From Escherichia coli 042 (lineage in GTDB: Bacteria; Pseudomonadota; Gammaproteobacteria; Enterobacterales; Enterobacteriaceae), in assembly GCF_000027125.1 (NCBI RefSeq), contig NC_017626.1: a stretch of 64,000 nucleotides of DNA, one strand, 5' to 3'. The translations under genes and the position numbers were made by a program. The notes under the pieces are model-generated. The model did not search any database. It saw nothing but the letters and a program-made list of their open reading frames with translations, and had not been told where the DNA came from. Positions 1 through 64,000 of the stretch are shown one piece after another. Numbering within the stretch: position 1 is the stretch's first letter; each line of letters opens with the position of its first letter.

Positions 1-99
1 AAAGGACGGATTAAGATTTGCGTCGATTGCCACAGCGATCAGCGTACCAATCCGAACTTTAACCCGGCGTCTGTTCCGTTGCTTAAGGAGCAGCCATGA
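1..99 (+). CDS. nrfB: Pentaheme c-type cytochrome NrfB, C-terminal fragment (5' end lies upstream of window)
   Basis: Frame 1 is open from base 1 and encodes ...[10 protein letters not shown]... with a CXXCH heme-binding motif; stop TGA at 97-99 overlaps the nrfC ATG (ATGA). Position upstream of nrfC matches the nrf operon order. Confidence 0.8.
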
Positions 100-767
100 C
101 CTGGTCTCGTCGCCAGTTTCTCACCGGCGTCGGCGTGCTGGCAGCCGTCAGCGGCACCGCAGGACGCGTGGTGGCGAAAACGTTGAATATCAATGGGGTG
201 CGTTACGGCATGGTGCATGACGAGTCGTTATGCATCGGCTGTACCGCCTGTATGGATGCTTGTCGGGAAGTGAACAAGGTGCCGGAAGGTGCCTCGCGCC
301 TGACGATTATTCGTAGCGAGCCGCAGGGCGAATTTCCTGATGTGAAATATCGCTTCTTCCGTAAGTCTTGCCAGCACTGCGATCATGCGCCGTGCGTTGA
401 CGTCTGCCCGACCGGTGCGTCTTTTCGTGATGCCGCTAGCGGGATTGTCGATGTTAATCCGGATCTCTGCGTCGGTTGTCAGTACTGCATCGCCGCCTGT
501 CCGTACCGCGTGCGCTTTATCCATCCGGTCACGAAGACAGCGGACAAATGCGATTTCTGCCGTAAGACCAATTTGCAGGCCGGTAAGCTGCCCGCGTGCG
601 TTGAAGCTTGCCCGACGAAGGCGCTGACGTTTGGCAATCTGGACGATCCCAACAGTGAGATTTCGCAACTGCTGCGCCAGAAGCCCACTTACCGCTACAA
701 GCTGGCGCTGGGAACCAAACCGAAGCTGTACCGCGTACCGTTTAAATACGGGGAGGTGAGCCAATGA
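96..767 (+). CDS. nrfC: NrfC, 4Fe-4S ferredoxin-type subunit of formate-dependent nitrite reductase
   Basis: 223 aa ORF; N-terminal twin-arginine motif (RRQFLTG); multiple CxxCxxCxxxCP Fe-S cluster motifs; operon context. Confidence 0.95.
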
Positions 768-1720
768 CGCAGACTTCCGCATTTCATTTTGAATCGCTGG
801 TGTGGGACTGGCCGATTGCCATCTACCTGTTTTTGATTGGTATTTCTGCTGGTCTGGTGACGCTGGCCGTGCTGTTACGTCGCTTCTACCCGCAGGCGGG
901 CGGTGCAGACAGTACGTTGCTGCGCACCACGCTGATTGTCGGGCCTGGCGCGGTGATCCTCGGTCTGTTGATCCTCGTCTTCCACCTGACAAAGCCGTGG
1001 ACCTTCTGGAAGCTGATGTTCCACTACAGTTTTACCTCGGTGATGTCGATGGGGGTGATGCTGTTTCAGCTCTACATGGTGGTGCTGGTGCTATGGCTGG
1101 CGAAAATCTTTGAACATGATTTGCTTGCCCTGCAACAACGCTGGTTGCCGAAGCTGGGGATCGTACAAAAGGTTCTGAGCCTGCTAACGCCCGTTCATCG
1201 CGGACTGGAAACATTGATGCTGGTGCTGGCGGTAATGCTGGGGGCTTATACCGGCTTTCTGCTATCGGCGCTGAAATCGTATCCGTTCCTCAATAACCCG
1301 ATCCTGCCGGTGTTGTTCCTCTTCTCCGGCATCTCGTCCGGTGCGGCGGTGGCGCTGATCGCCATAGCGGTACGCCAACGCAGTAACCCGCATTCCACGG
1401 AAGCGCACTTTGTACACCGTATGGAGATCCCTGTGGTATGGGGCGAAATCTTCCTGCTGGTGGCGTTTTTTGTCGGACTGGCCCTGGGCGATGACGGTAA
1501 AGTGCGTGCGCTGGTGGCGGCATTGGGCGGCGGTTTCTGGACGTGGTGGTTCTGGCTTGGTGTCGCCGGGCTGGGGCTGATTGTGCCAATGTTGCTCAAA
1601 CCGTGGGTCAATCGCAGTTCCGGCATTCCTGCCGTGCTGGCGGCGTGTGGGGCCAGCCTGGTCGGCGTGTTGATGTTGCGATTTTTCATTCTCTACGCCG
1701 GGCAGTTAACGGTGGCGTAA
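764..1720 (+). CDS. nrfD: NrfD, integral membrane quinol-oxidising subunit
   Basis: 318 aa highly hydrophobic ORF; start overlaps nrfC stop (ATGA); operon context. Confidence 0.95.
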   Translation: MTQTSAFHFESLVWDWPIAIYLFLIGISAGLVTLAVLLRRFYPQAGGADSTLLRTTLIVGPGAVILGLLILVFHLTKPWTFWKLMFHYSFTSVMSMGVMLFQLYMVVLVLWLAKIFEHDLLALQQRWLPKLGIVQKVLSLLTPVHRGLETLMLVLAVMLGAYTGFLLSALKSYPFLNNPILPVLFLFSGISSGAAVALIAIAVRQRSNPHSTEAHFVHRMEIPVVWGEIFLLVAFFVGLALGDDGKVRALVAALGGGFWTWWFWLGVAGLGLIVPMLLKPWVNRSSGIPAVLAACGASLVGVLMLRFFILYAGQLTVA

Positions 1721-1775
1721 GCCAGAACAGAGGTGGTTTCTGGACGTATTCCTTCCTGAAGTCGGTTTTCTGGCG

Positions 1776-3458
1776 TTGTTGTTAAGTCTCGGGGTCAACG
1801 TGTTGACCCCGTTGACGGCCTTCGCGGGAGTGCGGTTGCGCTGGCCTGCCATGATGCGACTCACTTGCATCGGCATTCTGGCGCAGTTCGCGCTCCTGCT
1901 GCTCGCCTTTGGCGTACTGACGTATTGTTTTCTCATCAGCGATTTCTCGGTTATTTATGTCGCCCAACATAGCTACAGCCTGCTGTCGTGGGAACTCAAA
2001 CTGGCAGCGGTGTGGGGCGGTCATGAAGGTTCGCTGCTGCTTTGGGTGCTGCTGCTTTCCGCCTGGAGCGCGCTGTTTGCCTGGCATTATCGGCAGCAAA
2101 CCGATCCGCTATTTCCGCTGACGCTAGCCGTTTTATCTCTCATGCTCGCCGCACTGCTACTGTTTGTGGTGCTGTGGTCCGATCCCTTCGTGCGGATATT
2201 TCCACCAGCAATCGAAGGCCGCGATCTCAATCCGATGCTGCAACATCCCGGTCTTATCTTCCATCCGCCGCTGCTTTATCTCGGCTATGGCGGTTTGATG
2301 GTGGCGGCGAGCGTGGCGCTGGGGAGTTTACTGCGCGGCGAGTTTGATGGTGCCAGCGCCCGAATTTGCTGGCGCTGGGCACTACCTGGCTGGAGTGCAT
2401 TAACGGCGGGGATCATCCTCGGTTCCTGGTGGGCCTATTGCGAACTGGGCTGGGGCGGCTGGTGGTTCTGGGATCCGGTGGAAAACGCCTCTTTATTACC
2501 CTGGCTTTCTGCCACTGCGCTGCTGCACAGTTTATCCCTGACACGCCAGCGGGGGATTTTCCGCCACTGGTCGCTGTTGCTGGCGATAGTTACTCTGATG
2601 CTGTCGCTGCTGGGCACCTTAATTGTCCGTTCTGGCATTCTGGTTTCGGTTCATGCGTTCGCACTGGATAACGTCCGCGCCGTGCCGTTGTTCGGCCTGT
2701 TTGCACTGATTAGCCTTTCGTCTCTGGCTCTGTATGGCTGGCGAGCGCGGGACGGTGGCCCGGCGGTGCGTTTTTCGGGATTATCGCGGGAAATGTTAAT
2801 CCTCGCTACGCTGTTGCTGTTTTGCGCAGTGCTATTGATCGTGCTGGTGGGAACGCTTTATCCGATGATTTACGGCCTGCTGGGCTGGGGACGCCTCTCC
2901 GTTGGCGCGCCGTATTTTAACCGCGCGACGTTACCGTTTGGTCTGTTGATGCTGGTGGTGATTGTGCTGGCGACGTTTGTCTCTGGCAAACGCGTGCACC
3001 TTCCGGCGCTGGTAGCTCATGCGGGCGTGCTGTTATTTGCCGCAGGGATCGTGGTCTCCAGCGTCAGCCGTCAGGAGATCAGCCTGAATTTACAGCCGGG
3101 TCAGCAGGTGACGCTGGCAGGATACACCTTCCGTTTTGAGCGCCTCGATCTGCAAGCCAAAGGCAATTACACCAGCGAAAAAGCGATAGTGGCGCTGTTT
3201 GACCATCAGCAACGCATTGGTGAATTAACGCCGGAGCGGCGTTTTTACGAAGCACGTCGTCAGCAAATGATGGAGCCGTCAATTCGCTGGAATGGTATCC
3301 ATGACTGGTATGCGGTCATGGGCGAGAAAACCGGATCGGATCGTTACGCTTTTCGTTTGTATGTACAATGCGGTGTGCGCTGGATCTGGGGGGGAGGATT
3401 GTTGATGATTGCGGGCGCATTGTTAAGCGGATGGCGGGGGAGGAAGCGCGATGAATAA
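1776..3458 (+). CDS. nrfE: NrfE, CcmF-like cytochrome c heme lyase component
   Basis: 560 aa polytopic membrane ORF with CcmF-like tryptophan-rich region (WGGWWFWDPVENASLLPW); exact start codon uncertain. Confidence 0.9.
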   Translation: MLLSLGVNVLTPLTAFAGVRLRWPAMMRLTCIGILAQFALLLLAFGVLTYCFLISDFSVIYVAQHSYSLLSWELKLAAVWGGHEGSLLLWVLLLSAWSALFAWHYRQQTDPLFPLTLAVLSLMLAALLLFVVLWSDPFVRIFPPAIEGRDLNPMLQHPGLIFHPPLLYLGYGGLMVAASVALGSLLRGEFDGASARICWRWALPGWSALTAGIILGSWWAYCELGWGGWWFWDPVENASLLPWLSATALLHSLSLTRQRGIFRHWSLLLAIVTLMLSLLGTLIVRSGILVSVHAFALDNVRAVPLFGLFALISLSSLALYGWRARDGGPAVRFSGLSREMLILATLLLFCAVLLIVLVGTLYPMIYGLLGWGRLSVGAPYFNRATLPFGLLMLVVIVLATFVSGKRVHLPALVAHAGVLLFAAGIVVSSVSRQEISLNLQPGQQVTLAGYTFRFERLDLQAKGNYTSEKAIVALFDHQQRIGELTPERRFYEARRQQMMEPSIRWNGIHDWYAVMGEKTGSDRYAFRLYVQCGVRWIWGGGLLMIAGALLSGWRGRKRDE

Positions 3459-3834
3459 AGGGCTTCTCACGCTACTGCTGTTATTTACCTGTTTTGCGCG
3501 CGCTCAGGTTGTAGACACCTGGCAATTCGCTAATCCGCAACAACAGGAACAGGCGTTAAATATTGCCAGCCAGTTACGCTGCCCGCAGTGCCAGAATCAG
3601 AACTTACTGGAATCCAATGCGCCGGTGGCAGTCAGTATGCGCCATCAGGTTTACAGCATGGTGGAAGAGGGGAAAAGTGAAGTCGAAATAATTGGCTGGA
3701 TGACCGAACGCTACGGAGATTTTGTTCGCTATAACCCACCGTTAACCGGTCAGACTCTGGTGTTGTGGGCGCTGCCAGTGGTGTTGTTACTGCTGATGAT
3801 ACTGATCCTCTGGCGAGTGAGGGCGAAGCGATGA
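3451..3834 (+). CDS. nrfF: NrfF, CcmH-like thiol-disulfide heme lyase component
   Basis: 127 aa; signal peptide; LRCPQCQNQ redox motif typical of CcmH; overlaps nrfE end. Confidence 0.9.
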
Positions 3835-4427
3835 AACAGCCTCAAATACCGGTGAAAATGCTGACAACACTCACGATTTTGATGGTATTTCTCTGTGTCG
3901 GCAGTTATCTGTTAAGTCCAAAATGGCAGGCGGTACGTGCGGAGTATCAGCGTCAGCGCGATCCGCTACATCAGTTTGCCAGCCAGCAAACCCCGGAAGC
4001 GCAGCTTCAGGCATTGCAGGATAAAATCCGCGCTAATCCACAAAACAGCGAACAATGGGCGTTACTGGGCGAGTATTATCTGTGGCAAAACGATTACAGC
4101 AATTCGCTGCTGGCGTACCGTCAGGCGTTGCAACTACGTGGTGAGAACGCTGAACTGTATGCGGCGCTGGCGACGGTGCTTTATTACCAGGCCAGCCAGC
4201 ATATGACCGCCCAGACTCGCGCAATGATCGACAAAGCCCTCGCGCTGGACTCTAACGAAATCACCGCTCTGATGCTGCTGGCTTCCGATGCGTTTATGCA
4301 GGCGAATTACGCGCAAGCCATCGAACTATGGCAAAAAGTGATGGATCTCAACTCACCCCGGATCAACCGGACACAGCTGGTCGAGTCGATTAATATGGCG
4401 AAATTGTTGCAGCGGAGATCATATTAA
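3831..4427 (+). CDS. nrfG: NrfG, TPR-repeat heme lyase accessory protein
   Basis: ATG at 3831 overlaps nrfF stop (ATGA), giving 198 aa; the ORF track begins at an internal Met (3765) in the same frame; TPR-like repeats. Confidence 0.85.
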
Positions 4428-4768
4428 TCATCTGGTGATGAAGATTATGTTATTGAGCTGCATAAAAAATAATCGAATGAACATATGCCAAAAATAATCA
4501 CCAATCAGTATTATTGCAGATTAAACAAATAAAAATCTTTCCATAACAAATGGTTATTCATTAATCCTGCCATAAACTCGCGTTATTATGCATTAATGCA
4601 GCGAAAAGCTCTGTTGTTAAAGGGTTGCGCAACATACCGCGCAAATGATACTGATCATAAGCGTTAAAAAAATCTACAAACCAACGCAACACAATTCATG
4701 CCCTGGCAGTATGTCACGTTCTCGCGTTTCTGAACGGGGAACGGCGCTCCATTGAGGAAGTCATTCAT

Positions 4769-6082
4769 ATGAAAAATATAAAATTCAGCCTGGCCTGGCA
4801 GATTCTGTTTGCTATGGTGCTGGGCATTCTCCTGGGAAGCTACCTGCACTACCATAGCGACAGCCGCGACTGGCTGGTCGTCAATTTGCTCTCTCCGGCG
4901 GGTGATATCTTCATCCATCTGATCAAAATGATTGTTGTGCCGATTGTGATCTCCACGCTGGTGGTGGGTATCGCGGGTGTTGGTGATGCCAAACAGCTCG
5001 GGCGTATTGGCGCGAAAACCATTATTTACTTCGAGGTGATCACCACCGTCGCCATCATTTTGGGGATCACTCTGGCGAACGTCTTCCAGCCCGGTGCCGG
5101 GGTGGATATGTCGCAGCTGGCGACCGTCGATATCTCGAAATATCAGAGCACTACGGAAGCGGTACAAAGCAGTTCCCACGGCATTATGGGCACGATTTTG
5201 TCGCTGGTGCCGACGAACATTGTGGCGTCGATGGCGAAAGGCGAAATGCTGCCGATCATCTTCTTCTCGGTGCTGTTTGGTCTGGGGCTTTCCTCCCTGC
5301 CCGCGACGCATCGTGAACCGCTGGTGACCGTGTTCCGCTCCATCTCTGAAACCATGTTTAAAGTGACTCATATGGTGATGCGTTATGCGCCGGTGGGTGT
5401 GTTTGCGCTGATTGCGGTGACGGTGGCTAACTTTGGTTTCTCGTCTCTGTGGCCACTGGCGAAACTGGTGCTGCTGGTGCATTTCGCCATTCTGTTCTTC
5501 GCGCTGGTAGTGCTGGGAATTGTGGCGCGCCTGTGCGGGTTAAGCGTCTGGATCCTGATTCGTATTCTGAAAGATGAGCTGATTCTGGCGTACTCCACTG
5601 CCAGCTCTGAAAGCGTGCTGCCGCGAATTATTGAGAAGATGGAAGCCTACGGTGCACCGGCGTCGATCACCAGTTTCGTGGTGCCGACCGGTTACTCTTT
5701 TAACCTTGATGGTTCGACGCTGTATCAAAGTATTGCCGCTATTTTCATCGCTCAGCTGTATGGCATTGACCTGTCCATCTGGCAGGAAATCATTCTGGTA
5801 CTGACGCTGATGGTGACCTCGAAAGGGATTGCTGGAGTGCCGGGCGTGTCGTTTGTGGTGTTGCTGGCAACGCTGGGCAGCGTAGGGATCCCGCTGGAAG
5901 GTCTGGCGTTTATTGCCGGTGTTGACCGTATCCTCGACATGGCGCGTACTGCGCTGAACGTGGTGGGTAATGCGCTGGCGGTGCTGGTGATTGCCAAGTG
6001 GGAACACAAATTTGACCGTAAGAAAGCGCTGGCTTATGAGCGCGAAGTGCTGGGCAAATTTGATAAAACTGCGGATCAATAA
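4769..6082 (+). CDS. gltP: Glutamate/aspartate:proton symporter
   Basis: 437 aa polytopic membrane protein recognised as GltP (DAACS family); AGGA-containing RBS upstream. Confidence 0.95.
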   Translation: MKNIKFSLAWQILFAMVLGILLGSYLHYHSDSRDWLVVNLLSPAGDIFIHLIKMIVVPIVISTLVVGIAGVGDAKQLGRIGAKTIIYFEVITTVAIILGITLANVFQPGAGVDMSQLATVDISKYQSTTEAVQSSSHGIMGTILSLVPTNIVASMAKGEMLPIIFFSVLFGLGLSSLPATHREPLVTVFRSISETMFKVTHMVMRYAPVGVFALIAVTVANFGFSSLWPLAKLVLLVHFAILFFALVVLGIVARLCGLSVWILIRILKDELILAYSTASSESVLPRIIEKMEAYGAPASITSFVVPTGYSFNLDGSTLYQSIAAIFIAQLYGIDLSIWQEIILVLTLMVTSKGIAGVPGVSFVVLLATLGSVGIPLEGLAFIAGVDRILDMARTALNVVGNALAVLVIAKWEHKFDRKKALAYEREVLGKFDKTADQ

Positions 6083-6117
6083 TTGAAGATTGCCGGGGAT
6101 ATCCACCCGGCAATGTG

Positions 6118-6388
6118 TGGATGCCTGATGCGACGCTTGCCGCGTCTTATCAGGCCTACGCTAGACTGCGCAATAGCTTGATTTAGGGTGATTTTGTAGG
6201 TCGGATAAGGCGTTTACGCCGCATCCGACATCAATATCTGATGCGACGCTTACCGCGTCTTATCAGGCCTACGCCAGACTGCGCAATAGCCTGATTTAGC
6301 GTGATTTTGTAGGTCGGATAAGGCGTTTACGCCGCATCCGACATCAATGCCTGATGCGACGCTTGTCGCGTCTTATCAGGCCTACCTT
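6118..6388. repeat. REP/BIME cluster: about 2.3 tandem copies of a ~116-120 bp unit, each containing inverted REP palindromes
   Basis: Directly visible repetition of gatgcgacgcttgccgcgtcttatcaggcctac... and gtaggtcggataaggcgtttacgccgcatccgaca; REP consensus-like sequence between convergent gltP and yjcO. Confidence 0.85.
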
Positions 6389-7076
6389 AACCGTTGGTTA
6401 ATTTCTCAAACTCTTCACAACCGGTATCAAACCCTTCCATACAGCTCAGGTTCAGCCAGTGCAGCGCCTTTTGCTTGTTCTTCTCGATAAAACCTTCTTC
6501 ACCGTTTAAGAACATCATTCCCGCCCAGTACTCGGAATAACCGGTTCGGGAAATCGCAGAGCTGCGTTTGAAATACCAGGTTGCCTTGTCATCGTCGGCC
6601 TTAATGCCCACGCCGTTGGCGTAAATCAAACCAAGCAGCATTTGGGCATCGACGGCAGAGTCGTTCTCCAGATCTTCCGAAGCGTTTTCTAACAGCGAAA
6701 TCGCCTTTGGATAATCCGGTTTACCCGCTTGCGTATTTACCAGAATATGCGCCAGCGTTACTTCACCTTCTTTACTCCCCGCTTGCGCTGCTTTCTCTGC
6801 AAGAACTTTTGCTTGTGGATAGTCCAGACTGACCGGATTGGTGATTTTGATCTGCGCCAACAGCGCGCAGGCATCAGCATCACCGCTGTCGGCGGCTTTC
6901 TGTGCCCAATATTCGGCTTTGCTCAAATCGCCGGAGCTAAACCAGCTGTCGGCAAGAAAATATTGTGCGCGTCGGTCCCCGGCCTCTGCTGCCTTTAAAT
7001 ACTGGCTGCCAGGCTCGGAGTCGTTCGCGTGGGCAAAGAATGTCAAAAACAACATCAATGCGATAATTTTTTTCAT
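6387..7076 (-). CDS. yjcO: Sel1-repeat (TPR-like) periplasmic protein
   Basis: 229 aa with signal peptide (MKKIIALMLFLTFFAHA) and repeated Sel1-like motifs; position between gltP and fdhF. Confidence 0.85.
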   Translation of the reverse strand: MKKIIALMLFLTFFAHANDSEPGSQYLKAAEAGDRRAQYFLADSWFSSGDLSKAEYWAQKAADSGDADACALLAQIKITNPVSLDYPQAKVLAEKAAQAGSKEGEVTLAHILVNTQAGKPDYPKAISLLENASEDLENDSAVDAQMLLGLIYANGVGIKADDDKATWYFKRSSAISRTGYSEYWAGMMFLNGEEGFIEKNKQKALHWLNLSCMEGFDTGCEEFEKLTNG

Positions 7077-7169
7077 TTTGATAATACGATTGGGTAGGGA
7101 GTAACCAGTATAAAGAGTTCGAATGGATAAAAAAACAGCCTCCGGAAGGAGGCTGTAGAAAGGACTGTA

Positions 7170-9317
7170 TTACGCCAGTGCCGCTTCGCGCAGGCGAGTT
7201 TTCAACTTGTTGTACTCGTCAATCACGTACTGCTCGGCGGCGCGCTGATCGGCGATCGACTCGACGCGCACGGCGCAGTATTTGTATTCCGGCGTTTTCG
7301 TAATCGGGCTTAAGTTTTCGGTAACCAGCTCGTTACAGGCACCAATCCACCACTGGTAGGTCATATAAATCGCCCCTTTGTTCGGACGATCGCTGACCTG
7401 CGCACGGGTGATAATTTTGCCTTTACGCGAGTGCACCCAAACCAATGCCTCATCTTCAATACCCAGACGTTTGGCGTCTTCGGTATTGATTTGTGCGTAG
7501 CCAGGTTCATCAGCCAGCGCCGCCAGTGCCGCACAGTTACCGGTCATCGAACGGCAAGAGTAGTGACCAACTTCACGCACCGTTGACAGTACCATCGGAT
7601 ACTCGTCGGTGAGTTTGTCGATTGGCGCTACCCAGTCGCAGGTGAAGAACTGCGCCAGACCGTTCGGGGTATCAAACTTCTCTTTAAACAGATAAGAAGT
7701 CCCCTGATCGGCATCTGAAGTATCGCGGCAAGGCCACTGAATGAAGCCCAGTTCGCCCATTTTCTCGTAAGTCGCACCGTAGAAATCCGGGCACAGATGA
7801 CGCAACTCATCCCAGATCTCCTGGGTGTTGTTGTAGTGCATCGGATAACCCATACGAGTGGCAATTTCACTGATGATTTGCCAGTCCGTTTTCAGATCCC
7901 ATTTCGGTTCAACTGCTTTGAAGAAACGCTGGAAGCCACGGTCAGCCGCAGTAAACACGCCTTCATGCTCGCCCCACGACGTTGACGGTAAAATAACATC
8001 CGCCGCCGACGCGGTTTTGGTCATAAAGATGTCCTGAACGATAACCAGTTCCAGATCTTCAAAGGCTTTACGTACTGCCGACAGCTCCGCGTCAGTTTGC
8101 AGCGGATCTTCGCCCATAATGTACGCGGCACGCACTTCGCCATGCGCTGCGCGGTGCGGCAGCTCGCTGATGCGATAGCCGGTATGCGCTGGCAGGCTTT
8201 CCACGCCCCAGGCTTTGGCGAATTTCTCGCGGTTAGCCGGATCTTTCACGTACTGGTATCCCGGATACGTATCCGGCAGCGCGCCCATATCGCAGGCACC
8301 CTGCACGTTGTTCTGACCACGAACCGGGTTTACACCCGCATGCGGCTTACCGAGGTTACCGGTCAGCATCGCGAGGCTGGTCAGAGAACGCACGGTTTCC
8401 ACGCCCTGGTAGAACTGGGTTACACCCATGCCCCACAGGATGGCGGCGCTTTTCGCCTGGGCATACATCCGTGCCGCCTGACGAATCTCACTGGCGCTGA
8501 CGCCGGTGATATCTTCAACCGACTCCGGCGTGTAGCCTTCAACGATTTTACGATACTCTTCAAAGCCTTCTGTACGGGAAGCGACGAATGCTTTGTCGTA
8601 CAGATTTTCTTCAATAATGACATGGCCCATCGCATTCAACAGCGCGATGTTCGAGCCGTTTTTCAGTGCAATGTGGATGTCCGCAATGCGCGCGGTTTCA
8701 ATTTTGCGCGGATCGCAGACGATAATTTTCGCCCCGTTACGTTTAGCGTTAATTACGTGATTCGCCACGATTGGGTGGGAATCCGCCGGGTTGTACCCGA
8801 AAACGAACACTAAATCGGTATTATCAATTTCGTTAATAGCATTGCTCATTGCGCCATTACCGACCGATTGGTGCAGACCTGCAACCGATGGGCCGTGTCA
8901 GACACGAGCGCAGCAGTCAACGTTATTGGTACCAATAACGGCGCGCGCAAATTTTTGCATTACATAGTTGGTTTCGTTACCCGTACCACGCGAGGAGCCG
9001 GTCGTCTGGATGGCATCCGGACCGTACTTCTCTTTGATGGCGCTCAGGCGCTCGGCAACGTAATTCAGTGCCTCATCCCAGGAAACAGGTTCGAGTTTGC
9101 CGCCACGCTGGCGACGGATCATGGGGGTTTTCAGGCGCGGGGTCAGGATCTGGGTATCGTTAATGAAATCCCAGCCATAATAACCCTTCAGACACAGGGT
9201 ACCCTGGTTGGTTTTCCCCTGCGCTGCCTCCGCCCGGACGATTTTGCCGTTATCGACGACCAGGTTGATTTTGCAACCTGATGCGCAATAGGGGCAAACC
9301 GTGACGACTTTTTTCAT
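7170..9317 (-). CDS. fdhF: Formate dehydrogenase H (selenocysteine/molybdopterin enzyme); in-frame UGA at 8898-8900 decoded as Sec
   Basis: ORFs 8898..9317 and 7170..8849 are in the same frame, separated only by TGA (complement of tca at 8898-8900); together 715 codons; N-terminal Cys cluster (CPYCASGC). Confidence 0.95.
8850..8897 (-). other. SECIS mRNA stem-loop directing selenocysteine insertion at the fdhF UGA
   Basis: Immediately 3' of the UGA on the coding strand: CACGGCCCAUCGGUUGCAGGUCUGCACCAAUCGGUCGGUAAUGGCG, which I recognise as the fdhF SECIS hairpin. Confidence 0.85.
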
Positions 9318-9368
9318 CGGTCTCGCTCCAGTTAATCAAATCACGCATACGCGCTCTCGACTACAGTA

Positions 9369-9384
9369 TGCATCTTTTATGCCA
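9369..9384 (-). promoter_or_regulatory. Sigma-54 (-24/-12) promoter of fdhF
   Basis: Minus-strand sequence TGGCATAAAAGATGCA matches the TGGCAC-N5-TTGCA class with conserved GG and GC, about 55-70 bp upstream of the fdhF ATG. Confidence 0.8.
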
Positions 9385-9439
9385 CATTTTATTTGGGGTC
9401 ATTCCCTGATATTACGGGCACTATTTATTCAAAACTCTG

Positions 9440-9500
9440 ACGAAAAACAGGCTGTCGTCAGTTTTGACGTGACGAAACGAAATACCGCGTGACAGCCATC
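9440..9500 (-). promoter_or_regulatory. Putative FhlA upstream activating sequence for fdhF
   Basis: Cluster of repeated CGTCA/TGACG motifs (tttcgtcacgtcaaaactgacgacag) roughly 100 bp upstream of the sigma-54 promoter; exact site boundaries not resolved. Confidence 0.45.
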
Positions 9501-9514
9501 ACGCGGCAGACATT

Positions 9515-10981
9515 TTATTTTTTCTCGACGACGGGACTTGCCTGATACCCGCCGCCCAGCGATTTCATCAACTGAATGCTTTGGATCACCCGGCGGCTGT
9601 CCAGCATCAGTAATGACATCTCCTCGGCAAGCACTGGCAACCGGGCTTCGGTGGCCTGTAAGCGGCTGGTTAAGCCGCGTTGATAGGCGGCCTCGGCAGC
9701 GCGCTGGGTGAAGCGCGTGGCTTCCACGCGTTCAGCCTGCATCTCTCGCTCGTCGTTGAGCGTTTGCAGACGCGTGCCGTTGACGGCAACGTCGCGCACC
9801 GCATTCAGCACTGACTGGTTGTAACGTTCAATCATCATGTTGCTGGCGGCGCGAGTGCCTTCGAGATTGGCATTCAACCGTCCACCGTCAAACAGCGGCA
9901 ATTTCAGACCCGGGATAAAGTTGAACTGGCGACTGGTTTTTTTGAATAAGGTATCCAGGTGGATAGAATCCAGGCCGAAAAACGCTTTGATATCAAAGCT
10001 CGGATAGAACAGCGCCCGCGCGGAATCCACCTGATCTAATGACGCCTGAACATACCAGCGCATAGCTTGCAGATCCGGGCGTCTGGCGAGCAACTCATAA
10101 GAGAGTGTCGCCGGAATACCGGTCTGGACTCGTGGTAATGCCACCGGTTTGATCTCCGGCATATCGCTGGCTCCCGCGCCAATCAATGCGCGCAGAGATT
10201 CTCTCGTTTCGGTGATTTGCCCTTTGACGGCAGCAATTTGTTTATCGACCGCCAGAATCTGTGCCCGCGCGCCGTGGAAAGGCACTTGCGCTTCCAGACC
10301 GTGCGCCACTTTACTCTGGTGCGCTTTTACCGCGTAATCAATCACATCGCGAGTTTGTTCTAACAGATCGAGCATCTGATAGCTGGCCTGCATACTGTAA
10401 TAAAGCTGCGCTACGCCCGTGGTCAGCGATAGCTCTACTGCTGCGGTTTCTGCCAGCGCGGCATTATGCGCGCCAATGGCAGCGGCAACCGCTGAGCGAT
10501 GCACACCCCACAAATCGAGATCCAGTCCGGCAAACAAACCTACTGTGGCTTCCGTATAGTACGGCCCGTCCATACCCAGTGCTGGCGCATCCATCGCATA
10601 AGGGCTTAAAAAGCCGTTCGCCGAGACACGTTGGCGGTTGAGCATCCCTAACGCTGCGACCTGTAATTGTGAACCGGCATCTAACAAATCGGCCTGCGAC
10701 TGCGCTTTTTCTTCCCGCAGTTTCGCTTCGGCGAGGGTGTGTGAACCACTTAGCGTCCGTTGGATCAGCGCATCCAGCTGCGGGTCATTGAGTTGTTTCC
10801 ACCACTGCGCCTGCGGCCAGCCGGAGCTGGCAAGATGAATATCATCGGCCAGTTTGATTTGTTCCGGTTTGAGCTGTTGATGAGGTGCAGAATCCTTACG
10901 TACCAGGGCACAGCCGGAAATCAGCGTCGTGCTGCCGAGAATGCTGCACAACAGCAGACGTGAAAGTTGACGATTGATCAT
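9515..10981 (-). CDS. mdtP: Outer membrane factor (TolC-like) of the MdtNOP efflux system
   Basis: 488 aa with lipoprotein signal peptide (LISGCA); OMF family; overlaps mdtO. Confidence 0.9.
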   Translation of the reverse strand: MINRQLSRLLLCSILGSTTLISGCALVRKDSAPHQQLKPEQIKLADDIHLASSGWPQAQWWKQLNDPQLDALIQRTLSGSHTLAEAKLREEKAQSQADLLDAGSQLQVAALGMLNRQRVSANGFLSPYAMDAPALGMDGPYYTEATVGLFAGLDLDLWGVHRSAVAAAIGAHNAALAETAAVELSLTTGVAQLYYSMQASYQMLDLLEQTRDVIDYAVKAHQSKVAHGLEAQVPFHGARAQILAVDKQIAAVKGQITETRESLRALIGAGASDMPEIKPVALPRVQTGIPATLSYELLARRPDLQAMRWYVQASLDQVDSARALFYPSFDIKAFFGLDSIHLDTLFKKTSRQFNFIPGLKLPLFDGGRLNANLEGTRAASNMMIERYNQSVLNAVRDVAVNGTRLQTLNDEREMQAERVEATRFTQRAAEAAYQRGLTSRLQATEARLPVLAEEMSLLMLDSRRVIQSIQLMKSLGGGYQASPVVEKK

Positions 10982-13029
10982 TGCGTGGCTCCTTGTACCT
11001 GTTCCTTGGCGGGCGTTAATGCCGGGGCTGTCCAGTCTGGCAAGCGGGCGAAAAGCTGGCAGACGTGTTGTTCCTGTTTTAATAAGGTGGGCAGGATGGC
11101 CTGCGAGGCGGGTGTCTCTTCAAGCGTTATTTGAGGAGAACGGCTGAGTGCGGTTGCCAGACCGGCAGCGTATTTCTCAAGTGCGTCGGCAAACTGACCT
11201 GCTCTGTCCGGCTGTAGTGCGTTATCCAGCGCCTGCGCCGAGTTCCAGGTTGCATCCCAGGCGTGAAGAATATCGCGGCCCTGACGAATAACCGTTTGCG
11301 AACGTTCAATCAGTAGAGCGCGTTCTTCGCTGTCCAGTTGACGCTCCAGCGCCACGCGTTGGAACATCTCTTCACAGGCATTAAACGCCGCATGCAGACC
11401 TATACGAATTTGCAGATAAGTGCGCAGAGCCGTGACTTCCTGCTGGCGTGGGATCCGCATTACTTTACTCAACATACCCAGCGCGCCAGCCAGTTTTTGC
11501 GGCAGTGTGCGCGCTTCACTTTCAGGCCAGACAAAGGTGTAAATCACCGCGGACACCACGGTACCAATGATGATACCCAGGGCGCGATCGCGAATTTCCA
11601 CCAGGTCGTACACTGGGCCAAAAACGTTTTCGAGCGTGGCGAGCGCGAAGGTGACCACCATCTGTGTGCCGATATAAGAAGAGCGTTCAGAGCTGGTGGC
11701 AATCCATGCGCCCAACAGGAAAATCGGTGCCAGCACAAACAGCAATTCGACAATATTGTCCAGCCAGGGCATGACCAGTAACGTGAATAACAGCGCCAGA
11801 ATTGCACCGAAGAAGGCACCGCCAAAACGCAGCGCCATTTTCTGATACGACGAACCAACATTCGGGTTAGCGACGATCACGCAGGTCAGCATACAGGTGT
11901 GAATGCCTTCCCAGTCCACGCCGCTGTAGAAGGTGTAACAGATCAAACAGGCGAGCAGCGTTTTTACCGCGTAGCGCATATAGTCTGGATTGGTAAAAGC
12001 GTCGGCGACCATTGATGGCGGTTTGGTGGCGGGCGTTGGCGGCGTATTCGGGTCCATCTGACCCAGTTGTAACAACGTCTGGCAGATATTCTCCAGGTTA
12101 CATTCCCGTGCCGCCATCGCTTCACTTTCAGTGATCCGCCAGTCGCTTTGCCAGCACTGACCTTCGGCAATGGCATGCTGCAGTTTGTTGATTTCTGAGG
12201 CTAATTTTTGCCGAAATTCAATAATTGCCTGAGAATCAGCAAAAGAGGTGGGATCGTAGCGATTCAGCGTCGAGTAAATGTAGGTTACCGTAGCCACACA
12301 GCTTTGCCACCATGCGCTCTGAGTTCGCCAGTTGGCATCGTCCGCGAGGCAAAAGACATTGAGTTTTTGCAGCGCCAGCGCCTCTCTTTCAATCCGCGTT
12401 TCGGGTAGCGGTGTGAGGCTGTCCGTCAGGTGGCTAATGGCATCATCAAGCCGATCATTAAGCGCCTGATGCATCTGCGTGATAGCGCGGCTGGGAAACC
12501 ACAGCACGCCGATTAACGTCATCAATAACGTCGGATAGAGGCCAACAACGATACACCACAGGGTTAAGCGCACGACCACTTCCGGATAGTCGAGCATGGC
12601 GGGGAAGGTTTGCCCGTAAATAGCGACAATGGCGACGGCGAAAAAGACCAGCCCCAACCGATGGGTGCGCATCAAAAACATACAGCCCATCAGGATCGGC
12701 CCGGCGATGATCAATCGGATCAACGGTTCGCCGTATGACCATTTGTAGATCAAAAACAGGCTGCCGATCTCCAGCATCGTGGCGACCACAAACAAGATCG
12801 CGACAAATTTGGTGTAAAACGCGTTCGACTGAATACCGTAAAACAGTACTGCCAGTGATAACGCCACAAAAGGGATCTCAAAAGTCATTGAGATCAGAAT
12901 CACCAGCAGGCAGCCTACCCAGAGTTGCATAGTCTGCGGCACGCGGCCTGGTCGCCGCTCGCTTAACTCTTCATGAAAGAACGCCAGCAGCCTGACCACC
13001 GGTAATGGCAGGGAGTTGAGCGCGCTCAT
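10978..13029 (-). CDS. mdtO: FUSC-family inner membrane efflux component
   Basis: 683 aa with two hydrophobic domains separated by a soluble region; recognised as YjcQ/MdtO. Confidence 0.9.
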   Translation of the reverse strand: MSALNSLPLPVVRLLAFFHEELSERRPGRVPQTMQLWVGCLLVILISMTFEIPFVALSLAVLFYGIQSNAFYTKFVAILFVVATMLEIGSLFLIYKWSYGEPLIRLIIAGPILMGCMFLMRTHRLGLVFFAVAIVAIYGQTFPAMLDYPEVVVRLTLWCIVVGLYPTLLMTLIGVLWFPSRAITQMHQALNDRLDDAISHLTDSLTPLPETRIEREALALQKLNVFCLADDANWRTQSAWWQSCVATVTYIYSTLNRYDPTSFADSQAIIEFRQKLASEINKLQHAIAEGQCWQSDWRITESEAMAARECNLENICQTLLQLGQMDPNTPPTPATKPPSMVADAFTNPDYMRYAVKTLLACLICYTFYSGVDWEGIHTCMLTCVIVANPNVGSSYQKMALRFGGAFFGAILALLFTLLVMPWLDNIVELLFVLAPIFLLGAWIATSSERSSYIGTQMVVTFALATLENVFGPVYDLVEIRDRALGIIIGTVVSAVIYTFVWPESEARTLPQKLAGALGMLSKVMRIPRQQEVTALRTYLQIRIGLHAAFNACEEMFQRVALERQLDSEERALLIERSQTVIRQGRDILHAWDATWNSAQALDNALQPDRAGQFADALEKYAAGLATALSRSPQITLEETPASQAILPTLLKQEQHVCQLFARLPDWTAPALTPAKEQVQGATQ

Positions 13030-14060
13030 TATTGTGGCTCAAGATTAGCGACTGCCGAAGCGCCGATGCGGAACATTTCCGGGTCAGGTTTATCAACCAT
13101 GATTTTGACCGGAAAACGCTGGGCAACGCGGACCCAGTTAATAGAACGAGACACTTTCGGCAGGCCGCCCAGCACCAGGCCGCCGTCATCCGGTAGCACG
13201 CCGTAGCCAATCGAATCCACTTTACCCTCGAAGGTTTTGCCGCTGTCGCTCATCAGGCGAATCGTTGCGGGTGTACCTGAGCGAATATTTTTCAGATCGG
13301 TTTCGCGGAAGTTGGCGATCACGTACCAGTGACGAGTGTCGATTAGGGTAAAAATTGGGCGCATGGCAGAAGCAAATTGCCCGACGGAGGTTTTGAGGGA
13401 AATGACCCGGCCATCAAACGGCGCGCGAACGGTCGCCATTTCCAGATGCAGTTTGGTCAACGCAATATCCGCTTCCACTGCCGCACGCTGGGCAACTAAT
13501 GCATCCACGCCGCTGACGGCGCTGGCGGCTGACTGCGCCTGCAACAATACGGCATTAAGATCGGCTTCTGCGGCGCGCTGCGCGGTTCTCGCGCGGTCAA
13601 CATCTTCCGCTGAGACGAAACCTTCTTTCAGTAATGGCTCGGTGCGGCGTAATGTATCACTGGCCTGTTTCGCGGCGGCACGGGCTTTTTCTACCGTGGC
13701 ATTAACCGAGTCGGCACCAAACTGTTGTGCGTCAACGCTACGCTGGGTGAGCATAATTTGCTTATCCAGCGCCGCGAGGGAGGCTTCGGCTTTCGCCAGA
13801 TTGGCTTCGTACGGGCGCGGGTCGATGCGGAACAGCAAATCGCCCTGTTTCACCGCCTGGTTGTCGGTGACCGCCAGTTCTACAATGCGACCGCTGACTT
13901 CCGGCACCACATCAATGGTATCTGCTGACGCGTAAGCGTCATTAGTTGATGGCGCACTGTCTACGCGCCAGATAACGAAAACAAGGGCAACCAGCGCCAA
14001 CGCAACCACTAACAGAGCAGGGAATTTACTGCGAGGAGCTTTTTTCGGCGTACTTTCCAT
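13029..14060 (-). CDS. mdtN: HlyD-family membrane fusion protein
   Basis: 343 aa; N-terminal membrane anchor followed by coiled-coil region; 1-nt overlap with mdtO start. Confidence 0.9.
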   Translation of the reverse strand: MESTPKKAPRSKFPALLVVALALVALVFVIWRVDSAPSTNDAYASADTIDVVPEVSGRIVELAVTDNQAVKQGDLLFRIDPRPYEANLAKAEASLAALDKQIMLTQRSVDAQQFGADSVNATVEKARAAAKQASDTLRRTEPLLKEGFVSAEDVDRARTAQRAAEADLNAVLLQAQSAASAVSGVDALVAQRAAVEADIALTKLHLEMATVRAPFDGRVISLKTSVGQFASAMRPIFTLIDTRHWYVIANFRETDLKNIRSGTPATIRLMSDSGKTFEGKVDSIGYGVLPDDGGLVLGGLPKVSRSINWVRVAQRFPVKIMVDKPDPEMFRIGASAVANLEPQ

Positions 14061-14078
14061 GAGCGCGTCTCAAATAGA

Positions 14079-14354
14079 TTAGAAAAATGCCAGCCAGAAC
14101 AGCATGGCGTAGAGAGCAAAAAGGGCGGTATAAATAATTCCGACAAATGCCAGATTGATATTTGCCCGCTGAATAATTCGCCTCGTGATGAGCGTCAAAA
14201 TAAGGCTGGCAATGGCGCAGAAAAACCAGCTGGGATAATAAGCGCCGATCACCGGGATTGCCGGAGATAATGAGCATCCCGAAACCATGAAGACGGGAAT
14301 TATCCAGACTGTTTTTTTGAGTTGCATCGCCATGCGAGAGAGAACTGTTGGCAT
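14079..14354 (-). CDS. ytcA: Small lipoprotein YtcA
   Basis: Start chosen at MPTVLSRMAMQLKK... (91 aa) within the 107-aa track ORF; lipobox (MVSGC); 18 bp upstream of mdtN. Confidence 0.75.
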   Translation of the reverse strand: MPTVLSRMAMQLKKTVWIIPVFMVSGCSLSPAIPVIGAYYPSWFFCAIASLILTLITRRIIQRANINLAFVGIIYTALFALYAMLFWLAFF

Positions 14355-14526
14355 ATTAAATACATCCTGTCTGCTGCGAACAATATCTGTAGTGAATATC
14401 AATATCCATTGAAGGCGTCAGTATGGCTATTTTCTCGATGAATAAAAATAGCTTTATTCAGCCACCGCATTCATAACTTATATATTTTATGTATTAATTT
14501 GTTGTATGTATTTTTAAAATAAATGC

Positions 14527-14552
14527 TTTTGGGGGCTTAAGCGCCCCCAAAA
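14527..14552 (-). terminator. GC-rich hairpin, likely intrinsic terminator after yjcS
   Basis: Inverted repeat ttttgggggcttaagcgcccccaaaa flanked by A/T runs, 11 bp past the yjcS stop. Confidence 0.6.
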
Positions 14553-14562
14553 GTGAGTGGCA

Positions 14563-16548
14563 TTAATTTGGGGTTACGATATTCACCCACAAATCGAAAT
14601 TATCCAGACAGGCAATAATTTCTTCCAGTTTCGCGCCATTGCCAATAATTTTGGCTTTCTTCGCTTTTACCAGATCCGCCATTTTGGCTTGTGCGGTCAG
14701 CACGGCGTGAAGATCTTCACGGCTGATGTAGAAAGAGGCGTTGGCTTCAGGTTGCAGCGTTTTACGGTAGTTAAGCACGCTATCGTTCAGCGTCAGGTTG
14801 AGGTTATCGCCGTTGCTCATATTGAAGTTCAGGCTGATATTCTTACCTGCGGCTTTCGCGCTATCGAGGCGAACGGCCATAAAGTCGAATAGCATTTCGA
14901 CCGACATTCCGCGAAGGGTGTCCGGGAAACCGGTGGAGCTGTGGCTGAACTTATGTACCCCTTCGCGCAGCTCTTTCGCGCCGGTCAGGTAGAAACCGCG
15001 CCAGGTGGCGGACTCGGCCTGATAGCCCAGCTGTTCAAAGTTATTCGCTTGCAGATTCTTCGCGACCTGGTCACCAGGGTTGGCGGCAATCACCTGTTTC
15101 AGCAGTTCTGCCGACCAGCGGTAATCACCTTGCTTGTTCGCTTCTTGCGCCAGGTTGATGACACGGGCAGAACCGCCCAGCGCCTGCACGTAACGTTTAC
15201 CCATCTCCACCTGACCATACGGATGCAGGTTAGCCGGGTTACCGTCGTAATAGCCAAGATAGAAGTTATACACCGCGCGGGCGTTGTGGCTGACAGAACC
15301 GTAATAGCCGCGGCTGGCCCAGTTATTGGCAAGCGCAGGCGGCAGCTTAATCATGTCGCCGATTTCATTCATGGTGTAGCCCTGGTTTGCCAGGTGCAGG
15401 GTCTGGTCGTGAATGTACTTGATGGTATCGCGATATTTACCAATATAATCATTGATATGCTTATTGCCCCAGACCGGCCAGGTGTGCGGCATAAACAGTA
15501 CTTCCGCGTCATTACCCCACATATCCAGCGTTTCGTTCAGATACTCGGTCCACTTGCTGGTGTCGCGGGTTTTCGCGCCGCGCAGAGTGTAGAAGTTGTG
15601 CAGGGTATGCGTGGCGTTCTCGGCGGTACACAGGGCTTTCAGAGCCGGAATATAGAAGTGCATTTCGGCTGGCGCTTCGCTACCCGGAGTCATCAGGAAG
15701 TCAAATTCCAGGCCGTCGATAATCATCTTCTCGCCAGTTCTGACGATAGTTTTAGTCGGTGCAATAATGCTCGGGTCGCCCGTTGCCAGCGTCACGCCCA
15801 GGCCGTTGCCCACGTTGCCTTGCGCGTTGTGCGGCAGTAACAGACCGTAAGAGTAGAGCGCACGGCGGCTCATGATGTTACCCGCCAGCACGTTTTCGCT
15901 GATGGCTTCGTCCATAAAGCCTGCCGGAGCGATCACCTGCACTTTGCCGGATTTAACATCCGCTTCAGAGATAATGCCTTTCACACCGCCATAATGGTCG
16001 GCGTGGCTGTGGGTGTAAATCACAGCAACAATCGGTTTTTGCGGACGATGCTGGAAGTAAAGGTCAAGTGCGGCTTTTGCGGCAGGCGGCGTCACCAGCG
16101 GGTCGATAACAATAATGCCTTTTTCGCCTTCTACAAATGTAACGTTAGAGATATCTTGGCCGCGCACCTGATACATTTTATCGGTGACTTTGAACAGGCC
16201 AGAAATACCGTTGATTTGCGACTGACGCCACAGGCTGGGGTTTACGGTTTCCGGCGCAGCGGCATTAATATCAAATTTGTAATCGTCTGCGCGGTAGTAA
16301 ACTTTACCGTTCGCATCACGCAGAATACCTTCATCCAGCAGCGGGGCGATAAATCCACGCTGGGCATCGTCAAAATCTTGACGATCGCTAAACGGTAATG
16401 ATTTGGCGTAATTCTGATTAATCTGTTGGGTATATTGAGTGGCGGCTTTCGCTTCCTCTTTCGCGTTAGCGGTATTTACCATCATGCCGCTGGCGGCAGT
16501 TAACGCAATAACAATCCTGCTCAAACGGAATAACCGAGAGTTATTCAT
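14563..16548 (-). CDS. yjcS: Alkyl/aryl sulfatase, metallo-beta-lactamase fold
   Basis: Signal peptide; HSHADH zinc-binding motif ([11 protein letters not shown]); start taken at the second in-frame Met region (MNNSRLF...); track ORF is 665 aa. Confidence 0.9.
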
Positions 16549-16800
16549 ATAAATCTCCATTTATCATTTATGTCGTAAATATGTAGTCCATGCAAAATAC
16601 GTCATTTGAAGCTGGCGTTATCATAATTGGGAATTTGCGACTTTAATAAGTGGAAGTGTGAGCGGAGCGAGCCATTTTATTAGGCATTTGTGCTGAAGAG
16701 GGAAAAGTACGCGAATTTATTATCTCTGTAAATAATATGAGGTATTTTATATATTTATTATATATATTGTACTTCGGCAAATACTGAGCACAATTAATCA

Positions 16801-17118
16801 ATGCAACCGGTGTTTCTTTTTAAAAAACGTACCGGAGCAATGGGCGGTCATGTCGCTGGCACCGCAGGATTCTGTGTTGCTGTGCCAACCTTTTATTCAT
16901 GGTCAATGAGTGAGGGGATTGATAAAGAAACCAGGTCGTCAGAGCGCACTGATTATCCGCATTACGCCAGTGACGTTGCACTGGCTTTTGGTTCACGAGT
17001 GGTTGGCCTCGAACTGGCAAAAATGATTGTGGATGCGTGGCTGGGCGCGCAGTACGAATGCGGTCGTCATCAACAACGCGTGGAGGCGATTACGGCAATA
17101 GAGCAGCGGAAAAATTGA
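16801..17118 (+). pseudogene. rpiB: Degenerate remnant of ribose-5-phosphate isomerase B (rpiB) with internal deletion and non-homologous 5' part
   Basis: 105 aa ORF contains SSERTDYPHYAS...VALA joined directly to FGSRVVGLELAKMIVDAWLGAQYE.GRHQQRVEAITAIEQR, which I recall as RpiB residues about 36-53 and 107-149; the catalytic middle is absent. Confidence 0.6.
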
Positions 17119-17186
17119 GATTCATCCACTACTTGCATGGATGAGTAATGACTAATATGGATAGAGTTTCTTTTTGAGGTTGGCTA

Positions 17187-17516
17187 ATGAAACGCTTTCC
17201 GCTATTTCTTTTATTCACCCTGCTCACGCTGTCCACCGTTCCGGCCCAGGCCGATATTATCGACGACACCATTGGCAATATTCAGCAGGCGATTAACGAT
17301 GCTTATAACCCTGACCGTGGGCGAGACTATGAAGATTCGCGCGACGACAGCTGGCAGCGTGAAGTGAACGACGATCGGCGCAGACAATATGACGATCGCC
17401 GCCGCCAGTTTGAAGATCGCCGCAGGCAGCTGGACGATCGCCAGCGCCAGCTTGATCAGGAGCGTCGGCAACTGGAGGATGAAGAGCGGAGAATGGAAGA
17501 TGAGTATGGGCGGTGA
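17187..17516 (+). CDS. yjdP: Secreted charged-repeat protein YjdP
   Basis: 109 aa; signal peptide (MKRFPLFLLFTLLTLSTVPAQA); tandem DDRRRQ-type repeats; GAGG RBS upstream. Confidence 0.8.
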   Translation: MKRFPLFLLFTLLTLSTVPAQADIIDDTIGNIQQAINDAYNPDRGRDYEDSRDDSWQREVNDDRRRQYDDRRRQFEDRRRQLDDRQRQLDQERRQLEDEERRMEDEYGR

Positions 17517-17550
17517 TGTTGAGTCTAGAGCAGGCATCGCCCCTCACCCA

Positions 17551-18321
17551 TCACTCCACCCCAATCTCCACCCCAATCTCCATCCCATCAAACCCCGCCT
17601 CAAACCCCGACGGCAGTGCGTTTTCCATCAGCCACGCATCAAACTGGTGGCTGATATGGGTCAGAATCACCCGTGGCGAGCGGATAACCTGATTCAGCGC
17701 AAGCACGGTATTTAAATCACAGTGATTACGCGGTGCATCCTCGCGCGGCGGGTGGCTGCAATCAATCACCATTACCTGTGGCTGATTATTGCGTAAAAAT
17801 TTCAGCGTTTTTTCCGGCAGGCCTGCGGTGTCAGACAGCCACGCCACCCGGCTATGTGCCGTTTCCAGTAAATAGCCGAAAGTGAGTTTCGAATGATTGA
17901 GCGGCAGCGGCGTGACCTGTAATCCCTGCAAATCAAACACTACAAACGGTTCCACCGTGTGGCTGAAATCAAGCAGGCCCGGATGTTTAAACAGATCGTC
18001 GCAGCCCTGTTCATCCGGCGGGCCGTAGACCGGGATCGAATCGCCCACGCCCCAGCGCAGCGGAAACAGCCCCTGCACGTGATCCATATGGTAGTGCGTC
18101 AGCAAAAACTGCTGGAACGATCCGGGCGACCAGCGATCGGCGAGATCGTGCAGCCCGGCGTCGATCAGGGTGATCGCGTCGTTAAACTTCACGACGCCGC
18201 TGCATGGCTGGCGGCGATACTGTGGTGAGCGCCGCGCTCTGACGCAGGCCGCGCACTCGCAGCCCCATGCCGGAACGCCCTGTGCGCCGCCGGTGCCGGT
18301 GAGCGTGAGGGTCAGACTCAT
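17551..18321 (-). CDS. phnP: PhnP, phosphoribosyl 1,2-cyclic phosphate phosphodiesterase
   Basis: 256 aa metallo-beta-lactamase fold (HYHMDH); last gene of the phn operon; C-terminus carries a 12-bp tandem duplication. Confidence 0.9.
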
Positions 18322-18322
18322 G

Positions 18323-18757
18323 TTACAGCGCCTTGGTGAAGCGGAAGTGACTCTGCTCGTAGCCTTCTCGCAGATAGAAACGGTGCGCGTCGTGGCGCTT
18401 CACGTTGGTCGAAAGCTCAGTCATTTCGGCCCCGGCCTGGCGGGCTTCTTCTTCTGCCCACGCCAGCAACTTGCTACCGACGTTCAGGCCGCGCGCCTGC
18501 GGCATCACCACCAACTCCTGAATTTCGCCGATCCAGTTGACATGATGCAGATGAAACTGCAAATGCAGGCCGATCATGCCGACAACTTCGCCATCCAGTA
18601 GCGCCAGATGGTAGCGCATGTTTGGGTCGCGCAGGTTGGCGTTAAAGCCCACGCGAAACGCGTGGTGGTCAAACTCCGCCTGTTTTAGCTCACAAATCAG
18701 CGCGTAAACTGCGTCGGTGTCGTACTGCGTAGCCGGGCGAAGCTCACAAGCAGGCAT
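18323..18757 (-). CDS. phnO: PhnO, aminoalkylphosphonate N-acetyltransferase
   Basis: 144 aa GNAT-fold protein; operon position. Confidence 0.9.
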
Positions 18758-19301
18758 GGTGTTTCTCCTTCTGATGAATCAGCGTCAGCAGCTTGTCGAC
18801 CGACTGGCGCAGGCTGCCGTCATTATTGAGCGTAAGACAATCCTGAGGAGTATAGCGGGCAGCGCGTGCCAGTCGGGCGTTAATTTCACTGGCATTTTCA
18901 CGACCACGGTTTTCGAGGCGCTGGCGCAGGATCTCCGGCGAAACCTGTAAACAAACGGGCAGCAGCGCCGATTGATAGCGCGCCCGCGCCTGCGGCAGAT
19001 GGGCGCGTGAGCCGTTGACCATCACGTCAAATCCAGCGTGCAGCCAGAGGTCAATCTCGACGCCGATGCCATAATACAGGCCGTTGGCGTGCCAGCTTAA
19101 GGCCAGAAGGTTCTGCCCCGCGCGGGTAAAAAACTCCTGCTCGCTCAGGGCGATATGGTTTTCACTTCCGGCGCTGGCGGCGCGCGTGATGTAGCGATGC
19201 GCTACCAGTAGCTGAGTTTGTTCCCGCTGGCGAAGTTCCGTCAACAGACTGTCTTTTCCGGAGCCAGAGGCCCCCATTAACCAAATCAGTTTTCCCGTCA
19301 T
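18744..19301 (-). CDS. phnN: PhnN, ribose 1,5-bisphosphate phosphokinase
   Basis: 185 aa with P-loop (GASGSGKDS); overlaps phnO and phnM. Confidence 0.9.
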
Positions 19302-20437
19302 CAGAACACCCTTTTACCCTGACGCCAGACGTGGTCGATATGAATGTGGTTGCCCTTGCGATGCGCCAGCACCAGGTCGGCGCGTTTGCCCTCGCCAATC
19401 ACCCCGCGATCCTGAAGATTAAGCGCCTGCGCCGGATTTTTAGTCACCAGCTTCACCGCCTGCGGCAGCGTAAAGCGGTTGCTCTCGTCATCGGCGACGC
19501 GAAATGCCGCATCGAGCAGGCTGGCGGGGTAGTAGTCGGAAGAGAGGATATCCAGCAGGCCAAGCTGCGCCAGTTCACTGGCCGCCACGTTGCCGGAGTG
19601 CGAACCGCCGCGCACGATATTCGGCGCGCCCATCAGCACGTTCATGCCATGCTTGCGCGAGGCTTCTGCCGCTTCGAACGTGGTGGGAAATTCGGCGATC
19701 ACGCTGCCAAGCTGGTGGGATTCGGCAACGTGCGCGTGCGTGGCGTCATCGTGGCTGGCGAGGGCAATGTGTCGCGCGCGGCACATTGCGGCGATGGTTT
19801 CGCGATTTGGCTGCGACCAGCGTGCGGCGAGCGCCAATTGCTCTTCTTCGTACTGCTGCATCTGCGCATCGGTGAGGGAATATTTGCCCTGATAATATTC
19901 GCGATACTTCTCGCGATTGGCGAACTGGCGCTGGCCTGGCGAGTGGTCCATCAGCGATACCAGCGTCACCGGTTCGCGCTGCACCAGTTTTTCAAACAGC
20001 GGCAACGTGGTGTGGTGCGGCAGTTCGCAGCGCAGGTGCAGGCGGTGCTCGGCGCGGTTGACGCCGCGTTTCTGCGTCTCTTCGATGGCGTTGATCATCT
20101 TCTCCAGATTCTCCAGCCGATCGCCGCCGTCGCGCACATCACCAATCGCCACGGCGTCCAGTACGGTGGTGATGCCGCTTGCCACCATCAGCGCGTCGTG
20201 GCTGCTCATCGCCGAATGGGCGGGCCAGTCGACTTTCGGGCGCGGGGTGAAGAATTTATCGAGGTTGTCGGTATGCAGCTCAATCAGGCCGGGTAGTAGC
20301 CAGCCACCTTCGCCGTCCATCGCTTCCGGCTGGCGGCTCTGGCTTTCGGCAAAGGCGCGAATTTCGCCATCCTGTACTTCCAGTGAACCGTGCACCACTT
20401 CGTTTTCCAGCACCAGTTTGACGTTATTGATAATCAT
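19301..20437 (-). CDS. phnM: PhnM, RPnTP diphosphatase (amidohydrolase fold)
   Basis: 378 aa; operon position; overlapping stop/start with neighbours. Confidence 0.9.
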
Positions 20438-21114
20438 GAAGAGGCTCCCATCGGGTGCAGGCGGTCGGCGACGTCATTGCGTACGGCTTCGTCATGGAAG
20501 ATACCGACGATGGCTGCGCCACGGGCTTTAGCTTCGAGAATCAGTTCCACCACCGCGGCGCTGTTTTTGGCGTCCAGCGAGGCGGTAGGTTCGTCGAGCA
20601 GCAGAATGGGGTAGTCGACGATAAAGCCACGGGCGATGTTGACGCGCTGCTGTTCGCCGCCGGAGAAGGTCGATGGTGCAAGGTGCCACAGGCGTTCAGG
20701 CACGTTCAGGCGCGTCAGTAATCGGGCGGCTTTAGCGGCGCAGGCTTCACGCGGTACGCCGGTATCGAGCAGAGGCTGCATCACCACTTCCAGTGCCGAA
20801 ATACGCGGGATGACGCGCAGAAACTGGCTCACCCAGCCGATGGTGGTTTTGCGGATCTCCACCACTTTGCGGGCTGGCGCGGTGACCAGGTCTACCCATT
20901 CCTCACCGTGTTTGATCTGGATTTGCCCTTCGTCGGGCAGATAGTTGGCGTACAGCGAGCGCAGCAGGGTTGATTTTCCGCTGCCGGAGTGGCCGTGAAG
21001 CACCACGCATTCGCCTGCGTTGACGGTGAGCGAGGCACGTTGTAAGACGGGCAGGCGCACGCCGTTTTGCTGGTGCAGGATGAAGGTTTTACTGACGTTT
21101 TGTACGTTAATCAT
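20434..21114 (-). CDS. phnL: PhnL, ATP-binding component of C-P lyase complex
   Basis: Start chosen at [11 protein letters not shown] (226 aa) inside the 240-aa track ORF; Walker [10 protein letters not shown]. Confidence 0.9.
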
Positions 21115-21157
21115 TTTTCGCCTCGTGGTTCGCATATTGGGGATCGGCGCGCGCATT

Positions 21158-21207
21158 GCCCCTCACCCTAGCCCTCTCCCCTCTGGGGAGAGGGCCGGGG
21201 TGAGGGG
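21158..21207. repeat. GC-rich imperfect palindromic element (boxC-like) between phnL and phnK
   Basis: cccctcaccctagccctctcccctctggggagagggccggggtgagggg forms nested inverted repeats; a related sequence recurs at 26472-26558. Confidence 0.7.
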
Positions 21208-21230
21208 ACCAGCGCGCACGGTGTTGCAAC

Positions 21231-21989
21231 TCAATTCTGCAAAACCGATGACACCAGCAGCTGGGTATACGGATGATGCGGGTCGTCGAGCACGCGGTCG
21301 GTTAACCCACTCTCCACTACTTGCCCCTGCTTCATCACCAGCAAACGGTCCGCCAGCAGGCGGGCGACGCCAAGATCGTGGGTAACAATCACTACCGCCA
21401 GGTTCAGCTCCACCACCAGGCCGCGCAGCAGGTCGAGCAGGCGCGCCTGCACCGACACATCCAGCCCGCCGGTTGGTTCGTCCATAAACACCAGCTTCGG
21501 ATGCGTCACCAGGTTGCGGGCAATCTGCAAACGCTGCTGCATGCCGCCGGAAAAGGTGGTTGGCAGGTCGTCGATCCGGTTAGCGGGAATCTCGACCTCT
21601 TCCAGCCACTTCTGCGCGGTGGCGCGAATATCGCCGTAATGACGCGCCCCGGTCGCCATCAGCCGCTCGCCGATATTGCCGCCTGCCGACACCTGGCGGC
21701 GCAGGCCGTCGAGCGGATGCTGATGCACCACGCCCCATTCGGTGCGCAGCAGGCGACGGCGATCGGCCTCGCTCATGCCATAGAGGGAACGGTTTTCATA
21801 GTGAATCTCCCCTTGCTGCGGCGTCAGACGCGCGGAAATTGATTTCAGCAGCGTGGTCTTCCCGGAGCCGGACTCCCCGACGATGCCCAGCACTTCCCCC
21901 GGCCATAAATCAAAAGAGACATCGCTAAAGCCTTTGCCCGGCGCGTAAAGGTGGGTCAGGTTATTGACCGAAAGTAAAGGTTGATTCAT
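21231..21989 (-). CDS. phnK: PhnK, ATP-binding component of C-P lyase complex
   Basis: Start chosen at MNQPLLSVNNL (252 aa); Walker A GESGSGKTT; ABC signature. Confidence 0.9.
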   Translation of the reverse strand: MNQPLLSVNNLTHLYAPGKGFSDVSFDLWPGEVLGIVGESGSGKTTLLKSISARLTPQQGEIHYENRSLYGMSEADRRRLLRTEWGVVHQHPLDGLRRQVSAGGNIGERLMATGARHYGDIRATAQKWLEEVEIPANRIDDLPTTFSGGMQQRLQIARNLVTHPKLVFMDEPTGGLDVSVQARLLDLLRGLVVELNLAVVIVTHDLGVARLLADRLLVMKQGQVVESGLTDRVLDDPHHPYTQLLVSSVLQN

Positions 21990-22831
21990 TGGTTTTTTGC
22001 CTCGCTCTGTTGGCGGCAATAATCGGTATCGGAGCAGACAAACATGCGGTTTCCGGCGTCATCCAGCACCACTTCGTCGAGATAGCTGTGGGTCGATCCG
22101 CAGATGGCGCATGGCTCATCCCACTGCTGAACGGTGAACGGGTGATCGTCGAAATCGAGGCTTTCCACGCGGGTAAACGGCGGCACCGCATAGATGCGCT
22201 TCTCGCGTCCTGCGCCGAACAGCTGCAGGGCGGGCATCATGTTCATTTTCGGATTATCGAATTTTGGGATCGGCGATGGGTCCATGACGTAGCGCCCGTT
22301 CACCTTCACCGGATAGGCATAAGTGGTGGCGATATGACCGAAGCGGGCGATATCTTCATACAGTTTCACCTGCATCACGCCGTACTCCTCCAGCGCGTGC
22401 ATAGTGCGGGTTTCCGTTTCGCGCGGCTCGATAAAGCGCAGCGGTTCCGGGATCGGTACCTGGAAAATAATGATCTGATCTTCGGTCAGCGACGTTTCGG
22501 GGATGCGGTGGCGGGTCTGGATAAGCGTCGCATCGTCCGTACGTTCAGTGGTGTTTACCCCGGTCACGCGCTTAAAGAAGTTGCGAATTGATACGGCGTT
22601 GGTGGTGTCATCCGCACCCTGGTCAATCACCTTCAACACGTCGCTTTCGCCAATCACGCTGGCGGTAAGCTGGATACCACCAGTTCCCCAGCCGTACGGC
22701 ATCGGCATCTCGCGCCCGCCAAACGGCACCTGATAACCGGGGATCGCCACCGCTTTTAAGATGGCGCGGCGGATCATGCGTTTGGTCTGCTCGTCGAGGT
22801 AGGCAAAGTTGTAGCCGCTCAGATTAGCCAT
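21986..22831 (-). CDS. phnJ: PhnJ, C-P lyase catalytic subunit (radical SAM-like, Cys cluster)
   Basis: Start chosen at MANLSGYNFAYLDEQ (281 aa); C-terminal CxxCGSxxxYLDE cysteine motif. Confidence 0.9.
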   Translation of the reverse strand: MANLSGYNFAYLDEQTKRMIRRAILKAVAIPGYQVPFGGREMPMPYGWGTGGIQLTASVIGESDVLKVIDQGADDTTNAVSIRNFFKRVTGVNTTERTDDATLIQTRHRIPETSLTEDQIIIFQVPIPEPLRFIEPRETETRTMHALEEYGVMQVKLYEDIARFGHIATTYAYPVKVNGRYVMDPSPIPKFDNPKMNMMPALQLFGAGREKRIYAVPPFTRVESLDFDDHPFTVQQWDEPCAICGSTHSYLDEVVLDDAGNRMFVCSDTDYCRQQSEAKNQ

Positions 22832-23888
22832 GGTTCTGCTCCTGTTGCAGACGTTTGAGTAGCTCCAGTTCGGCCTGGAAATCGACGTAGTGCGGGAGTT
22901 TAAGGTGCGAGACAAAGCCTGCGGCTTCGACGTTGTCGGCATGCGCCAGCACGAACTCTTCATCCTGCGCCGGGCCTGTCGCGTGCTCGCCGTACTCCGG
23001 GGCTTGTAGAGCGCGGTCAACCAGCGCCATCGCCATCGCTTTGCGCTCGCTCATGCCGAACACCAGCCCGTAGCCGCGCGTGAAGTGCGGCGGCTCATCC
23101 GGCGGGTCGATAAAACCGTTGACCATTTCACATTCGGTCATCAGCAGTTCGCCGACGTTCACCGCAAATCCCAGCTCTTCCGGCACAATCGACACGTCGA
23201 TATAGCCGCTGCGGATTTCGCCTGCGAACGGATGATTGCGTCCGTAACCACGCTGGGTGGAGTAGGCCAGCGCCAGCAAATAGCCTTCGTCGCCGCGCAT
23301 TAATTGTTGCAGGCGGGAGGAGCGTGAGCAGGGGTAAACCGGCGGCGTGCGGGTGATGTCATCCGGCTGTGCGCCGCTATCCTCCTCAAACTTCGCCAGC
23401 CCCTGACGCGCCAGCAGGCTGAAAACGTGCGGCGACGGCTGTTGTGCGCTGTCGGCGGTGGTCAGCGTCGGCGCTTCGCCGTTTGCCAGCAGGGTGAAAT
23501 CGAGCAGGCGATGGGTGTAGTCGTAGGTTGGGCCAAGCAGCTGGCCGCCGGGAATATCTTTATAAACCGCTGAAATACGCCGTTCGAGACGCATCTCCGT
23601 GGTGTCGAGCGGCTCGCTTACCGCGAGCTTAGCCAGCGTGGTGCGGTAAGCGCGTAGCAGGAAAATCGCTTCGACGTTATCGCCGCTGGCCTGTTTCAGC
23701 GCCAGCGCCGCCAGTTCGCGGTCGGCAATGCCGCCTTCGGTCATCACGCGATCTACTGCAAGATTAAGCTGCTGTTCAATCTGGGCGACGCTCAGTTCAG
23801 GCAAATCGGTATTGCCCCGGCGTCGGCTCTCTTGCAGGGCGTGGGCGGCGTCGATCGCCTTCTCGCCCCCTTTCACGGCAACGTACAT
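22824..23888 (-). CDS. phnI: PhnI, C-P lyase core component (nucleosidase)
   Basis: Start chosen at [12 protein letters not shown] (354 aa) inside the 394-aa track ORF. Confidence 0.9.
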   Translation of the reverse strand: MYVAVKGGEKAIDAAHALQESRRRGNTDLPELSVAQIEQQLNLAVDRVMTEGGIADRELAALALKQASGDNVEAIFLLRAYRTTLAKLAVSEPLDTTEMRLERRISAVYKDIPGGQLLGPTYDYTHRLLDFTLLANGEAPTLTTADSAQQPSPHVFSLLARQGLAKFEEDSGAQPDDITRTPPVYPCSRSSRLQQLMRGDEGYLLALAYSTQRGYGRNHPFAGEIRSGYIDVSIVPEELGFAVNVGELLMTECEMVNGFIDPPDEPPHFTRGYGLVFGMSERKAMAMALVDRALQAPEYGEHATGPAQDEEFVLAHADNVEAAGFVSHLKLPHYVDFQAELELLKRLQQEQNHG

Positions 23889-24472
23889 CAGCACACCTCC
23901 ACATGAGTGGTTCGCGGGATAGCCAGCAGCCGCTCGCCGCAGGTCAGGATCAGGTCGATGCCGAGCGGGAACGGGTGCGGGCGCTCGGTAAGTTCGTGCA
24001 GAATGCACTCCGGCAGCTGCGGGGCGATCATTCGTTCTTCGGCAATACCCGCGCCAGTAAGGCGCAGCATGCGCCCGCCGCTCAGGCTGACGACCTGTAA
24101 AATCAGCGTCGCGCCCGCTTCTGGCGCAACAGCGGTGCCGCTGGAAAGGGCGTTAAGCTGTTCGCTGGAAATCGCCTCATCCGTTACCGCGAAGGTCGCC
24201 TGTTCCGGCTGGCTGACCAGCGGCGCGTTGGTATGAAAACGCAGGCTCTGGCTGACGATATCGTTACTTAATGGCGCAGAAAGCCACACCGGCGTGTCGT
24301 TATCGGCCAGCGTCAGCAGCACGCTGGTGGTGGCGATATTCAGTGGCTGCCAGCCGCGCTTGAGCTGATGCAGGGCGACAATCACGCCCGGCTCGCTCAT
24401 GGCCTTTAACAGGCGACGAAAACTGTGCTGGGCATCCTGCACGGGAAGCATAAAAGCGGTTTCCAGGGTCAT
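23888..24472 (-). CDS. phnH: PhnH, C-P lyase core component
   Basis: 194 aa; operon position with overlapping junctions. Confidence 0.9.
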
Positions 24473-24921
24473 GCGTTATCTCCGCGAACCATCGTAAAGA
24501 AGTCGACCCGGCTGGCGTTCACTTCGGCCTGGCGTGCGGCAATGCGTGCCATACGGTCAGCGTCCAGCGGGGCAATAAGGGTTTCTGATAAGTTTTGAAA
24601 ATGGCGGGTTTGCTGCATCAGCGCGTCAATCAGCGCGCAGCGTTCGGCGTGCTGTTTGTCGCGCCCCAGCACCCAGCTGTAGCCGAGCGTGCCGTCAGTC
24701 AGGCGTACGGTGGCGCGGGTGAGCGTGGCGTCGCCAGCAAAAAAGCGTTCGCCGGTGCCACCCATCCGCGCCTGAATCTGCACCAGGCCGGTTTCAGCGG
24801 CGCGGATTACTTCATAGTCGGCAGTGATGTTCAGCGCCTTCAGGCGGGCTGCCAGTTCAGCCGGTTGGCTGTGTGCCAGTACGGACATCCAGTGCTGGCG
24901 GGTCGCGGTATCTGCGTGCAT
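24469..24921 (-). CDS. phnG: PhnG, C-P lyase core component
   Basis: 150 aa; operon position. Confidence 0.9.
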
Positions 24922-25647
24922 TCAGTGCTCCATAGTGAATTCAATCATGTCGGCGCGCGTCAGGCTGACGGAGTACTCCGCCGGGCTGCTTTCACCGTCA
25001 CGGTGGTTAAGGGTGCGCACGCACAGCAGCGGCGACATATTCGGGATTTCAAGACGCTGGCACTCTTTGGCCTGGGCGCGGCGGGCGCTGATCCGCGTCT
25101 GGCTGCGGCGCAGCGCAATCCCCGTTTGCTCGCGCAGAAAATCGTGCAGCGAGCCGCTGTCGAAGCGTTGCAGCGTCGGCCAGAGGGTGAGGTCCGCAAA
25201 GTAGTGGTCGATTAAACAGAGCGCGACGCCGTTGACCCGGCGCAGGGTGCGCAGGTGGATAACGTTCTCGCCCTCGGTTATCCCCAGCGCGTCAGCGACG
25301 TGACCGGAGGCCGGGCGCAGCACCGACAGCAGTTTTTCGCTGGTGGGATGGCTGCCCTGATCCAGCAGGTTCTGGCTAAAACGCGCCTGGGCGTTGAGCG
25401 GGTAATCGAACGGGCGCATCAGTACCAGCACGCCGACGCCCTGACGGCGCTGTACCCAGCCTTTTTCCACCAGTTGGTCGATGGCGCGGCGCAGGGTGTG
25501 GCGGTTCACCTCAAAGCGCGCCGCCAGTTGCTGCTCGGCGGGAAGATAGTCGCCGCAGCGGTAGTGTTGACGAAGCTCCTGCTCAAGTTTTGCGGCTATC
25601 TCCTGATAGCGTGTTGGGTAGCTGGTCGGATGTGTAGACAAGTGCAT
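24922..25647 (-). CDS. phnF: PhnF, GntR-family transcriptional repressor of the phn operon
   Basis: 241 aa from MHLSTHPTSY...; GntR-type N-terminal HTH and UTRA-like C-terminal domain. Confidence 0.9.
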   Translation of the reverse strand: MHLSTHPTSYPTRYQEIAAKLEQELRQHYRCGDYLPAEQQLAARFEVNRHTLRRAIDQLVEKGWVQRRQGVGVLVLMRPFDYPLNAQARFSQNLLDQGSHPTSEKLLSVLRPASGHVADALGITEGENVIHLRTLRRVNGVALCLIDHYFADLTLWPTLQRFDSGSLHDFLREQTGIALRRSQTRISARRAQAKECQRLEIPNMSPLLCVRTLNHRDGESSPAEYSVSLTRADMIEFTMEH

Positions 25648-25667
25648 AGATATCAATGCCTCGCTTA

Positions 25668-26447
25668 TCAGATAAAGTGCTTACGCAACCGTTGAGAGAG
25701 GAAATCCAGCAGGCTGACCGTGACGATAATCAGCACCATCAGGGCGCAGGTTTGCTGGAACTGGAAACCGCGAATCGCTTCCCACAGCGTGACGCCGATC
25801 CCGCCCGCGCCGACCATGCCAACAACGGTGGCCGAACGGACGTTGGATTCGAAGCGATAGAGGGAGTAGGAGATCAGCAGCGGCATCACCTGCGGCAGCA
25901 CGCCGTAGAGGATCTCTTCGAGCTTGTTGGCACCGGTGGCGCGAATACCTTCCACCGGGCCGGGTTCAATTGCTTCTACCGCTTCGGAAAGCAGTTTGGA
26001 GAGCACGCCGGTGGTGTGGATAAACAGCGCCAGCACGCCAGCGAACGGGCCAAGGCCGACGGCGACCACGAACAGCATGGCGAAGACCATTTCGTTAATG
26101 GCGCGGCAGGCGTCCATCAGGCGGCGTACGGGCTGGTAAACCCACCACGGCACCAGGTTTTCGGCGCTCATCAGACCGAAGGGGATGGAGAGAACCACCG
26201 CCAGCGCGGTGCCCCAGACGGCGATTTGCAGCGTGACGGCCATTTCGGTGAGGTAATCCTGCCACTGGCTGAAATCGGGCGGGAAGAAGTCGGCGGCGAA
26301 GGTTGCCATGTTGCCGCCGTCTTTAATCAGCGTGAGCGGGGCCATTTCCGCGCCCTGCCACGAGACGACCAGCACGGCGAGAACAATGGCCCAGCTCAGA
26401 AGCGAGAACCAGCTGCGCTTGGGTGGGGCGATGGTGATGGTTTGCAT
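25668..26447 (-). CDS. phnE: PhnE, phosphonate ABC transporter permease (uninterrupted reading frame)
   Basis: Continuous 259-aa polytopic membrane ORF; no frameshift within the gene. Confidence 0.85.
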
Positions 26448-26471
26448 GTTTGGCTCCGTTTAATGTTTTCT

Positions 26472-26558
26472 CCCTCTCCCTGTGGGAGAGGGCCGGGGTG
26501 AGGGCATCAGCGTGCGCATTTTCCCCTCATCCTAACCCTCTCCCTCAAGGGAGAGGGG
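26472..26558. repeat. Two GC-rich palindromic elements (boxC-like) between phnE and phnD
   Basis: ccctctccctgtgggagagggccggggtgagggc and cccctcatcctaaccctctccctcaagggagagggg; same family as 21158-21207. Confidence 0.7.
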
Positions 26559-26572
26559 ACCGATCGAGCACA

Positions 26573-27589
26573 TTACTGCACCGCTTTACTCACCGAACTC
26601 ATCGCGCTTAACGCGTTGTTCAGGCGGTCCAGGTCATCCAGTTGCGCCTGAATGGCGCTGGTTTTTGCCAGCTTGTCCTGCTCATTCAGCCCTTTATTAC
26701 CTTTTACGCCCTGCATCTCTTTAAACAGTGCGAGTTGGCGAATCGGCACCAGTTGCAGGTCGCTGGAGGCGCGGAACGGGGCCCATCCCAGGCGCTCCAG
26801 CACCGCTTTCTCTTCCGGCGTTTTGCCGTAGTTCATAAAGAAGTCGTAGATCTTGTCTTTGGTGGTTTCGGACAGATTTTTGCGCCAGACGATCGGATCG
26901 CCTGGGATCAGCGGCGATTTCCAGATCACCTTCAGTTCTTTGAGCTTCTCCGGTGCGGAGGTTTTCAGCTTGTCGAGGTTTTCGGTGTTGTTGGTCGCCA
27001 CATCCACCTGTTTGTTGGCGACGGCCAGCGCGTTGGTTTCATGCCCGGCGTTGACGGTGCGCTTGAAGTCGCTGGCGGAGATATTGTTTTTGGCGAAGAC
27101 GTAGTAGCCGGGGACGAGGAAGCCAGAGGTGGAGTTAGGATCGCCATTGCCGAAGGTGAGATCTTTACGCTTCGCCAGCAGATCATTCAGGTTGTTGATC
27201 GGACTGTCTTTGTTGACGATCAACACGCTCCAGTAACCCGGCGATCCATCCGCCGCGACCGTCTGGGCGAAGACCTGACCGTTGGCGCGATCCACCGCTT
27301 CCATCGCCGACAGATTGCCGTACCAGGCGATATCCACTTTATTGAAGCGCATCCCCTGGATAATGCCCGCGTAGTCCGGGGCAAAGAAGGCGTTGACCTT
27401 TACGCCCAGCTTCTTCTCCATATCCTGTAAGAACGGAGTCCATTGCGGTTTCAGGTTTTGCTGTGATTCCGTTGAAATAATGCCGAAATTCAGCGCCTTT
27501 TCCTGCTCTTCGGCGTGCGCCGGGCTTAACAGGGTGCTGAGGCTGAACATGCTGGTGAAGGCCAGCGAGGCAATTATCTTAGCATTCAT
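26573..27589 (-). CDS. phnD: PhnD, periplasmic phosphonate-binding protein
   Basis: 338 aa with signal peptide; operon position. Confidence 0.9.
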   Translation of the reverse strand: MNAKIIASLAFTSMFSLSTLLSPAHAEEQEKALNFGIISTESQQNLKPQWTPFLQDMEKKLGVKVNAFFAPDYAGIIQGMRFNKVDIAWYGNLSAMEAVDRANGQVFAQTVAADGSPGYWSVLIVNKDSPINNLNDLLAKRKDLTFGNGDPNSTSGFLVPGYYVFAKNNISASDFKRTVNAGHETNALAVANKQVDVATNNTENLDKLKTSAPEKLKELKVIWKSPLIPGDPIVWRKNLSETTKDKIYDFFMNYGKTPEEKAVLERLGWAPFRASSDLQLVPIRQLALFKEMQGVKGNKGLNEQDKLAKTSAIQAQLDDLDRLNNALSAMSSVSKAVQ

Positions 27590-27613
27590 TCGTTTTCCTC
27601 AATGATGGGGATG

Positions 27614-28402
27614 TCAGGCAGCTTTCGCGTTTTCTTCGACGCGGTTGATGCTGCGGTAGAGATGGTCAAAACGTTCGTTATCAAACTGTTGGCTGCTGCC
27701 GTCGTAGAAGACGTGCCCCTGGCGCAGGGCGACGATGCGTTCGCAGTAGCGCAGGGCGTAATCCACCTGATGCAGCGTGACGACCACGGTAATGCCGTCG
27801 TTCTGGTTAATGTCGCGCAGGGTGTCCATCACGATGCGCGCCGATTCCGGGTCCAGCGAGGCGATGGGTTCGTCCGCCAGAATCACCTTCGCCTGCTGCA
27901 TCAGCGCGCGGGCAATCGCCACACGCTGCTGCTGTCCGCCGGAGAGGGTGGAAACTCGCTGATGGGCAAAGTGCACCATGCCAACGCGGGTCAGCGCCTG
28001 TAACGCGCGCTGTTTCTGCTCGCGGGTGAAGTAGCTAAAACAGGTGCGCCAGAATGGCGTGCTGCCGAGCGCGCCAATCAGCACGTTCTCCAGTACGCTC
28101 AGGCGATTCACCAGGTTGAATTGTTGGAAGATGTAGCCGGTATTGGCGCGGCTTTTGCGGATATCGCGGGCCAGGCGGCCTTCGCGCTGGACTGTGCGGC
28201 CCAGCAGCTCGATATGGCTACCGGCAGATTTATCGCCGGTAATCAAACCGCTTAAGTGACGTAAAAGGGTGGATTTGCCGGAACCCGACGGCCCAAGCAG
28301 AGCCACCATTTCACCGTGATGAATGTTCAGATCAACCGCGTGCAGCGCCTGATGCTGATTGAAGGTTTTGGCGAGCTTCTCGACACGGATAATCGTTTGC
28401 AT
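27614..28402 (-). CDS. phnC: PhnC, phosphonate ABC transporter ATPase
   Basis: 262 aa; Walker [10 protein letters not shown]; ABC signature LSGGQQQR. Confidence 0.9.
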
Positions 28403-28440
28403 GATGCAGCCTCCCTAAAAAAGTGGCTCCATCGTGGCGG

Positions 28441-28479
28441 ATTATTGTGACGATTTGGTTAATTAAAAGTGACTAACAG
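28441..28479 (-). promoter_or_regulatory. Pho box (PhoB binding repeats) of the phnC promoter
   Basis: Minus strand reads CTGTTAGTCACTTTTAATTAACCAAATCGTCACAATAAT, with direct repeats resembling the CTGTCAT-N4 Pho box consensus, about 40-75 bp upstream of the phnC ATG. Confidence 0.6.
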
Positions 28480-28534
28480 ATGAAGAGTTAACGGGAATTC
28501 GATGACAGTGCGGGAGGGCGGGCCTCCCGGCGGA

Positions 28535-28978
28535 TTATTGCGTTGGTTGTTGTTTGACGACATTAATCATCCACGGTACGCCAAATTTATCGGTGACTTT
28601 GCCGAAGCCATGCGCCCAGAAAGTTTCCTGCCAGGCCATTTCGATTTTTCCGTTGGCGGCAAGATTGTCAAACCAGCGTTTCCCTTCTTCGACCTGTTGC
28701 GAATCGAGCACTAACGTAAAGCCGGAGTAGCTGGCTTTTCCTGACGGTATAGCATCGCTCATCATGATATCGCTTCCGGCAATGCGCACATTGGCGTGGG
28801 CGATGGCGGTATCGGGAAATTGCATTCCGGAAGGGCAGTTCTCGGCGCTGTCCTGCGCTGATTTTGGCATTTCGCCGAAGCTGATTTTATAGATCAGTTC
28901 AGCGCCCAACGTACGTTGATAATAAGCAATTGCGTCGGCACAGTTACCGGCAAAAGAGAGGTAGGGACTTAACGGCAT
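28535..28978 (-). CDS. yjdN: Glyoxalase/bleomycin-resistance fold protein (PhnB)
   Basis: 147 aa; recognised as YjdN/PhnB. Confidence 0.85.
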   Translation of the reverse strand: MPLSPYLSFAGNCADAIAYYQRTLGAELIYKISFGEMPKSAQDSAENCPSGMQFPDTAIAHANVRIAGSDIMMSDAIPSGKASYSGFTLVLDSQQVEEGKRWFDNLAANGKIEMAWQETFWAHGFGKVTDKFGVPWMINVVKQQPTQ

Positions 28979-29137
28979 GATGGTGACCTCAGTTAAGAGA
29001 AGCCAGTTAAGTGTAGTTCGAAATTTATACAGATGAGAGGGAAGCCTGATAAGACGCGGTCAGCGTCGCATCAGGCAGTCGGCATCGTTGCCGGATGCGG
29101 CGCGAGCGCCTTATCCGGCTTACCGATCACAATACAA

Positions 29138-29473
29138 TCAGTTCTTTTTCACAAACTCAGATTTCAGTTTCATCGGACCAAAACCGTCGATTTTGCAATC
29201 GATGTTATGGTCGCCTTCAACCAGGCGGATGTTTTTCACTTTGGTGCCAATTTTCAGCATCGAAGAGCTACCTTTCACCTTCAGATCTTTAATGATGGTA
29301 ACGCTGTCGCCGTCAGCCAGCAGATTGCCGTTAGCATCTTTAACGATCAGCTCGTCGCTTTCCTGTGCAGGTTCTGCGTCGTTCCATTCGTAGGCACATT
29401 CCGGGCAGATGTACATGCCGTTATCTTCGTAGGTGTATTCGGAGTTGCATTTTGGGCAGTGTGGTAATGACAT
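29138..29473 (-). CDS. yjdM: Zinc-ribbon protein YjdM (PhnA)
   Basis: Start chosen at [26 protein letters not shown] (111 aa) with two CxxC pairs; the 160-aa track ORF extends upstream without support. Confidence 0.85.
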
Positions 29474-29874
29474 GTGGATTTCCTCAAAAGTCAGCAGGGC
29501 AAAAGCGCCAAAAAACGGCAGATTGCCGAAAAAGGCCGCAATTATACACAAAATCCCTGAGTTTGTCGGGGGTACTGCTGATTTTAGACGACGATCGTTT
29601 TCATTTGAAAGGAAACGCAAAAAGAAAATAATCTTTTTGCCTCCATTTATTATTTAAGATAAGGTTAATGCTCTACTTGTTCTTTTTTTAATTCAAATGA
29701 TATTTTTATCTTTCTGACGTTTTAAACGTATCGGAAGACGTTATTTATTCTAATAAAAAACAACACGCTAAATATAAAATTATTTCTTGCAGTAATTATA
29801 AAAGCCGAAAACAGAACTCAAAAACAATCTGGCTAAATAAAAGTAACAAAATTTGCTTTAAGGAAGAATTTTCT

Positions 29875-32103
29875 ATGTACACACAGACCCTGTATGAGTT
29901 AAGTCAGGAGGCTGAACGCCTGTTACAGCTTTCTCGCCAACAGTTGCAGTTACTGGAAAAAATGCCTCTCTCTGTCCCCGGAGACGATGCGCCACAACTG
30001 GCTTTACCCTGGAGTCAGCCCAATATCGCCGAACGTCACGCGATGCTGAATAATGAGTTGCGTAAAATTTCCCGACTGGAAATGGTGCTGGCGATTGTCG
30101 GTACCATGAAAGCAGGGAAATCAACCACCATTAATGCCATTGTTGGTACGGAGGTTTTGCCTAATCGTAATCGCCCAATGACTGCGCTGCCGACGCTTAT
30201 TCGCCATACGCCCGGGCAAAAGGAACCGGTACTGCATTTTTCACATGTCGCGCCAATCGATTGTTTAATTCAAAAATTACAACAGCGCCTGCGTGATTGC
30301 GATATTAAGCATCTGACCGATGTGCTGGAAATAGATAAAGATATGCGTGCGCTTATGCAGCGGATCGAAAATGGCGTCGCTTTCGAAAAATATTATCTGG
30401 GTGCCCAGCCTATTTTTCATTGTCTGAAAAGTTTGAATGATTTGGTGCGACTGGCGAAGGCGCTGGACGTCGATTTTCCTTTTTCTGCTTACGCCGCCAT
30501 TGAGCATATTCCCGTGATTGAAGTGGAGTTTGTCCATCTGGCGGGGCTGGAGAGTTATCCCGGTCAGTTGACGTTACTGGATACCCCTGGGCCAAATGAA
30601 GCCGGGCAACCGCATCTGCAAAAAATGCTTAACCAGCAGCTGGCACGCGCCTCGGCGGTACTGGCGGTGCTGGATTATACGCAACTGAAATCGATCTCCG
30701 ATGAAGAGGTCCGTGAGGCGATTTTGGCGGTGGGGCAATCGGTGCCGCTGTATGTGCTGGTCAATAAGTTCGATCAACAGGATCGTAACAGTGACGACGC
30801 CGACCAGGTGCGGGCACTGATTTCCGGGACGCTGATGAAAGGCTGTATTACGCCACAGCAGATATTTCCGGTGTCGTCGATGTGGGGCTACCTGGCGAAT
30901 CGGGCGCGCAATGAGTTAGCCAACAACGGTAAGTTACCACCGCCAGAGCAACAACGCTGGGTGGAAGATTTTGCCCATGCCGCGCTCGGCAGGCGCTGGC
31001 GTCATGCCGATCTGGCGGACCTCGAACATATTCGTCATGCTGCCGATCAGTTGTGGGAAGATTCGCTGTTCGCCCAGCCAATTCAGGCGTTGCTTCATGC
31101 CGCTTACGCTAACGCCTCGTTGTATGCTCTGCGATCTGCCGCGCATAAACTGTTGAATTACGCGCAGCAGGCGCGGGAATACCTGGATTTTCGTGCGCAC
31201 GGGTTAAACGTCGCTTGTGAACAATTGCGGCAAAATATCCATCAGATCGAAGAAAGTTTGCAGCTATTGCAACTCAATCAGGCGCAGGTGAGCGGCGAGA
31301 TTAAACATGAAATCGAGCTGGCCCTGACCTCCGCCAACCACTTTCTGCGTCAACAGCAAGATGCGCTGAATGCGCAGTTAGCCGCCTGGTTTCAGGATGA
31401 TTCGGAGCCGTTAAGCGAGATTCGTACCCGCTGTGAGACACTGTTACAGACGGCGCAGAACACCATCAGTCGCGACTTTACGCTGCGTTTTGCCGAGCTG
31501 GAATCCACTCTTTGCCGGGTGTTAACCGATGTTATTCGCCCCATTGAGCAACAAATCAAAATGGAATTGAGCGAGTCAGGGTTTCGTCCTGGGTTTCATT
31601 TTCCTGTTTTTCACGGCGTAGTTCCCCACTTCAACACTCGCCAGCTGTTCAGTGAAGTCATTTCGCGCCAGGACGCAATGGACGAGCAGAGCACGCGTTT
31701 AGGCGTTGTGCGTGAGACTTTTTCGCGCTGGTTGAATCAGCCCGACTGGGGACGGGGAAATGAGAAATCCCCGATAGAGACGGTTGATTACAGTGCGTTG
31801 CAACGAGCATTAAGCGCAGAAGTCGATCTTTATTGCCAACAAATGGCTAAAGTTCTGGCAGAGCAGGTCGATGAATCTGTTACGGCAGGCATGAATACTT
31901 TTTTCGCTGAGTTCGCTTCATGTTTGACGGAATTACAGACGCGTTTACGCGAAAGCCTGGCTCTGCGTCAACAAAATGAATCGGTGGTCAGGCTGATGCA
32001 GCAGCAATTGCAGCAGACTGTGATGACTCACGGCTGGATTTACACCGACGCCCAGCTGTTACGCGATGATATTCAAACACTTTTCACGGCAGAACGATAT
32101 TGA
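29875..32103 (+). CDS. crfC: Dynamin-like GTPase CrfC (YjdA)
   Basis: 742 aa with GTPase P-loop (GTMKAGKST) and long coiled-coil regions; GGAAG RBS upstream. Confidence 0.85.
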   Translation: MYTQTLYELSQEAERLLQLSRQQLQLLEKMPLSVPGDDAPQLALPWSQPNIAERHAMLNNELRKISRLEMVLAIVGTMKAGKSTTINAIVGTEVLPNRNRPMTALPTLIRHTPGQKEPVLHFSHVAPIDCLIQKLQQRLRDCDIKHLTDVLEIDKDMRALMQRIENGVAFEKYYLGAQPIFHCLKSLNDLVRLAKALDVDFPFSAYAAIEHIPVIEVEFVHLAGLESYPGQLTLLDTPGPNEAGQPHLQKMLNQQLARASAVLAVLDYTQLKSISDEEVREAILAVGQSVPLYVLVNKFDQQDRNSDDADQVRALISGTLMKGCITPQQIFPVSSMWGYLANRARNELANNGKLPPPEQQRWVEDFAHAALGRRWRHADLADLEHIRHAADQLWEDSLFAQPIQALLHAAYANASLYALRSAAHKLLNYAQQAREYLDFRAHGLNVACEQLRQNIHQIEESLQLLQLNQAQVSGEIKHEIELALTSANHFLRQQQDALNAQLAAWFQDDSEPLSEIRTRCETLLQTAQNTISRDFTLRFAELESTLCRVLTDVIRPIEQQIKMELSESGFRPGFHFPVFHGVVPHFNTRQLFSEVISRQDAMDEQSTRLGVVRETFSRWLNQPDWGRGNEKSPIETVDYSALQRALSAEVDLYCQQMAKVLAEQVDESVTAGMNTFFAEFASCLTELQTRLRESLALRQQNESVVRLMQQQLQQTVMTHGWIYTDAQLLRDDIQTLFTAERY

Positions 32104-32978
32104 CCAAGACGTTACTTGACGGCCCCGGTCGCGTGCTGGAGTCGGTTTATTCCCGCTTTTTAGTGGATTTGGCGCAGGGCGATGATGCCCGCCTTCCACA
32201 AGCCCATCAGCAGCAGTTTCGTGAACGACTGATGCAGGAACTTCTTGCGCGCGTGCAGCTTCAGGCATGGACGAACGGCGGCATGTTAAATGCGCCGCTT
32301 AGCCTGCGTCTGACATTGGTGGAAAAACTGGCGTCGATGCTGGATCCCGGTCATCTGGCGCTGACGCAGATCGCGCAGCATCTGGCGCTGCTGCAAAAAA
32401 TGGATCACCGCCAGCACTCTGCTTTCCCGGAGCTCCCCCAGCAAATTGCCGCCTTGTATGAGTGGTTTTCAGCCCGTTGTCGCTGGAAGGAAAAGGCGTT
32501 AACGCAACGAGGCCTACTGGTGCAGGCAGGTGAACAGAGCGAGCAAATTTTTACCCGCTGGCGTGCTGGGGCGTATAACGCCTGGTCGTTGCCTGGGCGC
32601 TGTTTTATCGTTCTGGAGGAGTTACGCTGGGGGGCATTTGGCGATGCCTGCCGTCTGGGAAACCCGCAAGCGGTGGCGTTGTTGCTGGGTGATTTGCGCG
32701 AGAAAGCGACACAACATCTGGCAGAGAGTATCAATGCGGCACCGACCACGCGTCACTATTACCATCAGTGGTTTGCCTCTTCGACCGTTCCGACGGGCGG
32801 GGAGCATGCTGATTTTTTAAGTTGGCTGGGAAAGTGGACCACGGCAGATAAACAACCCGTTTGCTGGTCAGTGACCCAACGTTGGCAAACTGTCGCGCTG
32901 GGGATGCCACGACTCTGTTCAGCGCAGCGTTTGGTGGGGGCAATGGTCGAGGAAATCTTCTCTGTAAATTTGGCGTAA
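32100..32978 (+). CDS. yjcZ: YjcZ, partner protein of CrfC
   Basis: 292 aa; start overlaps crfC stop (ATATTGA). Confidence 0.8.
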   Translation: MTKTLLDGPGRVLESVYSRFLVDLAQGDDARLPQAHQQQFRERLMQELLARVQLQAWTNGGMLNAPLSLRLTLVEKLASMLDPGHLALTQIAQHLALLQKMDHRQHSAFPELPQQIAALYEWFSARCRWKEKALTQRGLLVQAGEQSEQIFTRWRAGAYNAWSLPGRCFIVLEELRWGAFGDACRLGNPQAVALLLGDLREKATQHLAESINAAPTTRHYYHQWFASSTVPTGGEHADFLSWLGKWTTADKQPVCWSVTQRWQTVALGMPRLCSAQRLVGAMVEEIFSVNLA

Positions 32979-33241
32979 ATAATCAGTTACATCAATGAGT
33001 CCTAAACGAAATCCATATGTGAAGTTGATCACAAATTTAAACACTGGTAGGGTAAAAAGGTCATTAACTGCCCAATTCAGGCGTCAACTGGTTTGATTGT
33101 ACATTCCTTAACCGGAGGGTGTAAGCAAACCCGCTACGCTTGTTACAGAGATTGCATCCTGCAATTCCCGCTCCCCTTTTGCGGCCGTCGCGCTGATTTT
33201 TCTGGCGTTTGCGGAAATGGGCCAACTCTGCGAGGAAAGCT

Positions 33242-34744
33242 ATGCTGAAAAGGAAAAAAGTAAAACCAATTACCCTTCGTGATGTCACCATTATTGATGA
33301 CGGTAAACTGCGTAAAGCCATTACCGCAGCATCACTGGGTAATGCAATGGAATGGTTTGATTTTGGTGTTTATGGTTTTGTTGCTTACGCATTAGGTAAA
33401 GTTTTTTTCCCGGGGGCTGACCCCAGCGTGCAGATGGTTGCTGCACTTGCCACTTTCTCCGTTCCCTTTCTGATTCGACCGCTTGGCGGACTCTTCTTTG
33501 GTATGTTGGGCGATAAATATGGTCGCCAGAAGATCCTCGCTATCACTATTGTGATTATGTCGATCAGTACGTTCTGTATTGGCTTAATACCGTCCTACGA
33601 CACGATTGGTATTTGGGCACCGATTCTGCTGTTGATCTGTAAGATGGCACAAGGTTTCTCGGTCGGCGGTGAATATACCGGGGCGTCGATATTTGTTGCG
33701 GAATACTCCCCTGACCGTAAACGTGGATTTATGGGCAGCTGGCTGGACTTCGGTTCTATTGCCGGGTTTGTGCTGGGTGCGGGCGTGGTGGTGTTAATTT
33801 CGACCATTGTCGGCGAAGCGAACTTCCTCGACTGGGGCTGGCGTATTCCGTTCTTTATTGCTCTGCCGTTAGGGATTATCGGGCTTTACCTGCGCCATGC
33901 GCTGGAAGAGACCCCGGCGTTCCAGCAGCATGTTGATAAACTGGAGCAGGGCGACCGCGAAGGTTTGCAGGATGGCCCGAAAGTCTCGTTTAAAGAGATT
34001 GCCACCAAACACTGGCGCAGCCTGTTGACATGTATTGGTCTGGTAATTGCCACCAACGTGACTTACTACATGTTGCTGACCTATATGCCGAGTTATTTGT
34101 CGCATAACCTGCATTACTCCGAAGACCACGGGGTGCTGATTATTATCGCCATTATGATCGGTATGCTGTTTGTCCAGCCGGTGATGGGCTTGCTGAGTGA
34201 CCGTTTTGGCCGTCGTCCGTTTGTGCTGCTTGGTAGTGTTGCACTGTTTGTGTTGGCGATCCCGGCGTTTATTCTGATTAACAGTAACGTCATCGGCCTG
34301 ATTTTTGCCGGGTTACTGATGCTGGCGGTGATCCTTAACTGCTTTACGGGCGTTATGGCTTCTACCTTGCCAGCGATGTTCCCGACGCATATCCGATACA
34401 GCGCGCTGGCGGCGGCATTTAATATTTCGGTGCTGGTTGCCGGTCTGACGCCAACACTGGCGGCCTGGCTGGTCGAAAGCTCGCAGAATCTGATGATGCC
34501 TGCCTATTACCTGATGGTAGTGGCGGTGGTTGGTTTAATCACCGGCGTAACCATGAAAGAGACGGCAAATCGTCCGTTGAAAGGTGCGACACCGGCGGCG
34601 TCAGATATACAGGAAGCGAAGGAAATTCTCGTCGAGCATTACGATAATATCGAGCAGAAAATCGATGATATTGACCACGAGATTGCCGATTTGCAGGCGA
34701 AACGTACTCGCCTGGTGCAGCAACATCCGCGAATTGATGAATAA
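33242..34744 (+). CDS. proP: ProP, osmosensing proline/glycine betaine:proton symporter (MFS)
   Basis: Start chosen at MLKRKKVKPITLRDV (500 aa); 12-TM MFS with C-terminal coiled-coil (DIDHEIADLQAKRTRL). Confidence 0.95.
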   Translation: MLKRKKVKPITLRDVTIIDDGKLRKAITAASLGNAMEWFDFGVYGFVAYALGKVFFPGADPSVQMVAALATFSVPFLIRPLGGLFFGMLGDKYGRQKILAITIVIMSISTFCIGLIPSYDTIGIWAPILLLICKMAQGFSVGGEYTGASIFVAEYSPDRKRGFMGSWLDFGSIAGFVLGAGVVVLISTIVGEANFLDWGWRIPFFIALPLGIIGLYLRHALEETPAFQQHVDKLEQGDREGLQDGPKVSFKEIATKHWRSLLTCIGLVIATNVTYYMLLTYMPSYLSHNLHYSEDHGVLIIIAIMIGMLFVQPVMGLLSDRFGRRPFVLLGSVALFVLAIPAFILINSNVIGLIFAGLLMLAVILNCFTGVMASTLPAMFPTHIRYSALAAAFNISVLVAGLTPTLAAWLVESSQNLMMPAYYLMVVAVVGLITGVTMKETANRPLKGATPAASDIQEAKEILVEHYDNIEQKIDDIDHEIADLQAKRTRLVQQHPRIDE

Positions 34745-34794
34745 GCTGAAACGGATGGCCTGATGTGACGCTGTCTTATCAGGCCAATTGAAGT

Positions 34795-34811
34795 CTTAAG
34801 GTTCACTTAAT
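34795..34811 (+). promoter_or_regulatory. PmrA (BasR) box upstream of pmrR
   Basis: CTTAAGGTTCACTTAAT is a hexamer direct repeat with 5-bp spacer, matching the PmrA box pattern CTTAAT-N5-CTTAAT, about 45 bp upstream of the pmrR ATG. Confidence 0.7.
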
Positions 34812-34855
34812 CTCTGACGCGCATACTCTCCTCCAGGTTAACGGAGGAGAGTGCA

Positions 34856-34945
34856 ATGAAAAACCGTGTTTATGAAAGTTTAACTACCGTGTTCAGCGTG
34901 CTGGTGGTCAGCAGCTTTCTTTATATCTGGTTTGCCACGTACTGA
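34856..34945 (+). CDS. pmrR: PmrR, 29-aa membrane peptide (LpxT inhibitor)
   Basis: ATG at 34856 preceded by GGAGGA; encodes MKNRVYESLTTVFSVLVVSSFLYIWFATY; below the ORF-track size cutoff; its 3' end overlaps the convergent basS 3' end. Confidence 0.8.
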   Translation: MKNRVYESLTTVFSVLVVSSFLYIWFATY

Positions 34946-36012
34946 TCTTTCTTCAGCCGTACCCAGGCCCGCGTGCCGGAAGTCTCTTGCCGGTTTTGCA
35001 GGAAAAACTGCCCGTGATGCAACTGTGTAATGCGGCTGACAATACTTAACCCCAGACCAATCCCGCCATAACGGCTGTCCATACGTACAAACGCTTTACT
35101 CAACTCCCCGCATTTACTCTCATCAATACCCGGTCCTTCATCTTCAACGGCCATGACCGCTCCGCCATCTTCTTGCAGCTTAATCATAATGTTGCTGCCT
35201 TGCGGGCTGTAACGATGGGCGTTTTCTACCAGGTTTCGCAATAACATCCGCAGCAGGGTTGCATCACCTTGAACGGTGATGTCGGCGGCGCTCTCTGGCA
35301 ATAGCAGGGTTTGCTGTCGCTGGTCGAGCATGGTACTGAGTTCGTCATACGAGGGGAGAATGACATCTTCCAGCAGTTTTACATGTTGATAATTACCGGA
35401 AGAAAATGACTGTCCGGCACGCGCCAGTTGCAGCAGCTGGGAGACACTCTCCATCATCTGATCAAGCCGTGCCACTAACGGTGCTACATCAATGTGATGC
35501 GTTTTCGCCAGCAGTTCCAGATGCAAACGCACCCCCGCCAGTGGCGTTCGCAGTTCGTGCGCGACGTCAGCGGTAAACAACCTTTCGTTATCCAGCGTGC
35601 TGGTCAGGCGACTGACCAGATCGTTCAACGCCGAAACCACCGCTTCGATTTCGAGGGTGGCGCTGTGAATGGCAATAGGCGTTAAGTTGTCGGCGGTGCG
35701 CGCTTCCAGCTCTTTTTGCAGCTCCGCCAGCGGCCGGGTGATGCGGCGTACCGCCTGATAGCAGATAAATAGCGTCAGGCTGACCATAAAGACGCCGGGG
35801 ACGATCAGGCTGGCGACCGCCTCGCGGATCTCACGCATGATGTGGCGATCGTTGTTGCGATTGTCGCGTAGCGCCTGCTCAAACAGCTGAATCTGCTCGG
35901 TACTTTCATGCCATAGCCAGAAGACGCTGATCAGCTCAAACACCAACAAAATGGCCCCAATGGTCAATATCAGCCGTTGGCGCAGCGATATTGGTCGGCG
36001 CAGAAAACGCAT
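34921..36012 (-). CDS. basS: BasS (PmrB) sensor histidine kinase
   Basis: HisKA and HATPase motifs (HELRTPL, GIGLGLSIV); start uncertain between 36012 and 36021. Confidence 0.9.
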   Translation of the reverse strand: MRFLRRPISLRQRLILTIGAILLVFELISVFWLWHESTEQIQLFEQALRDNRNNDRHIMREIREAVASLIVPGVFMVSLTLFICYQAVRRITRPLAELQKELEARTADNLTPIAIHSATLEIEAVVSALNDLVSRLTSTLDNERLFTADVAHELRTPLAGVRLHLELLAKTHHIDVAPLVARLDQMMESVSQLLQLARAGQSFSSGNYQHVKLLEDVILPSYDELSTMLDQRQQTLLLPESAADITVQGDATLLRMLLRNLVENAHRYSPQGSNIMIKLQEDGGAVMAVEDEGPGIDESKCGELSKAFVRMDSRYGGIGLGLSIVSRITQLHHGQFFLQNRQETSGTRAWVRLKKDQYVANQI

Positions 36013-36021
36013 CAGATTCAA

Positions 36022-36690
36022 TTAGTTTTCCTCATTCGCGACCAGCATATAGCCAAATCCGCGCACGGTGCGGATACGGGCTTTGCCCACTTTGTCGCGC
36101 AGATTGTGGATATGCACTTCCAGGGTGTTGGTCGAGGGTTCATTGTCCCAGTTATAGATGTCGTTGTAGAGAATTTCCCGATGCACCGGGCTGCCTGCTT
36201 TAAGCATCAGGCGCGACAGCAGAGCATATTCTTTGGGCGTCAGAATCAGTTCTTCTCCGCTCATCCATACCTGGCGGCGACCCATATTCAGCGTCAGATT
36301 GCCAACAATCAGCTCACTTTCGCCCTGATTATTATGGCGTCGTAGCAGGGCGCGGATACGGGCGTGTAACTCTTCCAGCGCAAAAGGCTTCACCAGATAG
36401 TCATCGGCACCGACATCCAGCCCGGCGATTTTGTCGGTCAGCGTATCGCGAGCGGTGAGGATCAGTACCGGCAGGGTGTATTTTTTCTGCCGGATACGGG
36501 CGAGAAAATGCAGTCCATCTTCGTCGGGTAACCCTAAATCCAGTACCACCAGGCTGTAATGACCGGCCTCAAGGCTTTGTTCCGCCATCCGCGCGGTTGT
36601 CACGCCATCGCACGCGTAGCCTTCGGTTTGCGCCGCCAGAATCAATCCCTGCAATAACAGCGTATCGTCTTCAACAATCAGAATTTTCAT
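36022..36690 (-). CDS. basR: BasR (PmrA) OmpR-family response regulator
   Basis: 222 aa with receiver domain (MKILIVEDD) and winged-helix output domain. Confidence 0.95.
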
Positions 36691-38330
36691 TCACTCACTC
36701 TCCTGCAAGTTTGCAGAATATCATCCGCAGCCTGGTAATACTTCGTCTCAACGCCAGTTAATCCCAATAGCGTGGAGAATAAATTATCTTGTGAATAGTG
36801 TTGCGTTTGCGCCTGTTTTTGCAGGCAGTTCTGGTCAACCTGATACCGTTTTTGATAATCCTCCGACAGCCACAGCAGCATCGGCACCTGTTTTTGGCTA
36901 TCCGGGGCGATGGCATAAGGCAGACCGTGCAGATAGATGCCATTTTCACCTAACGACTCACCGTGGTCAGAAAGATAAACCAGGCTGGTGGTGAATTTAT
37001 CCTGATGTTCTTTCAGCAGATTAATCGCTTTATCAACAATATAGTCGACGTAAACCAGCGTGTTGTCGTAAGTGTTCACCAGTTGCTCTTTGGTACAGGT
37101 CTGGATCTCGTTAGTGTCGCAGGTTGGGGTAAATTTCCTGAACTGCGGCGGATAGCGGTTGTAATAGGTCGGACCGTGGCTGCCGATGGTGTGTAAGACA
37201 ATCACGCCATCACCCTGCAGGTTATTGATGTACTCTTCCAGCCCGTGGAACAGCACTTCGTCATAGCATTCGCCGTTGATGCACTGACCAGGCAGATTCA
37301 GCGCGGTGACGTTCTGGTGAGGCACGCGGTCGCAGGCACCTTTACAGCCGCCATCGTTGTCATTCCACAGCACGTTGATGCCCGCTCGCTGAATGATATC
37401 CAGCACGCCTTCCTGGTGCTGTGCCAGCTCTTCTTTGTAGTGCTCACGCGGCATATCCGAGAACATGCACGGTACTGAAACTGCCGTTGCCGTGCCGCAA
37501 GATGCGGTATTAGGGAAATAGACCACGTTATCTTTTGCCAGCCGCGGGTTAGTTTCACGCGGATAGCCATTGAGGGAGAAGTTCTCCGCCCGCGAGGTTT
37601 CGCCGACAATCAGGATGGTCAAATTTTTACGTTTCTCTTTCTGCATTAATGGGTTGCGGTGCGCGTCTTCACCAATTCGCACCAGCGGCAGATTTGCCAG
37701 TCGCTGATGGGAGTACCATGACCAGCTGGCAACAATGCTGTTAGAGGGGCTTAAGGATTTCACCAGCTCTTTGTTGTTGCGGAACAATGAGGCGTAGTCT
37801 TTATAAAACAGTGCGGCGACCAGCAAAATCAGCAGTACAGACACCAGAATATTGGCTCCACGGAAAAGAACACTGCGCAGGCGCGAGGTGGCAGGTTTGA
37901 TTTTAATCCAGCAGGCAATCAGCGCAGCAAGCACGCCGCTGAATCCCAGCGTTAATAACATTTGCGGCGTCATCAACGCATAACTTTCTGCCGGAGTGGT
38001 ATCAATAATATTGGCAATCATCGAGCGGTCGATGACGATGCCGTAAGTCATTATGAAATATTGTGCAGCCGCGCCGACCAGAATAAACAGGCAGGCCAGC
38101 GGTCGATTAAGCCATAAGAAAGAGCTTAGTGTCAGGACAATATTAATCACGCTGAAGGCGACGACTGGCATCGACAAGAAAACCAGTACGTTATGCAGCG
38201 AGTCCAGCGGCAGCGCCTGCAACACCTGTTTAAAAAAGGCAATATTCAGGCAGATAGAGATATAAAAAGCGGCCAACAATAGCCAGGCGAGTAAATTCAA
38301 AGAGGGTCTTTTTAGTAGGCGCTTCAACAT
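36687..38330 (-). CDS. eptA: EptA (PmrC), lipid A phosphoethanolamine transferase
   Basis: Start chosen at [14 protein letters not shown] (547 aa); N-terminal TM domain plus sulfatase-like periplasmic domain; overlaps basR start. Confidence 0.9.
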
Positions 38331-38376
38331 CACGGTGTTTCCATCGAACAAAGTGCGCATATGCTCGCAAAGCAAA

Positions 38377-38393
38377 ATTAAGCCAACCTTAAG
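38377..38393 (-). promoter_or_regulatory. PmrA (BasR) box of the eptA-basRS promoter
   Basis: Minus strand reads CTTAAGGTTGGCTTAAT (hexamer repeat, 5-bp spacer), about 45 bp upstream of the eptA ATG and embedded in a perfect 14-bp inverted repeat. Confidence 0.65.
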
Positions 38394-38433
38394 TTCTTAA
38401 GGTTGGCTTTTATGTTTGCTGGATTAAGGGGAA

Positions 38434-39771
38434 TTAATCTTTGCTTATTGGTGCATCTAAGGGATACGGGTTTTTATGCAGCCGGTTGTAATTCAGCGCA
38501 TACATGGCGGTGATGACCATCAGGGTGACAAATGACCACATAACCTCTTTCGCCCCGGACCCCACCACGGCCCAGATGCAGTAGAGGAAGGCAATGGTAG
38601 TAACTGCCAGATATACCGGGCGTGCTTTACCAAAGTGGCCGTGGCCGAGCAGCAGTAACGCCGCACAGGTGTAAAGATATGGCACCAGTGTAAAGATGAC
38701 CGAGACGGAAGAAACCAGACCGAACTCTTTGGTCGCGTTTGGTGAAATGCTGCTGAGCTGGAAGATGGTCATCAAAATACCGACGATAATCAGCCCCGCC
38801 ACTGGCGTACCCGCTTTATTAACACGGGCAAAAATCGGTGGGAACAGTCCGTCATCGGCAGCGGCTTTCGCCGTTTGACCCGCCAGCAACGTCCAGCCGC
38901 CCAGTGAACCTAAGCAACCCGCAGCTGCGCAGAAGGAAACAATGGCCCCGGCGGTGTCACCCAACGCCATCCGTGCGGCATCACCGAATGGCGAGGCAGA
39001 AACGCGCAGTGCGGCATTAGGGATCATCCCCATAATCGCGGTGGTGGAGAGTACATAGCAAACGGCGGCAATCAATACCCCACCAATGGTGGCGATAGGG
39101 ACGTTGCGTTTCGGGTTTTTCACCACACCTGCGGCAACGGAGGCACTTTCCACACCGATGAACGACCACAGCGTAACGTTAAGGGTACTTTGAATTGCAC
39201 CGAAGGTGCCCAGGCCGCTGACGTTCCATGCCGCCATATAGGTTTCACCACGGAACCAGAACCAGCCAAATACGGCAATCCCGACGATGGGGATCAGCGC
39301 CAGCACGGTGGCAACGGCCTGCACGCGGGTGATCATTTTCGGACCGACAATATTCAGCAGGACGAAGATCCACAGCACCACGACGCAGGTGATGGTTAAT
39401 ACCAATGGATCTTTCAGAATCGGGAAGAAGTAACTTAAATAACCTACGCCAATGACCACCATGGCGATATTGCCGATCCAGCAGGCCAGCCAGTAGAGGA
39501 CGTTGGTTTGATAACCGAGAAACGGCCCAAAGCAGCGACGGGCGTAAGCGTAAGAACCACCAGGACTTGGGTCGAGGAACGACATTTTGGCGTATACCAT
39601 CGAGAGCCCCAGCGCACCGATAATCGTCACCAACCATCCATAAATGGCAATCCCGCCAGTGGAGGCCAGGTTTGCAGGTAACAGAAAAACACCTGACCCC
39701 ATAATATTCCCCGACACCATCAGGGTGACGGGGATTAAGCCCACTTTGTGAGCATCAGCATCCGAAGACAT
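38434..39771 (-). CDS. adiC: AdiC, arginine:agmatine antiporter
   Basis: 445 aa APC-family transporter; context with adiY and adiA. Confidence 0.95.
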
Positions 39772-39907
39772 AATTAAACTCCTGCGAAGGCGAGCTTCGT
39801 GACAATAAATTACGTCATATCATACGCCTGCATTCGATAGTTGAATTATTATCGACCGGGTTATCGCTGATGCCGTTATTAATATAGCTCTTCGTTAAGG
39901 TTAAAAA

Positions 39908-40669
39908 TCAGGCGACAGTGCGTTCTCTGTGCTGACTAACATAATGCAGAGGCGTCATACCGTAGAAGTCTTTAAAGACAGAAATAAAGTACGACGTACT
40001 GTTGTAGCCGCAGGATTGTGATACCTGAGAGATATTTTTACCGTCCATCATTAATTCATTGACGGCATAACGCATGCGGCAGGTGGTGATTATTTGGCTA
40101 TAACTGGTGTTTTCGCTTTTCAGCTTTTTCTTTAACAGACTCGGGCTAAGACATAAACAACCGGCTACCATACTAAGATTCCAGTCTTTGTGGATATCGC
40201 TTTCAATAATTTGATAAACGCTGTCACTTACACAATTACGTAACATATACATCATTAATGAAAGGAATTTTTTACTGTCGAGAAAACGGGATAGCACAGT
40301 GAATAATAATGCACGTGTTCGTTCCTTTTCTGACTCAGTTTCAGCGGGCATCATGCTATGTTGCGCGGCAACGCGAAAGACGTCTGGCGTCAGGCATGGC
40401 AGGGTGAGGATGGGCGTAGCGCTACGTTGCCATACTGGTATTTGCGAGAGATCTTTATTCAGAAACCGGAGGTAATCTTTGATGATGTCGTGACTAATAT
40501 GAGCAACCAAAGTGTTATTAAGAGAGGAGACGTCGATAATATTATTTTCACAATTTAATAACGCCATATGGTTAGCTTTAAGGCTAATAGGTTCTTTCCC
40601 ATTCACCCTTATCCAGACATCTTTTTCAGTCAATAAAACAATACAAGGTTGGTCGCTGCAAATCCTCAT
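39908..40669 (-). CDS. adiY: AdiY, AraC-family activator of the adi system
   Basis: 253 aa with C-terminal AraC-type HTH. Confidence 0.9.
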   Translation of the reverse strand: MRICSDQPCIVLLTEKDVWIRVNGKEPISLKANHMALLNCENNIIDVSSLNNTLVAHISHDIIKDYLRFLNKDLSQIPVWQRSATPILTLPCLTPDVFRVAAQHSMMPAETESEKERTRALLFTVLSRFLDSKKFLSLMMYMLRNCVSDSVYQIIESDIHKDWNLSMVAGCLCLSPSLLKKKLKSENTSYSQIITTCRMRYAVNELMMDGKNISQVSQSCGYNSTSYFISVFKDFYGMTPLHYVSQHRERTVA

Positions 40670-41004
40670 ACATGTACTCCTGAGTGCGAATAAAAGACCA
40701 GTTCTCGCTAAAGCGAAGCGATACCGGGAAATGGTTATATAATTGTATGATGAATATAAACATGCATAAAAATAACGAGTTTTACTAATATTACAAATTT
40801 TTATAGTAATTTCTCATGTACATATTTTTTTACAGGCTAAAAAAAGGATAAATAACAGGCAAAAAAAAGCGCGGGGTGGGACCGCGCAAAAAGCATGACA
40901 TTTTTTGTTTGCAGCAATTTTTATGAAAACGTTGCCATACTTAAAAGGCCTCAAGCCAGGCGGCGTAATGTTATTTAACAATTACGCCTTCAGCGGAATA
41001 GTGG

Positions 41005-43272
41005 TTACGCTTTCACACACATAACGTGGTAAATACCGTCAATAATTTCTGTCCCTTCTGTTTCGTGTTCAAATCCAGGGAAATGATGGTCCCAGGATTG
41101 CAGCGAGCGTAAATAACTTACTTGCGGACTGTTTTTATCGCCGAAGTTTTCACCAGACAGCAGCATCGGGATTCCTGGCGGATACGGGATAACTGAGTTT
41201 GCCGCGATGCGTCCTGGCAGATTTTCAATGGATACCAGTTCGACATTGTTGTCGACAATCGCGTTGTACGCTTCACGCGGGGTGATTTCCGCCACCGGCA
41301 GGCCGGAATAGGCTTCGTTCAACCGTGCGCCAGGGTTGTTTTCTTTCAGCCAGGCAAACATGGTGTCACCCAGATCGTGAATCCCCATGTTCGCGTAAGT
41401 GTCAGGATATTGTTCAACAAGTTCCGGCATCACCTGCGCCAGCGGTGTGTTGGCGTCATAGTGGCGTTTGAAGGAGCAAAGGGTGTTAACCAGAGTCCCC
41501 CATTTCCCACGGGTTATGCCCATAGAGAACAGGAACATGATTTGGAAGTCAGTGGTGCGGGTAGGCACAATGCCGTGGCGACCAAGCCAGGCAGTGACCA
41601 GCGCCGCCGGAACACCGGTTTCTTCCAGTTCACCATCTTCACCCATTCCCGGAGCAAGGATGCTGACTTTAATCGGGTCGAGCATACTCCAGTTATCCGG
41701 AATATCTTTGAAGCCGTGCCAGCTTTCGCCCGGATGCATGACCCAGCAGTCCTGAACGGTGGTCAGCAGTTTGGTTGGTGCGTCAGCAAAGTCATAGGTT
41801 TTGCCGGTTTGTGGGTCGGTGACGACTTCTTTGTTCCACGGTTTGAAGAACCAGCTACCGTCAGCGGTGAACTCTTTATACAGCCGCGCCATCGCCTGAC
41901 GGAAATCAACCGCTTCGTCGATCACTTCCTGGGTCAGTGACAGGCCGCTGTTGCCGTCCATCATCGACACTGCCACGTCGTTGGATGCACAGATGGCATA
42001 CAGCGGGGAGGTGGTGGCATGCATCATGTAGGCCTGGTTGAAGCGGGAGAAGTTAATCGCCCCACGACCTTCACGTACATGAATATAAGAGGCCTGTGAC
42101 AGTGCATTCAGTAGTTTGTGGGTGGAGTGGGTGGCGAAAACGGTAGGACCGTTGTGATCGCCAGGTTCGCCGCGCATGGCATAGTGATCGGCATAGATCG
42201 GGTTGAAACGTGCATAGCCGTACCAGGCTTCGTCAAAGTGCAGACGATCGGAGGTTTTTTCCAGCAGATCCTGCGCTTCTTTAGCGTTATAACACACGCC
42301 GTCATAGGTACAGTTGGTCACTACGCAGTAAGACGGTTTTTGCCCGGCTTTGTCTTTAGTCAGCGGGCTTTCACTGATTTTCTTCTGCAAGGTTTCAGGT
42401 TGCATTTCCTGCGGATAGATTGGCCCGATAATGCCGTAGCGGTTGCGGCTTGGCACCATGTAGACCGGTTTCGCGCCCGTCAGCATCAAGCCTTGTTCGA
42501 TGGATTTATGGCAGTTACGGTCAACGACCACGACATCGTTATCGGTCATGCAAGCCTGCATGATGGTGCGGTTAGAGCCGGAAGTACCGACGACTACCGA
42601 CCAGGAGCGATCGGCACCAAATACGCGTGCGGCATATTTTTCGCTTTCGCCAAATGCGCCAGTATGGTCAAGCAAAGAACCGAGGGAAGTTCGTTCGATG
42701 CCCATGTCGGTGCGGAACAGATTTTCACCATAGAAGTCATGGTAGAAACGTCCGGCGGGTGTTTTGGTAAAACCAACGCCACCCTGGTGGCCTGGCGCTG
42801 CCCAGGAATATTCATGGATGTCGCTATATTTCATCAGCGCGCTGAACAGTGGCGGCAACAGTTGCTGGCGGTAGCGGGTCATCGCGGCAACGGCGCGTCC
42901 GGCGATAAAGTCGGCGGTATCTTCCAGAATCCAGGCGAATTCATCGACAAGCTCCAGCAGATCCCGGTCCATTGCGGCGAGGGCTTTTTCCCGATCGCCC
43001 AACAGGAAGACCGGCACGTTTTGTTGGCGCTCATGAAGCTTACCGATCAATTGTCTGACGTTTTGATGTTCGTCCGGATGTTCCATTTGATAGCTGAACA
43101 TCAGGCAGTCAATGGCTTCGTTTGAAGAGAGAATGGCAAAACCATCATCAAAGGAGGTGGATTTAATCACGGTAACATTTTGCTGGCTTAAAGCATCTGC
43201 CAGACGCTCAACGGCGTTACCGACCCAGGTGTCTTGATGGAGAAACTCGCTTTCAACAATTAATACTTTCAT
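41005..43272 (-). CDS. adiA: AdiA, biodegradative (acid-inducible) arginine decarboxylase
   Basis: 755 aa from MKVLIVESEF...; PLP-fold decarboxylase with conserved STHKLL lysine motif. Confidence 0.95.
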   Translation of the reverse strand: MKVLIVESEFLHQDTWVGNAVERLADALSQQNVTVIKSTSFDDGFAILSSNEAIDCLMFSYQMEHPDEHQNVRQLIGKLHERQQNVPVFLLGDREKALAAMDRDLLELVDEFAWILEDTADFIAGRAVAAMTRYRQQLLPPLFSALMKYSDIHEYSWAAPGHQGGVGFTKTPAGRFYHDFYGENLFRTDMGIERTSLGSLLDHTGAFGESEKYAARVFGADRSWSVVVGTSGSNRTIMQACMTDNDVVVVDRNCHKSIEQGLMLTGAKPVYMVPSRNRYGIIGPIYPQEMQPETLQKKISESPLTKDKAGQKPSYCVVTNCTYDGVCYNAKEAQDLLEKTSDRLHFDEAWYGYARFNPIYADHYAMRGEPGDHNGPTVFATHSTHKLLNALSQASYIHVREGRGAINFSRFNQAYMMHATTSPLYAICASNDVAVSMMDGNSGLSLTQEVIDEAVDFRQAMARLYKEFTADGSWFFKPWNKEVVTDPQTGKTYDFADAPTKLLTTVQDCWVMHPGESWHGFKDIPDNWSMLDPIKVSILAPGMGEDGELEETGVPAALVTAWLGRHGIVPTRTTDFQIMFLFSMGITRGKWGTLVNTLCSFKRHYDANTPLAQVMPELVEQYPDTYANMGIHDLGDTMFAWLKENNPGARLNEAYSGLPVAEITPREAYNAIVDNNVELVSIENLPGRIAANSVIPYPPGIPMLLSGENFGDKNSPQVSYLRSLQSWDHHFPGFEHETEGTEIIDGIYHVMCVKA

Positions 43273-43470
43273 CATTGCTTACCCGGTTATGAAGGAATCT
43301 TCGTTGCGGGCAAGTATCTTCCGGCCTTTTCGGGCTGTAAAGCGCGTGAAAAACAAACATTTTTGAAATATTTGTTTTTATAAACAATATGTTATGTGAT
43401 TATTTTAAATTATTTTCACTGCTTATTATCGACGGCTAAACTATTTTTTTGGCTGATACTGATATCGTCT

Positions 43471-44379
43471 TTAGCCGGGAAACGTCTGGCGGCGCTGTTG
43501 GCTAAGTTTGCGGTATTGTTGCGGCGACATGCCGACATATTTGCCGAACGTGCTGTAAAAACGACTACTTGAACGAAAGCCTGCCGTCAGGGCAATATCG
43601 AGAATACTTTTATCGGTATCGCTCAGTAACGCGCGAACGTGGTTGATGCGCATCGCGGTTATGTACTGTTTCATCGTCAATTGCATGACCCGCTGGAATA
43701 TCCCCATTGCATAGTTGGCGTTAAGTTTGACGTGCTCAGCCACATCGTTGATGGTCAGCGCCTGATCATAGTTTTCGGCAATAAAGCCCAGCATCTGGCT
43801 AACATAAAATTGCGCATGGCGCGAGACGCTGTTTTTGTGTGTGCGCGAGGTTTTATTGACCAGAATCGGTTCCCAGCCAGAGAGGCTAAATCGCTTGAGC
43901 ATCAGGCCAATTTCATCAATGGCGAGCTGGCGAATTTGCTCGTTCGGACTGTTCAATTCCTGCTGCCAGCGGCGCACTTCAAACGGGCTAAGTTGCTGTG
44001 TGGCCAGTGATTTGATCACCATGCCGTGAGTGACGTGGTTAATCAGGTCTTTATCCAGCGGCCAGGAGAGAAACAGATGCATCGGCAGATTAAAAATCGC
44101 CATGCTCTGACAGGTTCCTGTATCTGTTAGTTGGTGCGGTGTACAGGCCCAGAACAGCGTGATATGACCCTGATTGATATTCACTTTTTCATTGTTGATC
44201 AGGTATTCCACATCGCCATCGAAAGGCACATTCACTTCGACCTGGCCATGCCAGTGGCTGGTGGGCATGATATGCGGTGCGCGAAACTCAATCTCCATCC
44301 GCTGGTATTCCGAATACAGCGACAGCGGGCTGCGGGTCTGTTTTTCGTCGCTGCTGCACATAAACGTATCTGTATTCAT
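43471..44379 (-). CDS. melR: MelR, AraC-family melibiose operon activator
   Basis: 302 aa with C-terminal AraC-type HTH; divergent from melA. Confidence 0.9.
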   Translation of the reverse strand: MNTDTFMCSSDEKQTRSPLSLYSEYQRMEIEFRAPHIMPTSHWHGQVEVNVPFDGDVEYLINNEKVNINQGHITLFWACTPHQLTDTGTCQSMAIFNLPMHLFLSWPLDKDLINHVTHGMVIKSLATQQLSPFEVRRWQQELNSPNEQIRQLAIDEIGLMLKRFSLSGWEPILVNKTSRTHKNSVSRHAQFYVSQMLGFIAENYDQALTINDVAEHVKLNANYAMGIFQRVMQLTMKQYITAMRINHVRALLSDTDKSILDIALTAGFRSSSRFYSTFGKYVGMSPQQYRKLSQQRRQTFPG

Positions 44380-44531
44380 GGATGGCTCTCTTTCCTGGAA
44401 TATCAGAATTATGGCAGGAGTGAGGGAGGATGACTGCGAGTGGGAGCACGGTTTTCACCCTCTTCCCACAGCGGCGAGGGGAGCGTCCGAGCATCATGAG
44501 GCCGAAAACTCTGCTTTTCAGGTAACTTATT

Positions 44532-44581
44532 CCCATAAACTCAGATTTATTGATGCTTCACGTAGGATCTGAGTTTATGGG
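44532..44581 (+). promoter_or_regulatory. MelR operator sites of the melA promoter (inverted pair)
   Basis: cccataaactcagat (44532-44546) and its inverted copy atctgagtttatggg (44567-44581), 20 bp apart, about 80-130 bp upstream of the melA ATG. Confidence 0.7.
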
Positions 44582-44661
44582 AATGCTCAACCTGGAAGCC
44601 GGAGGTTTTCTGCAGATTCGCCTGCCATGATGAAGTTATTCAAGCAAGCCAGGAGATCTGC

Positions 44662-46017
44662 ATGATGTCTGCACCCAAAATTACATTTATCGGCGCTGGT
44701 TCGACGATTTTCGTTAAAAATATTCTTGGTGATGTGTTCCATCGCGAGGCGCTGAAAACGGCGCATATTGCCCTGATGGACATTGATCCCACCCGCCTGG
44801 AAGAGTCGCATATTGTGGTGCGCAAGCTGATGGATTCAGCAGGGGCCAGCGGCAAAATCACCTGCCACACCCAACAGAAAGAAGCCTTACAGGATGCCGA
44901 TTTTGTCGTGGTGGCATTTCAGATTGGCGGTTATGAACCTTGCACGGTGACTGATTTCGAGGTCTGTAAGCGGCATGGTCTGGAACAAACCATTGCCGAT
45001 ACGTTGGGGCCGGGCGGTATTATGCGCGCGCTACGTACCATTCCGCATCTGTGGCAAATTTGCGAGGACATGACGGAAGTCTGCCCCGATGCCACCATGC
45101 TCAACTACGTTAACCCAATGGCGATGAATACCTGGGCGATGTATGCCCGCTATCCGCATATCAAACAGGTAGGGCTGTGCCATTCGGTGCAGGGAACGGC
45201 GGAAGAGCTGGCGCGTGACCTCAATATCGACCCGGCTACGCTGCGTTACCGTTGCGCAGGTATCAACCATATGGCGTTTTACCTGGAACTGGAGCGCAAA
45301 ACCGCCGACGGCAGTTACGTGAATCTCTACCCGGAACTGCTGGCGGCTTATGAAGCAGGGCAGGCACCGAAGCCGAATATTCATGGCAATACTCGCTGCC
45401 AGAATATTGTGCGCTATGAAATGTTCAAAAAGCTGGGCTACTTCGTCACGGAATCGTCAGAACATTTTGCTGAGTACACACCGTGGTTTATTAAGCCAGG
45501 TCGTGAGGATTTGATTGAGCGTTATAAAGTACCGCTGGATGAGTACCCGAAACGCTGCGTCGAGCAGCTGGCGAACTGGCATAAAGAGCTGGAGGAGTAT
45601 AAAAACGCCTCCCGGATTGATATTAAACCGTCACGGGAATATGCCAGCACAATCATGAACGCTATCTGGACTGGCGAGCCGAGTGTGATTTACGGCAACG
45701 TCCGTAACGATGTTTTGATTGATAACCTGCCACAAGGATGTTGCGTGGAAGTAGCCTGTCTGGTTGATGCTAATGGCATTCAGCCGACCAAAGTCGGTAC
45801 GCTACCTTCGCATCTGGCCGCTCTGATGCAAACCAACATCAACGTACAGACGCTGCTGACCGAAGCCATTCTTACGGAAAATCGCGACCGTGTTTACCAC
45901 GCCGCGATGATGGACCCGCATACTGCCGCCGTGCTGGGCATTGACGAAATATATGCTCTTGTTGACGACCTGATTGCTGCCCACGGCGACTGGCTGCCAG
46001 GCTGGTTGCACCGCTAA
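44662..46017 (+). CDS. melA: MelA, alpha-galactosidase (GH4, NAD/Mn-dependent)
   Basis: 451 aa; N-terminal Rossmann motif (KITFIGAGSTIF); GGAG RBS. Confidence 0.95.
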   Translation: MMSAPKITFIGAGSTIFVKNILGDVFHREALKTAHIALMDIDPTRLEESHIVVRKLMDSAGASGKITCHTQQKEALQDADFVVVAFQIGGYEPCTVTDFEVCKRHGLEQTIADTLGPGGIMRALRTIPHLWQICEDMTEVCPDATMLNYVNPMAMNTWAMYARYPHIKQVGLCHSVQGTAEELARDLNIDPATLRYRCAGINHMAFYLELERKTADGSYVNLYPELLAAYEAGQAPKPNIHGNTRCQNIVRYEMFKKLGYFVTESSEHFAEYTPWFIKPGREDLIERYKVPLDEYPKRCVEQLANWHKELEEYKNASRIDIKPSREYASTIMNAIWTGEPSVIYGNVRNDVLIDNLPQGCCVEVACLVDANGIQPTKVGTLPSHLAALMQTNINVQTLLTEAILTENRDRVYHAAMMDPHTAAVLGIDEIYALVDDLIAAHGDWLPGWLHR

Positions 46018-46664
46018 GGGGTTATCGCTTCCGGCGCTCTGGTTATCAAGCCAAAGCGCCGTAGCTGGCGGCAATGCAAGCGAGCGAGGAATATCACCGT
46101 CGTTAATGCGCCAAGCAGCGCGCAGAACATATCGGATTGCGTGTCCCACTGGTCGCCCTGGGTGCCGAGAAAATCATCCGCTCCCTGACCCATTGCCAGC
46201 GCCGCCCACCACTCGATTAATTCATACATCGCGCTTATCGCCAGCGCCACGCAACAGACCAGAAACGCCACCATTTTACGTCCGCGAACGTACATCCCGC
46301 GCACAAGGATCTCACGTGCCACCAGTGCAGGCACCAGCCCCTGGAAAAAATGCCCCAGCTTGTCATACGGATTACGGCTCAACCCCAGCCATTCCTGCAC
46401 CTCAAAACCAACGGGGACTTTCGCGTAGGTGTATTGTCCGCCGACCATCAGGATGATGGCGTGAAAGAAAATGAGCGTATAGAGCAGCGGCGTTAACGGA
46501 TAACGTCTGGCGGTGGCAAGCAGTAGCGGCACGACAATAATCACCGGTGTCACTTCCATCAGCCAGGTGAGTTTGTCATGGGCCGAAATGCCGGTATAAA
46601 TCAGGATTAACGTTAGCGCCAGTGCGCCGGTGTTAAGAATTAACGGCTTGAGTGTGCGGGTCAT
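46014..46664 (-). CDS. yjdF: YjdF, inner membrane protein (C-terminus probably altered)
   Basis: 216 aa hydrophobic ORF; its stop (complement of 46014-46016) overlaps the melA stop codon by 2 nt. Confidence 0.8.
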   Translation of the reverse strand: MTRTLKPLILNTGALALTLILIYTGISAHDKLTWLMEVTPVIIVVPLLLATARRYPLTPLLYTLIFFHAIILMVGGQYTYAKVPVGFEVQEWLGLSRNPYDKLGHFFQGLVPALVAREILVRGMYVRGRKMVAFLVCCVALAISAMYELIEWWAALAMGQGADDFLGTQGDQWDTQSDMFCALLGALTTVIFLARLHCRQLRRFGLITRAPEAITP

Positions 46665-46786
46665 GGTGAGTTCGCAAGTCAGGGAAAATACTGACTATTC
46701 ACCAGCAAGCGTGAAATTACAATCGTAAAAGAGGTGGCCCAGGGGGATCACCTGGCAGCATGCTGCCAGGCGCTGGGCCGAAGAGG

Positions 46787-48433
46787 TTACTTAGTGCAGT
46801 TCGCGCACTGTTTGTTGACGATTTGCTGGAAGAAGTCGTTACCTTTGTCATCGACCAGGATAAACGCCGGGAAATCTTCTACTTCGATTTTCCAGATAGC
46901 TTCCATACCCAGCTCTGGATAAGCGACGCATTCCAGATGCTTGATGCTCTGCTGCGCCAGTACCGCCGCCGGACCGCCGATGCTACCGAGGTAGAAGCCG
47001 CCGTGTTTATGACACGCGTCGGTAACCTGCTGACTGCGGTTACCTTTCGCCAGCATGATCATGCTGCCGCCGTGGGATTGCAGCAGATCCACGTAGGAGT
47101 CCATACGACCTGCGGTAGTTGGGCCAAGTGAACCTGATGGATAACCGGCAGGGGTTTTCGCCGGACCCGCGTAGTAGATCGGGTGATCTTTGATGTACTG
47201 CGGAAGTTCTTTACCGGCGTCAATCAGCTCTTTCAGCTTGGCGTGTGCAATATCTCGACCCACAATAATGGTGCCGGTGAGCGACAAACGAGTGGAAACC
47301 GGATATTGCGAAAGCTGGGCGAGGATCTCTTTCATCGGGCGGTTAAGGTCGACCTTCACCGCTTCGCCTTCACCGGCCTGACGCAGTTCTTGTGGAATGT
47401 ACTGGCCTGGATTGTGTTCCAGTTTTTCGATCCAGATACCTTCGCGGTTGATTTTCGCTTTAATGTTACGGTCAGCGGAGCAGGAGACGCCCATGCCTAC
47501 CGGGCAGGATGCGCCGTGACGTGGCAGACGGATAACGCGAATGTCGTGCGCGAAGTATTTACCGCCAAACTGCGCGCCAAGACCGAGTTTCTGGGCCTCT
47601 TCCAGCAGTTCCTGTTCCAGCTGGACATCGCGGAACGCCTGACCATGTTCGTTCCCTTCCGTCGGCAGCTCATCATAATAGTGAGCGCTTGCTAACTTGA
47701 CGGTTTTCAGGTTGGTTTCCGCAGACGTACCGCCAATCACAAACGCGATATGGTACGGCGGGCAGGCTGCCGTACCGAGGGTACGCATTTTCTCAACGAG
47801 GAAGTTTTTCAGTTTGCCGGGAGTCAGCAGAGCTTTGGTTTCCTGGTAGAGATAGGTTTTGTTGGCAGAGCCGCCGCCTTTAGCGACACAGAGGAATTTG
47901 TACTCATCGCCATCTACCGCGTACAGGTCGATTTGCGCAGGCAGGTTAGTGCCGGTGTTGACCTCTTTGTACATGTCCAGCGCCGCATTCTGTGAATAGC
48001 GCAGGTTATCTTCGATATAGGTGTTATAGACGCCTTTCGACAGCGCTTCTTCATCACCGCCGCCGGTCCACACGCGCTGACCTTTTTTACCGACGATGAT
48101 CGCGGTGCCGGTGTCCTGGCAGGTCGGCAGCACGCCTTTGGCGGCGATTTCGGAGTTTCTTAAGAATTGCAGCGCCACGTACTTGTCGTTTTCGCTGGCT
48201 TCTGGATCTTGAAGAATAGCCGCGACCTGTTTCTGGTGTGCCGGGCGGAGCATGAAAGAAGCGTCGTGAAAGGCTTGCTGCGCCAGCAGAGTCAGGGCTT
48301 CTGGTTCCACTTTCAGGATGGTTTCACCGTCGAAGTCGGCAACGCTAACGTAATCGGAAGTGAGTAGATAGTATTCGGTATTGTCTTTCCCCATCGGGAA
48401 AGGTGCCTGGTAGATAAAGGGTTTGTTTGACAT
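46787..48433 (-). CDS. fumB: FumB, class I (Fe-S) anaerobic fumarate hydratase
   Basis: 548 aa; class I fumarase; immediately downstream of dcuB. Confidence 0.95.
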
Positions 48434-48510
48434 AGCTTCCAGCCTGTAACTCTGTATTTGTTATTCGAAAATGGCGTGCCGCGTAGTGACGGGCGGCACG
48501 CAAAGTGCAT

Positions 48511-49851
48511 TTATAAGAACCCGTACATCGCGGCGAAGATCCAGCCGAAGACGCACGATACGCTCACACCAATCAACCCCGGCAGAATAAAGCTGTGGTT
48601 AATGACGAAGCGACCGATGTGGGTGGTGCCGGAACGGTCAAACTGAATCGCTGCCAGATCGCTCGGATAAGTCGGCAGGATGTAATAACCGTAGCAAGCC
48701 GGTGCTGAAGCCACGATGTATGCCGGATCAACGCCGATCGCCAGCGCGACCGGAACAATCGCCGCCAGCGCCGCAGCCTGAGAGTTTACAAACTTGGAAA
48801 CCAGCAGCAGAACAATGGCATAGGCCCACGGATACTCTTTCACCATTTCGCCCAGTACGCCCTGAATTTCAGACATATGTGCACCGAACATGGTTTCTGC
48901 CATCCATGCGATACCGTACACCGCCACGATGGCGATCATACCGGAACGGAAGACTTCGTTTTTTGAGATAGACGCGGGATTGGTTTTGGTCAGGATAATA
49001 ATCAGCGCCCCGGTCAGCAGCATAAACATCTGAATAACCAGTACCATCGACAGCGGTTTGCCACCGAAGGATGGACGCAGGTCCGAATCAGCACCAAGAA
49101 GGGCGACTACAGCGATTGCCCCGAGGAAAATCCACATTGCCAGCCAGTTGCTTTTCGGCAGTTTTTTATCCAGCAGCGTCGCGGTATCACCGTAAACATA
49201 CTCACGGTTTTCCGGTACGGAGATGAATTTCTGGAACTCTTCGTCTTTATCCAGATCTTTACCGCGGAACCAGCTGAAGATACCGATCGCCAGGATACCG
49301 ATTAACGTCGATGGAATGGTGATTGCCAGCAGGTCGAGGAACTCAAGATGGCGACCATCAAAGGTGACATTACCCAGCATCGCAACCAGAGACACGACTG
49401 CAACCGACACCGGACTGGCGATAATCCCCATCTGTGCACCAATAGAACTTGCCGCCATCGGACGTTCCGGACGGATATTGTTCTTAATAGCAACGTCGTA
49501 GATGATCGGCAGAATGGTGTAAACCACATGACCCGTACCGCAAAGAATGGTCAGCGTACAGGTCACAAACGGCGCGACAATTGAGACATATTTCGGGTTA
49601 CGGCGCAGCAGCTTCTCGGCAATTTGCAGCATGACATCAAGACCGCCCGAAGCTTGCAAGGTCGCCGATGCCGCCACCACCGCAATGATAACCAGCATGA
49701 CATCAACCGGTGGTTTACCTGGCTGAAGGTGGAAGACGAAGACCAGAATGACCAGACCGATACCGCCTAATAAACCCAGCGCGATACCACCCTTTCTGGC
49801 ACCATAAAACAGACATATCAGTATTATGATAAGTTGGATAGTAAATAACAT
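48511..49851 (-). CDS. dcuB: DcuB, anaerobic C4-dicarboxylate antiporter
   Basis: 446 aa polytopic membrane protein; context with dcuSR and fumB. Confidence 0.95.
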
Positions 49852-50421
49852 GTGTGAACCCTCGCGATAATCCTATTTAAATTTTTGCTGAATAGATCAC
49901 AGTCACGTTCTGTTTTGTATGAACTGTTTTCAGAGCCTGACTAAATATCCGTTTGGTCGTTACCGGCTTGAGCAAATACCTCACAGTGAATATTGGCTGA
50001 TTAAAGCAGCGGCAAATTTATGCACTGTGATAAGCGGCTTTTTCAGAGAGAAAGACTCTCTGGCGATGGGTTTATAGTTTGTACAACGCAGATGTTAATG
50101 TTTTGTTTGCTTCTATCTTATTGATATTTATCGGTCTGTTTTTTGTTCTCAGGGCAGATGTCATTAGGTTTATAGATTAATCTGATCTACCCATTTGTGG
50201 GTAAAAATACACATAATGCGGGTGACATAATAGTTAATTAACTTTTGTTAGCGTTTTGAAATTAAAAACACCGTTCATCTGAAGAGATATTAATTTTTAA
50301 CGATGATGGAGGGATAATTATATTTGATCTGGCACAAGTTTTACTGATGAAGAATGTAACTTGTGCCAGGAATATTTTGCATTACAGTAATAATTATTAC
50401 TTACAGATAACCAGCGATCCG

Positions 50422-51141
50422 TTATTGGCAATATTGTTTCAGCAGTGAGTAGTGTTCTGCCTGAATTCGGTAACGGTAAACCGGACGCCCCGTTACGCCA
50501 TAATGGATACTGGTGAACAAGATGTGGCAGTTGACCAGCCAGATGAGGTATTTACGGCAGGAAACACGTGAGATGTTAACCTCGTTGGCCAGCTCGTCGG
50601 TTGAAAACTCATAGTCCTGATGCGCGTCAATCCACTGGCACAGCGTGCGTAACGTCTGCGGCGTTAAGCCTTTTGGCAAGCGACGAGGATCCTGTTCGTT
50701 GGAGCTGCTGCCGTGGATTAGCTGATCAAGCTCGGCCTGGTCATAATACTGATGTTTTTCCAGCGCCATTTTCTTTTGCCGCCAGCCGGTGAGCGCCTCT
50801 TCAAAGCGGGAAGCCTGGAAGGGTTTGATCAGGTAATCCACGACACCGTAATGCAGCGAATCTTTAATGGTTGCCGCATCGGCTGCGGAGGAGATGACAA
50901 TCACATCACTTTTGCAACGCGCGTTATGCAGGACAGGCAGTAAATCGAGCCCGTTCTCTTTTTGCATATAGATATCGAGCAATATCAGGTCGATAGGCGT
51001 ATCGCTATCGAAGATAATCTCTTTGGCTTTCTCCAGCGTCGAGGCTGTTCCACAGCATTGAAAGCCCGGGATTTGTGCCACGTATCGGCGATTCAGCTCC
51101 GCGACCATTGCGTCGTCATCGATAATTAATACATTGATCAT
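50422..51141 (-). CDS. dcuR: DcuR, response regulator for C4-dicarboxylate metabolism
   Basis: 239 aa with receiver domain (MINVLIIDDD) and C-terminal HTH; overlaps dcuS stop. Confidence 0.95.
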   Translation of the reverse strand: MINVLIIDDDAMVAELNRRYVAQIPGFQCCGTASTLEKAKEIIFDSDTPIDLILLDIYMQKENGLDLLPVLHNARCKSDVIVISSAADAATIKDSLHYGVVDYLIKPFQASRFEEALTGWRQKKMALEKHQYYDQAELDQLIHGSSSNEQDPRRLPKGLTPQTLRTLCQWIDAHQDYEFSTDELANEVNISRVSCRKYLIWLVNCHILFTSIHYGVTGRPVYRYRIQAEHYSLLKQYCQ

Positions 51142-52769
51142 CTGTTCGACCTCTCCCCGTCCCAGGGTATCTGGACAAAAAATTGTGTGAAAATCCCGGG
51201 TTCCGATTCCACGGCGATGCTGCCGCCGAGATTTTCTACCTGTTGTTTGACAAGTGCTAAACCGACGCCTCGCTCGCTTCCTTTTGTCGAGACACCTTTG
51301 TCAAAAATGTGATCGATTTTGTCGGGTGCGATCCCCGGTCCATCATCGTTAACTTCACAGTGCAGCCAGCCGTGACGGTAGTGCAATGTTACGCTAATTT
51401 CGCCACCGGGTTCCGGCCCTAATGCTTCCAGCGCGTTTTCTATCAGATTTCCCAACGTGGTAATCAGCGTCGCGACCTGGTCTTCACTGCCGCTGTCTGG
51501 CAGCTGGCTTTCACTGTTTAAAATCAGCGTATGGCCTAAATCGGTCGCGCGGTTAATCTTGCTGATTAAAAAACCAGCGATAACCGGAGATTTGATCTTA
51601 CCCAGCAGAGAGCCAATCTCTTCCTGATAGTTATTGGCTGTTTTGAGAATGTAATCTTCCAACTGCTTATAACTCTTCAGATGCAATAATCCGAGAATCA
51701 CATGCAATTTATTCATAAATTCGTGGGACCGTTCACGAAGTGCGTCAGCATAGTTGACCAGACCGTCGAGTCGTTGCATCAGTTTACGTACTTCAGTTTT
51801 GTCCCTGAAGGTTGAAATGGCACCGATGATAACGCCATTACTGCGCACCGGAACGGTGTTGATCAGTAATAGCCGGTCTTTAATCGTAATCTCTTCGTCG
51901 CGGCGCGGGGTACCGTCGCGTAACACTTCCGAGACATCTACCACCTGTGACCACGAGTGGCTTAGCGTCGACAGTTTCTCATCGTCCTGCGACTTACGGT
52001 AATTCAGCAATTCTTGTGCGGCATCGTTGATCAGCGTGACCTCGCCGCGATCGTCCACGGCAACGACGCCTTCTTTGATAGACTGCAACATGGCCTGGCG
52101 TTGCTCAAACAGCGTGGAGATTTCGTAGGGTTCCAGGCCGAAAAGGATTTTTTTCAGTACTTTAACCAGAATGCAGGTGCCAATCAGTCCGACCAGCATG
52201 CCAAATAATACTGACCAGATAATGCTCCAGCGACTGTCATTGATCTGTTGGGTCACGCGGCTTAACTCAAGGCCGATCGCCACCACGCCAATTTGTTTAT
52301 GATTTTCATCGTAGATGGGGGTAAATACGCGTAAAGCCTGCGCCAGAAAACCGCGATTGATAGCGACATTTTCTTCGCCATTCAGCGCTTTAAGGATGTC
52401 ATCACCTTTAAATGGCTGACCAATACGCTGGGCTTCAGGATGCGAGTAGCGAAGACTTTGCATATCGGTAACGACAATAAACAGCAGATCGTTGCGTTTG
52501 CGTACGGCTTCCGCGATGGCCTGGATGCCGCTCTCCTGCGGTTTTTTCTGCAAGCCCTGACGGATTTCCGGCGAGTCGGCGAGAGTACGCGCCACTGCCA
52601 GTGCCTTGTTGGCTAGCCCGTCTCGCGTCATATCACTGATTTGCGAGAAGTAAATCAGATGCACCACCAATAGCACCGAGAACAGTACCGCGCTGACCAT
52701 TAAGATCACAGTGGTACTCAATTTCATCGGACGTTTGCGTAACATGCGGTAGGGCAATGAATGTCTCAT
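51138..52769 (-). CDS. dcuS: DcuS, C4-dicarboxylate sensor histidine kinase
   Basis: 543 aa with two TM segments, periplasmic sensor and PAS domains, and kinase core. Confidence 0.95.
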   Translation of the reverse strand: MRHSLPYRMLRKRPMKLSTTVILMVSAVLFSVLLVVHLIYFSQISDMTRDGLANKALAVARTLADSPEIRQGLQKKPQESGIQAIAEAVRKRNDLLFIVVTDMQSLRYSHPEAQRIGQPFKGDDILKALNGEENVAINRGFLAQALRVFTPIYDENHKQIGVVAIGLELSRVTQQINDSRWSIIWSVLFGMLVGLIGTCILVKVLKKILFGLEPYEISTLFEQRQAMLQSIKEGVVAVDDRGEVTLINDAAQELLNYRKSQDDEKLSTLSHSWSQVVDVSEVLRDGTPRRDEEITIKDRLLLINTVPVRSNGVIIGAISTFRDKTEVRKLMQRLDGLVNYADALRERSHEFMNKLHVILGLLHLKSYKQLEDYILKTANNYQEEIGSLLGKIKSPVIAGFLISKINRATDLGHTLILNSESQLPDSGSEDQVATLITTLGNLIENALEALGPEPGGEISVTLHYRHGWLHCEVNDDGPGIAPDKIDHIFDKGVSTKGSERGVGLALVKQQVENLGGSIAVESEPGIFTQFFVQIPWDGERSNR

Positions 52770-52949
52770 CAGCTTCCTTGTGTGACAAATTTCTTAAGCA
52801 TTATCTCTGATGAGGCGGGTAATTCAAAGGGAGTAAGAATGATTGGCTATATAGGGGAAGAGACTCTGGCAACGGAAACTGCCAGTGCTGTATGAAGATT
52901 CCAGGGCTATGCTTATAGTGAAAACCATACTGATGAGAGAGGGAAGGTC

Positions 52950-53180
52950 ATGGATCAGGCGCTACTGGACGGGGGTTATCGCTGTTATACCGGCGAAAAG
53001 ATCGATGTCTATTTCAATACTGCGATATGTCAGCATTCTGGCAATTGCGTACGTGGCAACGGCAAGTTATTTAATCTCAAACGAAAGCCGTGGATCATGC
53101 CGGATGAAGTCGACGTTGCCACTGTGGTTAAAGTGATTGATACGTGCCCGAGCGGCGCGCTGAAATACCGTCATAAATAA
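52950..53180 (+). CDS. yjdI: YjdI, small cysteine-rich protein
   Basis: 76 aa with Cys pairs (CYTGEK...CQHSGNC...CPSG); GAGGG RBS. Confidence 0.8.
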
Positions 53181-53191
53181 GCGAGGGTAAA

Positions 53192-53464
53192 ATGGAAATA
53201 CGCGAAGGCCACAATAAATTTTACATTAATGACGAACAGGGCAAGCAAATCGCTGAAATTGTCTTTGTGCCGACCGGAGAGAATTTAGCGATTATCGAAC
53301 ATACCGATGTCGATGAAAGCCTGAAAGGGCAAGGGATTGGTAAACAGCTGGTTGCGAAAGTCGTGGAAAAAATGCGTCGGGAAAAACGAAAAATTATCCC
53401 ACTATGCCCATTTGCGAAACACGAATTTGATAAAACGCGTGAGTATGATGATATTCGAAGTTGA
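53192..53464 (+). CDS. yjdJ: YjdJ, small GNAT-like acetyltransferase
   Basis: 90 aa; Q/R-x-x-G-x-G/A-like motif (GQGIGKQL); 11 bp after yjdI. Confidence 0.8.
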
Positions 53465-53692
53465 TGGGAGAGTACAGAGTCACGATATTTTTCTTGCTCT
53501 CCGCGGTGTGATGCAGGAGAGTATCTGAAGGGTAGGGGGATGCACAAAGAATGGTCAGAGAGAGCGTTTTTTTGTCCCAAGTCATCCCCTTTACTGAGCA
53601 AAAAAAAAAGAATATCTCCTATATGAAAATCATCGATCGGGGTTAATAAGTTTTGCGTCCCCAGAGCGTTCAATATTGATAGGAGTCATATT

Positions 53693-53989
53693 ATGGAAGG
53701 TAAAAACAAGTTCAATACTTATGTTGTTTCTTTTGATTATCCATCATCTTATTCCTCAGTGTTCTTAAGGTTAAGATCATTGATGTATGATATGAATTTC
53801 TCCTCTATCGTGGCTGATGAATATGGGATACCACGACAATTGAATGAAAACTCCTTCGCAATAACGACATCGTTAGCCGCAAGTGAAATCGAAGATTTAA
53901 TCAGGCTTAAATGCTTAGACTTACCGGATATTGACTTTGACCTCAACATTATGACAGTTGATGATTATTTCCGTCAGTTTTACAAGTAG
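53693..53989 (+). CDS. ghoS: GhoS (YjdK), type V antitoxin endoribonuclease
   Basis: 98 aa ORF directly upstream of the 57-codon ghoT ORF; recognised as YjdK. Confidence 0.8.
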   Translation: MEGKNKFNTYVVSFDYPSSYSSVFLRLRSLMYDMNFSSIVADEYGIPRQLNENSFAITTSLAASEIEDLIRLKCLDLPDIDFDLNIMTVDDYFRQFYK

Positions 53990-54016
53990 CCAGGAAGGAT
54001 AAGAAGAACATAAAAA

Positions 54017-54190
54017 ATGGCACTATTCTCTAAAATATTAATTTTTTATGTGATTGGTGTGAACATATCCTTTGTCATTATCTGGTTTATCTCACATGAG
54101 AAAACACATATTCGTTTACTTAGTGCATTCCTGGTCGGAATAACCTGGCCAATGAGTCTGCCTGTGGCATTACTTTTTTCTCTCTTTTAG
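54017..54190 (+). CDS. ghoT: GhoT (YjdO), small membrane-lytic toxin
   Basis: 57 aa hydrophobic ORF MALFSKILIFYVIGVNISFVIIWFISHEKTHIRLLSAFLVGITWPMSLPVALLFSLF; below the ORF-track size cutoff; 27 bp after ghoS. Confidence 0.8.
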   Translation: MALFSKILIFYVIGVNISFVIIWFISHEKTHIRLLSAFLVGITWPMSLPVALLFSLF

Positions 54191-54308
54191 GAGCTGTAGT
54201 TGAGTGGACCCGCTGGTTATCTTGAAACGAAGCGTCTCTCCTCATAACTGGATTTGCGGAACGACGAACGAAGCAGTCGCCTGACTGCTTCGTTCATTTA
54301 AGTGAAAT

Positions 54309-55826
54309 TTATTTCTGTGGGCGCATCGCCGGGAAGAGAATAACGTCGCGAATAGTATGGCTGTTAGTAAACAGCATAATCATTCGGTCGATACCAATAC
54401 CCAGACCAGCGGTTGGCGGCAGACCATATTCCAGCGCAGTCACGTAATCTTCGTCATAGAACATGGCTTCGTCGTCACCTGCAGCTTTAGCGTTAACCTG
54501 TTCCTGGAAACGTTCAGCCTGATCTTCTGCGTCGTTTAATTCGCTAAAACCATTACCGATTTCACGACCACCGATGAAGAATTCAAATCGGTCGGTGATT
54601 TCCGGGTTAACATCATTACGGCGCGCCAGCGGAGACACTTCTGCCGGATATTCCGTAATAAAGGTTGGCTGAATCAGATGTGCTTCTGCCACTTCATCAA
54701 AGATCTCCGTAACAATACGTCCCAGACCCCAGCTTTTCTCTACCGTAATTCCGATAGATTCAGCTAATGCTTTAGCAGCATCAAAATTATCCAGGTCGGC
54801 CATATCGGTTTCTGGACGATATTTTTTGATTGCTTCGCGCATGGTGAGTTTTTCAAACGGTTTGCCGAAATCAAACACATGCTCGCCATAAGTGACTTTA
54901 GTGGTACCAAGAACCTCTTGTGCCAGGGTGCGGAACAGGGACTCCGTCAGTTCAATCAAATCGTGGTAATCCGCATACGCCATGTAGAGTTCCATCATTG
55001 TGAACTCAGGATTATGGCGAACAGAAATACCTTCATTACGGAAGTTACGGTTGATTTCGAATACCCGTTCAAAACCGCCTACAACCAGACGTTTCAGATA
55101 CAGCTCTGGCGCGATACGCAGGTACATATCTAAATCCAGAGCGTTATGATGGGTAATAAACGGGCGAGCAGATGCCCCACCTGGAATTACCTGCATCATC
55201 GGGGTTTCTACTTCCATAAAGCCGCGCGCGACCATGAACTGACGGATAGCGGCCAGAATTTTTGAACGGACAACAAACGTTTGACGGGATTTATCGTTAG
55301 CGATGAGGTCCAGATAACGTTGACGATAACGGACTTCCTGATCCTGCAGACCATGGAATTTATCTGGTAAAGGACGTAGTGCTTTAGTCAGCAGGCGCAG
55401 CTCAGTACAGTGAATGGAAAGCTCACCCGTTTGCGTCTTAAACAGCGTACCGCGGGCACCGATAATGTCACCCAGATCCCATTTTTTAAACTGATCGTTA
55501 TAAACACCTTCTGGCAGGCTATCTCTTGCAACGTACAGTTGAATACGGCCACCGACATCCTGCAACGTTACAAAGGAGGCTTTCCCCATGATACGACGGG
55601 TCATCATTCGGCCAGCAACCGAGACTTCAATGTTTAAGGATTCCAGTTCCTGGTTATCCTTCGCATCAAACTCTTCGTGCAACTGGTCAGAGGTATGGTC
55701 GCGGCGAAAATCATTGGGAAACGCCACACCTTGCTGACGTAGTGCCGCCAGTTTTTCGCGGCGATTTCTCAGTTCATCGTTAAAATCAATAGCCTCATTG
55801 GCTCCCCGTGTTTCTCGTTCAGACAT
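54309..55826 (-). CDS. lysU: LysU, inducible lysyl-tRNA synthetase
   Basis: Start chosen at [11 protein letters not shown] (505 aa); class II aaRS motifs; adjacent to dtpC and cadA, which distinguishes it from lysS. Confidence 0.9.
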
Positions 55827-56062
55827 TTTGGTTCCTCTAAATCCAGCTTTCAATTTAGCGTAGATAAAGAGACAGATCGGTACACTGTATTATCTGCCTC
55901 GACTATTAATAACTCAGTTTATCTTATCGAAACTAACGCTTACCTCAAGTTGATATCACTAATAAATAACCATAAAAATGGTTTAAATGACTTATTAATC
56001 TCGATTTGCTAGTGTGATAAACTGAAAGTTAATTTATTCATAACCAATTGTTTTTACGACAG

Positions 56063-57520
56063 TTAATCGTTGCTCTCCTGTATCATATTCGTCGGCGTGC
56101 TAAACAGAAAACGGGTAGCAAAGGCCAATACCACGATGATCGCGACACAAGCCAACGTCCACTCTCCCATCTGAGAAAAGAATCGCTGGTAAGCGGCAAT
56201 TGCCATACCGCTAATTTGCGACTCTGTCGTCTGCTGTGCCACGACGCCTGCCAGCCAGTTGGCGACCGCGCCTGTTGCCAGCATATAAATACCGGTTAAT
56301 ACGCCAGACATTTTCAGACGCGTGATTTGCGCAATCGCCACCGGGTCAATAAAGAGTTCAGCAAAGCCCATTAGCGCCAGCCCGGATACCATCACGCCCA
56401 TTGACGCTTGACCGCCAGCCGCTGCATGTCGGGCATCAAATGCCAGCAACATAAAGCCACAAGCCATCAGCAGTAAGCCAAAGGCAAACTTCAGCCAGAC
56501 GCGCAATGCTGAATTGCCGCGGCTTTCTGGCGACGCCAGCCAGGCCAGAACAACCCCAGCGAGCATCACCGCAATGGCATTCACCGACTGGAATAGTGCT
56601 GTAGGTACTTCAATATTGAATGCCTGACGATTCACAAAGCGATCGATAAACAAGCTGATGGTACTGCCGCCCTGTTGTGCCAGTACCCAGAACAACGTCC
56701 CGACAAACATCAACAATACAATTTGCCAAAGAGCACGGCGGTGTTCGGGGAATTTGATCATCATGCGGGCAATGATTTGTGCTGCAATGAGGCAAACGAT
56801 CGCCAGCAAATATCCGGACCAGTCGTTCTCCAGCAGCAGGGTAAAAAATACTGGGGCTAAACAGAGCATCACCACTAACCAGCTCCATACTGGTAAGGCA
56901 AATTTGACGCTAGTGAGCGCTTTCTTATCCATACTACGCGTGGACTGGAAATGACGATGACCGCTTAAGAAAATCAACAAACCGATAAACATGCCGCCAC
57001 CCGCAAGGGCAAAGCCAACATGCCATCCATACCACTGAGCAGCCAGGCCGCAGGCGATGGGGGCGGCGATAGAACCGATATTGCCTGCAGCATACAGCAG
57101 CGAAAAACCGCCATCACGTCGATGATCGTTCTCGTCGTAGAGCTCGCCAAGCAAACAGCTGATGTTTGATTTGAATAAACCGTAGCCACAAATAATGATT
57201 GCCAGCGCCAGATACAGGCTAAAGGTTGAATTTGTATCAATGCCCAGCACTACATGGCCAAGGGTCATTAACAGCGCGCCGGCAATCACTGCAGTGCGGT
57301 TGCCGAGCAGGCGGTCGGCAAGCCAGCCGCCGAGAATAGGGGTAACGTAAACCAGAGAAGCATATGCGCTGAACAGGCTGATGGCATGGTTATCATCAAA
57401 ACCAAGCTGATGGGTGAGATAGAGAATGAGTAAGGCACGCATGCCGTAAAAACTGAAGTACTCCCAGATTTGGATCGCCACGATATAGTATATCGCGCGC
57501 GGCTGTGAGGGTGTTTTCAT
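56063..57520 (-). CDS. dtpC: DtpC (YjdL), POT-family di/tripeptide permease
   Basis: 485 aa POT/PTR2 transporter. Confidence 0.9.
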
Positions 57521-57578
57521 GTGTTCTCCTTATGAGCAAAAAAGGGAAGTGGCAAGCCACTTCCCTTGTACGAGCTAA

Positions 57579-59726
57579 TTATTTTTTGCTTTCTTCTTTC
57601 AATACCTTAACGGTATAGCGGCCATCAGCCTGACGGTATGCACCGTGAATATCGGTTTCAAAGCCCGGATAGTGAGCGCCGATTTCACACAGCATCTGCA
57701 GGAACTCCAGAACCGGACGGCTTTCTTCGGTGATCATTTCACCCGGCATTACCAGAGGAACTCCCGGCGGATACGGAAGGATCATATTGGCGTTAATACG
57801 ACCGACCATTTCGTCGAGGTAAACTTCTTCGGTCATACCGTGCAGCTCTTTCTGGAACGCAGCATACGGAGTCATTACCATTGTCGGCAGCACTTCAAAT
57901 GCGCGATACATCAGATCCGGCAGATTGTGGTGAACAATCAGTTTGTGGATATTCTGAGCCAGTTCCTGAATACGCATGTTTTCATAGAATTCAGGATCTT
58001 CACGATACAGAGACGGCAGCATGTTTTTCACACGCAGGTTCAGATCGAACGCACGTTTGAAGTCAGTCAGAGCACGCAGCAGGCTCAGTGCTTTGGTCTT
58101 ATCGATACCGATGCTGAACAGGAACAGCAGGTTATACGGACCGGTTTTCTCAACAACGATGCCATGTTCGTCGAGGTATTTCGCCACGATGCTGGCCGGA
58201 ATACCGAAGTCGCTCATGGTGCCGTCTTTTTCCATCCCCGGAGTCAGCAGGGTGACTTTGATCGGGTCAAGATACATGTGCTCGTTATCGATGTTTTTGA
58301 AGCCGTGCCAGGTGCTGTCAGAACGCAGCGGCCAGCATTCAGTCGTATCGATATGATCCGGCTGCCATACATCAAAGAACCAGCCATCAGATTCCGTTCT
58401 CAGGCGTTTGATCTCTTTACGGAATTTGATCGCACGTTCAATGGAACCGTTGATCAGACGCTTACCAGCATTACCTTTCATCATCGCCGCAGCGGTTTCA
58501 GTGGACGCCACGATACCGTAGTGCGGAGAAGTGGTGGTGTGCATCATGTAGGCTTCGTTAAAGGTTTCTTCGTTTACGTCACCTTTAACGTGGATCATGG
58601 AAGCCTGAGAGAATGCCGCCAGCAGTTTGTGAGTGGACTGGGTTTCGTAAATCACTTTCCCTTCTACACGGCCACCGCTCATACCGCATTTACCTTCGTA
58701 AATCGGTGAGAAGTTGGTGTAAGGCACCCACGCGGAGTCAAAGTGGATGGATTTGACATCCAGTGTTTTCTTGATGAAGTCGGTGTTGTACAGCAGACCA
58801 TCATAGGTAGAGTTAGTAATTACAGCATGTACCGGCCAGGTTGCGTTTGGTGTTTCTTTCACGCGCTTAGCAATGGTAGCGTGCTGGAATTCACTCTGTG
58901 GGATACCACCAAGAATACCGTAAGCGTTACGGGTCGGGCGGAAATAGATTGGCGTAACATCGCTCATCATCATCAGGTGGGTCAGCGATTTGTGGCAGTT
59001 ACGGTCAATCAGAATGGTGCTGCCTGCCGGAGCTGAGTACATACCAACAATTTTGTTCGCAGTGGAAGTACCGTTGGTCACCATGTAGCTGCGGTCTGCG
59101 TTAAAGACGCGAGCAATATACTGTTCTGCTTCTTTGTGTGGACCACTGTGATCCAGCAGAGAACCCAGTTCAGATACTGAAATGGAAATATCAGATTTCA
59201 TGGTGTTCGGACCAAAGAAATCATAGAACAGGCTACCTACCGGGCTTTTCTGGAATGCAGTACCGCCCATGTGACCAGGAGTACAGAAAGTATATTTACC
59301 TTCACGAACATATTTAAACAATGCTTTGGTCAGCGGAGGCAGAATAGTGTTGATATATTCGTCAGTGGTCTGCTTGATCTTGTTAGCAATATCTTCAGCA
59401 GCACCCAGCGCATATTCAAAGAAGCTAATCTGTAAACGCAGGTCATTCAGGCTTACATCGAGAGTGGAATACGTATTAGCGAACGCGTACAACGGCAGGT
59501 TCTCGTTCATTTTGCTAATTTCTTCGCACAGCTCGAGATTATATTTATCCCAGTCAAAAATAACGCCGCACAGACGCGCATTGTTTTCGATCAGTTTTAA
59601 TAAGTCGTCACGGTCGTTCGGGTAAACAATCTGGAAGTTCAGACGTTCAAGCGCGCGATGAAGTTCACGGATGGGTTCTTCTTTAAAATAAACCCCCATG
59701 TGATTCAATATTGCAATAACGTTCAT
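57579..59726 (-). CDS. cadA: CadA, inducible lysine decarboxylase
   Basis: Start chosen at MNVIAILNHMGVYFKEEPIRELH (715 aa); PLP lysine motif STHKLL. Confidence 0.95.
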   Translation of the reverse strand: MNVIAILNHMGVYFKEEPIRELHRALERLNFQIVYPNDRDDLLKLIENNARLCGVIFDWDKYNLELCEEISKMNENLPLYAFANTYSTLDVSLNDLRLQISFFEYALGAAEDIANKIKQTTDEYINTILPPLTKALFKYVREGKYTFCTPGHMGGTAFQKSPVGSLFYDFFGPNTMKSDISISVSELGSLLDHSGPHKEAEQYIARVFNADRSYMVTNGTSTANKIVGMYSAPAGSTILIDRNCHKSLTHLMMMSDVTPIYFRPTRNAYGILGGIPQSEFQHATIAKRVKETPNATWPVHAVITNSTYDGLLYNTDFIKKTLDVKSIHFDSAWVPYTNFSPIYEGKCGMSGGRVEGKVIYETQSTHKLLAAFSQASMIHVKGDVNEETFNEAYMMHTTTSPHYGIVASTETAAAMMKGNAGKRLINGSIERAIKFRKEIKRLRTESDGWFFDVWQPDHIDTTECWPLRSDSTWHGFKNIDNEHMYLDPIKVTLLTPGMEKDGTMSDFGIPASIVAKYLDEHGIVVEKTGPYNLLFLFSIGIDKTKALSLLRALTDFKRAFDLNLRVKNMLPSLYREDPEFYENMRIQELAQNIHKLIVHHNLPDLMYRAFEVLPTMVMTPYAAFQKELHGMTEEVYLDEMVGRINANMILPYPPGVPLVMPGEMITEESRPVLEFLQMLCEIGAHYPGFETDIHGAYRQADGRYTVKVLKEESKK

Positions 59727-59805
59727 AGTCATATCTCCAGGTAAAAAAGGCCCCTCCCAACACATGGGACAAAATGAAAGGAGGAGCCTCGGAAAATACT
59801 TTTAA

Positions 59806-61140
59806 TTAATGTGCGTTAGACGCGGTGTGGTTATCCATTGAGTGGCTCTGGCGCTCGTGCATTTTGCGAGCGTAGAACATCAGAATAATCAGGCTGACGA
59901 TGAAGGTACCTGCCAGCTCGAAGGAGCTTGCGCCCATCAGCGCGATGAAGCAGAACACGCAACCCAGTACAGAGCAGATCAGGCTGACAAAGTTGCGGAT
60001 GTTAACGCCTTCAAAACGAATCAGGTCAACGCAAGAGTAGAAGTACGGCAGCATAGTCAGCAGTACTGCGATACCGGTCAGTTCACCGAACAGGTCAGAT
60101 GCTTTACCACCGGCAGAGTTCATCAGAGTGATGAGGATCATCAGGGCAGTCATTTTCACTGCAGCCAGCAGCAGACCTTTTTTCGGAATACCGTTGCTGT
60201 CGACTTCACCATAAACTTTCGGGAAGTTACCGTCGTTAGCGGCACGTACACCTGCCTGGCCTACCAACATCATCCAGGAGCCCAGAGAAGTCAGGCACGC
60301 AAAGGCGGTGAATGCAGAAACCAGCGGCGCAGCCCAGTTACCGAGGATAGTTGAAGCACTGATTGCAAACGGAGCACCGGAAGCTGCCATTACAGAAGAC
60401 GGATACATACCGGAAAGCACCTGAGTCGCAGCGATATAAACAATACCTGCTAAACCAGTACCCAGCATGGTTGCCAGCGGAACGGTACGTTTCGGGTTTT
60501 TAACCATACCAGTACTTACTGCTGCGGATTCAACACCCACGAAGGCCCACAGGCAGAGCAGAATACTTTTAATGATCGCATGACCATCAGTGGTATCCGC
60601 AGTATTCCAGTTAGCTGCATAAGTTGCAGCATCAAACCAATGCCAGCCAACAATAGCAGTCATCACCACAGGAATAAGAACCAGCACCAGACCAATAGTG
60701 GTTAAACGGCTTACCCAGGTACCGCCGAGCATATTTACAAAGGTAAATACCCAGACGATAGCAATACAGGCGATACCCGCCGGAACAGGATCATTTAATA
60801 CTGGGAAGAAGGTGGAAAGATAAGATACAGCGGTAATACCAATCGCCAGGTTACCAATCCAGTTAGCATGGTAATAAAGAACACCTGTCTGAAAACCAAA
60901 TGCAGGGGAAATTTCTCCGGCATAAGCAATTGGGCCACCTTGTTGCGGGTTTTTTGTTGCCAGTCGGGCATATACATACGCCAGCGACATTGCACCAATA
61001 ATAGAGATAATCCAACCCCAGATAGCAATACCACCGATACTTGCTAGGTTCGCAGGTAATAATGCAATACCGCTCCCCATCATATTACCGGCAACCACAC
61101 CGGTACAGGCAAATAGCCCGATCTTCTTGGCAGAACTCAT
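59806..61140 (-). CDS. cadB: CadB, lysine:cadaverine antiporter
   Basis: 444 aa APC-family transporter upstream of cadA. Confidence 0.95.
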   Translation of the reverse strand: MSSAKKIGLFACTGVVAGNMMGSGIALLPANLASIGGIAIWGWIISIIGAMSLAYVYARLATKNPQQGGPIAYAGEISPAFGFQTGVLYYHANWIGNLAIGITAVSYLSTFFPVLNDPVPAGIACIAIVWVFTFVNMLGGTWVSRLTTIGLVLVLIPVVMTAIVGWHWFDAATYAANWNTADTTDGHAIIKSILLCLWAFVGVESAAVSTGMVKNPKRTVPLATMLGTGLAGIVYIAATQVLSGMYPSSVMAASGAPFAISASTILGNWAAPLVSAFTAFACLTSLGSWMMLVGQAGVRAANDGNFPKVYGEVDSNGIPKKGLLLAAVKMTALMILITLMNSAGGKASDLFGELTGIAVLLTMLPYFYSCVDLIRFEGVNIRNFVSLICSVLGCVFCFIALMGASSFELAGTFIVSLIILMFYARKMHERQSHSMDNHTASNAH

Positions 61141-61505
61141 GCTCTTCTCCTAATTTCATTTTTGAATTTGGAGTCCGGGTCATGATGTATAACTATTTCC
61201 TGACCAGACCAAACTGGCGCTAAGAATACTCACGAAAAAAGGATTAATCCTAAAGATTAGGTGAAATAACACAAAAGTTTCTGTAAGTGAGAACTTGAGG
61301 TTTTTTATTAACACATCAGGATCGCAAGTTGATATCATGAAAAGATAAACATTCAATGTTTACAATGGATTGCGGGACATTTTCTGGTTAAATTTATGTA
61401 ATAAAAATTATGCGGCAAATAAATTGCCGCAACATATTATACCAACAGAAACATACAAAAACTCAACAATAAATATTGCCGAGCATAAATCAACCCGGGA
61501 GTTAC
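61141..61505 (-). promoter_or_regulatory. AT-rich cadBA promoter/operator region (CadC and H-NS target)
   Basis: 365-bp AT-rich intergenic region between cadC stop and cadB start; individual sites not resolved. Confidence 0.55.
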
Positions 61506-63044
61506 TTATTCTGAAGCGAGAAATTTGTCGAGATAAGGTACAACATAAGGAACAGAAGTCTGGAATATACCATTTTCAATCCAGTAAAGGGTGTTTGCCC
61601 CTGGGCGTAAATTAAAGGCGGTGAGATATGCATCAGCTGCTTCCCGGTTCATCCCCTTCATTTCATAAACCTTGCCAAGCAACACATAATTTAGCCAGGA
61701 CATTTCAAGATCAATGCCAGTATTTATCGCCTGGTAAGACTCATCTGTTTTACCTTTTACCAGAGCACTGACCGCTTTTATTTGATATATAATGGACAGG
61801 TTATTCAATTCCGGTAGTGTAACAATGTTATCTATTTCTGTGTTCAGTGCTGCTAATTGTTTTTCATCTAAAGGATGTTGAGAATGGCGCACGATATCAA
61901 CTAATGCTTTTTCTGCTCTCGCGTAGGTAAATTCTGGGGATGATTGAACAATCTCACCTAATAATTCACTGGCACGGTTCAATGATTTATCATCGCCATG
62001 CAGTAAATAATCATGTGCCTGATAAAAATTAGTTAATAACGCACCACGATGAGGCAAAATTTGCTGGAGCATCTCCTGCATTCGTTGTGGCCACGGTTGG
62101 TTTAACGCTTTTGATAAACTCTGGAGTAAATCATTTTGAATCGCCAGCTGATTACCGTTAGTGATGACATAACGTTTATCCAGCATGGTTGAACCATCTG
62201 CATTGTCTACCAATTTTACCGACATAAAGCATTGTTGAGCACGGTATTGGCGCTGATTAACAAACGCAATAGATAATGTTTTACCGGAACTGCTCGGTTC
62301 ATCAATGTTGTAGTTGATTTTGTCATGCACCATAAAGGTGGAGAAGGTGTTAAGTGATGTCGCCACCAAATCACCCACGCCTATCGCGTAAGAGAGCTGA
62401 TACGGGGAACTCCAGCTGTTACAACTTTTATTTACCATATTAATGTCAATATCGCGTGGATTGAGCAAAATACGCGATTTGCTCATCGGAAGACGTGTAT
62501 CAAGACTTGAAAACGCTACCAGTGCTACACAGATACCTAACGACAACAGGAAAAAAAACCATACCCAAAAGGTAGTGAATCGTTTGCTTTTAACTGGGGA
62601 TTGTTCAGGTGGCGTTGCGGTGTTTTGAATGTTAAGACTGTGGGAGGGAGAATCTGTGTCAGGAACCGCCTCTGGTATAGGGGGAGGCGAAGATAGCATT
62701 ATTTCCTCTCCCTCTTCTTCGCTGTACCAGATAACCGGCACCATTAATTTATAGCCGCGCTTTGGTACAGTAGCGATATAGACAGGACTATCTTCATCAT
62801 TATCTTTTAATGACTTACGTAGTTCTGAGATACTCTGCGTCACAACGTGATTGGTGACAATACTTCTCTTCCAGACATTATCGATAAGTTCATCCCTGCT
62901 AAGTACTTCGCCACTGTGTTGAGCAAAGAAAACCAGAAGATCGATTAATCTCGGCTCAAGGGTAAGTTGACGCCCATTGCGGCTAATTTGGTTTATGGAC
63001 GGAGTAACAAGCCATTCGCCAACGCGAACTACAGGTTGTTGCAT
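61506..63044 (-). CDS. cadC: CadC, membrane-integrated ToxR-like activator of cadBA
   Basis: 512 aa; N-terminal winged-helix DNA-binding domain, single TM segment, periplasmic sensor domain. Confidence 0.95.
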   Translation of the reverse strand: MQQPVVRVGEWLVTPSINQISRNGRQLTLEPRLIDLLVFFAQHSGEVLSRDELIDNVWKRSIVTNHVVTQSISELRKSLKDNDEDSPVYIATVPKRGYKLMVPVIWYSEEEGEEIMLSSPPPIPEAVPDTDSPSHSLNIQNTATPPEQSPVKSKRFTTFWVWFFFLLSLGICVALVAFSSLDTRLPMSKSRILLNPRDIDINMVNKSCNSWSSPYQLSYAIGVGDLVATSLNTFSTFMVHDKINYNIDEPSSSGKTLSIAFVNQRQYRAQQCFMSVKLVDNADGSTMLDKRYVITNGNQLAIQNDLLQSLSKALNQPWPQRMQEMLQQILPHRGALLTNFYQAHDYLLHGDDKSLNRASELLGEIVQSSPEFTYARAEKALVDIVRHSQHPLDEKQLAALNTEIDNIVTLPELNNLSIIYQIKAVSALVKGKTDESYQAINTGIDLEMSWLNYVLLGKVYEMKGMNREAADAYLTAFNLRPGANTLYWIENGIFQTSVPYVVPYLDKFLASE

Positions 63045-63625
63045 AATAGAAACTCATTCGAAAAGGGAATGATGCAATGATAATTGCCACAACCTATTTT
63101 TACCATCTATAGATGGGTTTATTTACATATTATTGGTGAATGCAAGACGTTATTTTTACCAGACATAAACTTCTTGATCACATAGTATTGAGAAAGGATT
63201 TTACTGAGAACCAGAAGTAATATTCCTTACCATCAAAATTCATCATCTTTGCCAAAGAAAAATGTTCAGAAAATAATCCATGGAAAATTGTCCGGAGCGC
63301 TTACTATTTTAATGGATTGTTAGTCTTTGCATGAGCAAGCGGACTGATACATTTCTCTTTGTTCTCATTCAGAAAATCTCATCAGTCGGCGTTCAGACCG
63401 GTGTTGTGCTTTATGGATGCGTTACGCTCCTGATGACGTCATTTGACATTCAACAGCATCACGGGGTCGCACGACATTTCACGTCAGTCAGCGCTATAGC
63501 TCAGGAACAAATTTTCCCGAATTGGGATATACCCGCAAAATGCTGGTGTTGTGGGGAGAATTTGGTTGAGTTCGGTAGAAATGATTTTTAGGCAGAACGC
63601 TTAAATTGTGGCGTCCTGAAACGAA

Positions 63626-63651
63626 AAACGGACCTCCGTGGAGGTCCGTTT
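63626..63651 (-). terminator. Intrinsic terminator downstream of the tRNA-Phe (pheU) site
   Basis: 11-bp stem aaacggacctc/gaggtccgttt with 4-nt loop, followed on the minus strand by a U-rich tract (tttcgtttc). Confidence 0.65.
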
Positions 63652-63660
63652 ATATGAATT

Positions 63661-63682
63661 TGGTGCCGGACTCGGAATCGAA
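63661..63682 (-). other. pheU: Truncated 3' end of tRNA-Phe (pheU) without the rest of the gene: probable att-site direct repeat
   Basis: tggtgccggactcggaatcgaa is the reverse complement of the tRNA-Phe 3' end (..TTCGATTCCGAGTCCGG-CACCA) with one C missing; sequence beyond 63682 does not continue the tRNA. Confidence 0.7.
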
Positions 63683-64000
63683 AATTTCTTTTATCATATT
63701 GATATTAATATAATTTATTTGGTTTGATTAAAAATGTACCCTCAATTATACCCGCAGTCCCTTTTGATATCGAAAGGGAATCACACTCGGGATCAGGCTG
63801 AGAGCACAGAAGGAAAGTACCTGGCTATTATATCGTTAATTCTGTCAATCAGTTCCAGCCTTTTGAAAGTGATGTGTGCAGATCCCTTCTTAAAGTATTT
63901 AATGATGAACATCTCGTCTTCATAGCGCTCTTTACCCTGAACGGACTGGATGTGACCATCCAGACGAATAGTGATGTTTTCCCGGTTGTCGGGGATCGGT
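63683..64000. mobile_element. Distal end of a probable genomic island integrated at the tRNA-Phe att site (continues beyond window)
   Basis: Abrupt change to AT-rich sequence immediately after the tRNA 3'-end fragment; contains the 3' end of a minus-strand ORF. Confidence 0.5.
63793..63999 (-). CDS. C-terminal 68 codons of a hypothetical island protein (start beyond window end)
   Basis: Open minus-strand frame from the window edge to a TGA (complement of 63793-63795): ...ENITIRLDGHIQSVQGKERYEDEMFIIKYFKKGSAHITFKRLELIDRINDIIARYFPSVLSA; no identity assigned. Confidence 0.45.
   Translation of the reverse strand, partial: PIPDNRENITIRLDGHIQSVQGKERYEDEMFIIKYFKKGSAHITFKRLELIDRINDIIARYFPSVLSA

Follow-up and report, generated by a model that had tools for sequence, protein, structure and literature searches.

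The classification of BIMEs goes back to Bachellier, Gilson and Hofnung and was summarised by Ton-Hoang et al. (2012, PMC3333891). A BIME-1 element combines a z1 REP and a y REP with a long L linker, often with an IHF site, and occurs in single copy. A BIME-2 element is built of z2 and y REPs, a short S linker and s/l/r flanks, and occurs in multiple tandem copies. An atypical BIME mixes motifs of BIME-1 and BIME-2 (y, z1 or z2, L or S, s/l/r) and is likewise multi-copy. The BIME between gltP and yjcO of K-12 was used in the same study as the oligonucleotide substrate B319, which was cut at four linker sites in vitro by TnpA(REP), the REP-associated Y1 transposase (PMC3333891). The reported cleavage motifs are TGCC/TGAT beside z-type inverted REPs and GGCC/TAC within CTAC, with the slash at the point of cutting (PMC3333891).

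The array described here lies in a stretch of 64,000 nt from E. coli 042, referred to below as the window. It shares with the K-12 BIME its locus, the 113-nt unit, the alternation of z2 and y REPs, the L-like and short linkers, and tandem copies that vary between strains. It differs in having two units and a closing z2 where K-12 has four to five units, and in a few point differences, including a C to T change at 6177 that gives a perfect IHF core here. The finding is real but ordinary, and little of it is new, since both REP/BIME arrays and the gltP-yjcO locus have been described in the literature.

The annotation of the K-12 record NC_000913.3 has no REP feature at the gltP-yjcO locus. In that record (4294000-4297500), the last y REP reads GGCGTTTACCGCATCC where other K-12 assemblies have GGCGTTTACGCCGCATCC; two bases are missing and, as a result, the hairpin is broken. 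The omission matches a call, '+CG at 4,296,380, gltP/yjcO', that recurs in laboratory-evolution papers and was made in 34 of 35 isolates in one such study. In one evolved strain, the array was the boundary of large duplications. The array is a known resequencing trouble spot and an occasional duplication join point.

Organization of the gltP-yjcO array

Tandem Repeats Finder identified one array at 6124-6385 (period 113, 2.3 copies, 93% matches, score 475) and no other tandem repeat with a score of 100 or more in the 64 kb window. An independent repeat search of the region returned two 113-nt copies with 95% identity and three 39-nt copies at an exact spacing of 113 nt. The periodicity reported in the initial annotation is genuine by both methods; however, the unit of about 116-120 nt that it proposed is corrected to 113 nt by Tandem Repeats Finder. 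The same annotation had placed the array at 6118-6388 and had it fill the intergenic gap. An array is indeed present, but its true limits are 6123 and 6385, and it occupies most of the gap (263 of the 304 bases between gltP and yjcO) rather than all of it, as the 40 nt beside gltP hold a non-REP hairpin. The convergent flanks, gltP on the plus strand and yjcO on the minus strand, agree with the RefSeq record from which the gene calls were taken (E. coli Ecol_316, 100% identical to the window). In that annotation the next gene after yjcO is fdhF, on the minus strand. The array is extragenic, lying wholly between the gltP and yjcO stop codons. The features are as follows.

4769-6082, plus strand: gltP, glutamate/aspartate:proton symporter; the array is in its 3' untranslated region
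6089-6114, no strand: non-REP hairpin of 9 bp with arms AUUGCCGGG and CCCGGCAAU, from folding, 7 nt past the gltP stop
6123-6159, plus strand: z2 REP 1, CTAC at the 3' end ('iREP' sense), TGCC/TGAT and GGCC/TAC motifs, -21.3 kcal/mol, z -5.2
6160-6195, no strand: long linker 1, 36 nt, homologous to the L motif of BIME-1, matching the yhaC-rnpB BIME-1 linker in 25 of 36 columns
6171-6183, minus strand: perfect predicted IHF core AATCAAGCTATTG, inside long linker 1
6196-6230, plus strand: y REP 1, GTAG at the 5' end, -18.8 kcal/mol, z -4.9
6231-6235, no strand: short linker 'tcaat', an 's'-type junction, away from the GTAG ends
6236-6272, plus strand: z2 REP 2, 5' end changed from GCC to ATC, -15.4 kcal/mol
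6273-6308, no strand: long linker 2, predicted IHF core with one mismatch, AATCAGGCTATTG
6309-6343, plus strand: y REP 2, identical to y REP 1
6344-6348, no strand: short linker 'tcaat', read from the sequence
6349-6385, plus strand: z2 REP 3, -21.8 kcal/mol on the minus strand, stem starting 5 nt past the yjcO UAA
6199-6269, plus strand: pair of y REP 1 and z2 REP 2, Rfam RF02564 naRNA4, 68.1 bits
6312-6382, plus strand: pair of y REP 2 and z2 REP 3, Rfam RF02564 naRNA4, 78.4 bits
6387-7076, minus strand: yjcO, Sel1-repeat protein; the array is in its 3' untranslated region

Read along the plus strand, each unit consists of a z2 REP, a 36-nt linker, an inverted y REP and a 5-nt linker; the unit occurs twice and is followed by a third z2 REP, so that five REPs alternate in orientation. 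In pattern searches that allowed at most three mismatches, the 37-nt z2 REP was found three times, always on the plus strand, and the 35-nt y REP twice in the opposite sense. The proposed REP/BIME identity, with two inverted REPs per unit, is supported. Chance, artefact or another class of repeat is refuted as the origin of the array: shuffled sequence is expected to yield 0.00 matches for either REP, none of the spacers is unique, the units are built of canonical REPs, and the same array with variable units recurs at the locus in Escherichia sp. E1V33 and throughout the E. coli genomes sampled. A 47-aa ORF on the plus strand (6347-6490) that overlaps the last REP might be cited for such an origin.

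The conserved tetranucleotide of REPs, GTAG on the 5' side of the stem foot or CTAC on the complementary strand, is in place: GTAGG begins the y REPs at 6196 and 6309, and CCTAC ends the z2 REPs at 6159, 6272 and 6385. The cleavage motif GGCC/TAC is present at all three z2 REPs, while TGCC/TGAT is present at 6122 and 6348 and lost at the second z2. With its GTAG REP hairpins and the CC/T motifs by the iREP and linker, the array has the sequence of a candidate TnpA(REP)/RAYT substrate.

The repeat search listed no inverted repeats in the region although REPs are imperfect palindromes of 30-40 nt, and the hairpins were obtained by folding. All five REPs are predicted to form hairpins on either strand (-15.4 to -21.8 kcal/mol, z -3.6 to -6.6), and none of 200 shuffles folded as stably. 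The whole intergenic RNA had a folding z of about -9 on both strands. The weakest of the five hairpins is z2 REP 2, in which the change from GCC to ATC at the 5' end accounts for both a weaker stem and the loss of the TGCC/TGAT motif.

Scanning 5900-6600 for intrinsic terminators and promoters turned up nothing that resembles a promoter and, within the array, nothing that resembles a terminator; thus, the array is not a canonical Rho-independent terminator. The non-REP hairpin at 6089-6114 was kept in every allele examined and served as the left anchor for decoding alleles. It has no U tract after it on the gltP (plus) strand and a moderately U-rich tail, CUUCAAUUAUU, after it on the yjcO (minus) strand. 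From this tail, the hairpin might terminate yjcO read-through that has passed the array.

BIME class and the IHF-like linker

The array does not fall into either of the two main BIME classes. Like a BIME-1, it has a long linker with an IHF site, in this case a predicted core. The partner of y is, however, a 37-nt z2 and not z1, and the copies are tandem rather than single, with 2.3 in the window and a maximum of about 8 elsewhere among the strains. The combination of z2 and y in multiple tandem copies is that of BIME-2; however, the paired REPs are not separated by a short S linker, since the CTAC-GTAG junction is a 36-nt L-like linker. A tandem arrangement of z2, y, an L-like linker and a short linker is what the definition of the atypical class describes. 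With z2 in place of z1, an L-like linker in place of S, and tandem copies, the gltP-yjcO array fits the 'atypical' class, in which BIME-1 and BIME-2 features are combined, as judged by its sequence.

The relationship of the long linker to BIME-1 was apparent from a search across E. coli genomes. Where a genome lacks the unit at gltP-yjcO, the best match to the linker junction (81%) is at yhaC-rnpB, a textbook BIME-1 in which a 35-nt linker separates a 29-nt z1 from a y REP. The window linker and the yhaC-rnpB L linker are identical at 25-26 of 36 positions, and their IHF-type cores coincide in the alignment. In general, the array resembles BIME-1 (RIB/RIP; yhaC-rnpB) in its inverted REPs around a linker of about 35 nt, in the position of the IHF-type core and in an identity of about 70%. 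It differs in its longer z2 (37 nt, compared to the 29-nt z1 at yhaC-rnpB) and in its tandem rather than single-copy form.

The IHF consensus WATCAANNNNTTR is matched perfectly in unit 1 at 6171-6183 on the minus strand and with one mismatch in unit 2 at 6284-6296. A single C to T change at 6177 (GCCTGAT to GCTTGAT) perfects the core of unit 1 relative to that of unit 2. A perfect core is also present in two units of one decoded three-unit allele, and all K-12 units have the core with one mismatch. The 13-nt consensus occurs 4 times in the window against 2.6 expected by chance, a count that is not significant, and thus the case for an IHF site rests on homology to the L linker.

The BIME-2 element used for comparison was REP325 (yjdM-yjdN), the source of naRNA4. 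Both loci consist of tandem y and z2 pairs in a 3' untranslated region, both match the same Rfam model, and both are polymorphic in copy number. In the published definition of BIME-2, the paired REPs are joined by a short S linker, and the spacer of REP325 is particular to it; in contrast, the array has a 36-nt L-like linker at the CTAC-GTAG junction and 5 nt at the other junction. Within the window, the REP325 locus was located at 29043-29120 on the minus strand, between ORFs at 28535-28978 and 29138-29620, also on the minus strand, which appear to be yjdN and yjdM judging from gene order. It has a single Y + Z2 pair here (Rfam naRNA4, 87.5 bits) compared to the six units described for K-12, making it a second BIME in the window that is polymorphic in copy number.

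The match to naRNA4 raises the question of whether the array encodes small RNAs of this type, in which processed Y + Z2 transcripts of about 77 nt would bind HU, bridge DNA cruciforms and condense the nucleoid. Both y + z2 pairs of the array score above the RF02564 gathering score of 59.5 bits (78.4 and 68.1 bits), naRNA4 from REP325 was reported to condense DNA together with HU, and about 80% of REPs were reported to be transcribed (Qian et al. 2015). RF02564 was, however, built on the Y + Z2 pair of REP325 and in effect models any such pair; therefore, a match shows the identity of a REP pair and not its function. Further, a 2026 preprint with Sankar Adhya among its authors found that deletion or over-expression of REP325 leaves the nucleoid volume unchanged, detected no long-range REP-REP contacts, and described REP325 as acting locally as a terminator and stabiliser. 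At gltP-yjcO itself, a Y + Z2 pair is absent from 45% of the sampled genomes. Taken together, a role as naRNA4-type genes is highly improbable, and a local role of the hairpins in the 3' region, as set out below, is preferred.

Copy number across E. coli genomes

Copy number was examined with a query made of the flanks only, the array having been removed, so that the span of each match gives the insert length. A ranking of about 5,420 genomes was sampled systematically twice, and each sample gave 59 informative genomes (118 in total). As the initial annotation had anticipated, copy number varies between strains: the insert ranges from 36 to 899 nt among the 118 sampled complete E. coli genomes. 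The alleles were distributed as follows.

Single REP, 36-39 nt: 53 of 118 (45%)
Two units (the allele of the window), 263 nt: 4 of 118 (3.4%)
Three units, about 376 nt: 13 of 118
Four units, about 489 nt: 19 of 118
Five units, 602 nt: 1 of 118
O157:H7 type, 136 nt: 8 of 118
B2-type alleles, 106, 447, 672, 787 or 899 nt: 20 of 118

A one-unit allele was met in the initial search, apart from this tally. From the lengths and the decoded representatives, most lineages have inserts of 37 + 113n nt. The IHF-like core is lost from the O157 allele through a 14-nt deletion, and in the B2-type alleles both terminal z2 REPs are truncated and 1, 4, 6 or 7 y REPs are present. Overall, the number of REPs at the locus runs from 1 to about 17 across the sampled genomes. 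At least one intact REP was present in every allele decoded in sequence, no insert shorter than 36 nt was found among the 118 sampled genomes, and all alleles read had their last REP only a few bases from the yjcO stop codon. As a strong copy-number polymorphism, the gltP-yjcO array is usable as a marker, and its alleles are a possible natural series for relating REP number to the expression of convergent genes.

K-12 assemblies differ from one another at the locus. CP009685, W3110 and others have four units, while NC_000913.3 and some MG1655 assemblies have five. The four-unit allele is ordered A-B-A-B and the five-unit allele A-B-A-X-B, where unit A has a GCC z2 loop and a y REP with TTTATG, and unit B has an AAC z2 loop and a y REP with TTTACG. 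Unit X is a hybrid with the z2 (left part) of B and the y (right part) of A. A left part of B joined to a right part of A is exactly what one in-register exchange or slippage of misaligned units gives, in either direction. On this sequence evidence, copy number most likely shifts when the 113-nt units undergo in-register unequal exchange or slip during replication. TnpA(REP) may contribute to the change, and the difference between four and five units among K-12 assemblies could partly be assembly error.

The range of alleles also bears on the view that the array is selfish or neutral non-autonomous DNA, amplified by TnpA(REP) or slippage, that has no effect on gltP or yjcO and binds no protein. 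Such a view would accommodate a locus with 1 to about 17 REPs and no obvious constraint, the truncated terminal REPs of the B2-type alleles, the cleavage of the K-12 version by TnpA(REP), and the proposal by Nunvar et al. that BIMEs are non-autonomous transposable elements. It is more difficult to reconcile with the retention of at least one intact hairpin in every decoded allele and of at least 36 nt in every sampled insert, or with the persistence of the last REP a few bases from the yjcO stop in all alleles read. Regardless of how they arose, stable hairpins in a 3' region that is transcribed will affect RNA ends, and local effects have been measured for REP325. A wholly inert array is therefore unlikely; nevertheless, with regard to the extra units, this view overlaps with the preferred account of a hairpin barrier in which those units are near-neutral.

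The array is not confined to E. coli in the strict sense, since 5.0 copies are present at this locus in Escherichia sp. E1V33. An exact-pattern scan of one genome per species returned matches only in Escherichia sp. E1V33 and in one contaminant contig. The pattern is too strict and misses B2-type linkers with five T's, which is probably why the E. coli representative itself was missed; for this reason, the scan says little about taxonomic spread. The contig in question, NZ_JAAIYA010000177.1, is from the Pyxidicoccus caerfyrddinensis assembly and is 240 nt in length with a coverage of 0.53, made up entirely of gltP-yjcO BIME units. Since it carries the hybrid unit specific to the K-12 five-unit allele, it is almost certainly contamination of the myxobacterial assembly by laboratory E. 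coli K-12.

In strain Ec-U18 (NZ_CM192145.1, approximately 2555347-2556265), the match ends within gltP, near window position 5841, and a molybdopterin oxidoreductase is annotated adjacent to it. This suggests that the end of gltP was lost together with the array and yjcO through a deletion or rearrangement.

Proposed function

The gltP-yjcO array, an atypical BIME in the shared 3' region of both genes, most likely acts as a two-way 3'-end hairpin barrier, with extra units that are probably near-neutral. By analogy with characterized REPs, the transcripts of gltP and yjcO would both run into the array, where the hairpins would block 3'-to-5' exonucleases and shield the mRNA ends from either side. 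The hairpins would also partly stop read-through, limiting convergent transcription into the neighbouring gene. Both genes are transcribed in MG1655 according to the expression tables of the 2026 preprint. In the same preprint, REP325, a y + z2 array of the yjdMN operon, is a partly Rho-dependent terminator and a stabiliser of upstream mRNA, convergent pairs with an intervening REP have higher expression, and bidirectional terminators contain about 40% of the REPs that lie between convergent genes. Two observations count against this account: 45% of the sampled genomes have a single REP, so that the extra units are dispensable, and genes with terminal REPs show no genome-wide difference in half-life, with effects that are strongly context-dependent (2026 preprint).

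The REPs begin 5 nt from the yjcO stop codon (UAA) and 40 nt from that of gltP. Translation is reported to be reduced by REPs that lie under 16 nt from a stop codon (Liang et al. 2015). By extension, the REP 5 nt past the yjcO stop could also hold down the translation of YjcO.

The roles named in the initial annotation (gyrase and IHF binding, stabilisation of upstream mRNA) are properties of the family known from the literature, and for this array they would hold by analogy. As DNA, the array may be bound by IHF at its L-like linkers and may have gyrase sites in its y REPs. Enriched gyrase cleavage in vivo, mainly within y REPs, is documented for a subset of BIME-2, a finding that concerns BIME-2 and not this chimeric type. 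The supplementary tables of the gyrase Topo-Seq study, searched by name, contain no gltP or yjcO entry.

A more ambitious interpretation of the polymorphism is that unit number is a heritable, fast-changing dial that sets mutual read-through of gltP and yjcO, transcript lifetime and the amount of YjcO. If so, the polymorphism of 1 to 17 REPs would translate into real expression differences between E. coli lineages, and the lineage-specific C to T change that perfects the unit 1 IHF core would add an architectural switch. Such a dial seems improbable.

Other elements in the window

A SECIS element (Rfam SECIS_2, 87.1 bits) was identified at 8851-8905 on the minus strand, inside fdhF (7170-9317, minus strand), where it marks the selenocysteine UGA of formate dehydrogenase H. 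As a result of this UGA, the ORF list shows only a 559-aa ORF (7170-8849), while the RefSeq gene is 2148 nt. The enterobacterial small RNA family STnc630 (RF02052, 181 bits) is matched over its full length at 34787-34952 on the plus strand, with a degenerate REP-like half-site at 34775-34788 just upstream of it.

Follow-up and report, generated by a model that had tools for sequence, protein, structure and literature searches.

The in-frame UGA of fdhF in an Escherichia coli 042 genome segment: a selenocysteine codon with its canonical SECIS element

The window analysed here, a stretch of 64,000 nt from the genome of Escherichia coli 042 (contig NC_017626.1), contains on its minus strand two neighbouring open reading frames that a mechanical listing reports separately, one of 139 aa (8898..9317) and one of 559 aa (7170..8849). 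The question raised by this locus is whether the TGA that closes the first frame is a nonsense mutation in a decayed gene, the boundary between two genes, or a codon that is read as an amino acid. The evidence gathered in this work points to the last of these: the segment 9317..7170 (-) is almost certainly E. coli fdhF, with the UGA at codon 140 recoded co-translationally as selenocysteine (Sec) by means of a SECIS element. The feature has been known since the 1980s, fdhF being the prototype of selenocysteine recoding in bacteria; it is the canonical, experimentally and structurally characterised Sec140 UGA with its SECIS, already known as such. The case is of value as an annotation check and positive control, in which programmed recoding can be told from a pseudogene, and not as a discovery.

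Reading frame and identity of the product

The coding features of the locus are the following.

7170..9317, minus strand: coding sequence of fdhF; its 716 codons, the last of them the TAA stop, specify a 715-aa protein in which residue 140 is Sec
8898..8900, minus strand: UGA codon 140 (Sec140), as read in the sequence and placed opposite X140 of PDB 1AA6

Translation of 9317..7170 on the minus strand yields 716 codons in which codon 140 is the sole internal stop. A first-pass annotation, made from the letters alone, had described an in-frame TGA at 8898-8900 joining the 139-aa and 559-aa pieces, and had named a frameshift between them as grounds for rejecting that description. The single 716-codon frame agrees with the former, and the translation contains no frameshift; to this can be added the strand, which had been left unstated, as the TGA runs from 8900 to 8898 on the minus strand and the plus strand shows 'tca' at 8898-8900. 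The TGA begins at 8900 and the downstream ATG at 8849, a distance of 51 nt or 17 codons, and the two ORFs therefore lie in one frame. These 17 codons encode HGPSVAGLHQSVGNGA and form a segment of the protein, with no role as an intergenic spacer.

With a cysteine put for the stop, the read-through product aligns with the crystallised enzyme of PDB 1AA6 from end to end (residues 1-715 to 1-715, 1663 bits), and the X (Sec) at residue 140 of that structure falls directly opposite the UGA codon, just as had been anticipated for an alignment to the 715-aa FdhF. Only two substitutions separate the product from 1AA6_A (M214I and P687S), and further structures of formate dehydrogenase H (FDH-H) were also matched (1FDO, 1FDI, 2IV2 and 7Z0T). 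The read-through protein scores 1094.4 bits, over a cutoff of 666.25, against NCBIfam TIGR01591, an equivalog model for the formate dehydrogenase subunit alpha that spans aa 6-685; the FDH-N model TIGR01553 reaches 250 bits against a cutoff of 814, and the remaining models shown likewise fall under their own cutoffs. The Pfam domains are PF04879 (Fe4S4, aa 1-54), PF00384 (Molybdopterin, aa 61-487) and PF01568 (Molydop_binding, aa 576-682), the second of which straddles the TGA as one unbroken domain. Residues C8, C11, C15, C42, H141 and R333 are all found in the product; from the 1AA6 and 1FDO structures, we take the four cysteines to be those of the [4Fe-4S] cluster and H141 and R333 to belong to the active site, with Sec140 presumably the molybdenum ligand of the bis-PGD cofactor. 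The identification of the gene as fdhF, first put forward without database searches, is borne out by the TIGR01591 score, the RefSeq name and the yjcO-fdhF-mdtP synteny. Within the formate hydrogenlyase complex, FdhF is the catalytic subunit, with Mo-bisPGD and a [4Fe-4S] cluster as its cofactors.

The nearest known system is fdhF of E. coli K-12 (b4079), which shares with the window copy the yjcO-fdhF-mdtP synteny, the length of 715 aa and Sec140, and whose SECIS has the same 55-position consensus, GGUC loop, U17 bulge and 11-nt spacing. Relative to the crystallised sequence, the differences of the window copy are allelic only (I214 for M and S687 for P), and the window copy is unusual in nothing beyond these two amino-acid substitutions. 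The other two selenoprotein genes of E. coli, fdnG and fdoG, encode the alpha subunits of FDH-N and FDH-O, which are periplasmic, respiratory enzymes of about 1015 aa, and have SECIS hairpins of their own. They share with fdhF the UGA, the downstream hairpin and recoding by SelB, as well as membership of the Mo-bisPGD superfamily, but belong to another protein family, as the TIGR01553 score of the window protein indicates, and they are absent from the window.

The SECIS element and its folding

Three RNA features can be placed around the UGA, with the U of UGA numbered as nt 1.

8851..8905, minus strand: full SECIS according to Rfam SECIS_2, from 5 nt 5' of the UGA through 47 nt 3' of it
8870..8886, minus strand: minimal SECIS, the 17-nt apical stem-loop GGUUGCAGGUCUGCACC, from the fold of the 17-mer and its coordinates
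nt -5 to -1 (GUGUC) with nt +46 to +50 (GGCGC), minus strand: outer helix around the UGA, from the Rfam model and the fold

The Rfam model SECIS_2 (RF01988) matches 8905..8851 (-) with 87.1 bits (E = 1.8e-17), above its gathering score (GA) of 70 and over model positions 1-55 of 55, and the minimum free energy (MFE) fold of these 55 nt is the structure of the Rfam model (-19.7 kcal/mol). Folding of the 45-51 nt 3' of the UGA gives a hairpin with GGUC, at 8879..8876, as its apical loop. Both the fold and the SECIS_2 match thereby bear out the hairpin with a GGUC loop that had been described just 3' of the UGA. The apical stem-loop corresponds to nt 15-31 and begins 11 nt past the UGA; its loop is G22-G23-U24-C25, and either U17 or U18 is bulged. 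The fdhF SECIS has been described as a 40-nt element with a 17-nt upper stem-loop located 11 nt from the UGA, in which U17, G23 and U24 are the determinants for SelB (PMC8659212); the SECIS/SelB mechanism is summarised in PMC4513850. Here the same nucleotides lie at 8884 (U17), 8878 (G23) and 8877 (U24), in agreement with that description (PMC8659212) in both position and identity, and they are the predicted contacts of SelB, whose binding to this RNA would follow the same pattern.

Thermodynamic stability gave a different picture. Folding with RNAfold had been suggested as a check on the hairpin, and the suggestion holds in one respect only: the hairpin with its GGUC loop does form, but in this G+C-rich coding context its stability does not discriminate. 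Against dinucleotide shuffles, the z-scores were +0.10 (51 nt), -0.85 (45 nt) and -1.23 (55 nt), with further values of -0.91 and -0.67, and mean fold energy was -15.8 kcal/mol in homologues with a cysteine codon versus -13.7 kcal/mol in the TGA set. Hairpin stability at this locus is not distinctive with respect to shuffled sequence, and thermodynamics alone would therefore not have found the SECIS. Folding energy was dropped as a discriminating criterion, given that shuffles fold alike and that the cysteine homologues are the more stable, and a covariance model and synonymous-site analysis were used in its place. A SECIS is marked instead by one particular apical hairpin, set at a constant spacing from the UGA.

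Conservation of pairing was assessed over 33 distinct TGA sequences, in which 92% of the pair cells are standard, as opposed to 23-49% after a shift of the 3' partners by 1-3 columns. With U17 bulged, the alignment contains two compensatory pairs (nt 15-31, GC to UA, and nt 18-29, UA to AU) and more of its cells are paired; the register of the Rfam model and the MFE fold, with U18 bulged, has one compensatory pair and 7 broken cells at nt 17-29, and was rejected. The U17-bulged register is thus preferred because of its two compensatory pairs and its greater pairing, the UA-to-AU change at nt 18-29 being the one that speaks for it in particular. The compensatory changes at nt 15-31 and nt 18-29 are both confined to the Pasteurellaceae and, being found in one lineage, may reflect one or two evolutionary events. 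Several pairs of the lower stem are often broken, as illustrated by columns 17-39, which are unpaired in 24 of the 33 sequences. This pattern agrees with reports that the essential part is the upper stem-loop only.

Over the 33 distinct sequences, which come from enterobacteria and Pasteurellaceae, the outer helix is 98.8% paired, and it varies only by changes from C-G to U-G and from G-C to G-U. It falls outside the classical 40-nt SECIS. We consider it very unlikely that this helix acts in its own right, for example by hiding the stop from release factor 2 (RF2) or by timing the refolding of the SECIS between ribosomes; as the Rfam model already includes the outer helix, any such function would only refine a system already known. 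Weaker still is the notion that the I214/S687 allele might alter the properties of the enzyme.

Constraint next to the UGA and competing explanations

A comparison of orthologues with and without the UGA was carried out by scanning one genome per species with a degenerate pattern for D-C-C-A-R-V, TGA/TGC/TGT and H-G-P, which leaves synonymous sites downstream of codon 143 unconstrained. Of the 120 loci found, 57 have TGA and 63 a cysteine codon, so that a TGA at the equivalent of codon 140, in the peptide context DCCARV_HGP, occurs in 57 other species-level genomes. The cysteine-type FdhF homologues, from Enterobacterales and other Proteobacteria, have the same DCCARV-x-HGP flank as fdhF, with TGC or TGT in place of the UGA, and a median ungapped identity of about 69% to the window protein over 301 aligned codons.

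In the 52 TGA orthologues with sufficient flank, synonymous codon heterozygosity is 0.157 in codons 141-153, as against 0.486 in the rest of the 300-codon stretch, and codons 141-153 are the lowest of 199 sliding windows. The 52 TGC/TGT homologues with an identical flanking peptide show no such constraint past the codon, with values of 0.608 in codons 141-153 and 0.498 elsewhere. Structural comparison divides the loci in the same manner: among distinct TGA sequences, 30 of 33 have the apical hairpin in their MFE fold, as compared with 4 of 62 cysteine sequences, and the gathering score of SECIS_2 is reached by 7 of 10 loci with TGA but by none of 10 with a cysteine codon, the three TGA loci that stay under that score being divergent copies from Haemophilus, Budvicia and Cricetibacter. 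There is, hence, a constraint at the RNA level that exceeds what the protein needs and that is specific to the UGA-bearing orthologues. More generally, the synonymous comparison of Sec and Cys orthologues constitutes a simple, reusable test for SECIS constraint that works where folding energy fails.

Within E. coli, 5419 of 5426 complete genomes carry the 2.5-kb fdhF segment, located between yjcO and mdtP and annotated as fdhF. Queries with the K-12 genes detected selAB in 5425, selD in 5425 and selC in 5424 of the same 5426 genomes. Within the window, no tRNA genes were found, and the annotation of syntenic genomes shows no sel genes across it.

These data bear on three other explanations of the TGA. 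The first, highly improbable, is that it represents a true nonsense mutation and that fdhF is a pseudogene of which only a 139-aa N-terminal fragment is made. The splitting of the gene in the mechanical ORF list fits this view, as do the many database entries that carry both fragments as separate proteins, but of the 5420 E. coli records that match, 5411 are 100% identical over the TGA and its surrounding 60 nt, and the 57 other species-level genomes have a TGA at the equivalent codon. Furthermore, the 575 codons downstream are intact and near-identical to those of the crystallised enzyme, whose structure has Sec140, and the additional synonymous constraint past the TGA is the opposite of decay. 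Programmed recoding at Sec140, which the first-pass annotation had already favoured over a pseudogene, is upheld by the 1AA6 match, the SECIS_2 match and the synonymous constraint taken together.

Less probable again is an arrangement of two genes, in which a 139-aa Fe-S protein would be followed by a 559-aa molybdopterin protein re-initiated at the AUG at 8849 by translational coupling. An in-frame ATG does lie 51 nt downstream, and entries for the 559-aa fragment do exist in databases; yet both the Molybdopterin domain (aa 61-487) and TIGR01591 (aa 6-685) cross the TGA unbroken, the 17 codons that separate the ATG from the TGA encode conserved active-site residues (HGPSVAGL...) that align to 1AA6, and the cysteine-codon homologues are continuous through the equivalent motif. 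Just as hard to credit is read-through of the UGA without SelB or SECIS, for instance by a near-cognate tRNA(Trp) or tRNA(Cys), with the RNA structure serving mRNA stability or ribosome pausing: the unremarkable stability of the hairpin is compatible with it, but the conserved nucleotides are the SelB determinants U17, G23 and U24 at the 11-nt spacing, the element adjoins the TGA and is seldom or never seen in cysteine sequences (apical hairpin in 4 of 62, SECIS_2 in 0 of 10), crystal structures have Sec at residue 140, and the sel machinery is near-universal in E. coli.

For SECIS-directed recoding, a mechanism can be outlined in which, as we infer from established knowledge, SelB binds the RNA of the window copy, RF2 competes for the UGA and Sec140 takes part in catalysis. 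The mRNA 3' of the UGA would fold into the SECIS hairpin, and the C-terminal domain of SelB would bind the apical 17-nt stem-loop through its GGUC loop, G23, U24 and the bulged U17. SelB would carry GTP and Sec-tRNA(Sec), the tRNA being the product of selC, presumably charged through SerRS, SelA and SelD. Tethered 11 nt past the UGA, this complex would bring Sec-tRNA(Sec) into the A site, where release factor 2 competes for the codon, and the expected outcome is a 715-aa enzyme in which Sec140 ligates the molybdenum of the bis-PGD cofactor.

Annotation and surroundings of fdhF

It had also been predicted that automated annotation would miscall the gene, a prediction that holds for part of the public record only. 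RefSeq/PGAP has one intact fdhF CDS of 2148 nt in the E. coli records inspected, with identical coordinates in strain ECA64, and many RefSeq records label fdhF as 'selenocysteine-containing'. On the other hand, split fragments, deposited or predicted as proteins, do populate public protein sets. The exact 559-aa fragment is GenBank KPO32484.1, and its 90%-identity cluster has 11,377 members, mostly of 559 aa; at least 1000 contigs carry the exact 139-aa fragment, whose 90%-identity cluster has 2,374 members. Pipelines that are blind to Sec split fdhF, whereas curated ones do not, and recognition of the UGA and its SECIS together keeps fdhF from being called a pseudogene or two genes by mistake. 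Some RefSeq records name fdhF 'formate dehydrogenase N subunit alpha'.

Strains ECA64 and CB6837 match the 2.5-kb fdhF segment at 100% identity, whereas for the surrounding 25 kb the identity to complete RefSeq E. coli genomes reaches about 98.3% at most. The flanks of the gene contain three further features.

9369..9384, minus strand: sigma-54-type -24/-12-like element TGGCAT-N5-ATGCA, some 52 nt before the start codon of fdhF
9475..9455, minus strand: upstream 6-nt inverted repeat, noted by eye only
7135..7156, minus strand: intrinsic-terminator-like hairpin ACAGCCTCC-TTCC-GGAGGCTGT followed by a run of seven T, from a consensus scan

By established knowledge, expression of fdhF is dependent on sigma-54 and FhlA, and formate-induced anaerobic expression of this kind would be expected of the window copy too. 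The upstream element departs from the consensus TGGCAC-N5-TTGCA by 2 mismatches, and matches of this quality are as frequent in the window as chance would have it (21 found versus 27.9 expected). The consensus search was accordingly set aside as promoter evidence, and the promoter assignment rests instead on position and on the known sigma-54/FhlA dependence, which make TGGCAT-N5-ATGCA a candidate fdhF promoter and a positional lead. At the other end of the gene, the terminator-like hairpin, a pattern match only, has a 9-bp stem with 6 GC pairs and starts 14 nt past the fdhF stop, which suggests that fdhF may be transcribed as a single-gene unit.

Naming and relatives of fdhF

The product name of fdhF, the gene for formate dehydrogenase H, varies among the RefSeq records that match window 7170-9317. 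Besides 'formate dehydrogenase subunit alpha' and 'formate dehydrogenase H subunit alpha, selenocysteine-containing', many recent records carry 'formate dehydrogenase N subunit alpha, selenocysteine-containing'. The FDH-N designation is at odds with the family models, because the FdhF of the window reaches only 250 with the FDH-N model TIGR01553 (cutoff 814), while it attains 1094 with TIGR01591, the model for formate dehydrogenase subunit alpha (cutoff 666).

The peptide-pattern scan for DCCARV-x-HGP, conducted on one genome per species with TGA, TGC or TGT at x (loci L002-L121), reveals that many Enterobacterales genomes contain both fdhF with Sec (TGA) and a paralogue with Cys (TGC/TGT), and that the DCCARV-x-HGP motif is identical in both copies. 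Such pairs occur in Enterobacter sp. Bisph1 (L004/L005), in Citrobacter werkmanii (L006/L007) and in Hafnia paralvei (L053/L054), where the two copies reside on one contig. The SECIS is absent from the Cys copies. For the E. coli genome included in the scan (L043), the TGA copy alone was recovered.

Inspection by eye of the fdhF upstream region also points to a short inverted repeat:

9369-9384 (-), sigma-54-like -24/-12 element of fdhF (TGGCAT-N5-ATGCA)
9455-9475 (-), inverted repeat TCGTCA-N9-TGACGA

The repeat lies approximately 90-105 nt upstream of the -24/-12 element, at the position anticipated for an enhancer site bound by FhlA, even if a repeat of 6 nt could be due to chance.

Relation to sequenced E. 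coli strains

Among complete RefSeq E. coli genomes, the best identity for the 25 kb spanning window 5000-29999 is about 98.3%, in contrast to the 2.5-kb fdhF segment, for which the identity with strains ECA64 and CB6837 is 100%. Either this region is a mosaic, or its source strain lies outside the genome collection.

Several differences in gene content were also observed. At window 16772-16981, some 200 nt replace about 6.8 kb of ECA64 that comprise the als operon (alsK, alsE, alsC, alsA, alsB and alsR) and most of rpiB. The same layout without als, including a truncated RpiB-family CDS, is present in strain C4, and the difference thus looks like a known strain polymorphism. The ISEc31 insertion near yjdN of ECA64 is likewise absent from the window. 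At window 46017-46038, approximately 1.66 kb containing melB are missing with respect to PRO_A-1490-6W-A_ESBL, the closest complete genome (99.0% identity), and the yjdF side follows the end of melA with hardly any sequence in between.

Rfam matches

The following Rfam matches also lie in the window:

34787-34952 (+), STnc630, 181 bits
6199-6269 (+), naRNA4 (RF02564), match 1
6312-6382 (+), naRNA4 (RF02564), match 2
29043-29120 (-), naRNA4 (RF02564), match 3

STnc630 is an enterobacterial sRNA family. Its match encloses a 29-codon ORF, MKNRVYESLTTVFSVLVVSSFLYIWFATY. Judging from its location, downstream of proP, this ORF is the counterpart of pmrR, a gene for a small protein in the annotation of syntenic genomes. 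The STnc630 'sRNA' family thus represents, at least partly, the mRNA of a small protein.

The three naRNA4 matches (68-88 bits) each consist of paired G+C-rich hairpins. The first two are arranged in tandem in the gltP-yjcO interval, just downstream of the fdhF neighbourhood, and constitute a 148-nt direct duplication with 94.6% identity (blastn).

Follow-up and report, generated by a model that had tools for sequence, protein, structure and literature searches.

A sigma-54 promoter and putative FhlA enhancer between mdtP and fdhF in Escherichia coli 042

The question raised by this locus is whether the short gap in front of fdhF, which encodes formate dehydrogenase H, holds a sigma-54 promoter together with an enhancer for the formate-activated regulator FhlA, as a preliminary description made from the letters alone had proposed. 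We analysed the whole stretch of 64,000 nucleotides from E. coli 042, hereafter the window, with emphasis on the region upstream of fdhF. The window is E. coli chromosome: the fragment 9200-9620 has a counterpart of 95-100% identity in 5419 of the 5426 complete E. coli genomes, and the RefSeq annotation of the fragment in those genomes gives fdhF with mdtP upstream. The genes are arranged in the order yjcS-ytcA-mdtNOP-fdhF-yjcO-gltP-nrf. Both mdtP (10981..9515) and fdhF (7170..9317, from the RefSeq annotation and the open reading frames) lie on the minus strand, leaving a gap of 197 bp at 9318-9514, into which the control region fits, as had been claimed. The gap differs from that of K-12 MG1655 by a single base, at 9393, which falls in the spacer and outside the promoter and enhancer elements, and published K-12 results therefore apply directly to the sequence described here.

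The two open reading frames of fdhF, 8898..9317 and 7170..8849, share one frame across a TGA, so that an in-frame TGA (selenocysteine) follows codon 139. The SECIS element of fdhF was found on the minus strand at 8905..8851 (Rfam SECIS_2, 87.1 bits, E = 2.8e-19), immediately 3' of that TGA, and is the expected selenocysteine insertion signal. It was the sole match in an Rfam search of 8700-9700, and the mdtP-fdhF gap gave none. In one genome, NZ_CP032515.1 (strain 118UI; L001 6304-8451), the RefSeq product of fdhF reads 'formate dehydrogenase N subunit alpha, selenocysteine-containing', which looks like a product-name slip, the same gene being labelled formate dehydrogenase H in other genomes.

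The -24/-12 element for sigma-54 (RpoN), TGGCATAAAAGATGCA, was read on both strands and lies on the minus strand at 9384..9369, which is -67..-52 from the fdhF ATG. Its GG occupies 9383-9382 (-25/-24) and its GC 9371-9370 (-13/-12), with exactly 10 bases between the doublets, as in sites of the TGGCAC-N5-TTGCW type. The minus-strand element and its placement before fdhF were thus correctly described at the outset, whereas the coordinate given for the GC, 9371-9372, was one base off. How much weight can such a match bear? The loose consensus TGGCACNNNNNTTGCW, with up to two mismatches allowed, has 37 matches in the window against 45 expected; it is not enriched, and a motif match alone is therefore no evidence for a promoter. 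A scan with a weight matrix for RpoN sites (PMC7658346, Table 2), which had been proposed as a check, places the fdhF site third of about 128,000 window positions, at 13.6 bits, but two sites score higher. What lifts the fdhF promoter above chance is its position, its conservation in 77 of 80 species and the published binding data. A consensus scan of 9000-9900 returned no sigma-70-like promoter. The two higher-scoring sites are both intragenic, TGGCGCGGCTTTTGCG at 28144-28159 on the plus strand and TGGCGCAGCAGTTGCG at 664-679 on the minus strand, the latter antisense in nrfC, and both are absent from the tables in the main text of the sigma-54 ChIP-seq study of E. coli.

Several published data sets bear on the promoter. 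By sigma-54 ChIP-seq in E. coli, Bonocora et al. (2015; PMC4591121, Table 1) recorded a peak of score 41 ahead of fdhF, OS41, whose minus-strand motif is GTGGCATAAAAGATGCA; their table also flags the promoter as experimentally confirmed in EcoCyc, and the fdhF 16-mer in the window is identical to that motif. Zhao et al. (2010; PMC2831329) list the fdhF element, at -67..-50 from the ATG, as one of 18 known sigma-54 promoters, and in their microarrays fdhF expression rose 3.0-fold with overexpressed sigma-54 and dropped 2.2-fold on deletion of rpoN. A gSELEX peak of the RpoN holoenzyme has been reported in the fdhF/mdtP spacer (Shimada et al., 2021), and the Salmonella orthologue, TGGCATAAAACATGCATA, was bound in ChIP-chip, with fdhF being 29-fold sigma-54 dependent there. 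The reading of 9384..9369 as the fdhF sigma-54 promoter is supported by these observations.

Using the rule of Bonocora et al. (PMC4591121), which puts the start 19 bp beyond the centre of the motif, we predict transcription to begin at 9358 on the minus strand, with the C of the -12 GC 12 nt before it and the fdhF start codon 41 nt after it; the supplementary files of Cho 2014 hold no fdhF entry, and hence no mapped start. The predicted 5' untranslated region, 41 nt with +1 (9318..9357, minus strand), carries a Shine-Dalgarno GGAG at 9329-9326, and GGAGC and the ATG are invariant in alignment A1, which compares the sequences upstream of fdhF in 22 genera. The E. coli leader gave no significant RNA fold (z = 0.69). 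In many genera the leader contains a small GCGC-N4-GCGC inverted repeat (A1 columns ~226-250, about 9353-9336 in the window), which Enterobacter, Kosakonia and Lelliottia have lost by deletion and which likewise shows no significant fold in E. coli.

Upstream of the promoter, the proposed enhancer consists of CGTCA/TGACG repeats. On the minus strand CGTCA begins (5' coordinates) at 9474, 9469 and 9442 and TGACG at 9460, so that four copies fall within 37 bp (9474-9438), compared with a density of 3.2 per kb over the window. Of the ~64,000 segments of 60 bp, 28 hold four copies, with starts at 9411-9420 among those listed, which fits one locus around 9474-9438 as the sole such stretch in 64 kb. 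Measured from the 5' end of the -24 element, the cluster occupies the stretch 54 to 90 bp upstream, and relative to the predicted start at 9358 it lies at -116 to -80; the earlier statement that such a cluster sits about 100 bp upstream is accordingly right if the distance is taken from the start site. The repeated unit is best written TCGWCA/TGWCGA. In these terms the putative FhlA enhancer (upstream activating sequence, UAS) has a core, TTCGTCA-CGTCA-AAAC-TGACGA, at 9455..9476 on the minus strand (-118..-97), which includes the palindrome CGTCA-N4-TGACG, and a promoter-proximal half-site, TTCGTCA, at 9438..9444 on the minus strand (-86..-80), 27 bp downstream of the core. Together these half-sites span -118 to -80, inside the range of roughly 70-150 bp upstream of a sigma-54 promoter that is expected of an FhlA enhancer.

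It could be argued that the repeats have nothing to do with fdhF and are either a chance cluster or part of the terminator of mdtP. A strong terminator-like hairpin does follow mdtP on the minus strand at 9483..9508, immediately upstream of the repeats, as found by a terminator scan and by RNA folding (9514..9478 folds at -18.1 kcal/mol, z = -4.3, and 0 of 200 shuffles fold as well), and its T-rich tail overlaps the first half-sites. The palindrome region also folds as RNA, if weakly (-7.9 kcal/mol, z = -1.6). Yet in alignment A1 the enhancer block is invariant where the sequence farther upstream is unalignable among genera, and the hairpin is present in only some of the aligned genera; moreover, the distance to the promoter is fixed, the core recurs at other FhlA-regulated genes and the density of repeats is unique in 64 kb. 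The conservation data thus largely refute an origin unrelated to fdhF regulation, to which we give next to no credence. The palindrome was also considered as an RNA terminator in its own right and rejected, given its weak fold and a conservation pattern that is that of a DNA site. The T-rich tail of the mdtP hairpin, TATTTCGTTTCGT, extends into the first FhlA-type half-sites, so that terminator and enhancer are packed together.

The comparative evidence comes from 80 fdhF loci, each from a different enterobacterial species. The promoter pattern TGG[CT]A-N7-TGCA was found 51-84 nt before the ATG in 77 of the 80, and TGG.AT and TGCAT of the promoter are invariant across the 22 genera of A1. The repeat cluster is equally well kept: the invariant columns TCG.CACGTCA (9475-9465), TG.CGA (9460-9455) and G.CA (9441-9438) coincide with it, TTTCGTCAG is nearly invariant at the proximal half-site, and the other invariant intergenic columns, apart from a lone one in the spacer, belong to the promoter and the ribosome-binding site. 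When 77 loci were anchored on the core GWCA-N4-TGWCGA and half-site offsets were scored outside the anchoring pattern, GWCA occurred at offset -5 in all 77 and GTCA at offset +27 in 72, and in these 77 species the enhancer cluster coincides with the most conserved intergenic block. A weaker signal, GTCA at offset -25, was present in 37 of the 77 loci; in E. coli 042 it corresponds to a possible distal half-site at 9490..9493 on the minus strand (-135..-132), located in the descending arm of the mdtP terminator hairpin, which may possibly act as an extra half-site.

The distance between enhancer core and promoter is also constrained. Sixty-nine loci have 84/85 bp from the core to TGGCAT and the other eight have 75/76 bp, with nothing between, and the distance is fixed even in Atlantibacter and Arsenophonus, whose spacer cannot be aligned. 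The distance from promoter to ATG, by contrast, varies freely (51-84 nt). The core-promoter spacing is therefore quantised by one helical turn, as expected if an activator that loops across so short a stretch must occupy one face of the helix, and this pattern suggests that the enhancer is helically phased relative to the promoter. In three loci, from Entomohabitans, a Leclercia sp. and an Enterobacter sp. (L078, L082 and L085), the enhancer core and the -24/-12 element have both decayed, although the upstream region of fdhF (around 1000-1200) is still recognisably homologous, and in Phytobacter massiliensis (L059) the enhancer core is lost and the -24 weakened (TGGCAA), with the -12 TGCA intact. 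These changes suggest that regulatory control of fdhF has been lost in the four lineages. Conservation across 22 genera, the constant arrangement in 77 loci and joint loss indicate that enhancer and promoter are under purifying selection as one unit.

Is the conserved block an FhlA enhancer? The pattern GWCANNNNTGWCGA, with four matches in the window against 0.43 expected, has exact occurrences in MG1655 ahead of hydN and of hyfA and in the hycA-hycB interval, the chance expectation being about 0.01 matches per locus. The hydN core is the palindrome TCGTCA-CTAG-TGTCGA and the hyfA core is GACA-N4-TGTCGA, while the hycA-hypA intergenic region has the fdhF-derived core only with one mismatch. 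Birkmann and Boeck, in 1989, reportedly located the upstream activating sequence of fdhF some 100-120 bp ahead of the start. The literature, including PMC4987338, names hydN-hypF, hyc and hyp as FhlA targets, and hyf likewise. FhlA is described in reviews as binding upstream of fdhF and as activating the gene together with formate; fdhF is also FhlA-dependent in Salmonella, and in Proteus this dependence was shown by reporter assay. The assignment to FhlA thus rests on conservation, on the motif shared across the regulon, on a position ~100 bp upstream of a sigma-54 promoter and on the statements in the literature. With the conserved block, a core common to other FhlA-dependent regions and a gene known to depend on FhlA, the original suggestion of an FhlA enhancer is supported.

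Existing descriptions of FhlA sites fit this enhancer only moderately well. The 16-bp consensus CATTTCGTACGAAATG, attributed to Leonhartsberger et al. (2000) in PMC4987338, has in the form quoted there a best full-length match of 9/16 in the gap, which is not distinctive in the window, although its half-site, as quoted, is matched twice at 7/8, at 9472 and 9477, on the distal side of the enhancer. A 14-bp weight matrix for FhlA sites (PMC7658346) selects the palindrome CGTCAAAACTGACG as the best site in the gap, at 8.2 bits and an undistinctive rank of 96 in the window, whose top matrix matches are found at other places. Because neither the matrix nor the 16-bp consensus singles out the fdhF enhancer, we used the core derived from orthologue conservation instead. 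A full-text literature search with fragments of the enhancer sequence returned unrelated papers only. Two other occurrences of the core GWCA-N4-TGWCGA in the window, a perfect palindrome, TCGACATTGTTGTCGA, at 41240-41255 inside an ORF of 756 aa and GACAATATTGTCGA at 11747-11760 inside mdtO, are without a suitably placed sigma-54 element and so are probably due to chance.

The half-sites might also be used, mainly or additionally, by HyfR, a paralogue of FhlA whose gene lies in the hyf operon. HyfR, as well as FhlA, reportedly activates that operon (a result that is said to be due to Skibinski et al. in 2002), and a core of the fdhF type, GACA-N4-TGTCGA, lies upstream of hyfA. The activator named for fdhF in the literature is, however, FhlA, and we found no source with HyfR acting at fdhF; a role for HyfR would in any case add to the explanation by FhlA rather than replace it. 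We consider such a role improbable.

Taken with a probability of roughly 0.93, the region is the native fdhF control region, comprising a sigma-54 promoter and an upstream FhlA enhancer, with a start near 9358. In this mechanism, sigma-54 RNA polymerase binds 9384..9369 as a closed complex that cannot start transcription alone. FhlA, an AAA+ protein activated by formate, would bind the array of TCGWCA/TGWCGA half-sites at about -118 to -80 (9476..9438), base contacts being presumed here from the literature, as is the looping of the DNA between enhancer and promoter by which FhlA would contact the polymerase. ATP hydrolysis would then open the promoter and transcription would start near 9358, the exact nucleotide being a prediction. 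Seen from the promoter, the enhancer would always lie on the same face of the helix.

The sigma-54/FhlA control region of fdhF is a classic, studied since the late 1980s, and is already known as a textbook case. The present locus is the same as fdhFp of E. coli K-12, with an identical promoter motif and a gap that is the same except at 9393, and no functional difference is expected from this one spacer substitution. The same plan is seen at hydN-hypF, hyfA, hycA-hypA and hycA-hycB, each of which has, like fdhF, a sigma-54 -24/-12 element and an upstream cluster of TCGWCA/TGWCGA half-sites. At fdhF the core lies 84 bp from the promoter; for hydN the figure is about 74 bp and for hyfA about 108 bp (the latter two counted from the sequence). 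Bacterial enhancer-binding proteins at sigma-54 promoters in general, for example NtrC at glnAp2, work with the same architecture, in which GG-N10-GC carries the closed complex and the activator, bound some 70-150 bp farther upstream, acts through looping and ATP hydrolysis; the signal for FhlA, however, is formate bound by its N-terminal domain and not phosphorylation, and the half-site sequence is specific to FhlA. The locus has value as a positive control, the reading of raw sequence having located promoter and enhancer correctly. What the comparative data add is a compact description of the enhancer: four fixed half-sites, TCGWCA-CGTCA-N4-TGACGA followed 27 bp later by CGTCA, whose distance to the promoter is kept at 84/85 or 75/76 bp. 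This description could aid both the annotation of FhlA regulons in other Enterobacterales and the design of formate biosensors.

Between enhancer and -24 element lies a further conserved block, at 9386..9412 on the minus strand (about -54 to -28), with the consensus cCGTAataTC..g..aATacCCacaataaaA and high information content in 62 promoter-anchored loci. The sole K-12 difference (9393) falls inside this block. A strict IHF site was not found in the gap; a relaxed IHF-like match, TATCAGGGAATGA, has its 5' end at 9411 in the spacer (-53). It might be proposed that the spacer, or the repeats themselves, contain operators for a repressor, for example the nitrate regulators NarL/NarP, since NarL has been described as a repressor of fdhF and the spacer block is conserved, over -60..-29, without an assigned function. 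The repeats are nevertheless unlike a NarL site, and the NarL heptamer (TACYYMT) is absent from both strands of the gap, where, with one mismatch allowed, ATAAATA at 9428 is the one weak match, to the pattern in reverse complement. A review, moreover, attributes the nitrate and oxygen control of fdhF largely to lowered intracellular formate, and operators of this kind are in our view very unlikely. It is somewhat more conceivable, if still doubtful, that the spacer block and the one-turn quantisation of the spacing mark an additional and perhaps undescribed element at fdhF. Such an element could bind a protein that bends DNA or has a modulating role, or could itself be intrinsically bent, as FhlA might need in order to reach the polymerase over a short loop.

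A last observation concerns the hyc region of MG1655. The hycA-hypA enhancer is unlike that of fdhF in having two TGTCNA followed by two TCGACA. The hycA-hycB (L002 51-174) and hycA-hypA (637-847) regions share a near-identical GTCATTT(T)CGACA(C)TCATCGACA, and hycA-hycB also carries GTCATTTTTGACGA, an exact core of the fdhF type. From sequence comparison, hycA looks to be flanked by two paralogous FhlA enhancers; the site between hycA and hycB is the enhancer of the hyp operon.

Follow-up and report, generated by a model that had tools for sequence, protein, structure and literature searches.

Relatives of the MdtNOP efflux pump recur beside three kinds of sulfatase, suggesting a functional coupling around organic sulfate esters

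Genes for relatives of the Escherichia coli efflux pump MdtNOP lie beside three unrelated kinds of sulfatase gene, thus the pairing of sulfatase and pump is probably functional. We propose, on the strength of gene content and neighbourhood, that the two could be coupled in function without being co-transcribed and act on organic sulfate esters, a reading to which we assign a probability of roughly 0.55; the link is new as far as we found. The original prediction had suggested that the alkyl sulfatase YjcS and the pump may share a role in handling amphiphilic sulfated compounds. Conservation of yjcS beside the pump genes could by itself be inherited synteny, and the shared role gains its support from the same pump clade adjoining two other, non-homologous sulfatases; the class of substrate that we name is a candidate one.

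The locus, the pump and the sulfatase

The window, a stretch of 64,000 nt, comes from an E. coli chromosome: its 8.5-kb part 9000-17500, used as a query, was found in 5419 of 5426 complete E. coli genomes, at 99.6% identity in the best match and 97.5% in K-12. The CDS annotation was carried over exactly from NZ_OZ547136, and the span 9515-16548 runs from the 3' end of mdtP to the start codon of yjcS (Table 1). The gene identities in the original prediction agreed with this transfer, which gave exact coordinates, and with the family profile matches. All five genes are annotated in almost all complete E. coli genomes; genes and locus are already known and ordinary for the species, and no new annotation is required. 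The mdtO gene shares 4 nt with mdtP and 1 nt with mdtN, ytcA lies 18 nt upstream of mdtN, and dN/dS values of 0.01-0.38 indicate purifying selection on all five genes. None of six antisense ORFs (111-299 aa) had a Pfam match, and a repeat search returned chance-level or AT-rich matches only, with no mobile-element ends.

Table 1. Genes and non-coding features of the mdtNOP-yjcS region (positions in the window)
Feature	Position	Strand	Description or basis
mdtP	9515-10981	-	488 aa, NodT/OEP-family outer-membrane factor, lipoprotein; NF007390 equivalog
mdtO	10978-13029	-	683 aa, inner-membrane FUSC/PET-family exporter; PF04632, NF008510
mdtN	13029-14060	-	343 aa, EmrA/HlyD-type periplasmic adaptor (membrane fusion protein)
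ytcA	14079-14354	-	91 aa, small lipoprotein, AaeX-like fourth subunit; PF17090
yjcS	14563-16548	-	661 aa, Zn-dependent alkyl/aryl sulfatase of type III (metallo-beta-lactamase fold), predicted periplasmic
Terminator-like hairpin and T-rich tail directly after the mdtP stop	9483..9508	-	11-pair stem, 6 G-C pairs; ends the ytcA-mdtNOP unit
Promoter/5' region of ytcA-mdtNOP	14355..14525	-	conserved blocks in alignments; block function putative
5' block of ytcA: box ATAAGTTATGAATGCGGT	14464-14481	-	alignment
5' block of ytcA: AATAGCCATACTG, likely -10 region		-	alignment
5' block of ytcA: ATATTCAC..GATATTGTTCGCA, beside Shine-Dalgarno	14375-14399	-	alignment
yjcS intrinsic terminator: CTTTTGGGGGCGCTTAAGCCCCCAAAAG then CATTTATTTT	14526..14553	-	hairpin search and folding
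yjcS upstream region: own conserved blocks GCACAAATGCCTAA, CTCACA, TTATGATA, AAATGGAGATTTAT-ATG	16549..16772	-	K-12 collinearity to 16772

The expected FUSC-type exporter with its MFP and OMF partners was recovered as FUSC, HlyD/EmrA and OEP profile matches. MdtO carries the FUSC domain (PF04632, E = 9e-17, and PF13515) and scores 1361 bits against the NCBIfam equivalog NF008510 (cut-off 821). MdtN is a HlyD/EmrA-type adaptor (TIGR00998, 419 bits) with one N-terminal transmembrane anchor, and MdtP has the OEP domain PF02321, matches TIGR01845 (271 bits) and the NCBIfam MdtP equivalog NF007390 (1026 bits), and bears the lipobox ISGC at Cys24. YtcA, rightly described as a small lipoprotein, has the lipobox VSGC at Cys27, two transmembrane helices, a match to PF17090 (Pfam Ytca, 57 bits) and a sub-threshold match to DUF1656. 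The genes thus supply every part of a tripartite FUSC/PET (ArAE) system, i.e., a FUSC permease, a HlyD/EmrA adaptor with a YtcA/DUF1656-type protein, and an OEP/NodT channel, and the ytcA-mdtN-mdtO-mdtP module is complete in every distant locus examined.

The AF2 model of MdtO (pLDDT 92, pTM 0.89) shows two transmembrane bundles, with a cytoplasmic helical domain after each. Its sole probable fold matches in the PDB are ALMT anion channels (7voj, 7vq3 and 7w6k; probability 1.0, TM 0.45-0.51 on target length over about 370 aligned columns), a match that is weak by E-value (1.7e-3) and has 14% identity. A sequence search of the PDB found no relative of MdtO, and Pfam ALMT matches fall on MdtO relatives. 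The plant ALMT/QUAC channels are homodimeric, whereas MdtO is a single chain with two repeats that acts together with an adaptor and a channel in the outer membrane; the likeness is one of fold, and we do not claim membership. Tried as an MFS or RND protein, as it is labelled in the literature, MdtO gave no MFS or RND match in Pfam or NCBIfam, and MFS chains fitted the model with a probability of at most 0.38 and a TM of about 0.1, against 1.0 for ALMT. MdtO is a FUSC/ALMT-like protein, and the recurrent MFS or RND label is wrong. As MdtO lacks an ATPase domain, the energy for the pump presumably comes from the membrane potential or proton-motive force.

MdtNOP (formerly YjcRQP) has no known physiological function or experimentally confirmed promoter (PMC11762307). 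Null mutants show raised sensitivity to puromycin, acriflavine and tetraphenylarsonium (PMC11762307, PMC8277102), and the pump appears only when mutations in tolC mutants switch mdtOP on; expression of mdtOP in a tolC-deleted strain then confers resistance to pyrrolomycin and armeniaspirol, the latter of which loses its antibacterial activity upon methylation of its phenol (PMC8672772). These substrates look more like lipophilic weak acids or organic cations than like sugars or metals, and no sulfate ester is among those reported.

YjcS combines Lactamase_B (PF00753), Alkyl_sulf_dimr (PF14863, E = 1e-56) and Alkyl_sulf_C (PF14864, E = 6e-35) domains, i.e., the metallo-beta-lactamase, dimerisation and SCP-2-like C-terminal domains by which a type III alkylsulfatase of the SdsA1/YjcS family is recognized. 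Residues 30-661 match the solved YjcS structure 4PDX, and the metal motif HSHADH aligns with those of 4PDX and SdsA1. A Sec-type signal peptide spans residues 1-29 and ends in ANA|KE, the crystallised protein beginning at residue 30; together with the sulfatase domains it agrees with the description as a secreted alkyl sulfatase. Activity of YjcS on SDS is credited to Liang 2014, as cited in PMC6107682.

Sulfatase genes in pump neighbourhoods

A neighbourhood confined to Escherichia would have spoken against the original prediction; outside that genus it is kept in at least nine enterobacterial genera, including Salmonella, Citrobacter, Klebsiella, Pluralibacter, Pseudocitrobacter, Kluyvera and Superficieibacter. 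Across 43 loci (Escherichia, Salmonella, Citrobacter freundii, Klebsiella grimontii, Pluralibacter, Pseudocitrobacter, Kluyvera and Superficieibacter) yjcS lies upstream of ytcA by a median of 217 nt, and the far side of yjcS varies while the yjcS-ytcA junction is constant. When MdtO was the only query, the genome-collection scan gave just 19 loci and left out S. enterica, which has the operon, hence absence in that scan is uninformative. The metagenome scan used a 14-sequence MdtO alignment as the query.

The strongest competing explanation is inherited synteny only, in which yjcS and ytcA-mdtNOP would be unrelated in function and together since the enterobacterial ancestor, the pump being a multidrug pump of general use that is normally silent, and its adjacency to other sulfatases a matter of coincidence or hitch-hiking. 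We consider it possible, if clearly less probable than coupling. The whole block phn - (variable) - yjcS - ytcA-mdtNOP - fdhF - yjcO - gltP is indeed collinear in Enterobacteriaceae, yjcS and the pump have separate terminators and promoters with no shared motif, and in other taxa sulfatases and pumps occur alone. Three Kluyvera-like lineages (L011, L018/L078 and L019) have independently lost yjcS and retained the pump. Within E. coli, yjcS has been swapped for a 17%-divergent allele with breakpoints at the gene ends, beside pump genes that stay 97-99% identical, so the histories of yjcS and the pump are separable.

What synteny from the enterobacterial ancestor does not account for is the recurrence of sulfatase genes beside related pumps elsewhere. 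A second enterobacterial pump copy shares a block of about 9 kb with genes for a periplasmic sulfatase of the Ser type, resembling aslA, and for a maturase resembling aslB; both in Pluralibacter and in one lineage of Citrobacter this block entered the spacer between maeB and eutS, which are adjacent in K-12, as one unit. In Burkholderiaceae, which hold the nearest outgroup pumps, a co-directional six-gene cluster comprises anSME (radical-SAM sulfatase maturase), a type I sulfatase gene, ytcA, mdtN, mdtO and mdtP. It stands in a Paraburkholderia-like contig (L090) and in Burkholderia sp. THE68 with flanks unlike each other; the cluster in THE68, with gaps of 162, 114, 30, 7 and 1 nt, was predicted before the look-up and came out as predicted. 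Signal peptides are present on all three sulfatase types. The association therefore extends beyond inherited synteny: in Enterobacteriaceae and Burkholderiaceae, three arrangements bring the pump together with three sulfatases that are unrelated or distant, although the number of independent arrangements is only approximately three and the aslAB-type and Burkholderiaceae ones could share one ancestral linkage.

Sulfatase-linked loci are found in 14 of the 16 MdtO clusters with at least 45% identity to E. coli and in 0 of 14 informative clusters at or below 41%; the Burkholderia and Paraburkholderia pumps examined at about 35% identity were likewise without sulfatases. In 1.58 Mb of pump loci, searched among others with a local type I sulfatase profile built from three sequences, each sulfatase-type gene was directly 5' of ytcA or a tandem copy of such a gene, with none elsewhere in about 1 Mb of flanks. 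By a rough estimate, random placement would make a sulfatase or maturase gene the direct 5' neighbour in well under 1% of cases. Matches in the plasmid collection were mostly mislabelled chromosomes, and its Burkholderia megaplasmid pump contexts were without sulfatases. Separately, AslA-like sulfatases of Caballeronia plasmids are paired with a formylglycine-generating enzyme, with no pump.

The closest known relative by layout is AaeXAB, the E. coli p-hydroxybenzoate/aromatic carboxylic acid efflux system (TC 2.A.85), which shares with ytcA-mdtN-mdtO the order of a small two-helix membrane protein, an EmrA-like adaptor and a FUSC permease. YtcA is 37% identical to AaeX over 63 aa (E = 1e-5), MdtN 29% to AaeA (E = 2e-35) and MdtO 24% to AaeB over 157 aa (E = 2e-4). 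Unlike aaeXAB, the mdt operon includes a gene for an outer-membrane factor, mdtP, a lipoprotein signal is added in YtcA, and there is no neighbouring LysR regulator comparable to aaeR; aaeXAB in turn has no sulfatase neighbour, and its sequences are very distant from those of the mdt operon.

This paralogous layout would suit a pump whose task, as in AaeAB, is the relief of unrelated aromatic acids or metabolites, the sulfatases gathering as accessory genes at recombination hotspots. The yjcS-yjdP interval is such a hotspot, empty in the window but occupied by the als operon in K-12, by OI167 in EHEC and, in C. freundii, by a sugar island (see also PMC10128022), and the replacement of the yjcS allele points the same way. 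The hotspot is however on the far side of yjcS from the constant junction with ytcA, and it leaves the Burkholderiaceae six-gene cluster, found in two contexts, unexplained. We regard this explanation as quite improbable.

Transcription units and non-coding elements

As judged from their non-coding signals, yjcS and ytcA-mdtNOP are two separate transcription units in E. coli. The yjcS gene is followed by a terminator of canonical intrinsic form, an 11-bp G+C-rich stem and then TTTATTTT, and for the 76-nt stretch 14500-14575 that holds it the folding energy is -22 kcal/mol (z = -4.4). Loci of Klebsiella, Pluralibacter, Salmonella and Kluyvera have a hairpin of different sequence at the same spot. 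About 130 nt conserved 5' of ytcA survive the absence of yjcS, also where a divergent aslB is the upstream neighbour, and the blocks are kept both in loci that lack yjcS and in the pump copy linked to aslAB. Each of the ytcA 5' boxes occurs once in the window, upstream of ytcA, and none upstream of yjcS; no cis element common to the two units was found in E. coli. The terminator, the pump's own 5' region and motifs not repeated upstream of yjcS are in line with the earlier remark that the sequence carries no sign of co-regulation.

A single operon, in which the yjcS promoter would drive all five genes in E. coli and the hairpin would merely attenuate read-through, finds some favour in the co-directional genes with their 208-nt yjcS-ytcA gap and in the Burkholderiaceae cluster, where sulfatase and pump genes are co-directional across 114 nt, the hairpin between them has no T-run and the sulfatase-hairpin-ytcA order recurs, but it is hardly credible given the canonical terminator, the yjcS-independent conservation 5' of ytcA and the laboratory de-repression of the pump, which required a deletion fusing mdtOP to the als promoter (PMC8672772).

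A leader RNA upstream of ytcA was considered and dropped; RNAalifold gave -1.7 kcal/mol with no covariation, and we therefore read the ytcA 5' blocks as DNA-level signals. An Rfam scan of 7000-18000 (E <= 1) returned the fdhF SECIS only, with no match in the intergenic regions. Consensus sigma-70 sites were no commoner than in shuffled sequence, and none fell in the two spacers. A marbox-like GCA-N..-CT-A, seen by eye upstream of both units, and the sigma-54 signature GG-N10-GC, looked for in both upstream regions, were dropped as candidates. In K-12 an RpoN/NtrC gSELEX site lies in the alsK-yjcS spacer (PMC8743547) and yjcS is a SutR SELEX target (PMC5934670); these sites are given for yjcS, with the pump unlisted (PMC5934670, PMC8743547), and one transcriptome list has yjcS as altered and the mdt genes unlisted (PMC10920338).

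Proposed coupling and comparison with known systems

In the coupling that we favour, ytcA-mdtN-mdtO-mdtP encodes a four-part envelope-spanning efflux pump, with MdtO as a permease of ALMT-like fold and internal duplication, MdtN as the adaptor, MdtP as the channel and YtcA as an AaeX-like subunit. The sulfatase would cut a sulfate ester in the periplasm, freeing sulfate, and the pump would clear an amphiphilic organic anion tied to this chemistry. We tentatively prefer a pump that exports the phenolic or alkanol aglycone once it is released; expulsion of ester that got into the cell appears slightly less probable. Candidate esters are alkyl sulfates (SDS), gut aryl sulfates (p-cresyl and indoxyl sulfate) and soil humic sulfate esters. 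At about even odds, the MdtNOP clade may be a dedicated partner of periplasmic sulfatases, the two then forming a two-step module that lets the cell use or survive organic sulfate esters, in which the slot 5' of ytcA would be filled by YjcS, AslA-like or AtsA-like enzymes through non-orthologous displacement.

The recurrent link makes the purpose of MdtNOP a concrete experimental question with cheap substrates, and if the coupling is true, an orphan "multidrug" pump gains a physiological role. The suggestion that bacteria cleave sulfate esters and export the amphiphile left over bears on aryl sulfates in the gut, on tolerance of detergents and on sulfur scavenging in soil.

Like MdtNOP, the fusaric acid resistance clusters FusA-E/FuaABC of Burkholderia and Stenotrophomonas encode tripartite pumps of four components, in which a FUSC permease and a HlyD-type adaptor are joined by an OEP channel and a small DUF1656-type protein; they differ in gene order and in their substrate, fusaric acid; we know of no description of a sulfatase association for them. 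On the sulfatase side, SdsA1 of P. aeruginosa, SdsAP/PSdsA, Pisa1 and YraS of Y. ruckeri share the three-domain architecture, metal motif and predicted periplasmic export of YjcS, which matches the solved type III alkylsulfatase structures at E-values of about 1e-182 to 4e-213. Unlike yjcS, the P. aeruginosa SdsA1 gene lies beside a divergent LysR gene with no pump nearby, and yraS of Y. ruckeri stands alone, without a pump (PMC4207315); among YjcS-type sulfatases, adjacency to the pump is confined to Enterobacteriaceae. In E. coli the aslAB genes have hemY on one side and a tRNA cluster on the other, and no pump adjoins them. Arylsulfatase-plus-maturase pairs like aslAB are also known in Klebsiella as AtsBA. 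The AslA-like protein of the second pump copy is 84% identical to E. coli AslA, with the same convergent gene arrangement and the motif SSPTR, whereas the Burkholderiaceae sulfatase is 30% identical to the AslA-like one, has the motif STAGR and is encoded in a co-directional maturase-sulfatase pair.

Gene content and family of the pump

The 8.5-kb query around the locus matched 5419 of 5426 complete Escherichia coli genomes, with 99.6% identity to the top match and 97.5% to K-12, and the window is E. coli chromosome. The annotation was transferred from two RefSeq genomes and K-12 and was consistent with the ORF list. The span of the original prediction, 9515-16548, coincides exactly with the outer CDS ends, and all of its gene labels were confirmed by Pfam and NCBIfam. 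YjcS corresponds in essence to the protein in crystal structure 4PDX, and its Sec signal peptide, the lipoboxes of YtcA and MdtP and the single anchor helix of MdtN can be read from the sequence. Purifying selection acts on all five genes. The locus is flanked by fdhF downstream and by truncated rpiB, yjdP and the phn operon upstream. The fdhF gene (7170-9317, minus strand) contains an in-frame TGA, at which the ORF list breaks it (8849/8898), directly followed by a full-length Rfam SECIS_2 match (8851-8905, 87 bits).

Genes of the ytcA-mdtNOP and yjcS locus
Gene	Position	Strand	Source
mdtP	9515-10981	-	transferred annotation and ORF list
mdtO	10978-13029	-	transferred annotation and ORF list
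mdtN	13029-14060	-	transferred annotation and ORF list
ytcA	14079-14354	-	transferred annotation and ORF list
yjcS	14563-16548	-	transferred annotation and ORF list

The order ytcA-mdtN-mdtO mirrors aaeX-aaeA-aaeB, with similarity detectable for all three pairs; the mdt operon also has an outer-membrane factor gene. The pump MdtNOP is listed as MFS in reviews (PMC11762307, PMC8277102) and has been called RND (PMC8672772). No solved structure is related to MdtO by sequence; an AlphaFold model from an alignment of 62 homologues has high confidence (pLDDT 92, pTM 0.89), with a cytoplasmic helical domain after each of its two transmembrane bundles. Plant ALMT organic-anion channels were the only probable matches of this model in a PDB fold search and the MFS matches were noise, thus neither the MFS nor the RND label is supported by sequence. 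Proteins of the FUSC/ALMT type move organic anions.

The evolutionary rate of MdtO is approximately twice that of its partners, the changes falling mainly in the helical domains. Between genera its identity is 64-76% versus 80-90% for MdtN and MdtP, its dN/dS is 0.12-0.15 versus 0.05-0.08, and in E. whittamii MdtO is 88% and MdtN 99% identical. The divergence is concentrated at residues 240-330 and 570-660, i.e., the two predicted cytoplasmic helical domains.

Sulfatase genes upstream of ytcA

About 120 pump loci were pooled from a genome-collection scan, exact-protein look-ups, plasmid records and a metagenome scan. The yjcS gene lies upstream of ytcA in 43 loci (median gap 217 nt), which span Escherichia, Salmonella, Citrobacter freundii, Klebsiella grimontii, Pluralibacter, Pseudocitrobacter, Kluyvera and Superficieibacter. 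The neighbourhood is therefore conserved outside Escherichia; confinement to that genus, which the original prediction had listed among the outcomes that would speak against a shared role of the sulfatase and the pump, is not what is seen. In Superficieibacter electus and one metagenome contig, yjcS is duplicated in tandem directly upstream of ytcA, as two full copies approximately 80% identical to that of the window (L022 4278-8354; L069 79-4127).

Within Enterobacteriaceae alone, this adjacency could be explained as pure synteny. Such an explanation agrees with the loss of yjcS and retention of the pump in three Kluyvera-like lineages, with an E. coli yjcS allele that has 17% DNA divergence, yet lies beside pump genes 97-99% identical, and with the existence of SdsA1 and YraS without pumps (YraS, PMC4207315). 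Moreover, distant pumps (MdtO identity ≤41%) always retain an intact four-gene module and have no sulfatase. What turned our reading away from synteny was Citrobacter sp. wls619, in which the pump lies elsewhere and has a type I sulfatase and a radical-SAM sulfatase maturase immediately upstream. Further contigs carry an approximately 9-kb block of aslA-like, aslB-like and ytcA-mdtNOP genes inserted between maeB and eutS, which adjoin in K-12, and Pluralibacter has this block too. No pump adjoins the native aslAB of E. coli. In Pluralibacter a frameshift interrupts the canonical mdtN, at one and the same position in a MAG and a metagenome contig (L007 8977-9998; L067 640-1661), and a second, aslAB-linked pump copy is also present (L009/L070). 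The frameshift may reflect decay of the canonical copy or an error common to both assemblies.

A different type I sulfatase occupies this place in Burkholderiaceae. Metagenome contig L090 (64% GC), whose nearest named relatives are Paraburkholderia and Caballeronia and whose MdtO shares 46% identity with that of E. coli, encodes co-directionally a maturase, the sulfatase, ytcA, mdtN, mdtO and mdtP. Burkholderia sp. THE68, with MdtO 62% identical to that of L090, carries the same six-gene cluster, as predicted beforehand; its gaps are 162, 114, 30, 7 and 1 nt, and the genes on either side differ from those of L090. The MdtO tree places the L090/THE68 group with the closest outgroups to the enterobacterial clade. 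Signal peptides are present on all three kinds of sulfatase, and both type I enzymes are of the Ser-type, which fits the adjacent maturase.

When MdtO was clustered at 80% identity, sulfatase-linked loci were found in 14 of the 16 clusters at least 45% identical to E. coli and in 0 of the 14 informative clusters at or below 41%. Across 1.58 Mb of pump loci, every sulfatase-type gene detected by the small profile used was directly 5' of ytcA or a tandem copy of such a gene. For the distant loci, 115 neighbouring ORFs were scanned against Pfam, and the 25 families listed of the 92 found include no sulfatase.

The slot beside one pump clade is thus held by three unrelated or distant sulfatases in two bacterial families, one case having been predicted in advance. 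This pattern is the one expected of functional coupling with non-orthologous displacement; pure synteny is considered less likely. Judged from gene order, functional coupling of the sulfatase and the pump is slightly favoured (probability of roughly 0.55), with only about three independent arrangements, of which the two that involve type I enzymes may have arisen only once.

Transcription units and a possible shared role

The pump genes are tightly packed (ytcA-mdtN gap of 18 nt, mdtN/mdtO overlap of 1 nt, mdtO/mdtP overlap of 4 nt), with a terminator-like hairpin 3' of mdtP. Nine nucleotides past its stop codon, yjcS is followed by a G+C-rich hairpin (11 bp) and then TTTATTTT, which form a terminator at 14526-14553; the surrounding 76-nt stretch has a folding energy of -22 kcal/mol (z = -4.4), and other genera have a hairpin of different sequence at the same place. 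Between this terminator and ytcA lie 170 nt with blocks whose conservation exceeds that of the ytcA coding sequence; the putative ytcA promoter region spans 14355-14525. The blocks belong to the pump, since Kluyvera-like loci without yjcS retain them and so does a copy of the pump located elsewhere on the chromosome. They do not recur upstream of yjcS or elsewhere in the window, and yjcS has its own set of conserved upstream blocks, its putative promoter region being 16549-16772. Given the terminator and the separate blocks, yjcS and ytcA-mdtNOP are two units in E. coli, and the earlier caveat that co-regulation was not evident still holds. Searches of the locus for Rfam families, RNA-structure support, meaningful repeats and hidden ORFs found none.

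The part of the ytcA 5' region that is more conserved than ytcA itself lies at 14375-14481 (minus strand; compared with pump loci L010, L011, L013 and L018 around 8549-8674). The box ATAAGTTATGAATGCGGT, at 14464-14481, stands at a fixed distance from the ATG, with its first A at -127, and a palindrome just before the ytcA Shine-Dalgarno sequence, perfect outside Escherichia (TATTG-N4-CAATA), is degenerate in E. coli. This region is probably the operator of some regulator; no regulator gene adjoins the pump in Enterobacteriaceae. Both Burkholderiaceae clusters have a G+C-rich hairpin of 12-13 bp without a T-run directly after the sulfatase stop codon (L126 8542-8655; L090 8543-8650), in a position matching the yjcS terminator of E. 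coli, and it may set the sulfatase:pump transcript ratio.

The sulfatases are predicted to act in the periplasm. In vitro sites for a sulfur-utilisation regulator (PMC5934670) and for NtrC/sigma-54 (PMC8743547) have been described at yjcS, and de-repressed MdtOP was reported to protect against pyrrolomycins and armeniaspirols, which are phenolic (PMC8672772). Together with the movement of organic anions by proteins of the FUSC/ALMT type, these observations incline us to sulfate scavenging, in which the pump would export the aglycone; as a close alternative, the pump could expel the sulfate ester itself. Genes, families, structure and arrangement have all been described before. In a full-text literature search, no paper linking a sulfatase with FUSC, MdtO or YtcA was found, so the coupling hypothesis appears to be new within the literature searched.

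Allelic and structural variation

The yjcS gene is dimorphic in E. coli (window 14600-16400 versus L037, a pump locus of the second class, 10001-11986). The divergent allele has only 82.7% DNA and 86% protein identity and is closest to YjcS of Pseudocitrobacter (88%). The replacement breakpoints lie at the gene ends, fdhF being as conserved (97-99%) as ytcA and mdtNOP, and about 3% of complete genomes fall into the matching identity band.

The allose operon is absent at 16773-17118. Where K-12 has positions 4306823-4313661 (alsK to alsR and the 5' part of rpiB), the window has 208 nt (16773-16980) that match nothing in K-12, and only the last ~45 residues of the residual annotated 105-aa "RpiB family" ORF are RpiB. 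This junction recurs in 1567 of the 5426 complete E. coli genomes. The site is an insertion hotspot, since it is occupied by island OI167 in EHEC (PMC10128022) and by a similar sugar/two-component island in C. freundii. Between gltP and yjcO, about 263 nt (6123-6385) give five overlapping K-12 alignments at four staggered offsets ~113 nt apart, so a short tandem unit appears to be present in more copies in K-12 than in E. coli 042.

Follow-up and report, generated by a model that had tools for sequence, protein, structure and literature searches.

The yjcS-yjdP interval and its two deletions

In Escherichia coli K-12 MG1655 the slot between yjcS and yjdP holds alsK-alsE-alsC-alsA-alsB-alsR-rpiB, that is, the als regulon (alsRBACEK together with rpiB/alsI) reportedly described by Kim et al. 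in 1997 and by Poulsen et al. in 1999. In the 64-kb stretch of DNA analysed here, referred to as the window, the same slot measures 638 bp as compared with about 7.3 kb in K-12, and alignment of both regions confirmed the original prediction that the als operon is missing between yjcS and yjdP. The description of the remaining interval as some 0.6 kb of AT-rich DNA followed by a 105-codon open reading frame (ORF) was also borne out, with a GC content of 34-37% over positions 16500-16900, in the left part of the interval. When window positions 16300-17400 were compared by blastn with the K-12 region (L001), four collinear blocks separated by two gaps were obtained (Table 1).

Table 1. Features of the yjcS-yjdP interval in the window and blastn blocks shared with the K-12 region (L001).
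Feature	Window position	Strand	Remarks
yjcS (alkyl sulfatase), left flank	14563..16548	-	PGAP start at 16548, longest ORF to 16560; 95-97% identity to K-12
AT-rich DNA upstream of yjcS	16549..16772		Collinear with the K-12 yjcS-alsK intergenic region, L001 4599-4823
78 bp specific to the relic haplotype	16773..16850		Single copy; filler or insertion
Diverged relic of the alsK-3' inverted repeat with alsK stop and last codon	16851..16902	antisense	79% to L001 4825-4876
Blurred junction of the large deletion	16903..16911		About 6.56 kb, K-12 L001 about 4877-11433
rpiB relic, codons 29-53	16912..16986	+	88% to K-12; G34E and W36R at conserved positions
CTGGCT, surviving copy of the 6-bp direct repeat	16981..16986	+	159 bp (RpiB residues 54-106) lost here
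rpiB relic, codons 107-149 and stop	16987..17118	+	98% to K-12; G131C lineage-specific
105-codon ORF	16801..17118	+	Composite of 50 nt from the 78-bp filler, the alsK 3' flank in antisense and the two rpiB relics
yjdP, right flank	17187..17516	+
blastn block 1: yjcS 5' end and upstream DNA	16300-16772		L001 4350-4823; 95%
blastn block 2: inverted repeat directly 3' of alsK, with alsK stop and last codon	16851-16902		L001 4825-4876; 79%
blastn block 3: rpiB codons 29-54	16911-16990		L001 11434-11513; 88%
blastn block 4: rpiB codon 105 onwards and yjdP	16981-17400		L001 11663-12082; 98%

Relative to the K-12 regulon, the window lacks the six als genes, the divergent promoter region, and rpiB codons 1-28 and 54-106. 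The single deletion event envisaged originally does not describe this structure, in which two deletions and 78 bp of extra DNA are found instead. The larger deletion extends from just inside the alsK 3' end to rpiB codon 28, the alsR-rpiB intergenic DNA with the rpiB promoter region being gone with it, and its junction might possibly reflect a (C)A/GTGG microhomology. The second one is an in-frame loss inside rpiB that falls exactly between two CTGGCT repeats (K-12 L001 11504-11509 and 11663-11668, 159 bp apart), in accordance with the deletion at a short repeat that had been proposed. The junction of this internal deletion also produces a terminator-like hairpin on the plus strand of window positions 16966-16985, GCCAGTGACGTTGCACTGGC then TTTTGGTT, probably as a chance by-product.

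Short-word blastn searches with the 78-bp segment returned no counterpart in the K-12 als region, Nissle, the O157 island, the loci of Escherichia whittamii, the divergent 'E. coli' SCPM-O-B-8794, Citrobacter and Trabulsiella, or the rest of the window, the sole match being one of 13 nt that occurs by chance; no Rfam match to the segment was obtained either. Its being a leftover of an O157-type island was considered and rejected, both sequences being without similarity. The segment is present, with the same junctions, in other genomes carrying the relic.

Upon tblastn searches of the 64-kb window with the als proteins, no specific match was found for any of them, and K-12 RpiB gave a sole match at 16912-17115. 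AlsA aligned at only 22-30% identity with 20437-21989 and 27674-28390, which is probably the generic similarity of ABC ATPases, here to those of phn.

Between yjdP and phnP the window has a short spacer, with 18 bp (17550-17567) replacing about 118 bp of K-12 (L001 12232-12349), and PhnP has 256 instead of 252 amino acids, with an EIGVEIGVE repeat at its end derived from a 12-bp tandem repeat (phnP 3' end, 17551-17600). On the other side, the mdtP-mdtO-mdtN-ytcA-yjcS flank (window 9001-16772) shows just 96-97% identity to K-12, Nissle and O157, and another 10 kb of the window (adiA-melA) shows 98.3% identity to K-12, the surroundings of the slot being unusually polymorphic.

The 105-codon ORF and the loss of the RpiB catalytic parts

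In the ORF product, RpiB 29-53 is represented by residues 38-62 and RpiB 107-149 by residues 63-105, and the product matches the E. coli RpiB structures PDB 1nn4 and 2vvr in two separate blocks. The original prediction of two non-contiguous RpiB blocks, the second spanning residues 107-149, thus stood, although the first one begins at residue 29 and not at 36; the break is located, as anticipated, between VALA and FGSRV. Similarly, the N-terminus is indeed not derived from RpiB, but it comprises 37 residues rather than 35; its codons lie in the 78-bp filler and in the alsK 3' flank, taken in antisense, and it is unrelated to RpiB 1-28. The ORF is homologous to rpiB, its 3' block having 98% and its 5' block 88% DNA identity to K-12, and its reading as an internally deleted rpiB remnant is correct, with the addition that the remnant is 5'-truncated as well, so that RpiB residues 1-28 and 54-106 are both missing.

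The missing parts include Asp9, His10, Cys66, Thr68, His99 and Asn100, which are established as the catalytic residues of E. coli RpiB (structures 1NN4 and 2VVR), reportedly described by Zhang et al. in 2003 and Roos et al. in 2008. In the ORF, neither the N-terminal Asp9-His10 pair of the GCDHVG motif nor the Cys66/Thr68 of the ICGTGVG motif and the His99/Asn100 pair are found, the latter four falling within the deleted residues 54-106, and the full-length PF02502 domain (a model of about 138 positions) is not recovered, with matches being confined to model positions 26-50 (E=1.9) and 102-138 (E=3.8e-8) of 138. The C-terminal phosphate-binding block (Arg133, His134, Arg137) is retained in GRHQQRV. 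Beside it, the nearly invariant Gly131 is changed to Cys in the lineage of the window, and G34E and W36R affect positions conserved across Citrobacter, Enterobacter, Salmonella and others.

PGAP calls the ORF as a CDS and names it 'RpiB/LacA/LacB family sugar-phosphate isomerase', and the frame is intact in most carriers, its 90%-identity cluster containing 912 member sequences; as evidence of retention this is weak. These features, together with the near identity of the C-terminal 43 residues to RpiB, are what might favour a retained new gene in which the RpiB C-terminal helices are combined with a novel N-terminus. Nonetheless, this alternative is very unlikely. A simple scan of 16450-17250 detected no sigma-70-like site, and no Shine-Dalgarno sequence precedes the ATG of the ORF. 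Among seven relic alleles, a small sample, the polymorphic codons comprise nine non-synonymous (one of them a stop) and three synonymous ones, and non-conservative changes hit conserved positions. Moreover, frameshifted or truncated variants arose independently in other strains (P0003, P0006, P0009, P0012, P0017, P0018 and P0029), N-terminally replaced versions of the ORF occur in some other carriers, and the copies in 401651 and HH97 are flagged as pseudogenes by PGAP. Recombination involving the adjacent yjdP flank would explain the strong similarity of the 3' block just as well. Purifying selection is thus not apparent and disruptions are independent, as for a unitary pseudogene. Considering the loss of the catalytic blocks, the nonsynonymous-rich polymorphism and the disruptions in other carriers, the reading frame of 105 codons exists by chance and represents a non-functional pseudogene relic that is presumably not expressed.

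The same relic has close relatives in characterized strains. E. coli W (ATCC 9637) shares the flanking genes and the 318-nt relic CDS with the window, the CDS product WP_001183287.1 differing from that of the window only by point differences (V39, D43, E58, G87 and R104 in W versus G39, E43, D58, C87 and K104), and CBG37279.1 of EAEC 042 (UniProt D3GTX0_ECO44, 105 aa) is identical to the product of the window ORF. E. coli W, without alsBACEK, does not catabolise allose (PMC3032704), and EAEC 042 is als-negative and allose-negative by Biolog, the loss having been called complete, rpiB included, in a report that leaves the relic unmentioned (PMC2808357).

K-12 genetics and these phenotypes of same-allele strains suggest that D-allose transport and catabolism would be absent in the present strain, and that RpiB activity would likewise be absent, with RpiA as the only ribose-5-phosphate isomerase. 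The relic haplotype explains an allose-negative phenotype previously known from strains carrying this allele, its import beyond annotation being small. In this latter respect, the PGAP product name is misleading, and metabolic models should not credit carriers with RpiB or allose-6-phosphate isomerase activity.

Distribution among complete E. coli genomes

The occupancy of the locus was counted in 5,426 complete E. coli genomes. The als operon (6.1-kb query) was found in 3,404 of them (63%), the relic (208-bp junction-specific query) in 1,577 (29%; 1,569 near full length, with one copy each) and the O157:H7-type sugar island in 422 (8%), making the yjcS-yjdP slot a tidy three-state accessory locus; about 25 genomes displayed other states. 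Among the latter, EC291 (L005 9086-10094) carries an IS1-associated deletion, with IS1 at the truncated yjcS 5' end and all DNA beyond it absent as far as yjdM, including als/rpiB, yjdP and the phn operon. The absence of als is an ordinary presence/absence polymorphism that is already known; alsK was reported absent in 21/63 genomes (PMC5992433) and alsE present in 598/1,324 (PMC12216980).

An intact als cassette elsewhere in the genome, which the original prediction had named as an observation against it, was not encountered at the population level. The 3,404 als and 1,577 relic genomes give a union of 4,979 with a concatenated relic and als query, meaning that just two genomes match both. 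Two als+ genomes with a partial relic match fit this number, namely 1919D3, whose als operon was inspected, and BHUCD02, in which the rpiB piece is joined to the als match; their equation with the overlap is by number, the overlapping genomes not being listed individually. Thus, none of the complete genomes with the relic junction carries als elsewhere, and these population data suggest that als, and likewise a second rpiB, are also absent outside the 64 kb in the genome analysed here.

Rather than being confined to this strain, the feature is a common old haplotype. A stretch of 901 bp around the relic is covered at least 80% in 1,567 genomes, with AF39 (NZ_OZ547136.1) being 100% identical to the window over the whole 901 bp, and carriers come from varied hosts, sources and countries. 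AF39 was rejected as the source strain, as no genome in the collection exceeds 99.4% identity over another 10 kb of the window. Base-level alignment of SC418, SMN197SH3, 2013C_3277, EC23-1020, GE3 and 401651 revealed identical junctions and the same 78 bp in all six, indicating that the haplotype arose once. That the deletion happened recently and in this strain alone, or that it is an artefact of its assembly, is hence extremely improbable: nothing speaks for it beyond the strain-centred framing of the original prediction, while about 1,570 complete genomes share the junctions, three independent assemblies that are the closest records (LR134238.1, LR134246.1 and GCA_054777675.1) show only two mismatches with the window over 20 kb, and the divergence of relic alleles, which reaches about 4% in the relic DNA, points to its age.

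The O157:H7-type sugar island is an alternative occupant of the yjcS-yjdP interval that excludes als. Its left boundary lies within 4 bp of the point at which the window departs from K-12 collinearity (16768 versus 16772), but it shares no sequence with the interior of the relic, and it replaces everything up to the yjdP start with no rpiB fragment left. The island is about 9 kb long (L003 9440-18370 and L006, E. coli O157:H7 JEONG-1266; L022; L013, L017 and L024), is present in O157:H7, O55:H7 and O145:H28, and encodes a response regulator, a sugar kinase, a ketose-bisphosphate aldolase, a D-lyxose/D-mannose isomerase, an ABC transporter and a hybrid sensor kinase. A location next to yjdP is shared by the copies of Escherichia sp. 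E1V33 (97%) and of several Citrobacter species (about 80%), and the slot has thus had long-standing alternative occupants. There is a slim chance that the choice among als, relic and O157-type island is an old selected polymorphism across Escherichia and Citrobacter, or that the chimeric ORF is expressed as a new small protein.

Polarity, age and proposed history

In E. whittamii and SCPM-O-B-8794 the als-rpiB cluster is flanked by yjcS and yjdP, and in Citrobacter koseri it adjoins yjdP-phnP. The presence of als at this locus in the outgroups, together with the alsK and rpiB fragments of the relic, shows a loss and not a gain in K-12. It might be argued that the short state is ancestral and that the cluster was inserted in K-12-like strains, als being accessory in E. 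coli and the locus hosting also an alternative sugar island, but this can hardly be credited: only loss from a full cluster leaves an alsK 3' flank and two non-adjacent rpiB pieces in the relic, and the cluster occupies the same position in all three outgroups.

The window thus carries, with a probability of about 0.93, a common als-negative haplotype whose non-functional relic results from two deletions, is old, has a single origin and was inherited by the strain. As to the order and mechanism of the deletions, we infer that an ancestral als-rpiB cluster would have lost about 6.56 kb, from the last alsK codons to rpiB codon 28, and with them alsK, alsE, alsC, alsA, alsB and alsR, as well as the promoter region between alsR and rpiB and the 5' end of rpiB. 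The 159 bp inside rpiB would have been removed separately and in frame, by illegitimate recombination or slippage between the two CTGGCT repeats, and the 78 bp lie beside the large junction in the relic haplotype. From this one old origin, the haplotype has spread through about 29% of E. coli and was inherited by the present strain.

Relic alleles differ by 2-4% from the window within relic-specific DNA, and their divergence from als+ alleles is uneven, being larger in the small pieces (79% and 88% identity) than in the 3' rpiB piece (98%). The 80-bp rpiB 5' piece of the relic is 87.5% identical to both K-12 and Nissle, as compared with identities across that piece of 96% between K-12 and E. 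whittamii and of 92.5% between K-12 and SCPM-O-B-8794; some of the differences of the relic are states shared with outgroups (cgc, gaa), others being relic-specific and non-conservative. Simple equal decay does not explain this unevenness. An old or divergent source allele may account for it, in which the small internal pieces would have been shielded from recombination with als+ alleles and the 3' block on the yjdP side homogenised.

One variant, P0002, combines in 158 aa the relic N-terminus with an undeleted RpiB. It appears only in ENA metagenome assemblies and on short contigs, recurring in several of them, and its cluster has no NCBI-sourced member. In one such contig (L009, ENA ERZ507965 NODE_1799, with 2.8x coverage according to its name) the P0002-type gene is 15 bases away from where the retrieved sequence stops, and the switch from relic type to als+ type occurs inside a 24-mer common to both alleles. 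P0002 was rejected as a single-deletion intermediate, being a probable chimeric assembly via the shared 24-mer, and was given no use for ordering the deletions; it looks like a recurrent chimeric join in mixed-strain samples.

Finally, the full-length rpiB of the als+ genome 1919D3 (L007 8912-9361) contains about 60 bp that match the common relic allele exactly; they introduce G34D, W36R and Q49E and have K-12-identical sequence on either side. This relic-type patch indicates exchange between relic-type and intact alleles, and the W36R replacement may impair the RpiB of 1919D3.

Follow-up and report, generated by a model that had tools for sequence, protein, structure and literature searches.

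YjdP of Escherichia coli 042, a predicted periplasmic protein with a charged heptad repeat and a candidate RcsB-type operator

The window analyzed in this study is a stretch of 64,000 nucleotides from contig NC_017626.1 of Escherichia coli 042 (assembly GCF_000027125.1). Within it, the short gene yjdP lies downstream of a damaged copy of rpiB and converges with phnP. The features of the locus, several of them predicted, are as follows.

14563-16560, minus strand: yjcS, flanking the yjdP region
16801-17118, plus strand: rpiB remnant, with a match confined to the RpiB C-terminus (Pfam PF02502 positions 102-138)
17116-17129, plus strand: RcsB-box-like putative operator TGAGATTCATCCAC, overlapping the TGA stop codon (17116-17118) of the rpiB remnant
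17153-17158, plus strand: -10-like hexamer TAATAT, beginning 37 nt downstream of the first base of the RcsB-like box
17176-17179, plus strand: Shine-Dalgarno sequence GAGG, 7 nt before the ATG; orthologues keep GAG(A/G) there
17187-17516, plus strand: yjdP coding sequence from ATG to TGA, 109 amino acids plus stop (NCBIfam NF041443)
17187-17252, plus strand: predicted Sec-type signal peptide, residues 1-22, MKRFPLFLLFTLLTLSTVPAQA, with predicted cleavage between Ala22 and Asp23
17214-17237, plus strand: imperfect 9-nt proto-repeat TTCACCCTG CTCACGCTG TCCACC within the hydrophobic core of the signal peptide
17253-17306, plus strand: predicted amphipathic N-terminal helix of mature YjdP, residues 23-40, DIIDDTIGNIQQAINDAY (alignment, AlphaFold2)
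17307-17369, plus strand: acidic/polar linker, residues 41-61, varying in length and sequence between genera in the alignments
17370-17513, plus strand: residues 62-109, the heptad repeats, with the unit DDRRRQ[Y/F/L/M] present in six and a half copies
17370-17453, plus strand: 21-nt DNA tandem repeat beneath the first four heptads (Tandem Repeats Finder, repeat search)
17551-18321, minus strand: phnP, facing yjdP tail-to-tail, with 34 nt between their stop codons

Upstream of yjdP, window positions 16911-16990 align to nucleotides 84-163 of K-12 rpiB and positions 16981-17118 to nucleotides 313-450. The remnant is an rpiB gene with a 5' truncation and an internal deletion of about 150 bp, and the deletion scar that the original prediction had placed beside yjdP is present. 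The als genes found between yjcS and rpiB are absent from the window. E. coli genomes with the same arrangement annotate the remnant either as a frameshifted pseudogene or as a short 'RpiB/LacA/LacB family' coding sequence. On the other side, phnP, phnO, phnN, and phnM occupy the minus strand from 17551 onwards, and a terminator scan predicted no intrinsic terminator between yjdP and phnP.

It is virtually certain that the open reading frame at 17187-17516 is yjdP and its product a member of the YjdP family. The protein matched NCBIfam NF041443, "DDRRRQL repeat protein YjdP", over profile positions 1-101 of 101 (147.5 bits, E=1.2e-43); the curated cutoff for the whole protein is 90 bits. The gene name given originally was thus correct, and the sequence quoted with it agrees exactly with the reading frame. 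RefSeq annotates the orthologous gene in E. coli genomes as yjdP, and PF28054 was precomputed on 120 of 120 database homologues among the matches listed; a Pfam search in a release without PF28054 returned only chance-level matches. Two of the 109 residues differ from the K-12 protein, and the exact sequence (with Ser55 and Asn61) had no identical entry among ~15 billion catalogued proteins. Over 12 kb, the nearest complete genome matched the E. coli-like window sequence at 98.6% identity. A HMMER search run exhaustively against 1.84 billion cluster representatives gave 52 matches, many of them fragments, with no distant annotated relatives, and a PHROGs search gave no match. The family is therefore already known and named for its DDRRRQL repeat. 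Its description as poorly characterized was nevertheless apt: within the searchable literature, neither a study of the YjdP protein itself nor the string DDRRRQL was found.

Of 5426 complete E. coli genomes, 5404 carry the gene. When one genome per species was scanned, 102 relatives were confirmed. The 80 loci that were kept all belong to Enterobacteriaceae; the genera include Escherichia, Citrobacter, Enterobacter, Raoultella, Kosakonia, Buttiauxella, Leclercia, Kluyvera, Atlantibacter, Trabulsiella, and Cedecea, and Klebsiella oxytoca is represented as well. In 78 of the 80 loci the gene is intact and encodes 101-116 amino acids with a single architecture, the exceptions being a premature stop (L074) and an ambiguous base (L067). 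Comparison with twelve orthologues in the plus frame gave dN/dS values of 0.06-0.33 overall, indicating purifying selection. By region, the repeats had the lowest values (0.00-0.09), and the constraint was weakest in the signal peptide (0.3-1.1), a range expected for signal peptides; synonymous sites were saturated in the comparison with Citrobacter. Judged from these alignments, yjdP is a real, vertically inherited Enterobacteriaceae gene under selection. An antisense reading frame of 108 amino acids (17211-17537) was considered as a gene and rejected, because the substitutions fit purifying selection in the yjdP plus frame; it is a by-product of the stop-free repeat.

Among the 80 species, yjdP stands tail-to-tail with phnP in 71, with stop codons that often abut or overlap, while the upstream neighbor varies (rpiB in 14 species). 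This constancy and the very high arginine content of YjdP would suit an accessory of the phn (carbon-phosphorus lyase) pathway, for instance a periplasmic binder of phosphonate or phosphate acting through its arginines. Such a role is very improbable. The gene is convergent with the phn operon and not part of it, and it is kept in genomes with no phn genes within 6 kb (e.g., L024, L025, L061, L069, and L072). The Pseudocitrobacter phn genes share 91-100% identity with those of E. coli, compared to only 68-69% for yjdP, so that the two were not inherited as a unit. Moreover, YjdP is net acidic, no Pho box was evident by eye upstream of yjdP, and, in the accessible part of one transcriptome study, ceragenins induced the PhoB regulon, yet the gene set that contains yjdP lacks the ceragenin CSA131 (PMC8787472). 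Because of the convergent orientation, the persistence of yjdP without nearby phn genes, and the diverging identities in Pseudocitrobacter, the adjacency of yjdP and phnP is not read as functional coupling.

YjdP is very probably exported, as predicted from its N-terminus. The signal peptide consists of MKR, the core FPLFLLFTLLTLSTV, and PAQA, followed by the Asp of the mature protein. In 77 orthologues, the residue at position -1 is Ala throughout (77/77), position -3 is Ala in 73, Val in three, and Thr in one, and position +1 is Asp in all 77. One or two Lys/Arg residues precede an uncharged core of mostly 14-17 residues in these orthologues. The hallmarks of Sec export and of cleavage by signal peptidase I, namely a basic N-terminus, an uncharged hydrophobic core, and small residues at -3 and -1, are thus all found in YjdP, and the first mature residues are acidic. 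A twin-arginine (Tat) motif of the form S/T-R-R-x-F-L-K was not found; the N-region reads M-K-R-F-P, with no RR pair. Likewise, YjdP has no lipobox, as the mature part lacks Cys in 77 of 77 orthologues. The precursor would therefore be translocated by the Sec system and processed by signal peptidase I at the Ala22-Asp23 bond, to give a predicted periplasmic protein of 87 residues that is acidic and contains neither Cys nor Lys (computed mass 11.0 kDa, pI 4.6, GRAVY -2.32, 3.4% Gly). In ST131-type strains, TTCACGCTG is perfectly repeated at the position of the 9-nt proto-repeat, in 3, 5, or 6 copies, and the corresponding proteins have 112, 118, and 121 amino acids. This microsatellite within the signal peptide of ST131-type strains is reported here for the first time.

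The mature protein starts with the block of residues 23-40, which has the most invariant columns of any block in the alignment, and Ile25, Ile29, Ile32, Ile36, and Ala39 are arranged in a 4-3-4-3 hydrophobic spacing. Beyond the linker, the sequence from residue 62 can be written in sevens as DDRRRQY, DDRRRQF, EDRRRQL, DDRQRQL, DQERRQL, EDEERRM, and EDEYGR. This region comprises 48 residues of the 109, which corresponds to 55% of the mature chain, and 67% of its residues are charged, with a net charge of -1. Self-identity of YjdP at a lag of seven residues was 0.60, compared to 0.175 in composition-preserving shuffles (z=8.2; none of 5000 as high), and was significant at lags of 14 and 21 as well. 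Each heptad contains a single hydrophobic residue, placed exactly every seven positions (7 of 49 residues). Even at one residue per heptad, these side chains make a stripe, which could drive oligomerization.

The periodicity extends to the DNA. Tandem Repeats Finder reported a period of 21 nt at 17370-17442 (3.5 copies, 78% matches), and a DNA repeat search found three 42-nt copies (family D1) spaced by 21 nt with 76% identity; the individual 21-nt units have 13-18 of 21 bases in common. These results agree with the original prediction, which had described, behind a signal peptide, imperfect, charged DDRRRQ-type tandem repeats with correspondingly repetitive DNA. Its statement that the protein consists largely of such repeats is a fair one given their share of the mature chain.

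The original prediction had also suggested comparing repeat number among strains. This number does vary: YjdP protein clusters span 100-123 amino acids, 102-aa alleles are short of one heptad, the missing unit lying at three or more different sites, and one 123-aa protein of E. albertii carries two additional units. The prediction escaped refutation only narrowly, since variation is rare and the 109-aa form (a 330-nt gene) dominates in complete E. coli genomes. The one 102-aa allele that could be counted, that of strain SCU-115, occurred in ~16-18 of 5405 complete E. coli records at an identity of at least 95%, or ~0.3%.

Repeats of this kind could in principle make yjdP a contingency locus, hypervariable in length and selected for diversity, and the range of lengths as well as the separate 9-nt microsatellite with its three to six copies in ST131-type strains would suit that idea. 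For the heptads, it is largely refuted and we regard it as very unlikely: the 21-nt units are only 76-78% identical, the counted one-heptad deletion is scarce, and the length changes in complete genomes are all in frame. In addition, different genera retain the number and register of the heptads, and the repeats have the lowest dN/dS of the gene. For these last two reasons, the heptads appear from the alignments to be a conserved structural module and not a fast-evolving or hypervariable tract.

A structural model of YjdP was generated with AlphaFold2 from an alignment of 77 sequences. It contained helices at residues 5-16, 22-40, and 54-107, the last of these continuous, whereas residues 41-53 were modeled as coil with low pLDDT. 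Confidence exceeded 90 for residues 70-100 and was moderate (54-66) for the helix 22-40. The predicted helix of 54 residues would be ~8 nm long. Opposite-charge pairs at spacings of i+3 and i+4 were in excess in the heptads, with 37 pairs compared to 22.3 ± 3.6 in shuffled sequences (one of 5000 as high). This dense pattern of opposite charges at i and i+4 is the signature of charged single alpha-helices (SAH), and a long helix is what the model predicts. Canonical coiled coils have hydrophobic residues at both the a and the d position; in YjdP, the second core position would be Arg.

The principal alternative for the heptad region is that it forms one subunit of a homo-oligomeric coiled coil, dimeric or trimeric, in which one core position is filled by Leu, Phe, or Tyr and the second by Arg, anions perhaps being bound in the core, so that YjdP would make a periplasmic fiber somewhat like Lpp or adhesin stalks. 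The strict seven-residue period, with the hydrophobic residue at the same position of every unit, speaks for such an assembly, and the 4-3-4-3 pattern of the N-terminal helix could nucleate oligomers. A sequence profile search of the PDB pointed in the same direction, as it matched nothing but heptad coiled coils, namely M protein serotype 6 at E=0.01 and, at E=0.036, the EibD stalk; these matches are marginal and not significant, and no related solved structure emerged from the search. A Foldseek comparison of the AlphaFold2 model with the PDB gave no matches, as expected of a lone helix. When YjdP was modeled as a linked dimer, the pTM rose slightly from 0.39 to 0.44, whereas pLDDT was not raised and the N-terminal helices became less confident; AlphaFold2 does not distinguish between a single helix and a coiled-coil subunit here. 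Against the coiled coil, Arg would occupy the second core position in nearly every heptad and cause repulsion unless counter-ions were bound, and the excess of intrahelical opposite charges is that of a single helix. We consider a coiled coil possible, although the odds are clearly against it. With one hydrophobic residue per heptad and many Asp/Glu-Arg pairs at i and i+4, the model favors a charged single alpha-helix over a classical two-seam coiled coil, and we would put that assignment at about even odds.

The published RcsB homodimer box is TN(G/A)GAN4TC(T/C)NA (PMC7913699). The element TGAGATTCATCCAC at 17116-17129 matches eight of its nine specified positions, the last A of the consensus being C in the window. 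For a wider comparison, the 110 nt before the ATG were aligned for the window and 79 other loci; L057, with a mis-set start codon, was left out. Regardless of the upstream gene, the block TTGAGATTCCTCCGCTAC was conserved in all loci, and the core TNRGAN4TCY occurred 70-75 nt before the ATG in 80 of 80 loci, compared to a background of 0.003 per 41-nt window. Between loci, the element alternates between TGAGA and TGGGA and between TCC and TCT, and there is free variation at the N4 positions and in both flanks, a pattern that fits what a working RcsB site would predict. The conserved RcsB-box-like motif upstream of yjdP is new here.

In an alignment of 30 genera, the downstream hexamer reads TAnnnT with A2 and T6 invariant, and no conservation is seen in the 19-20 nt that separate it from the box. 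If TAATAT is the -10 element, the box would span about -49 to -36 and abut a weak -35. RcsB-activated promoters that are independent of RcsA, such as those of osmC and rprA, agree with a box placed against a weak -35. A strict sigma-70 scan found no promoter upstream of yjdP, which fits an activator-dependent promoter of this type. Transcription of yjdP would thus start at an activator-dependent promoter with the RcsB box abutting its weak -35. Other elements searched for in this region gave little. Rfam had no match in 16500-17700 at E≤1, and RNAalifold gave no consensus structure for the 5' UTR across 30 genera. A hand-specified GCCAG/CTGGC hairpin in the 5' UTR was weakly supported (71% of cells paired compared to 68% in shuffles, 11 of 500 as high) and is not formed by the window sequence (z=0.25), and the inverted repeat I1 (17121-17136/17468-17483) was treated as a chance occurrence.

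Published transcriptomes are in line with such a promoter. A LolCDE inhibitor raised the yjdP mRNA 9.5- and 10.6-fold, together with osmB, bdm, wca, ivy, mliC, and yjbEFGH (PMC5105897). In the accessible part of a second study, a gene set for colistin, CSA13, and LL37 contains yjdP together with wca, bdm, ivy, and yjbE/G, and induction of Rcs by colistin/LL37-type peptides is reported (PMC8787472). We take this set, from Data Set S3, to be the up-regulated one on account of its other members; in the proteomic supplementary files examined from the same source, yjdP was absent. Two properties of Rcs regulon members are accordingly found for yjdP, a box in its predicted promoter and, in the literature, induction under an Rcs-activating treatment. 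Control by RcsB, and thereby membership in the Rcs envelope-stress regulon, is probable on the basis of the conserved promoter sequence.

The co-induction needs to be interpreted with care. As both treatments raise Cpx and RpoS genes as well, it is no proof of dependence on RcsB, and the searchable literature yielded no experiment on yjdP with an rcsB mutant or with RcsB binding in vitro. Nor is the pattern itself rare. A 30-kb control region with bdm and osmC contained three matches to the strict core compared to 9.8 expected, and the core was therefore not enriched; one match lay in the bdm-osmC intergenic region and two elsewhere. As the strict core is common by itself, the argument for RcsB rests mainly on the phylogenetic footprint.

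The motif might thus serve a different factor, with yjdP being induced through RpoS, Cpx, or another LuxR/FixJ-type regulator with a similar half-site. Genes of RpoS (osmY, katE, otsBA) and of Cpx (cpxP, degP, spy) were indeed raised by the treatments, the DNA read-out of RcsB is described as weak and promiscuous (PMC7913699), the core is not enriched in the control region, and a ChIP/RNA-seq study places yjdP among the genes bound and repressed by CsiR (PMC5217608). However, the variation of the operator across 80 species follows the degeneracy of the RcsB box exactly, and the genes that were induced similarly in both transcriptome studies are classic Rcs targets. The motif also does not resemble what we take to be the CpxR, sigma-E, or PhoB consensus sequences. 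Regulation by a factor other than RcsB is hence considered unlikely, and RcsB remains our preferred assignment.

Taken together, the best overall explanation is that yjdP encodes an exported charged-rod protein regulated by Rcs, to which we assign a probability of roughly 55%. Upon Rcs activation, the periplasm would then be loaded with the rod; the N-terminal helix would be its docking or oligomerizing end, and the charged part would work electrostatically or as a spacer. This physiological role, a docking helix carrying a charged rod in an Rcs-stressed periplasm, is proposed with little confidence. Still more speculative is an extended version, in which an RcsB-activated periplasmic single-helix rod, restricted to Enterobacteriaceae, docks via its invariant N-terminal helix and, under stress, gives the envelope a spacer or an electrostatic shield, while the slippage-prone 9-nt repeat of ST131 would stretch the signal core from ~15 to 24-27 residues and so tune release against membrane anchoring.

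As the family is already known and carries the name of its repeat, the present work re-describes a gene that curators had recognized, and in this respect changes little. Its value is that of a lead: a gene that is nearly universal in E. coli gains a testable place in the cell, as a predicted periplasmic protein behind a conserved RcsB-type candidate operator, whose expression rises with lipoprotein-trafficking inhibitors and, as it seems, with polymyxin-class peptides. Should this be confirmed, the Rcs envelope-stress response gains a structurally unusual member, and the length polymorphism of the ST131 signal peptide would be a natural experiment on core length.

Compared to known systems, the closest counterpart is NCBIfam NF041443/Pfam PF28054 with yjdP of E. 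coli K-12, which is the same gene and family and differs in nothing essential. Hydrophilins are characterized by a Gly content above about 6% and high hydrophilicity; mature YjdP is extremely hydrophilic, but its Gly content is below that value. Charged single alpha-helix ('ER/K') domains occur in eukaryotic myosins and related proteins. The YjdP heptads are similar to them in their high charge, near-zero net charge, excess of i+3/i+4 pairs, and long, solitary predicted helix. They differ in the use of Asp, Arg, and Gln instead of Glu and Lys, in the strict heptad with its one hydrophobic residue, and in belonging to a bacterial, presumably exported protein; there is no sequence relationship, and single-helix behavior is a prediction for YjdP.

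Braun's lipoprotein (Lpp) has a lipobox, a lipid-modified N-terminal Cys, and two hydrophobic core positions per heptad, and it forms a trimer. Like Lpp, YjdP would be a small, all-helical, heptad-repeat envelope protein of enterobacteria; unlike Lpp, it contains no Cys and has one hydrophobic position per heptad, and neither the HMMER cluster search nor the PDB profile search found homology between the two. The stalks of streptococcal M protein and of trimeric autotransporter adhesins (PDB 9mmx and 2xzr), the best PDB matches, have the seven-residue period and one Leu per unit but are large, surface-anchored fibers. As the E-values are only 0.01-0.04, their resemblance to YjdP is one of composition and period. 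Finally, the Rcs regulon includes small secreted proteins (OsmB, Bdm, Ivy, MliC, YpeC, and YjbEFGH) that were co-induced with yjdP in the two transcriptome studies; their sequences are unrelated to that of YjdP, and yjdP itself has a candidate RcsB-box-like element upstream.

Among ST131-type E. coli, yjdP carries a perfect 9-nt microsatellite, (TTCACGCTG)n, within the hydrophobic core of the signal peptide. The array encodes FTL repeats, and copy numbers of 3, 5, and 6 give YjdP proteins of 112, 118, and 121 aa, respectively. The loci concerned, all homologous to window 17214-17237, are:

L001:1501-1857, yjdP with microsatellite (EC958)
L002:1501-1866, yjdP with microsatellite
L003:1501-1839, yjdP with microsatellite

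The 5-copy allele of EC958 was found at ≥99% identity in approximately 397 of 5405 records. In the window, 17214-17237 holds only an imperfect version of the array, with two and a half copies. Separately, the signal-peptide N-terminus of YjdP from O157 was divergent (MKRHSTLFLF...), and four further substitutions distinguished this protein from that of K-12 (Y40S, R87H, D90N, and R109Q). At the same O157:H7 EDL933 locus, phnO (L004:2651-3086) is annotated as a frameshifted pseudogene.

Directly 5' of the yjdP start codon, a hairpin enclosing the Shine-Dalgarno sequence was observed in many genera:

L035:5974-6012, yjdP 5' UTR hairpin, GCCAG...CTGGC
L049:5974-6012, yjdP 5' UTR hairpin, GCCAG...CTGGC
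other orthologue loci, yjdP 5' UTR hairpin, GCCAG...CTGGC

Some compensatory changes were present in the arms (GTCAG/CTGAC), and in Klebsiella oxytoca and in one Citrobacter the fold had a z-score of about -2.5. Overall, covariation lent the hairpin weak support. The GCCAG...CTGGC hairpin is absent from the yjdP 5' UTR of the window (fold z=0.25).

[quoted passage not shown] Such repression upon CsiR induction does not fit the proposed activation of yjdP by RcsB.

Upstream of yjdP, the stretch back to yjcS (16561-17118) lacks both the als operon and the 5' part of rpiB, and the rpiB remnant additionally bears an internal deletion of ~150 bp. AT-rich sequence makes up the junction (16643-16800), and short TA-rich repeats lie within it at 16743-16768. 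A 12-kb query spanning this junction was covered to ≥80% by one single match in 1585 of the 5426 complete E. coli genomes, which suggests that these genomes share the als/rpiB arrangement of the window. In EHEC, the yjcS-yjdP site is occupied by the OI167 island instead (PMC10128022).

Positions 17554-17587, which belong to the 3' end of phnP, hold 2.8 tandem copies of a 12-nt unit, CTCCACCCCAAT, with 95% matches. PhnP of the window comprises 256 aa versus 252 aa in K-12, O157, GF43, and EC958, and its C-terminus differs from those of all four (...GMEIGVA in K-12, O157, and GF43; ...GMEIEVE in EC958), so that the window protein has one additional IGVE unit. Across three Pseudocitrobacter loci (L047, L058, and L068), PhnP, PhnO, PhnN, and PhnM were 91-100% identical to the window proteins, whereas the adjoining YjdP reached only 68-69%. 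This disparity suggests that the phn operon was transferred recently between Escherichia and Pseudocitrobacter, with the phnP/yjdP junction as the breakpoint.

Elsewhere in the window, the following elements were matched at the Rfam gathering threshold:

34787-34952, + strand, sRNA STnc630
29043-29120, - strand, naRNA4 (REP-type), one of three copies
6199-6269, + strand, naRNA4 (REP-type), another of the three copies
6312-6382, + strand, naRNA4 (REP-type), the remaining copy
8851-8905, - strand, SECIS_2 selenocysteine insertion element

No terminator was predicted between the convergent yjdP and phnP in the window, where the two genes are spaced by 34 nt (17517-17550), compared to 146 nt in K-12 (L006:1831-1976) and 76 nt in O157 (L004:1815-1890). 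Relative to the window, an additional G-rich, REP-like insert separates the genes in both of these strains. The K-12/O157 insert corresponds to a published G-quadruplex/hairpin element that is listed for the yjdP-phnP interval (PMC5100583).
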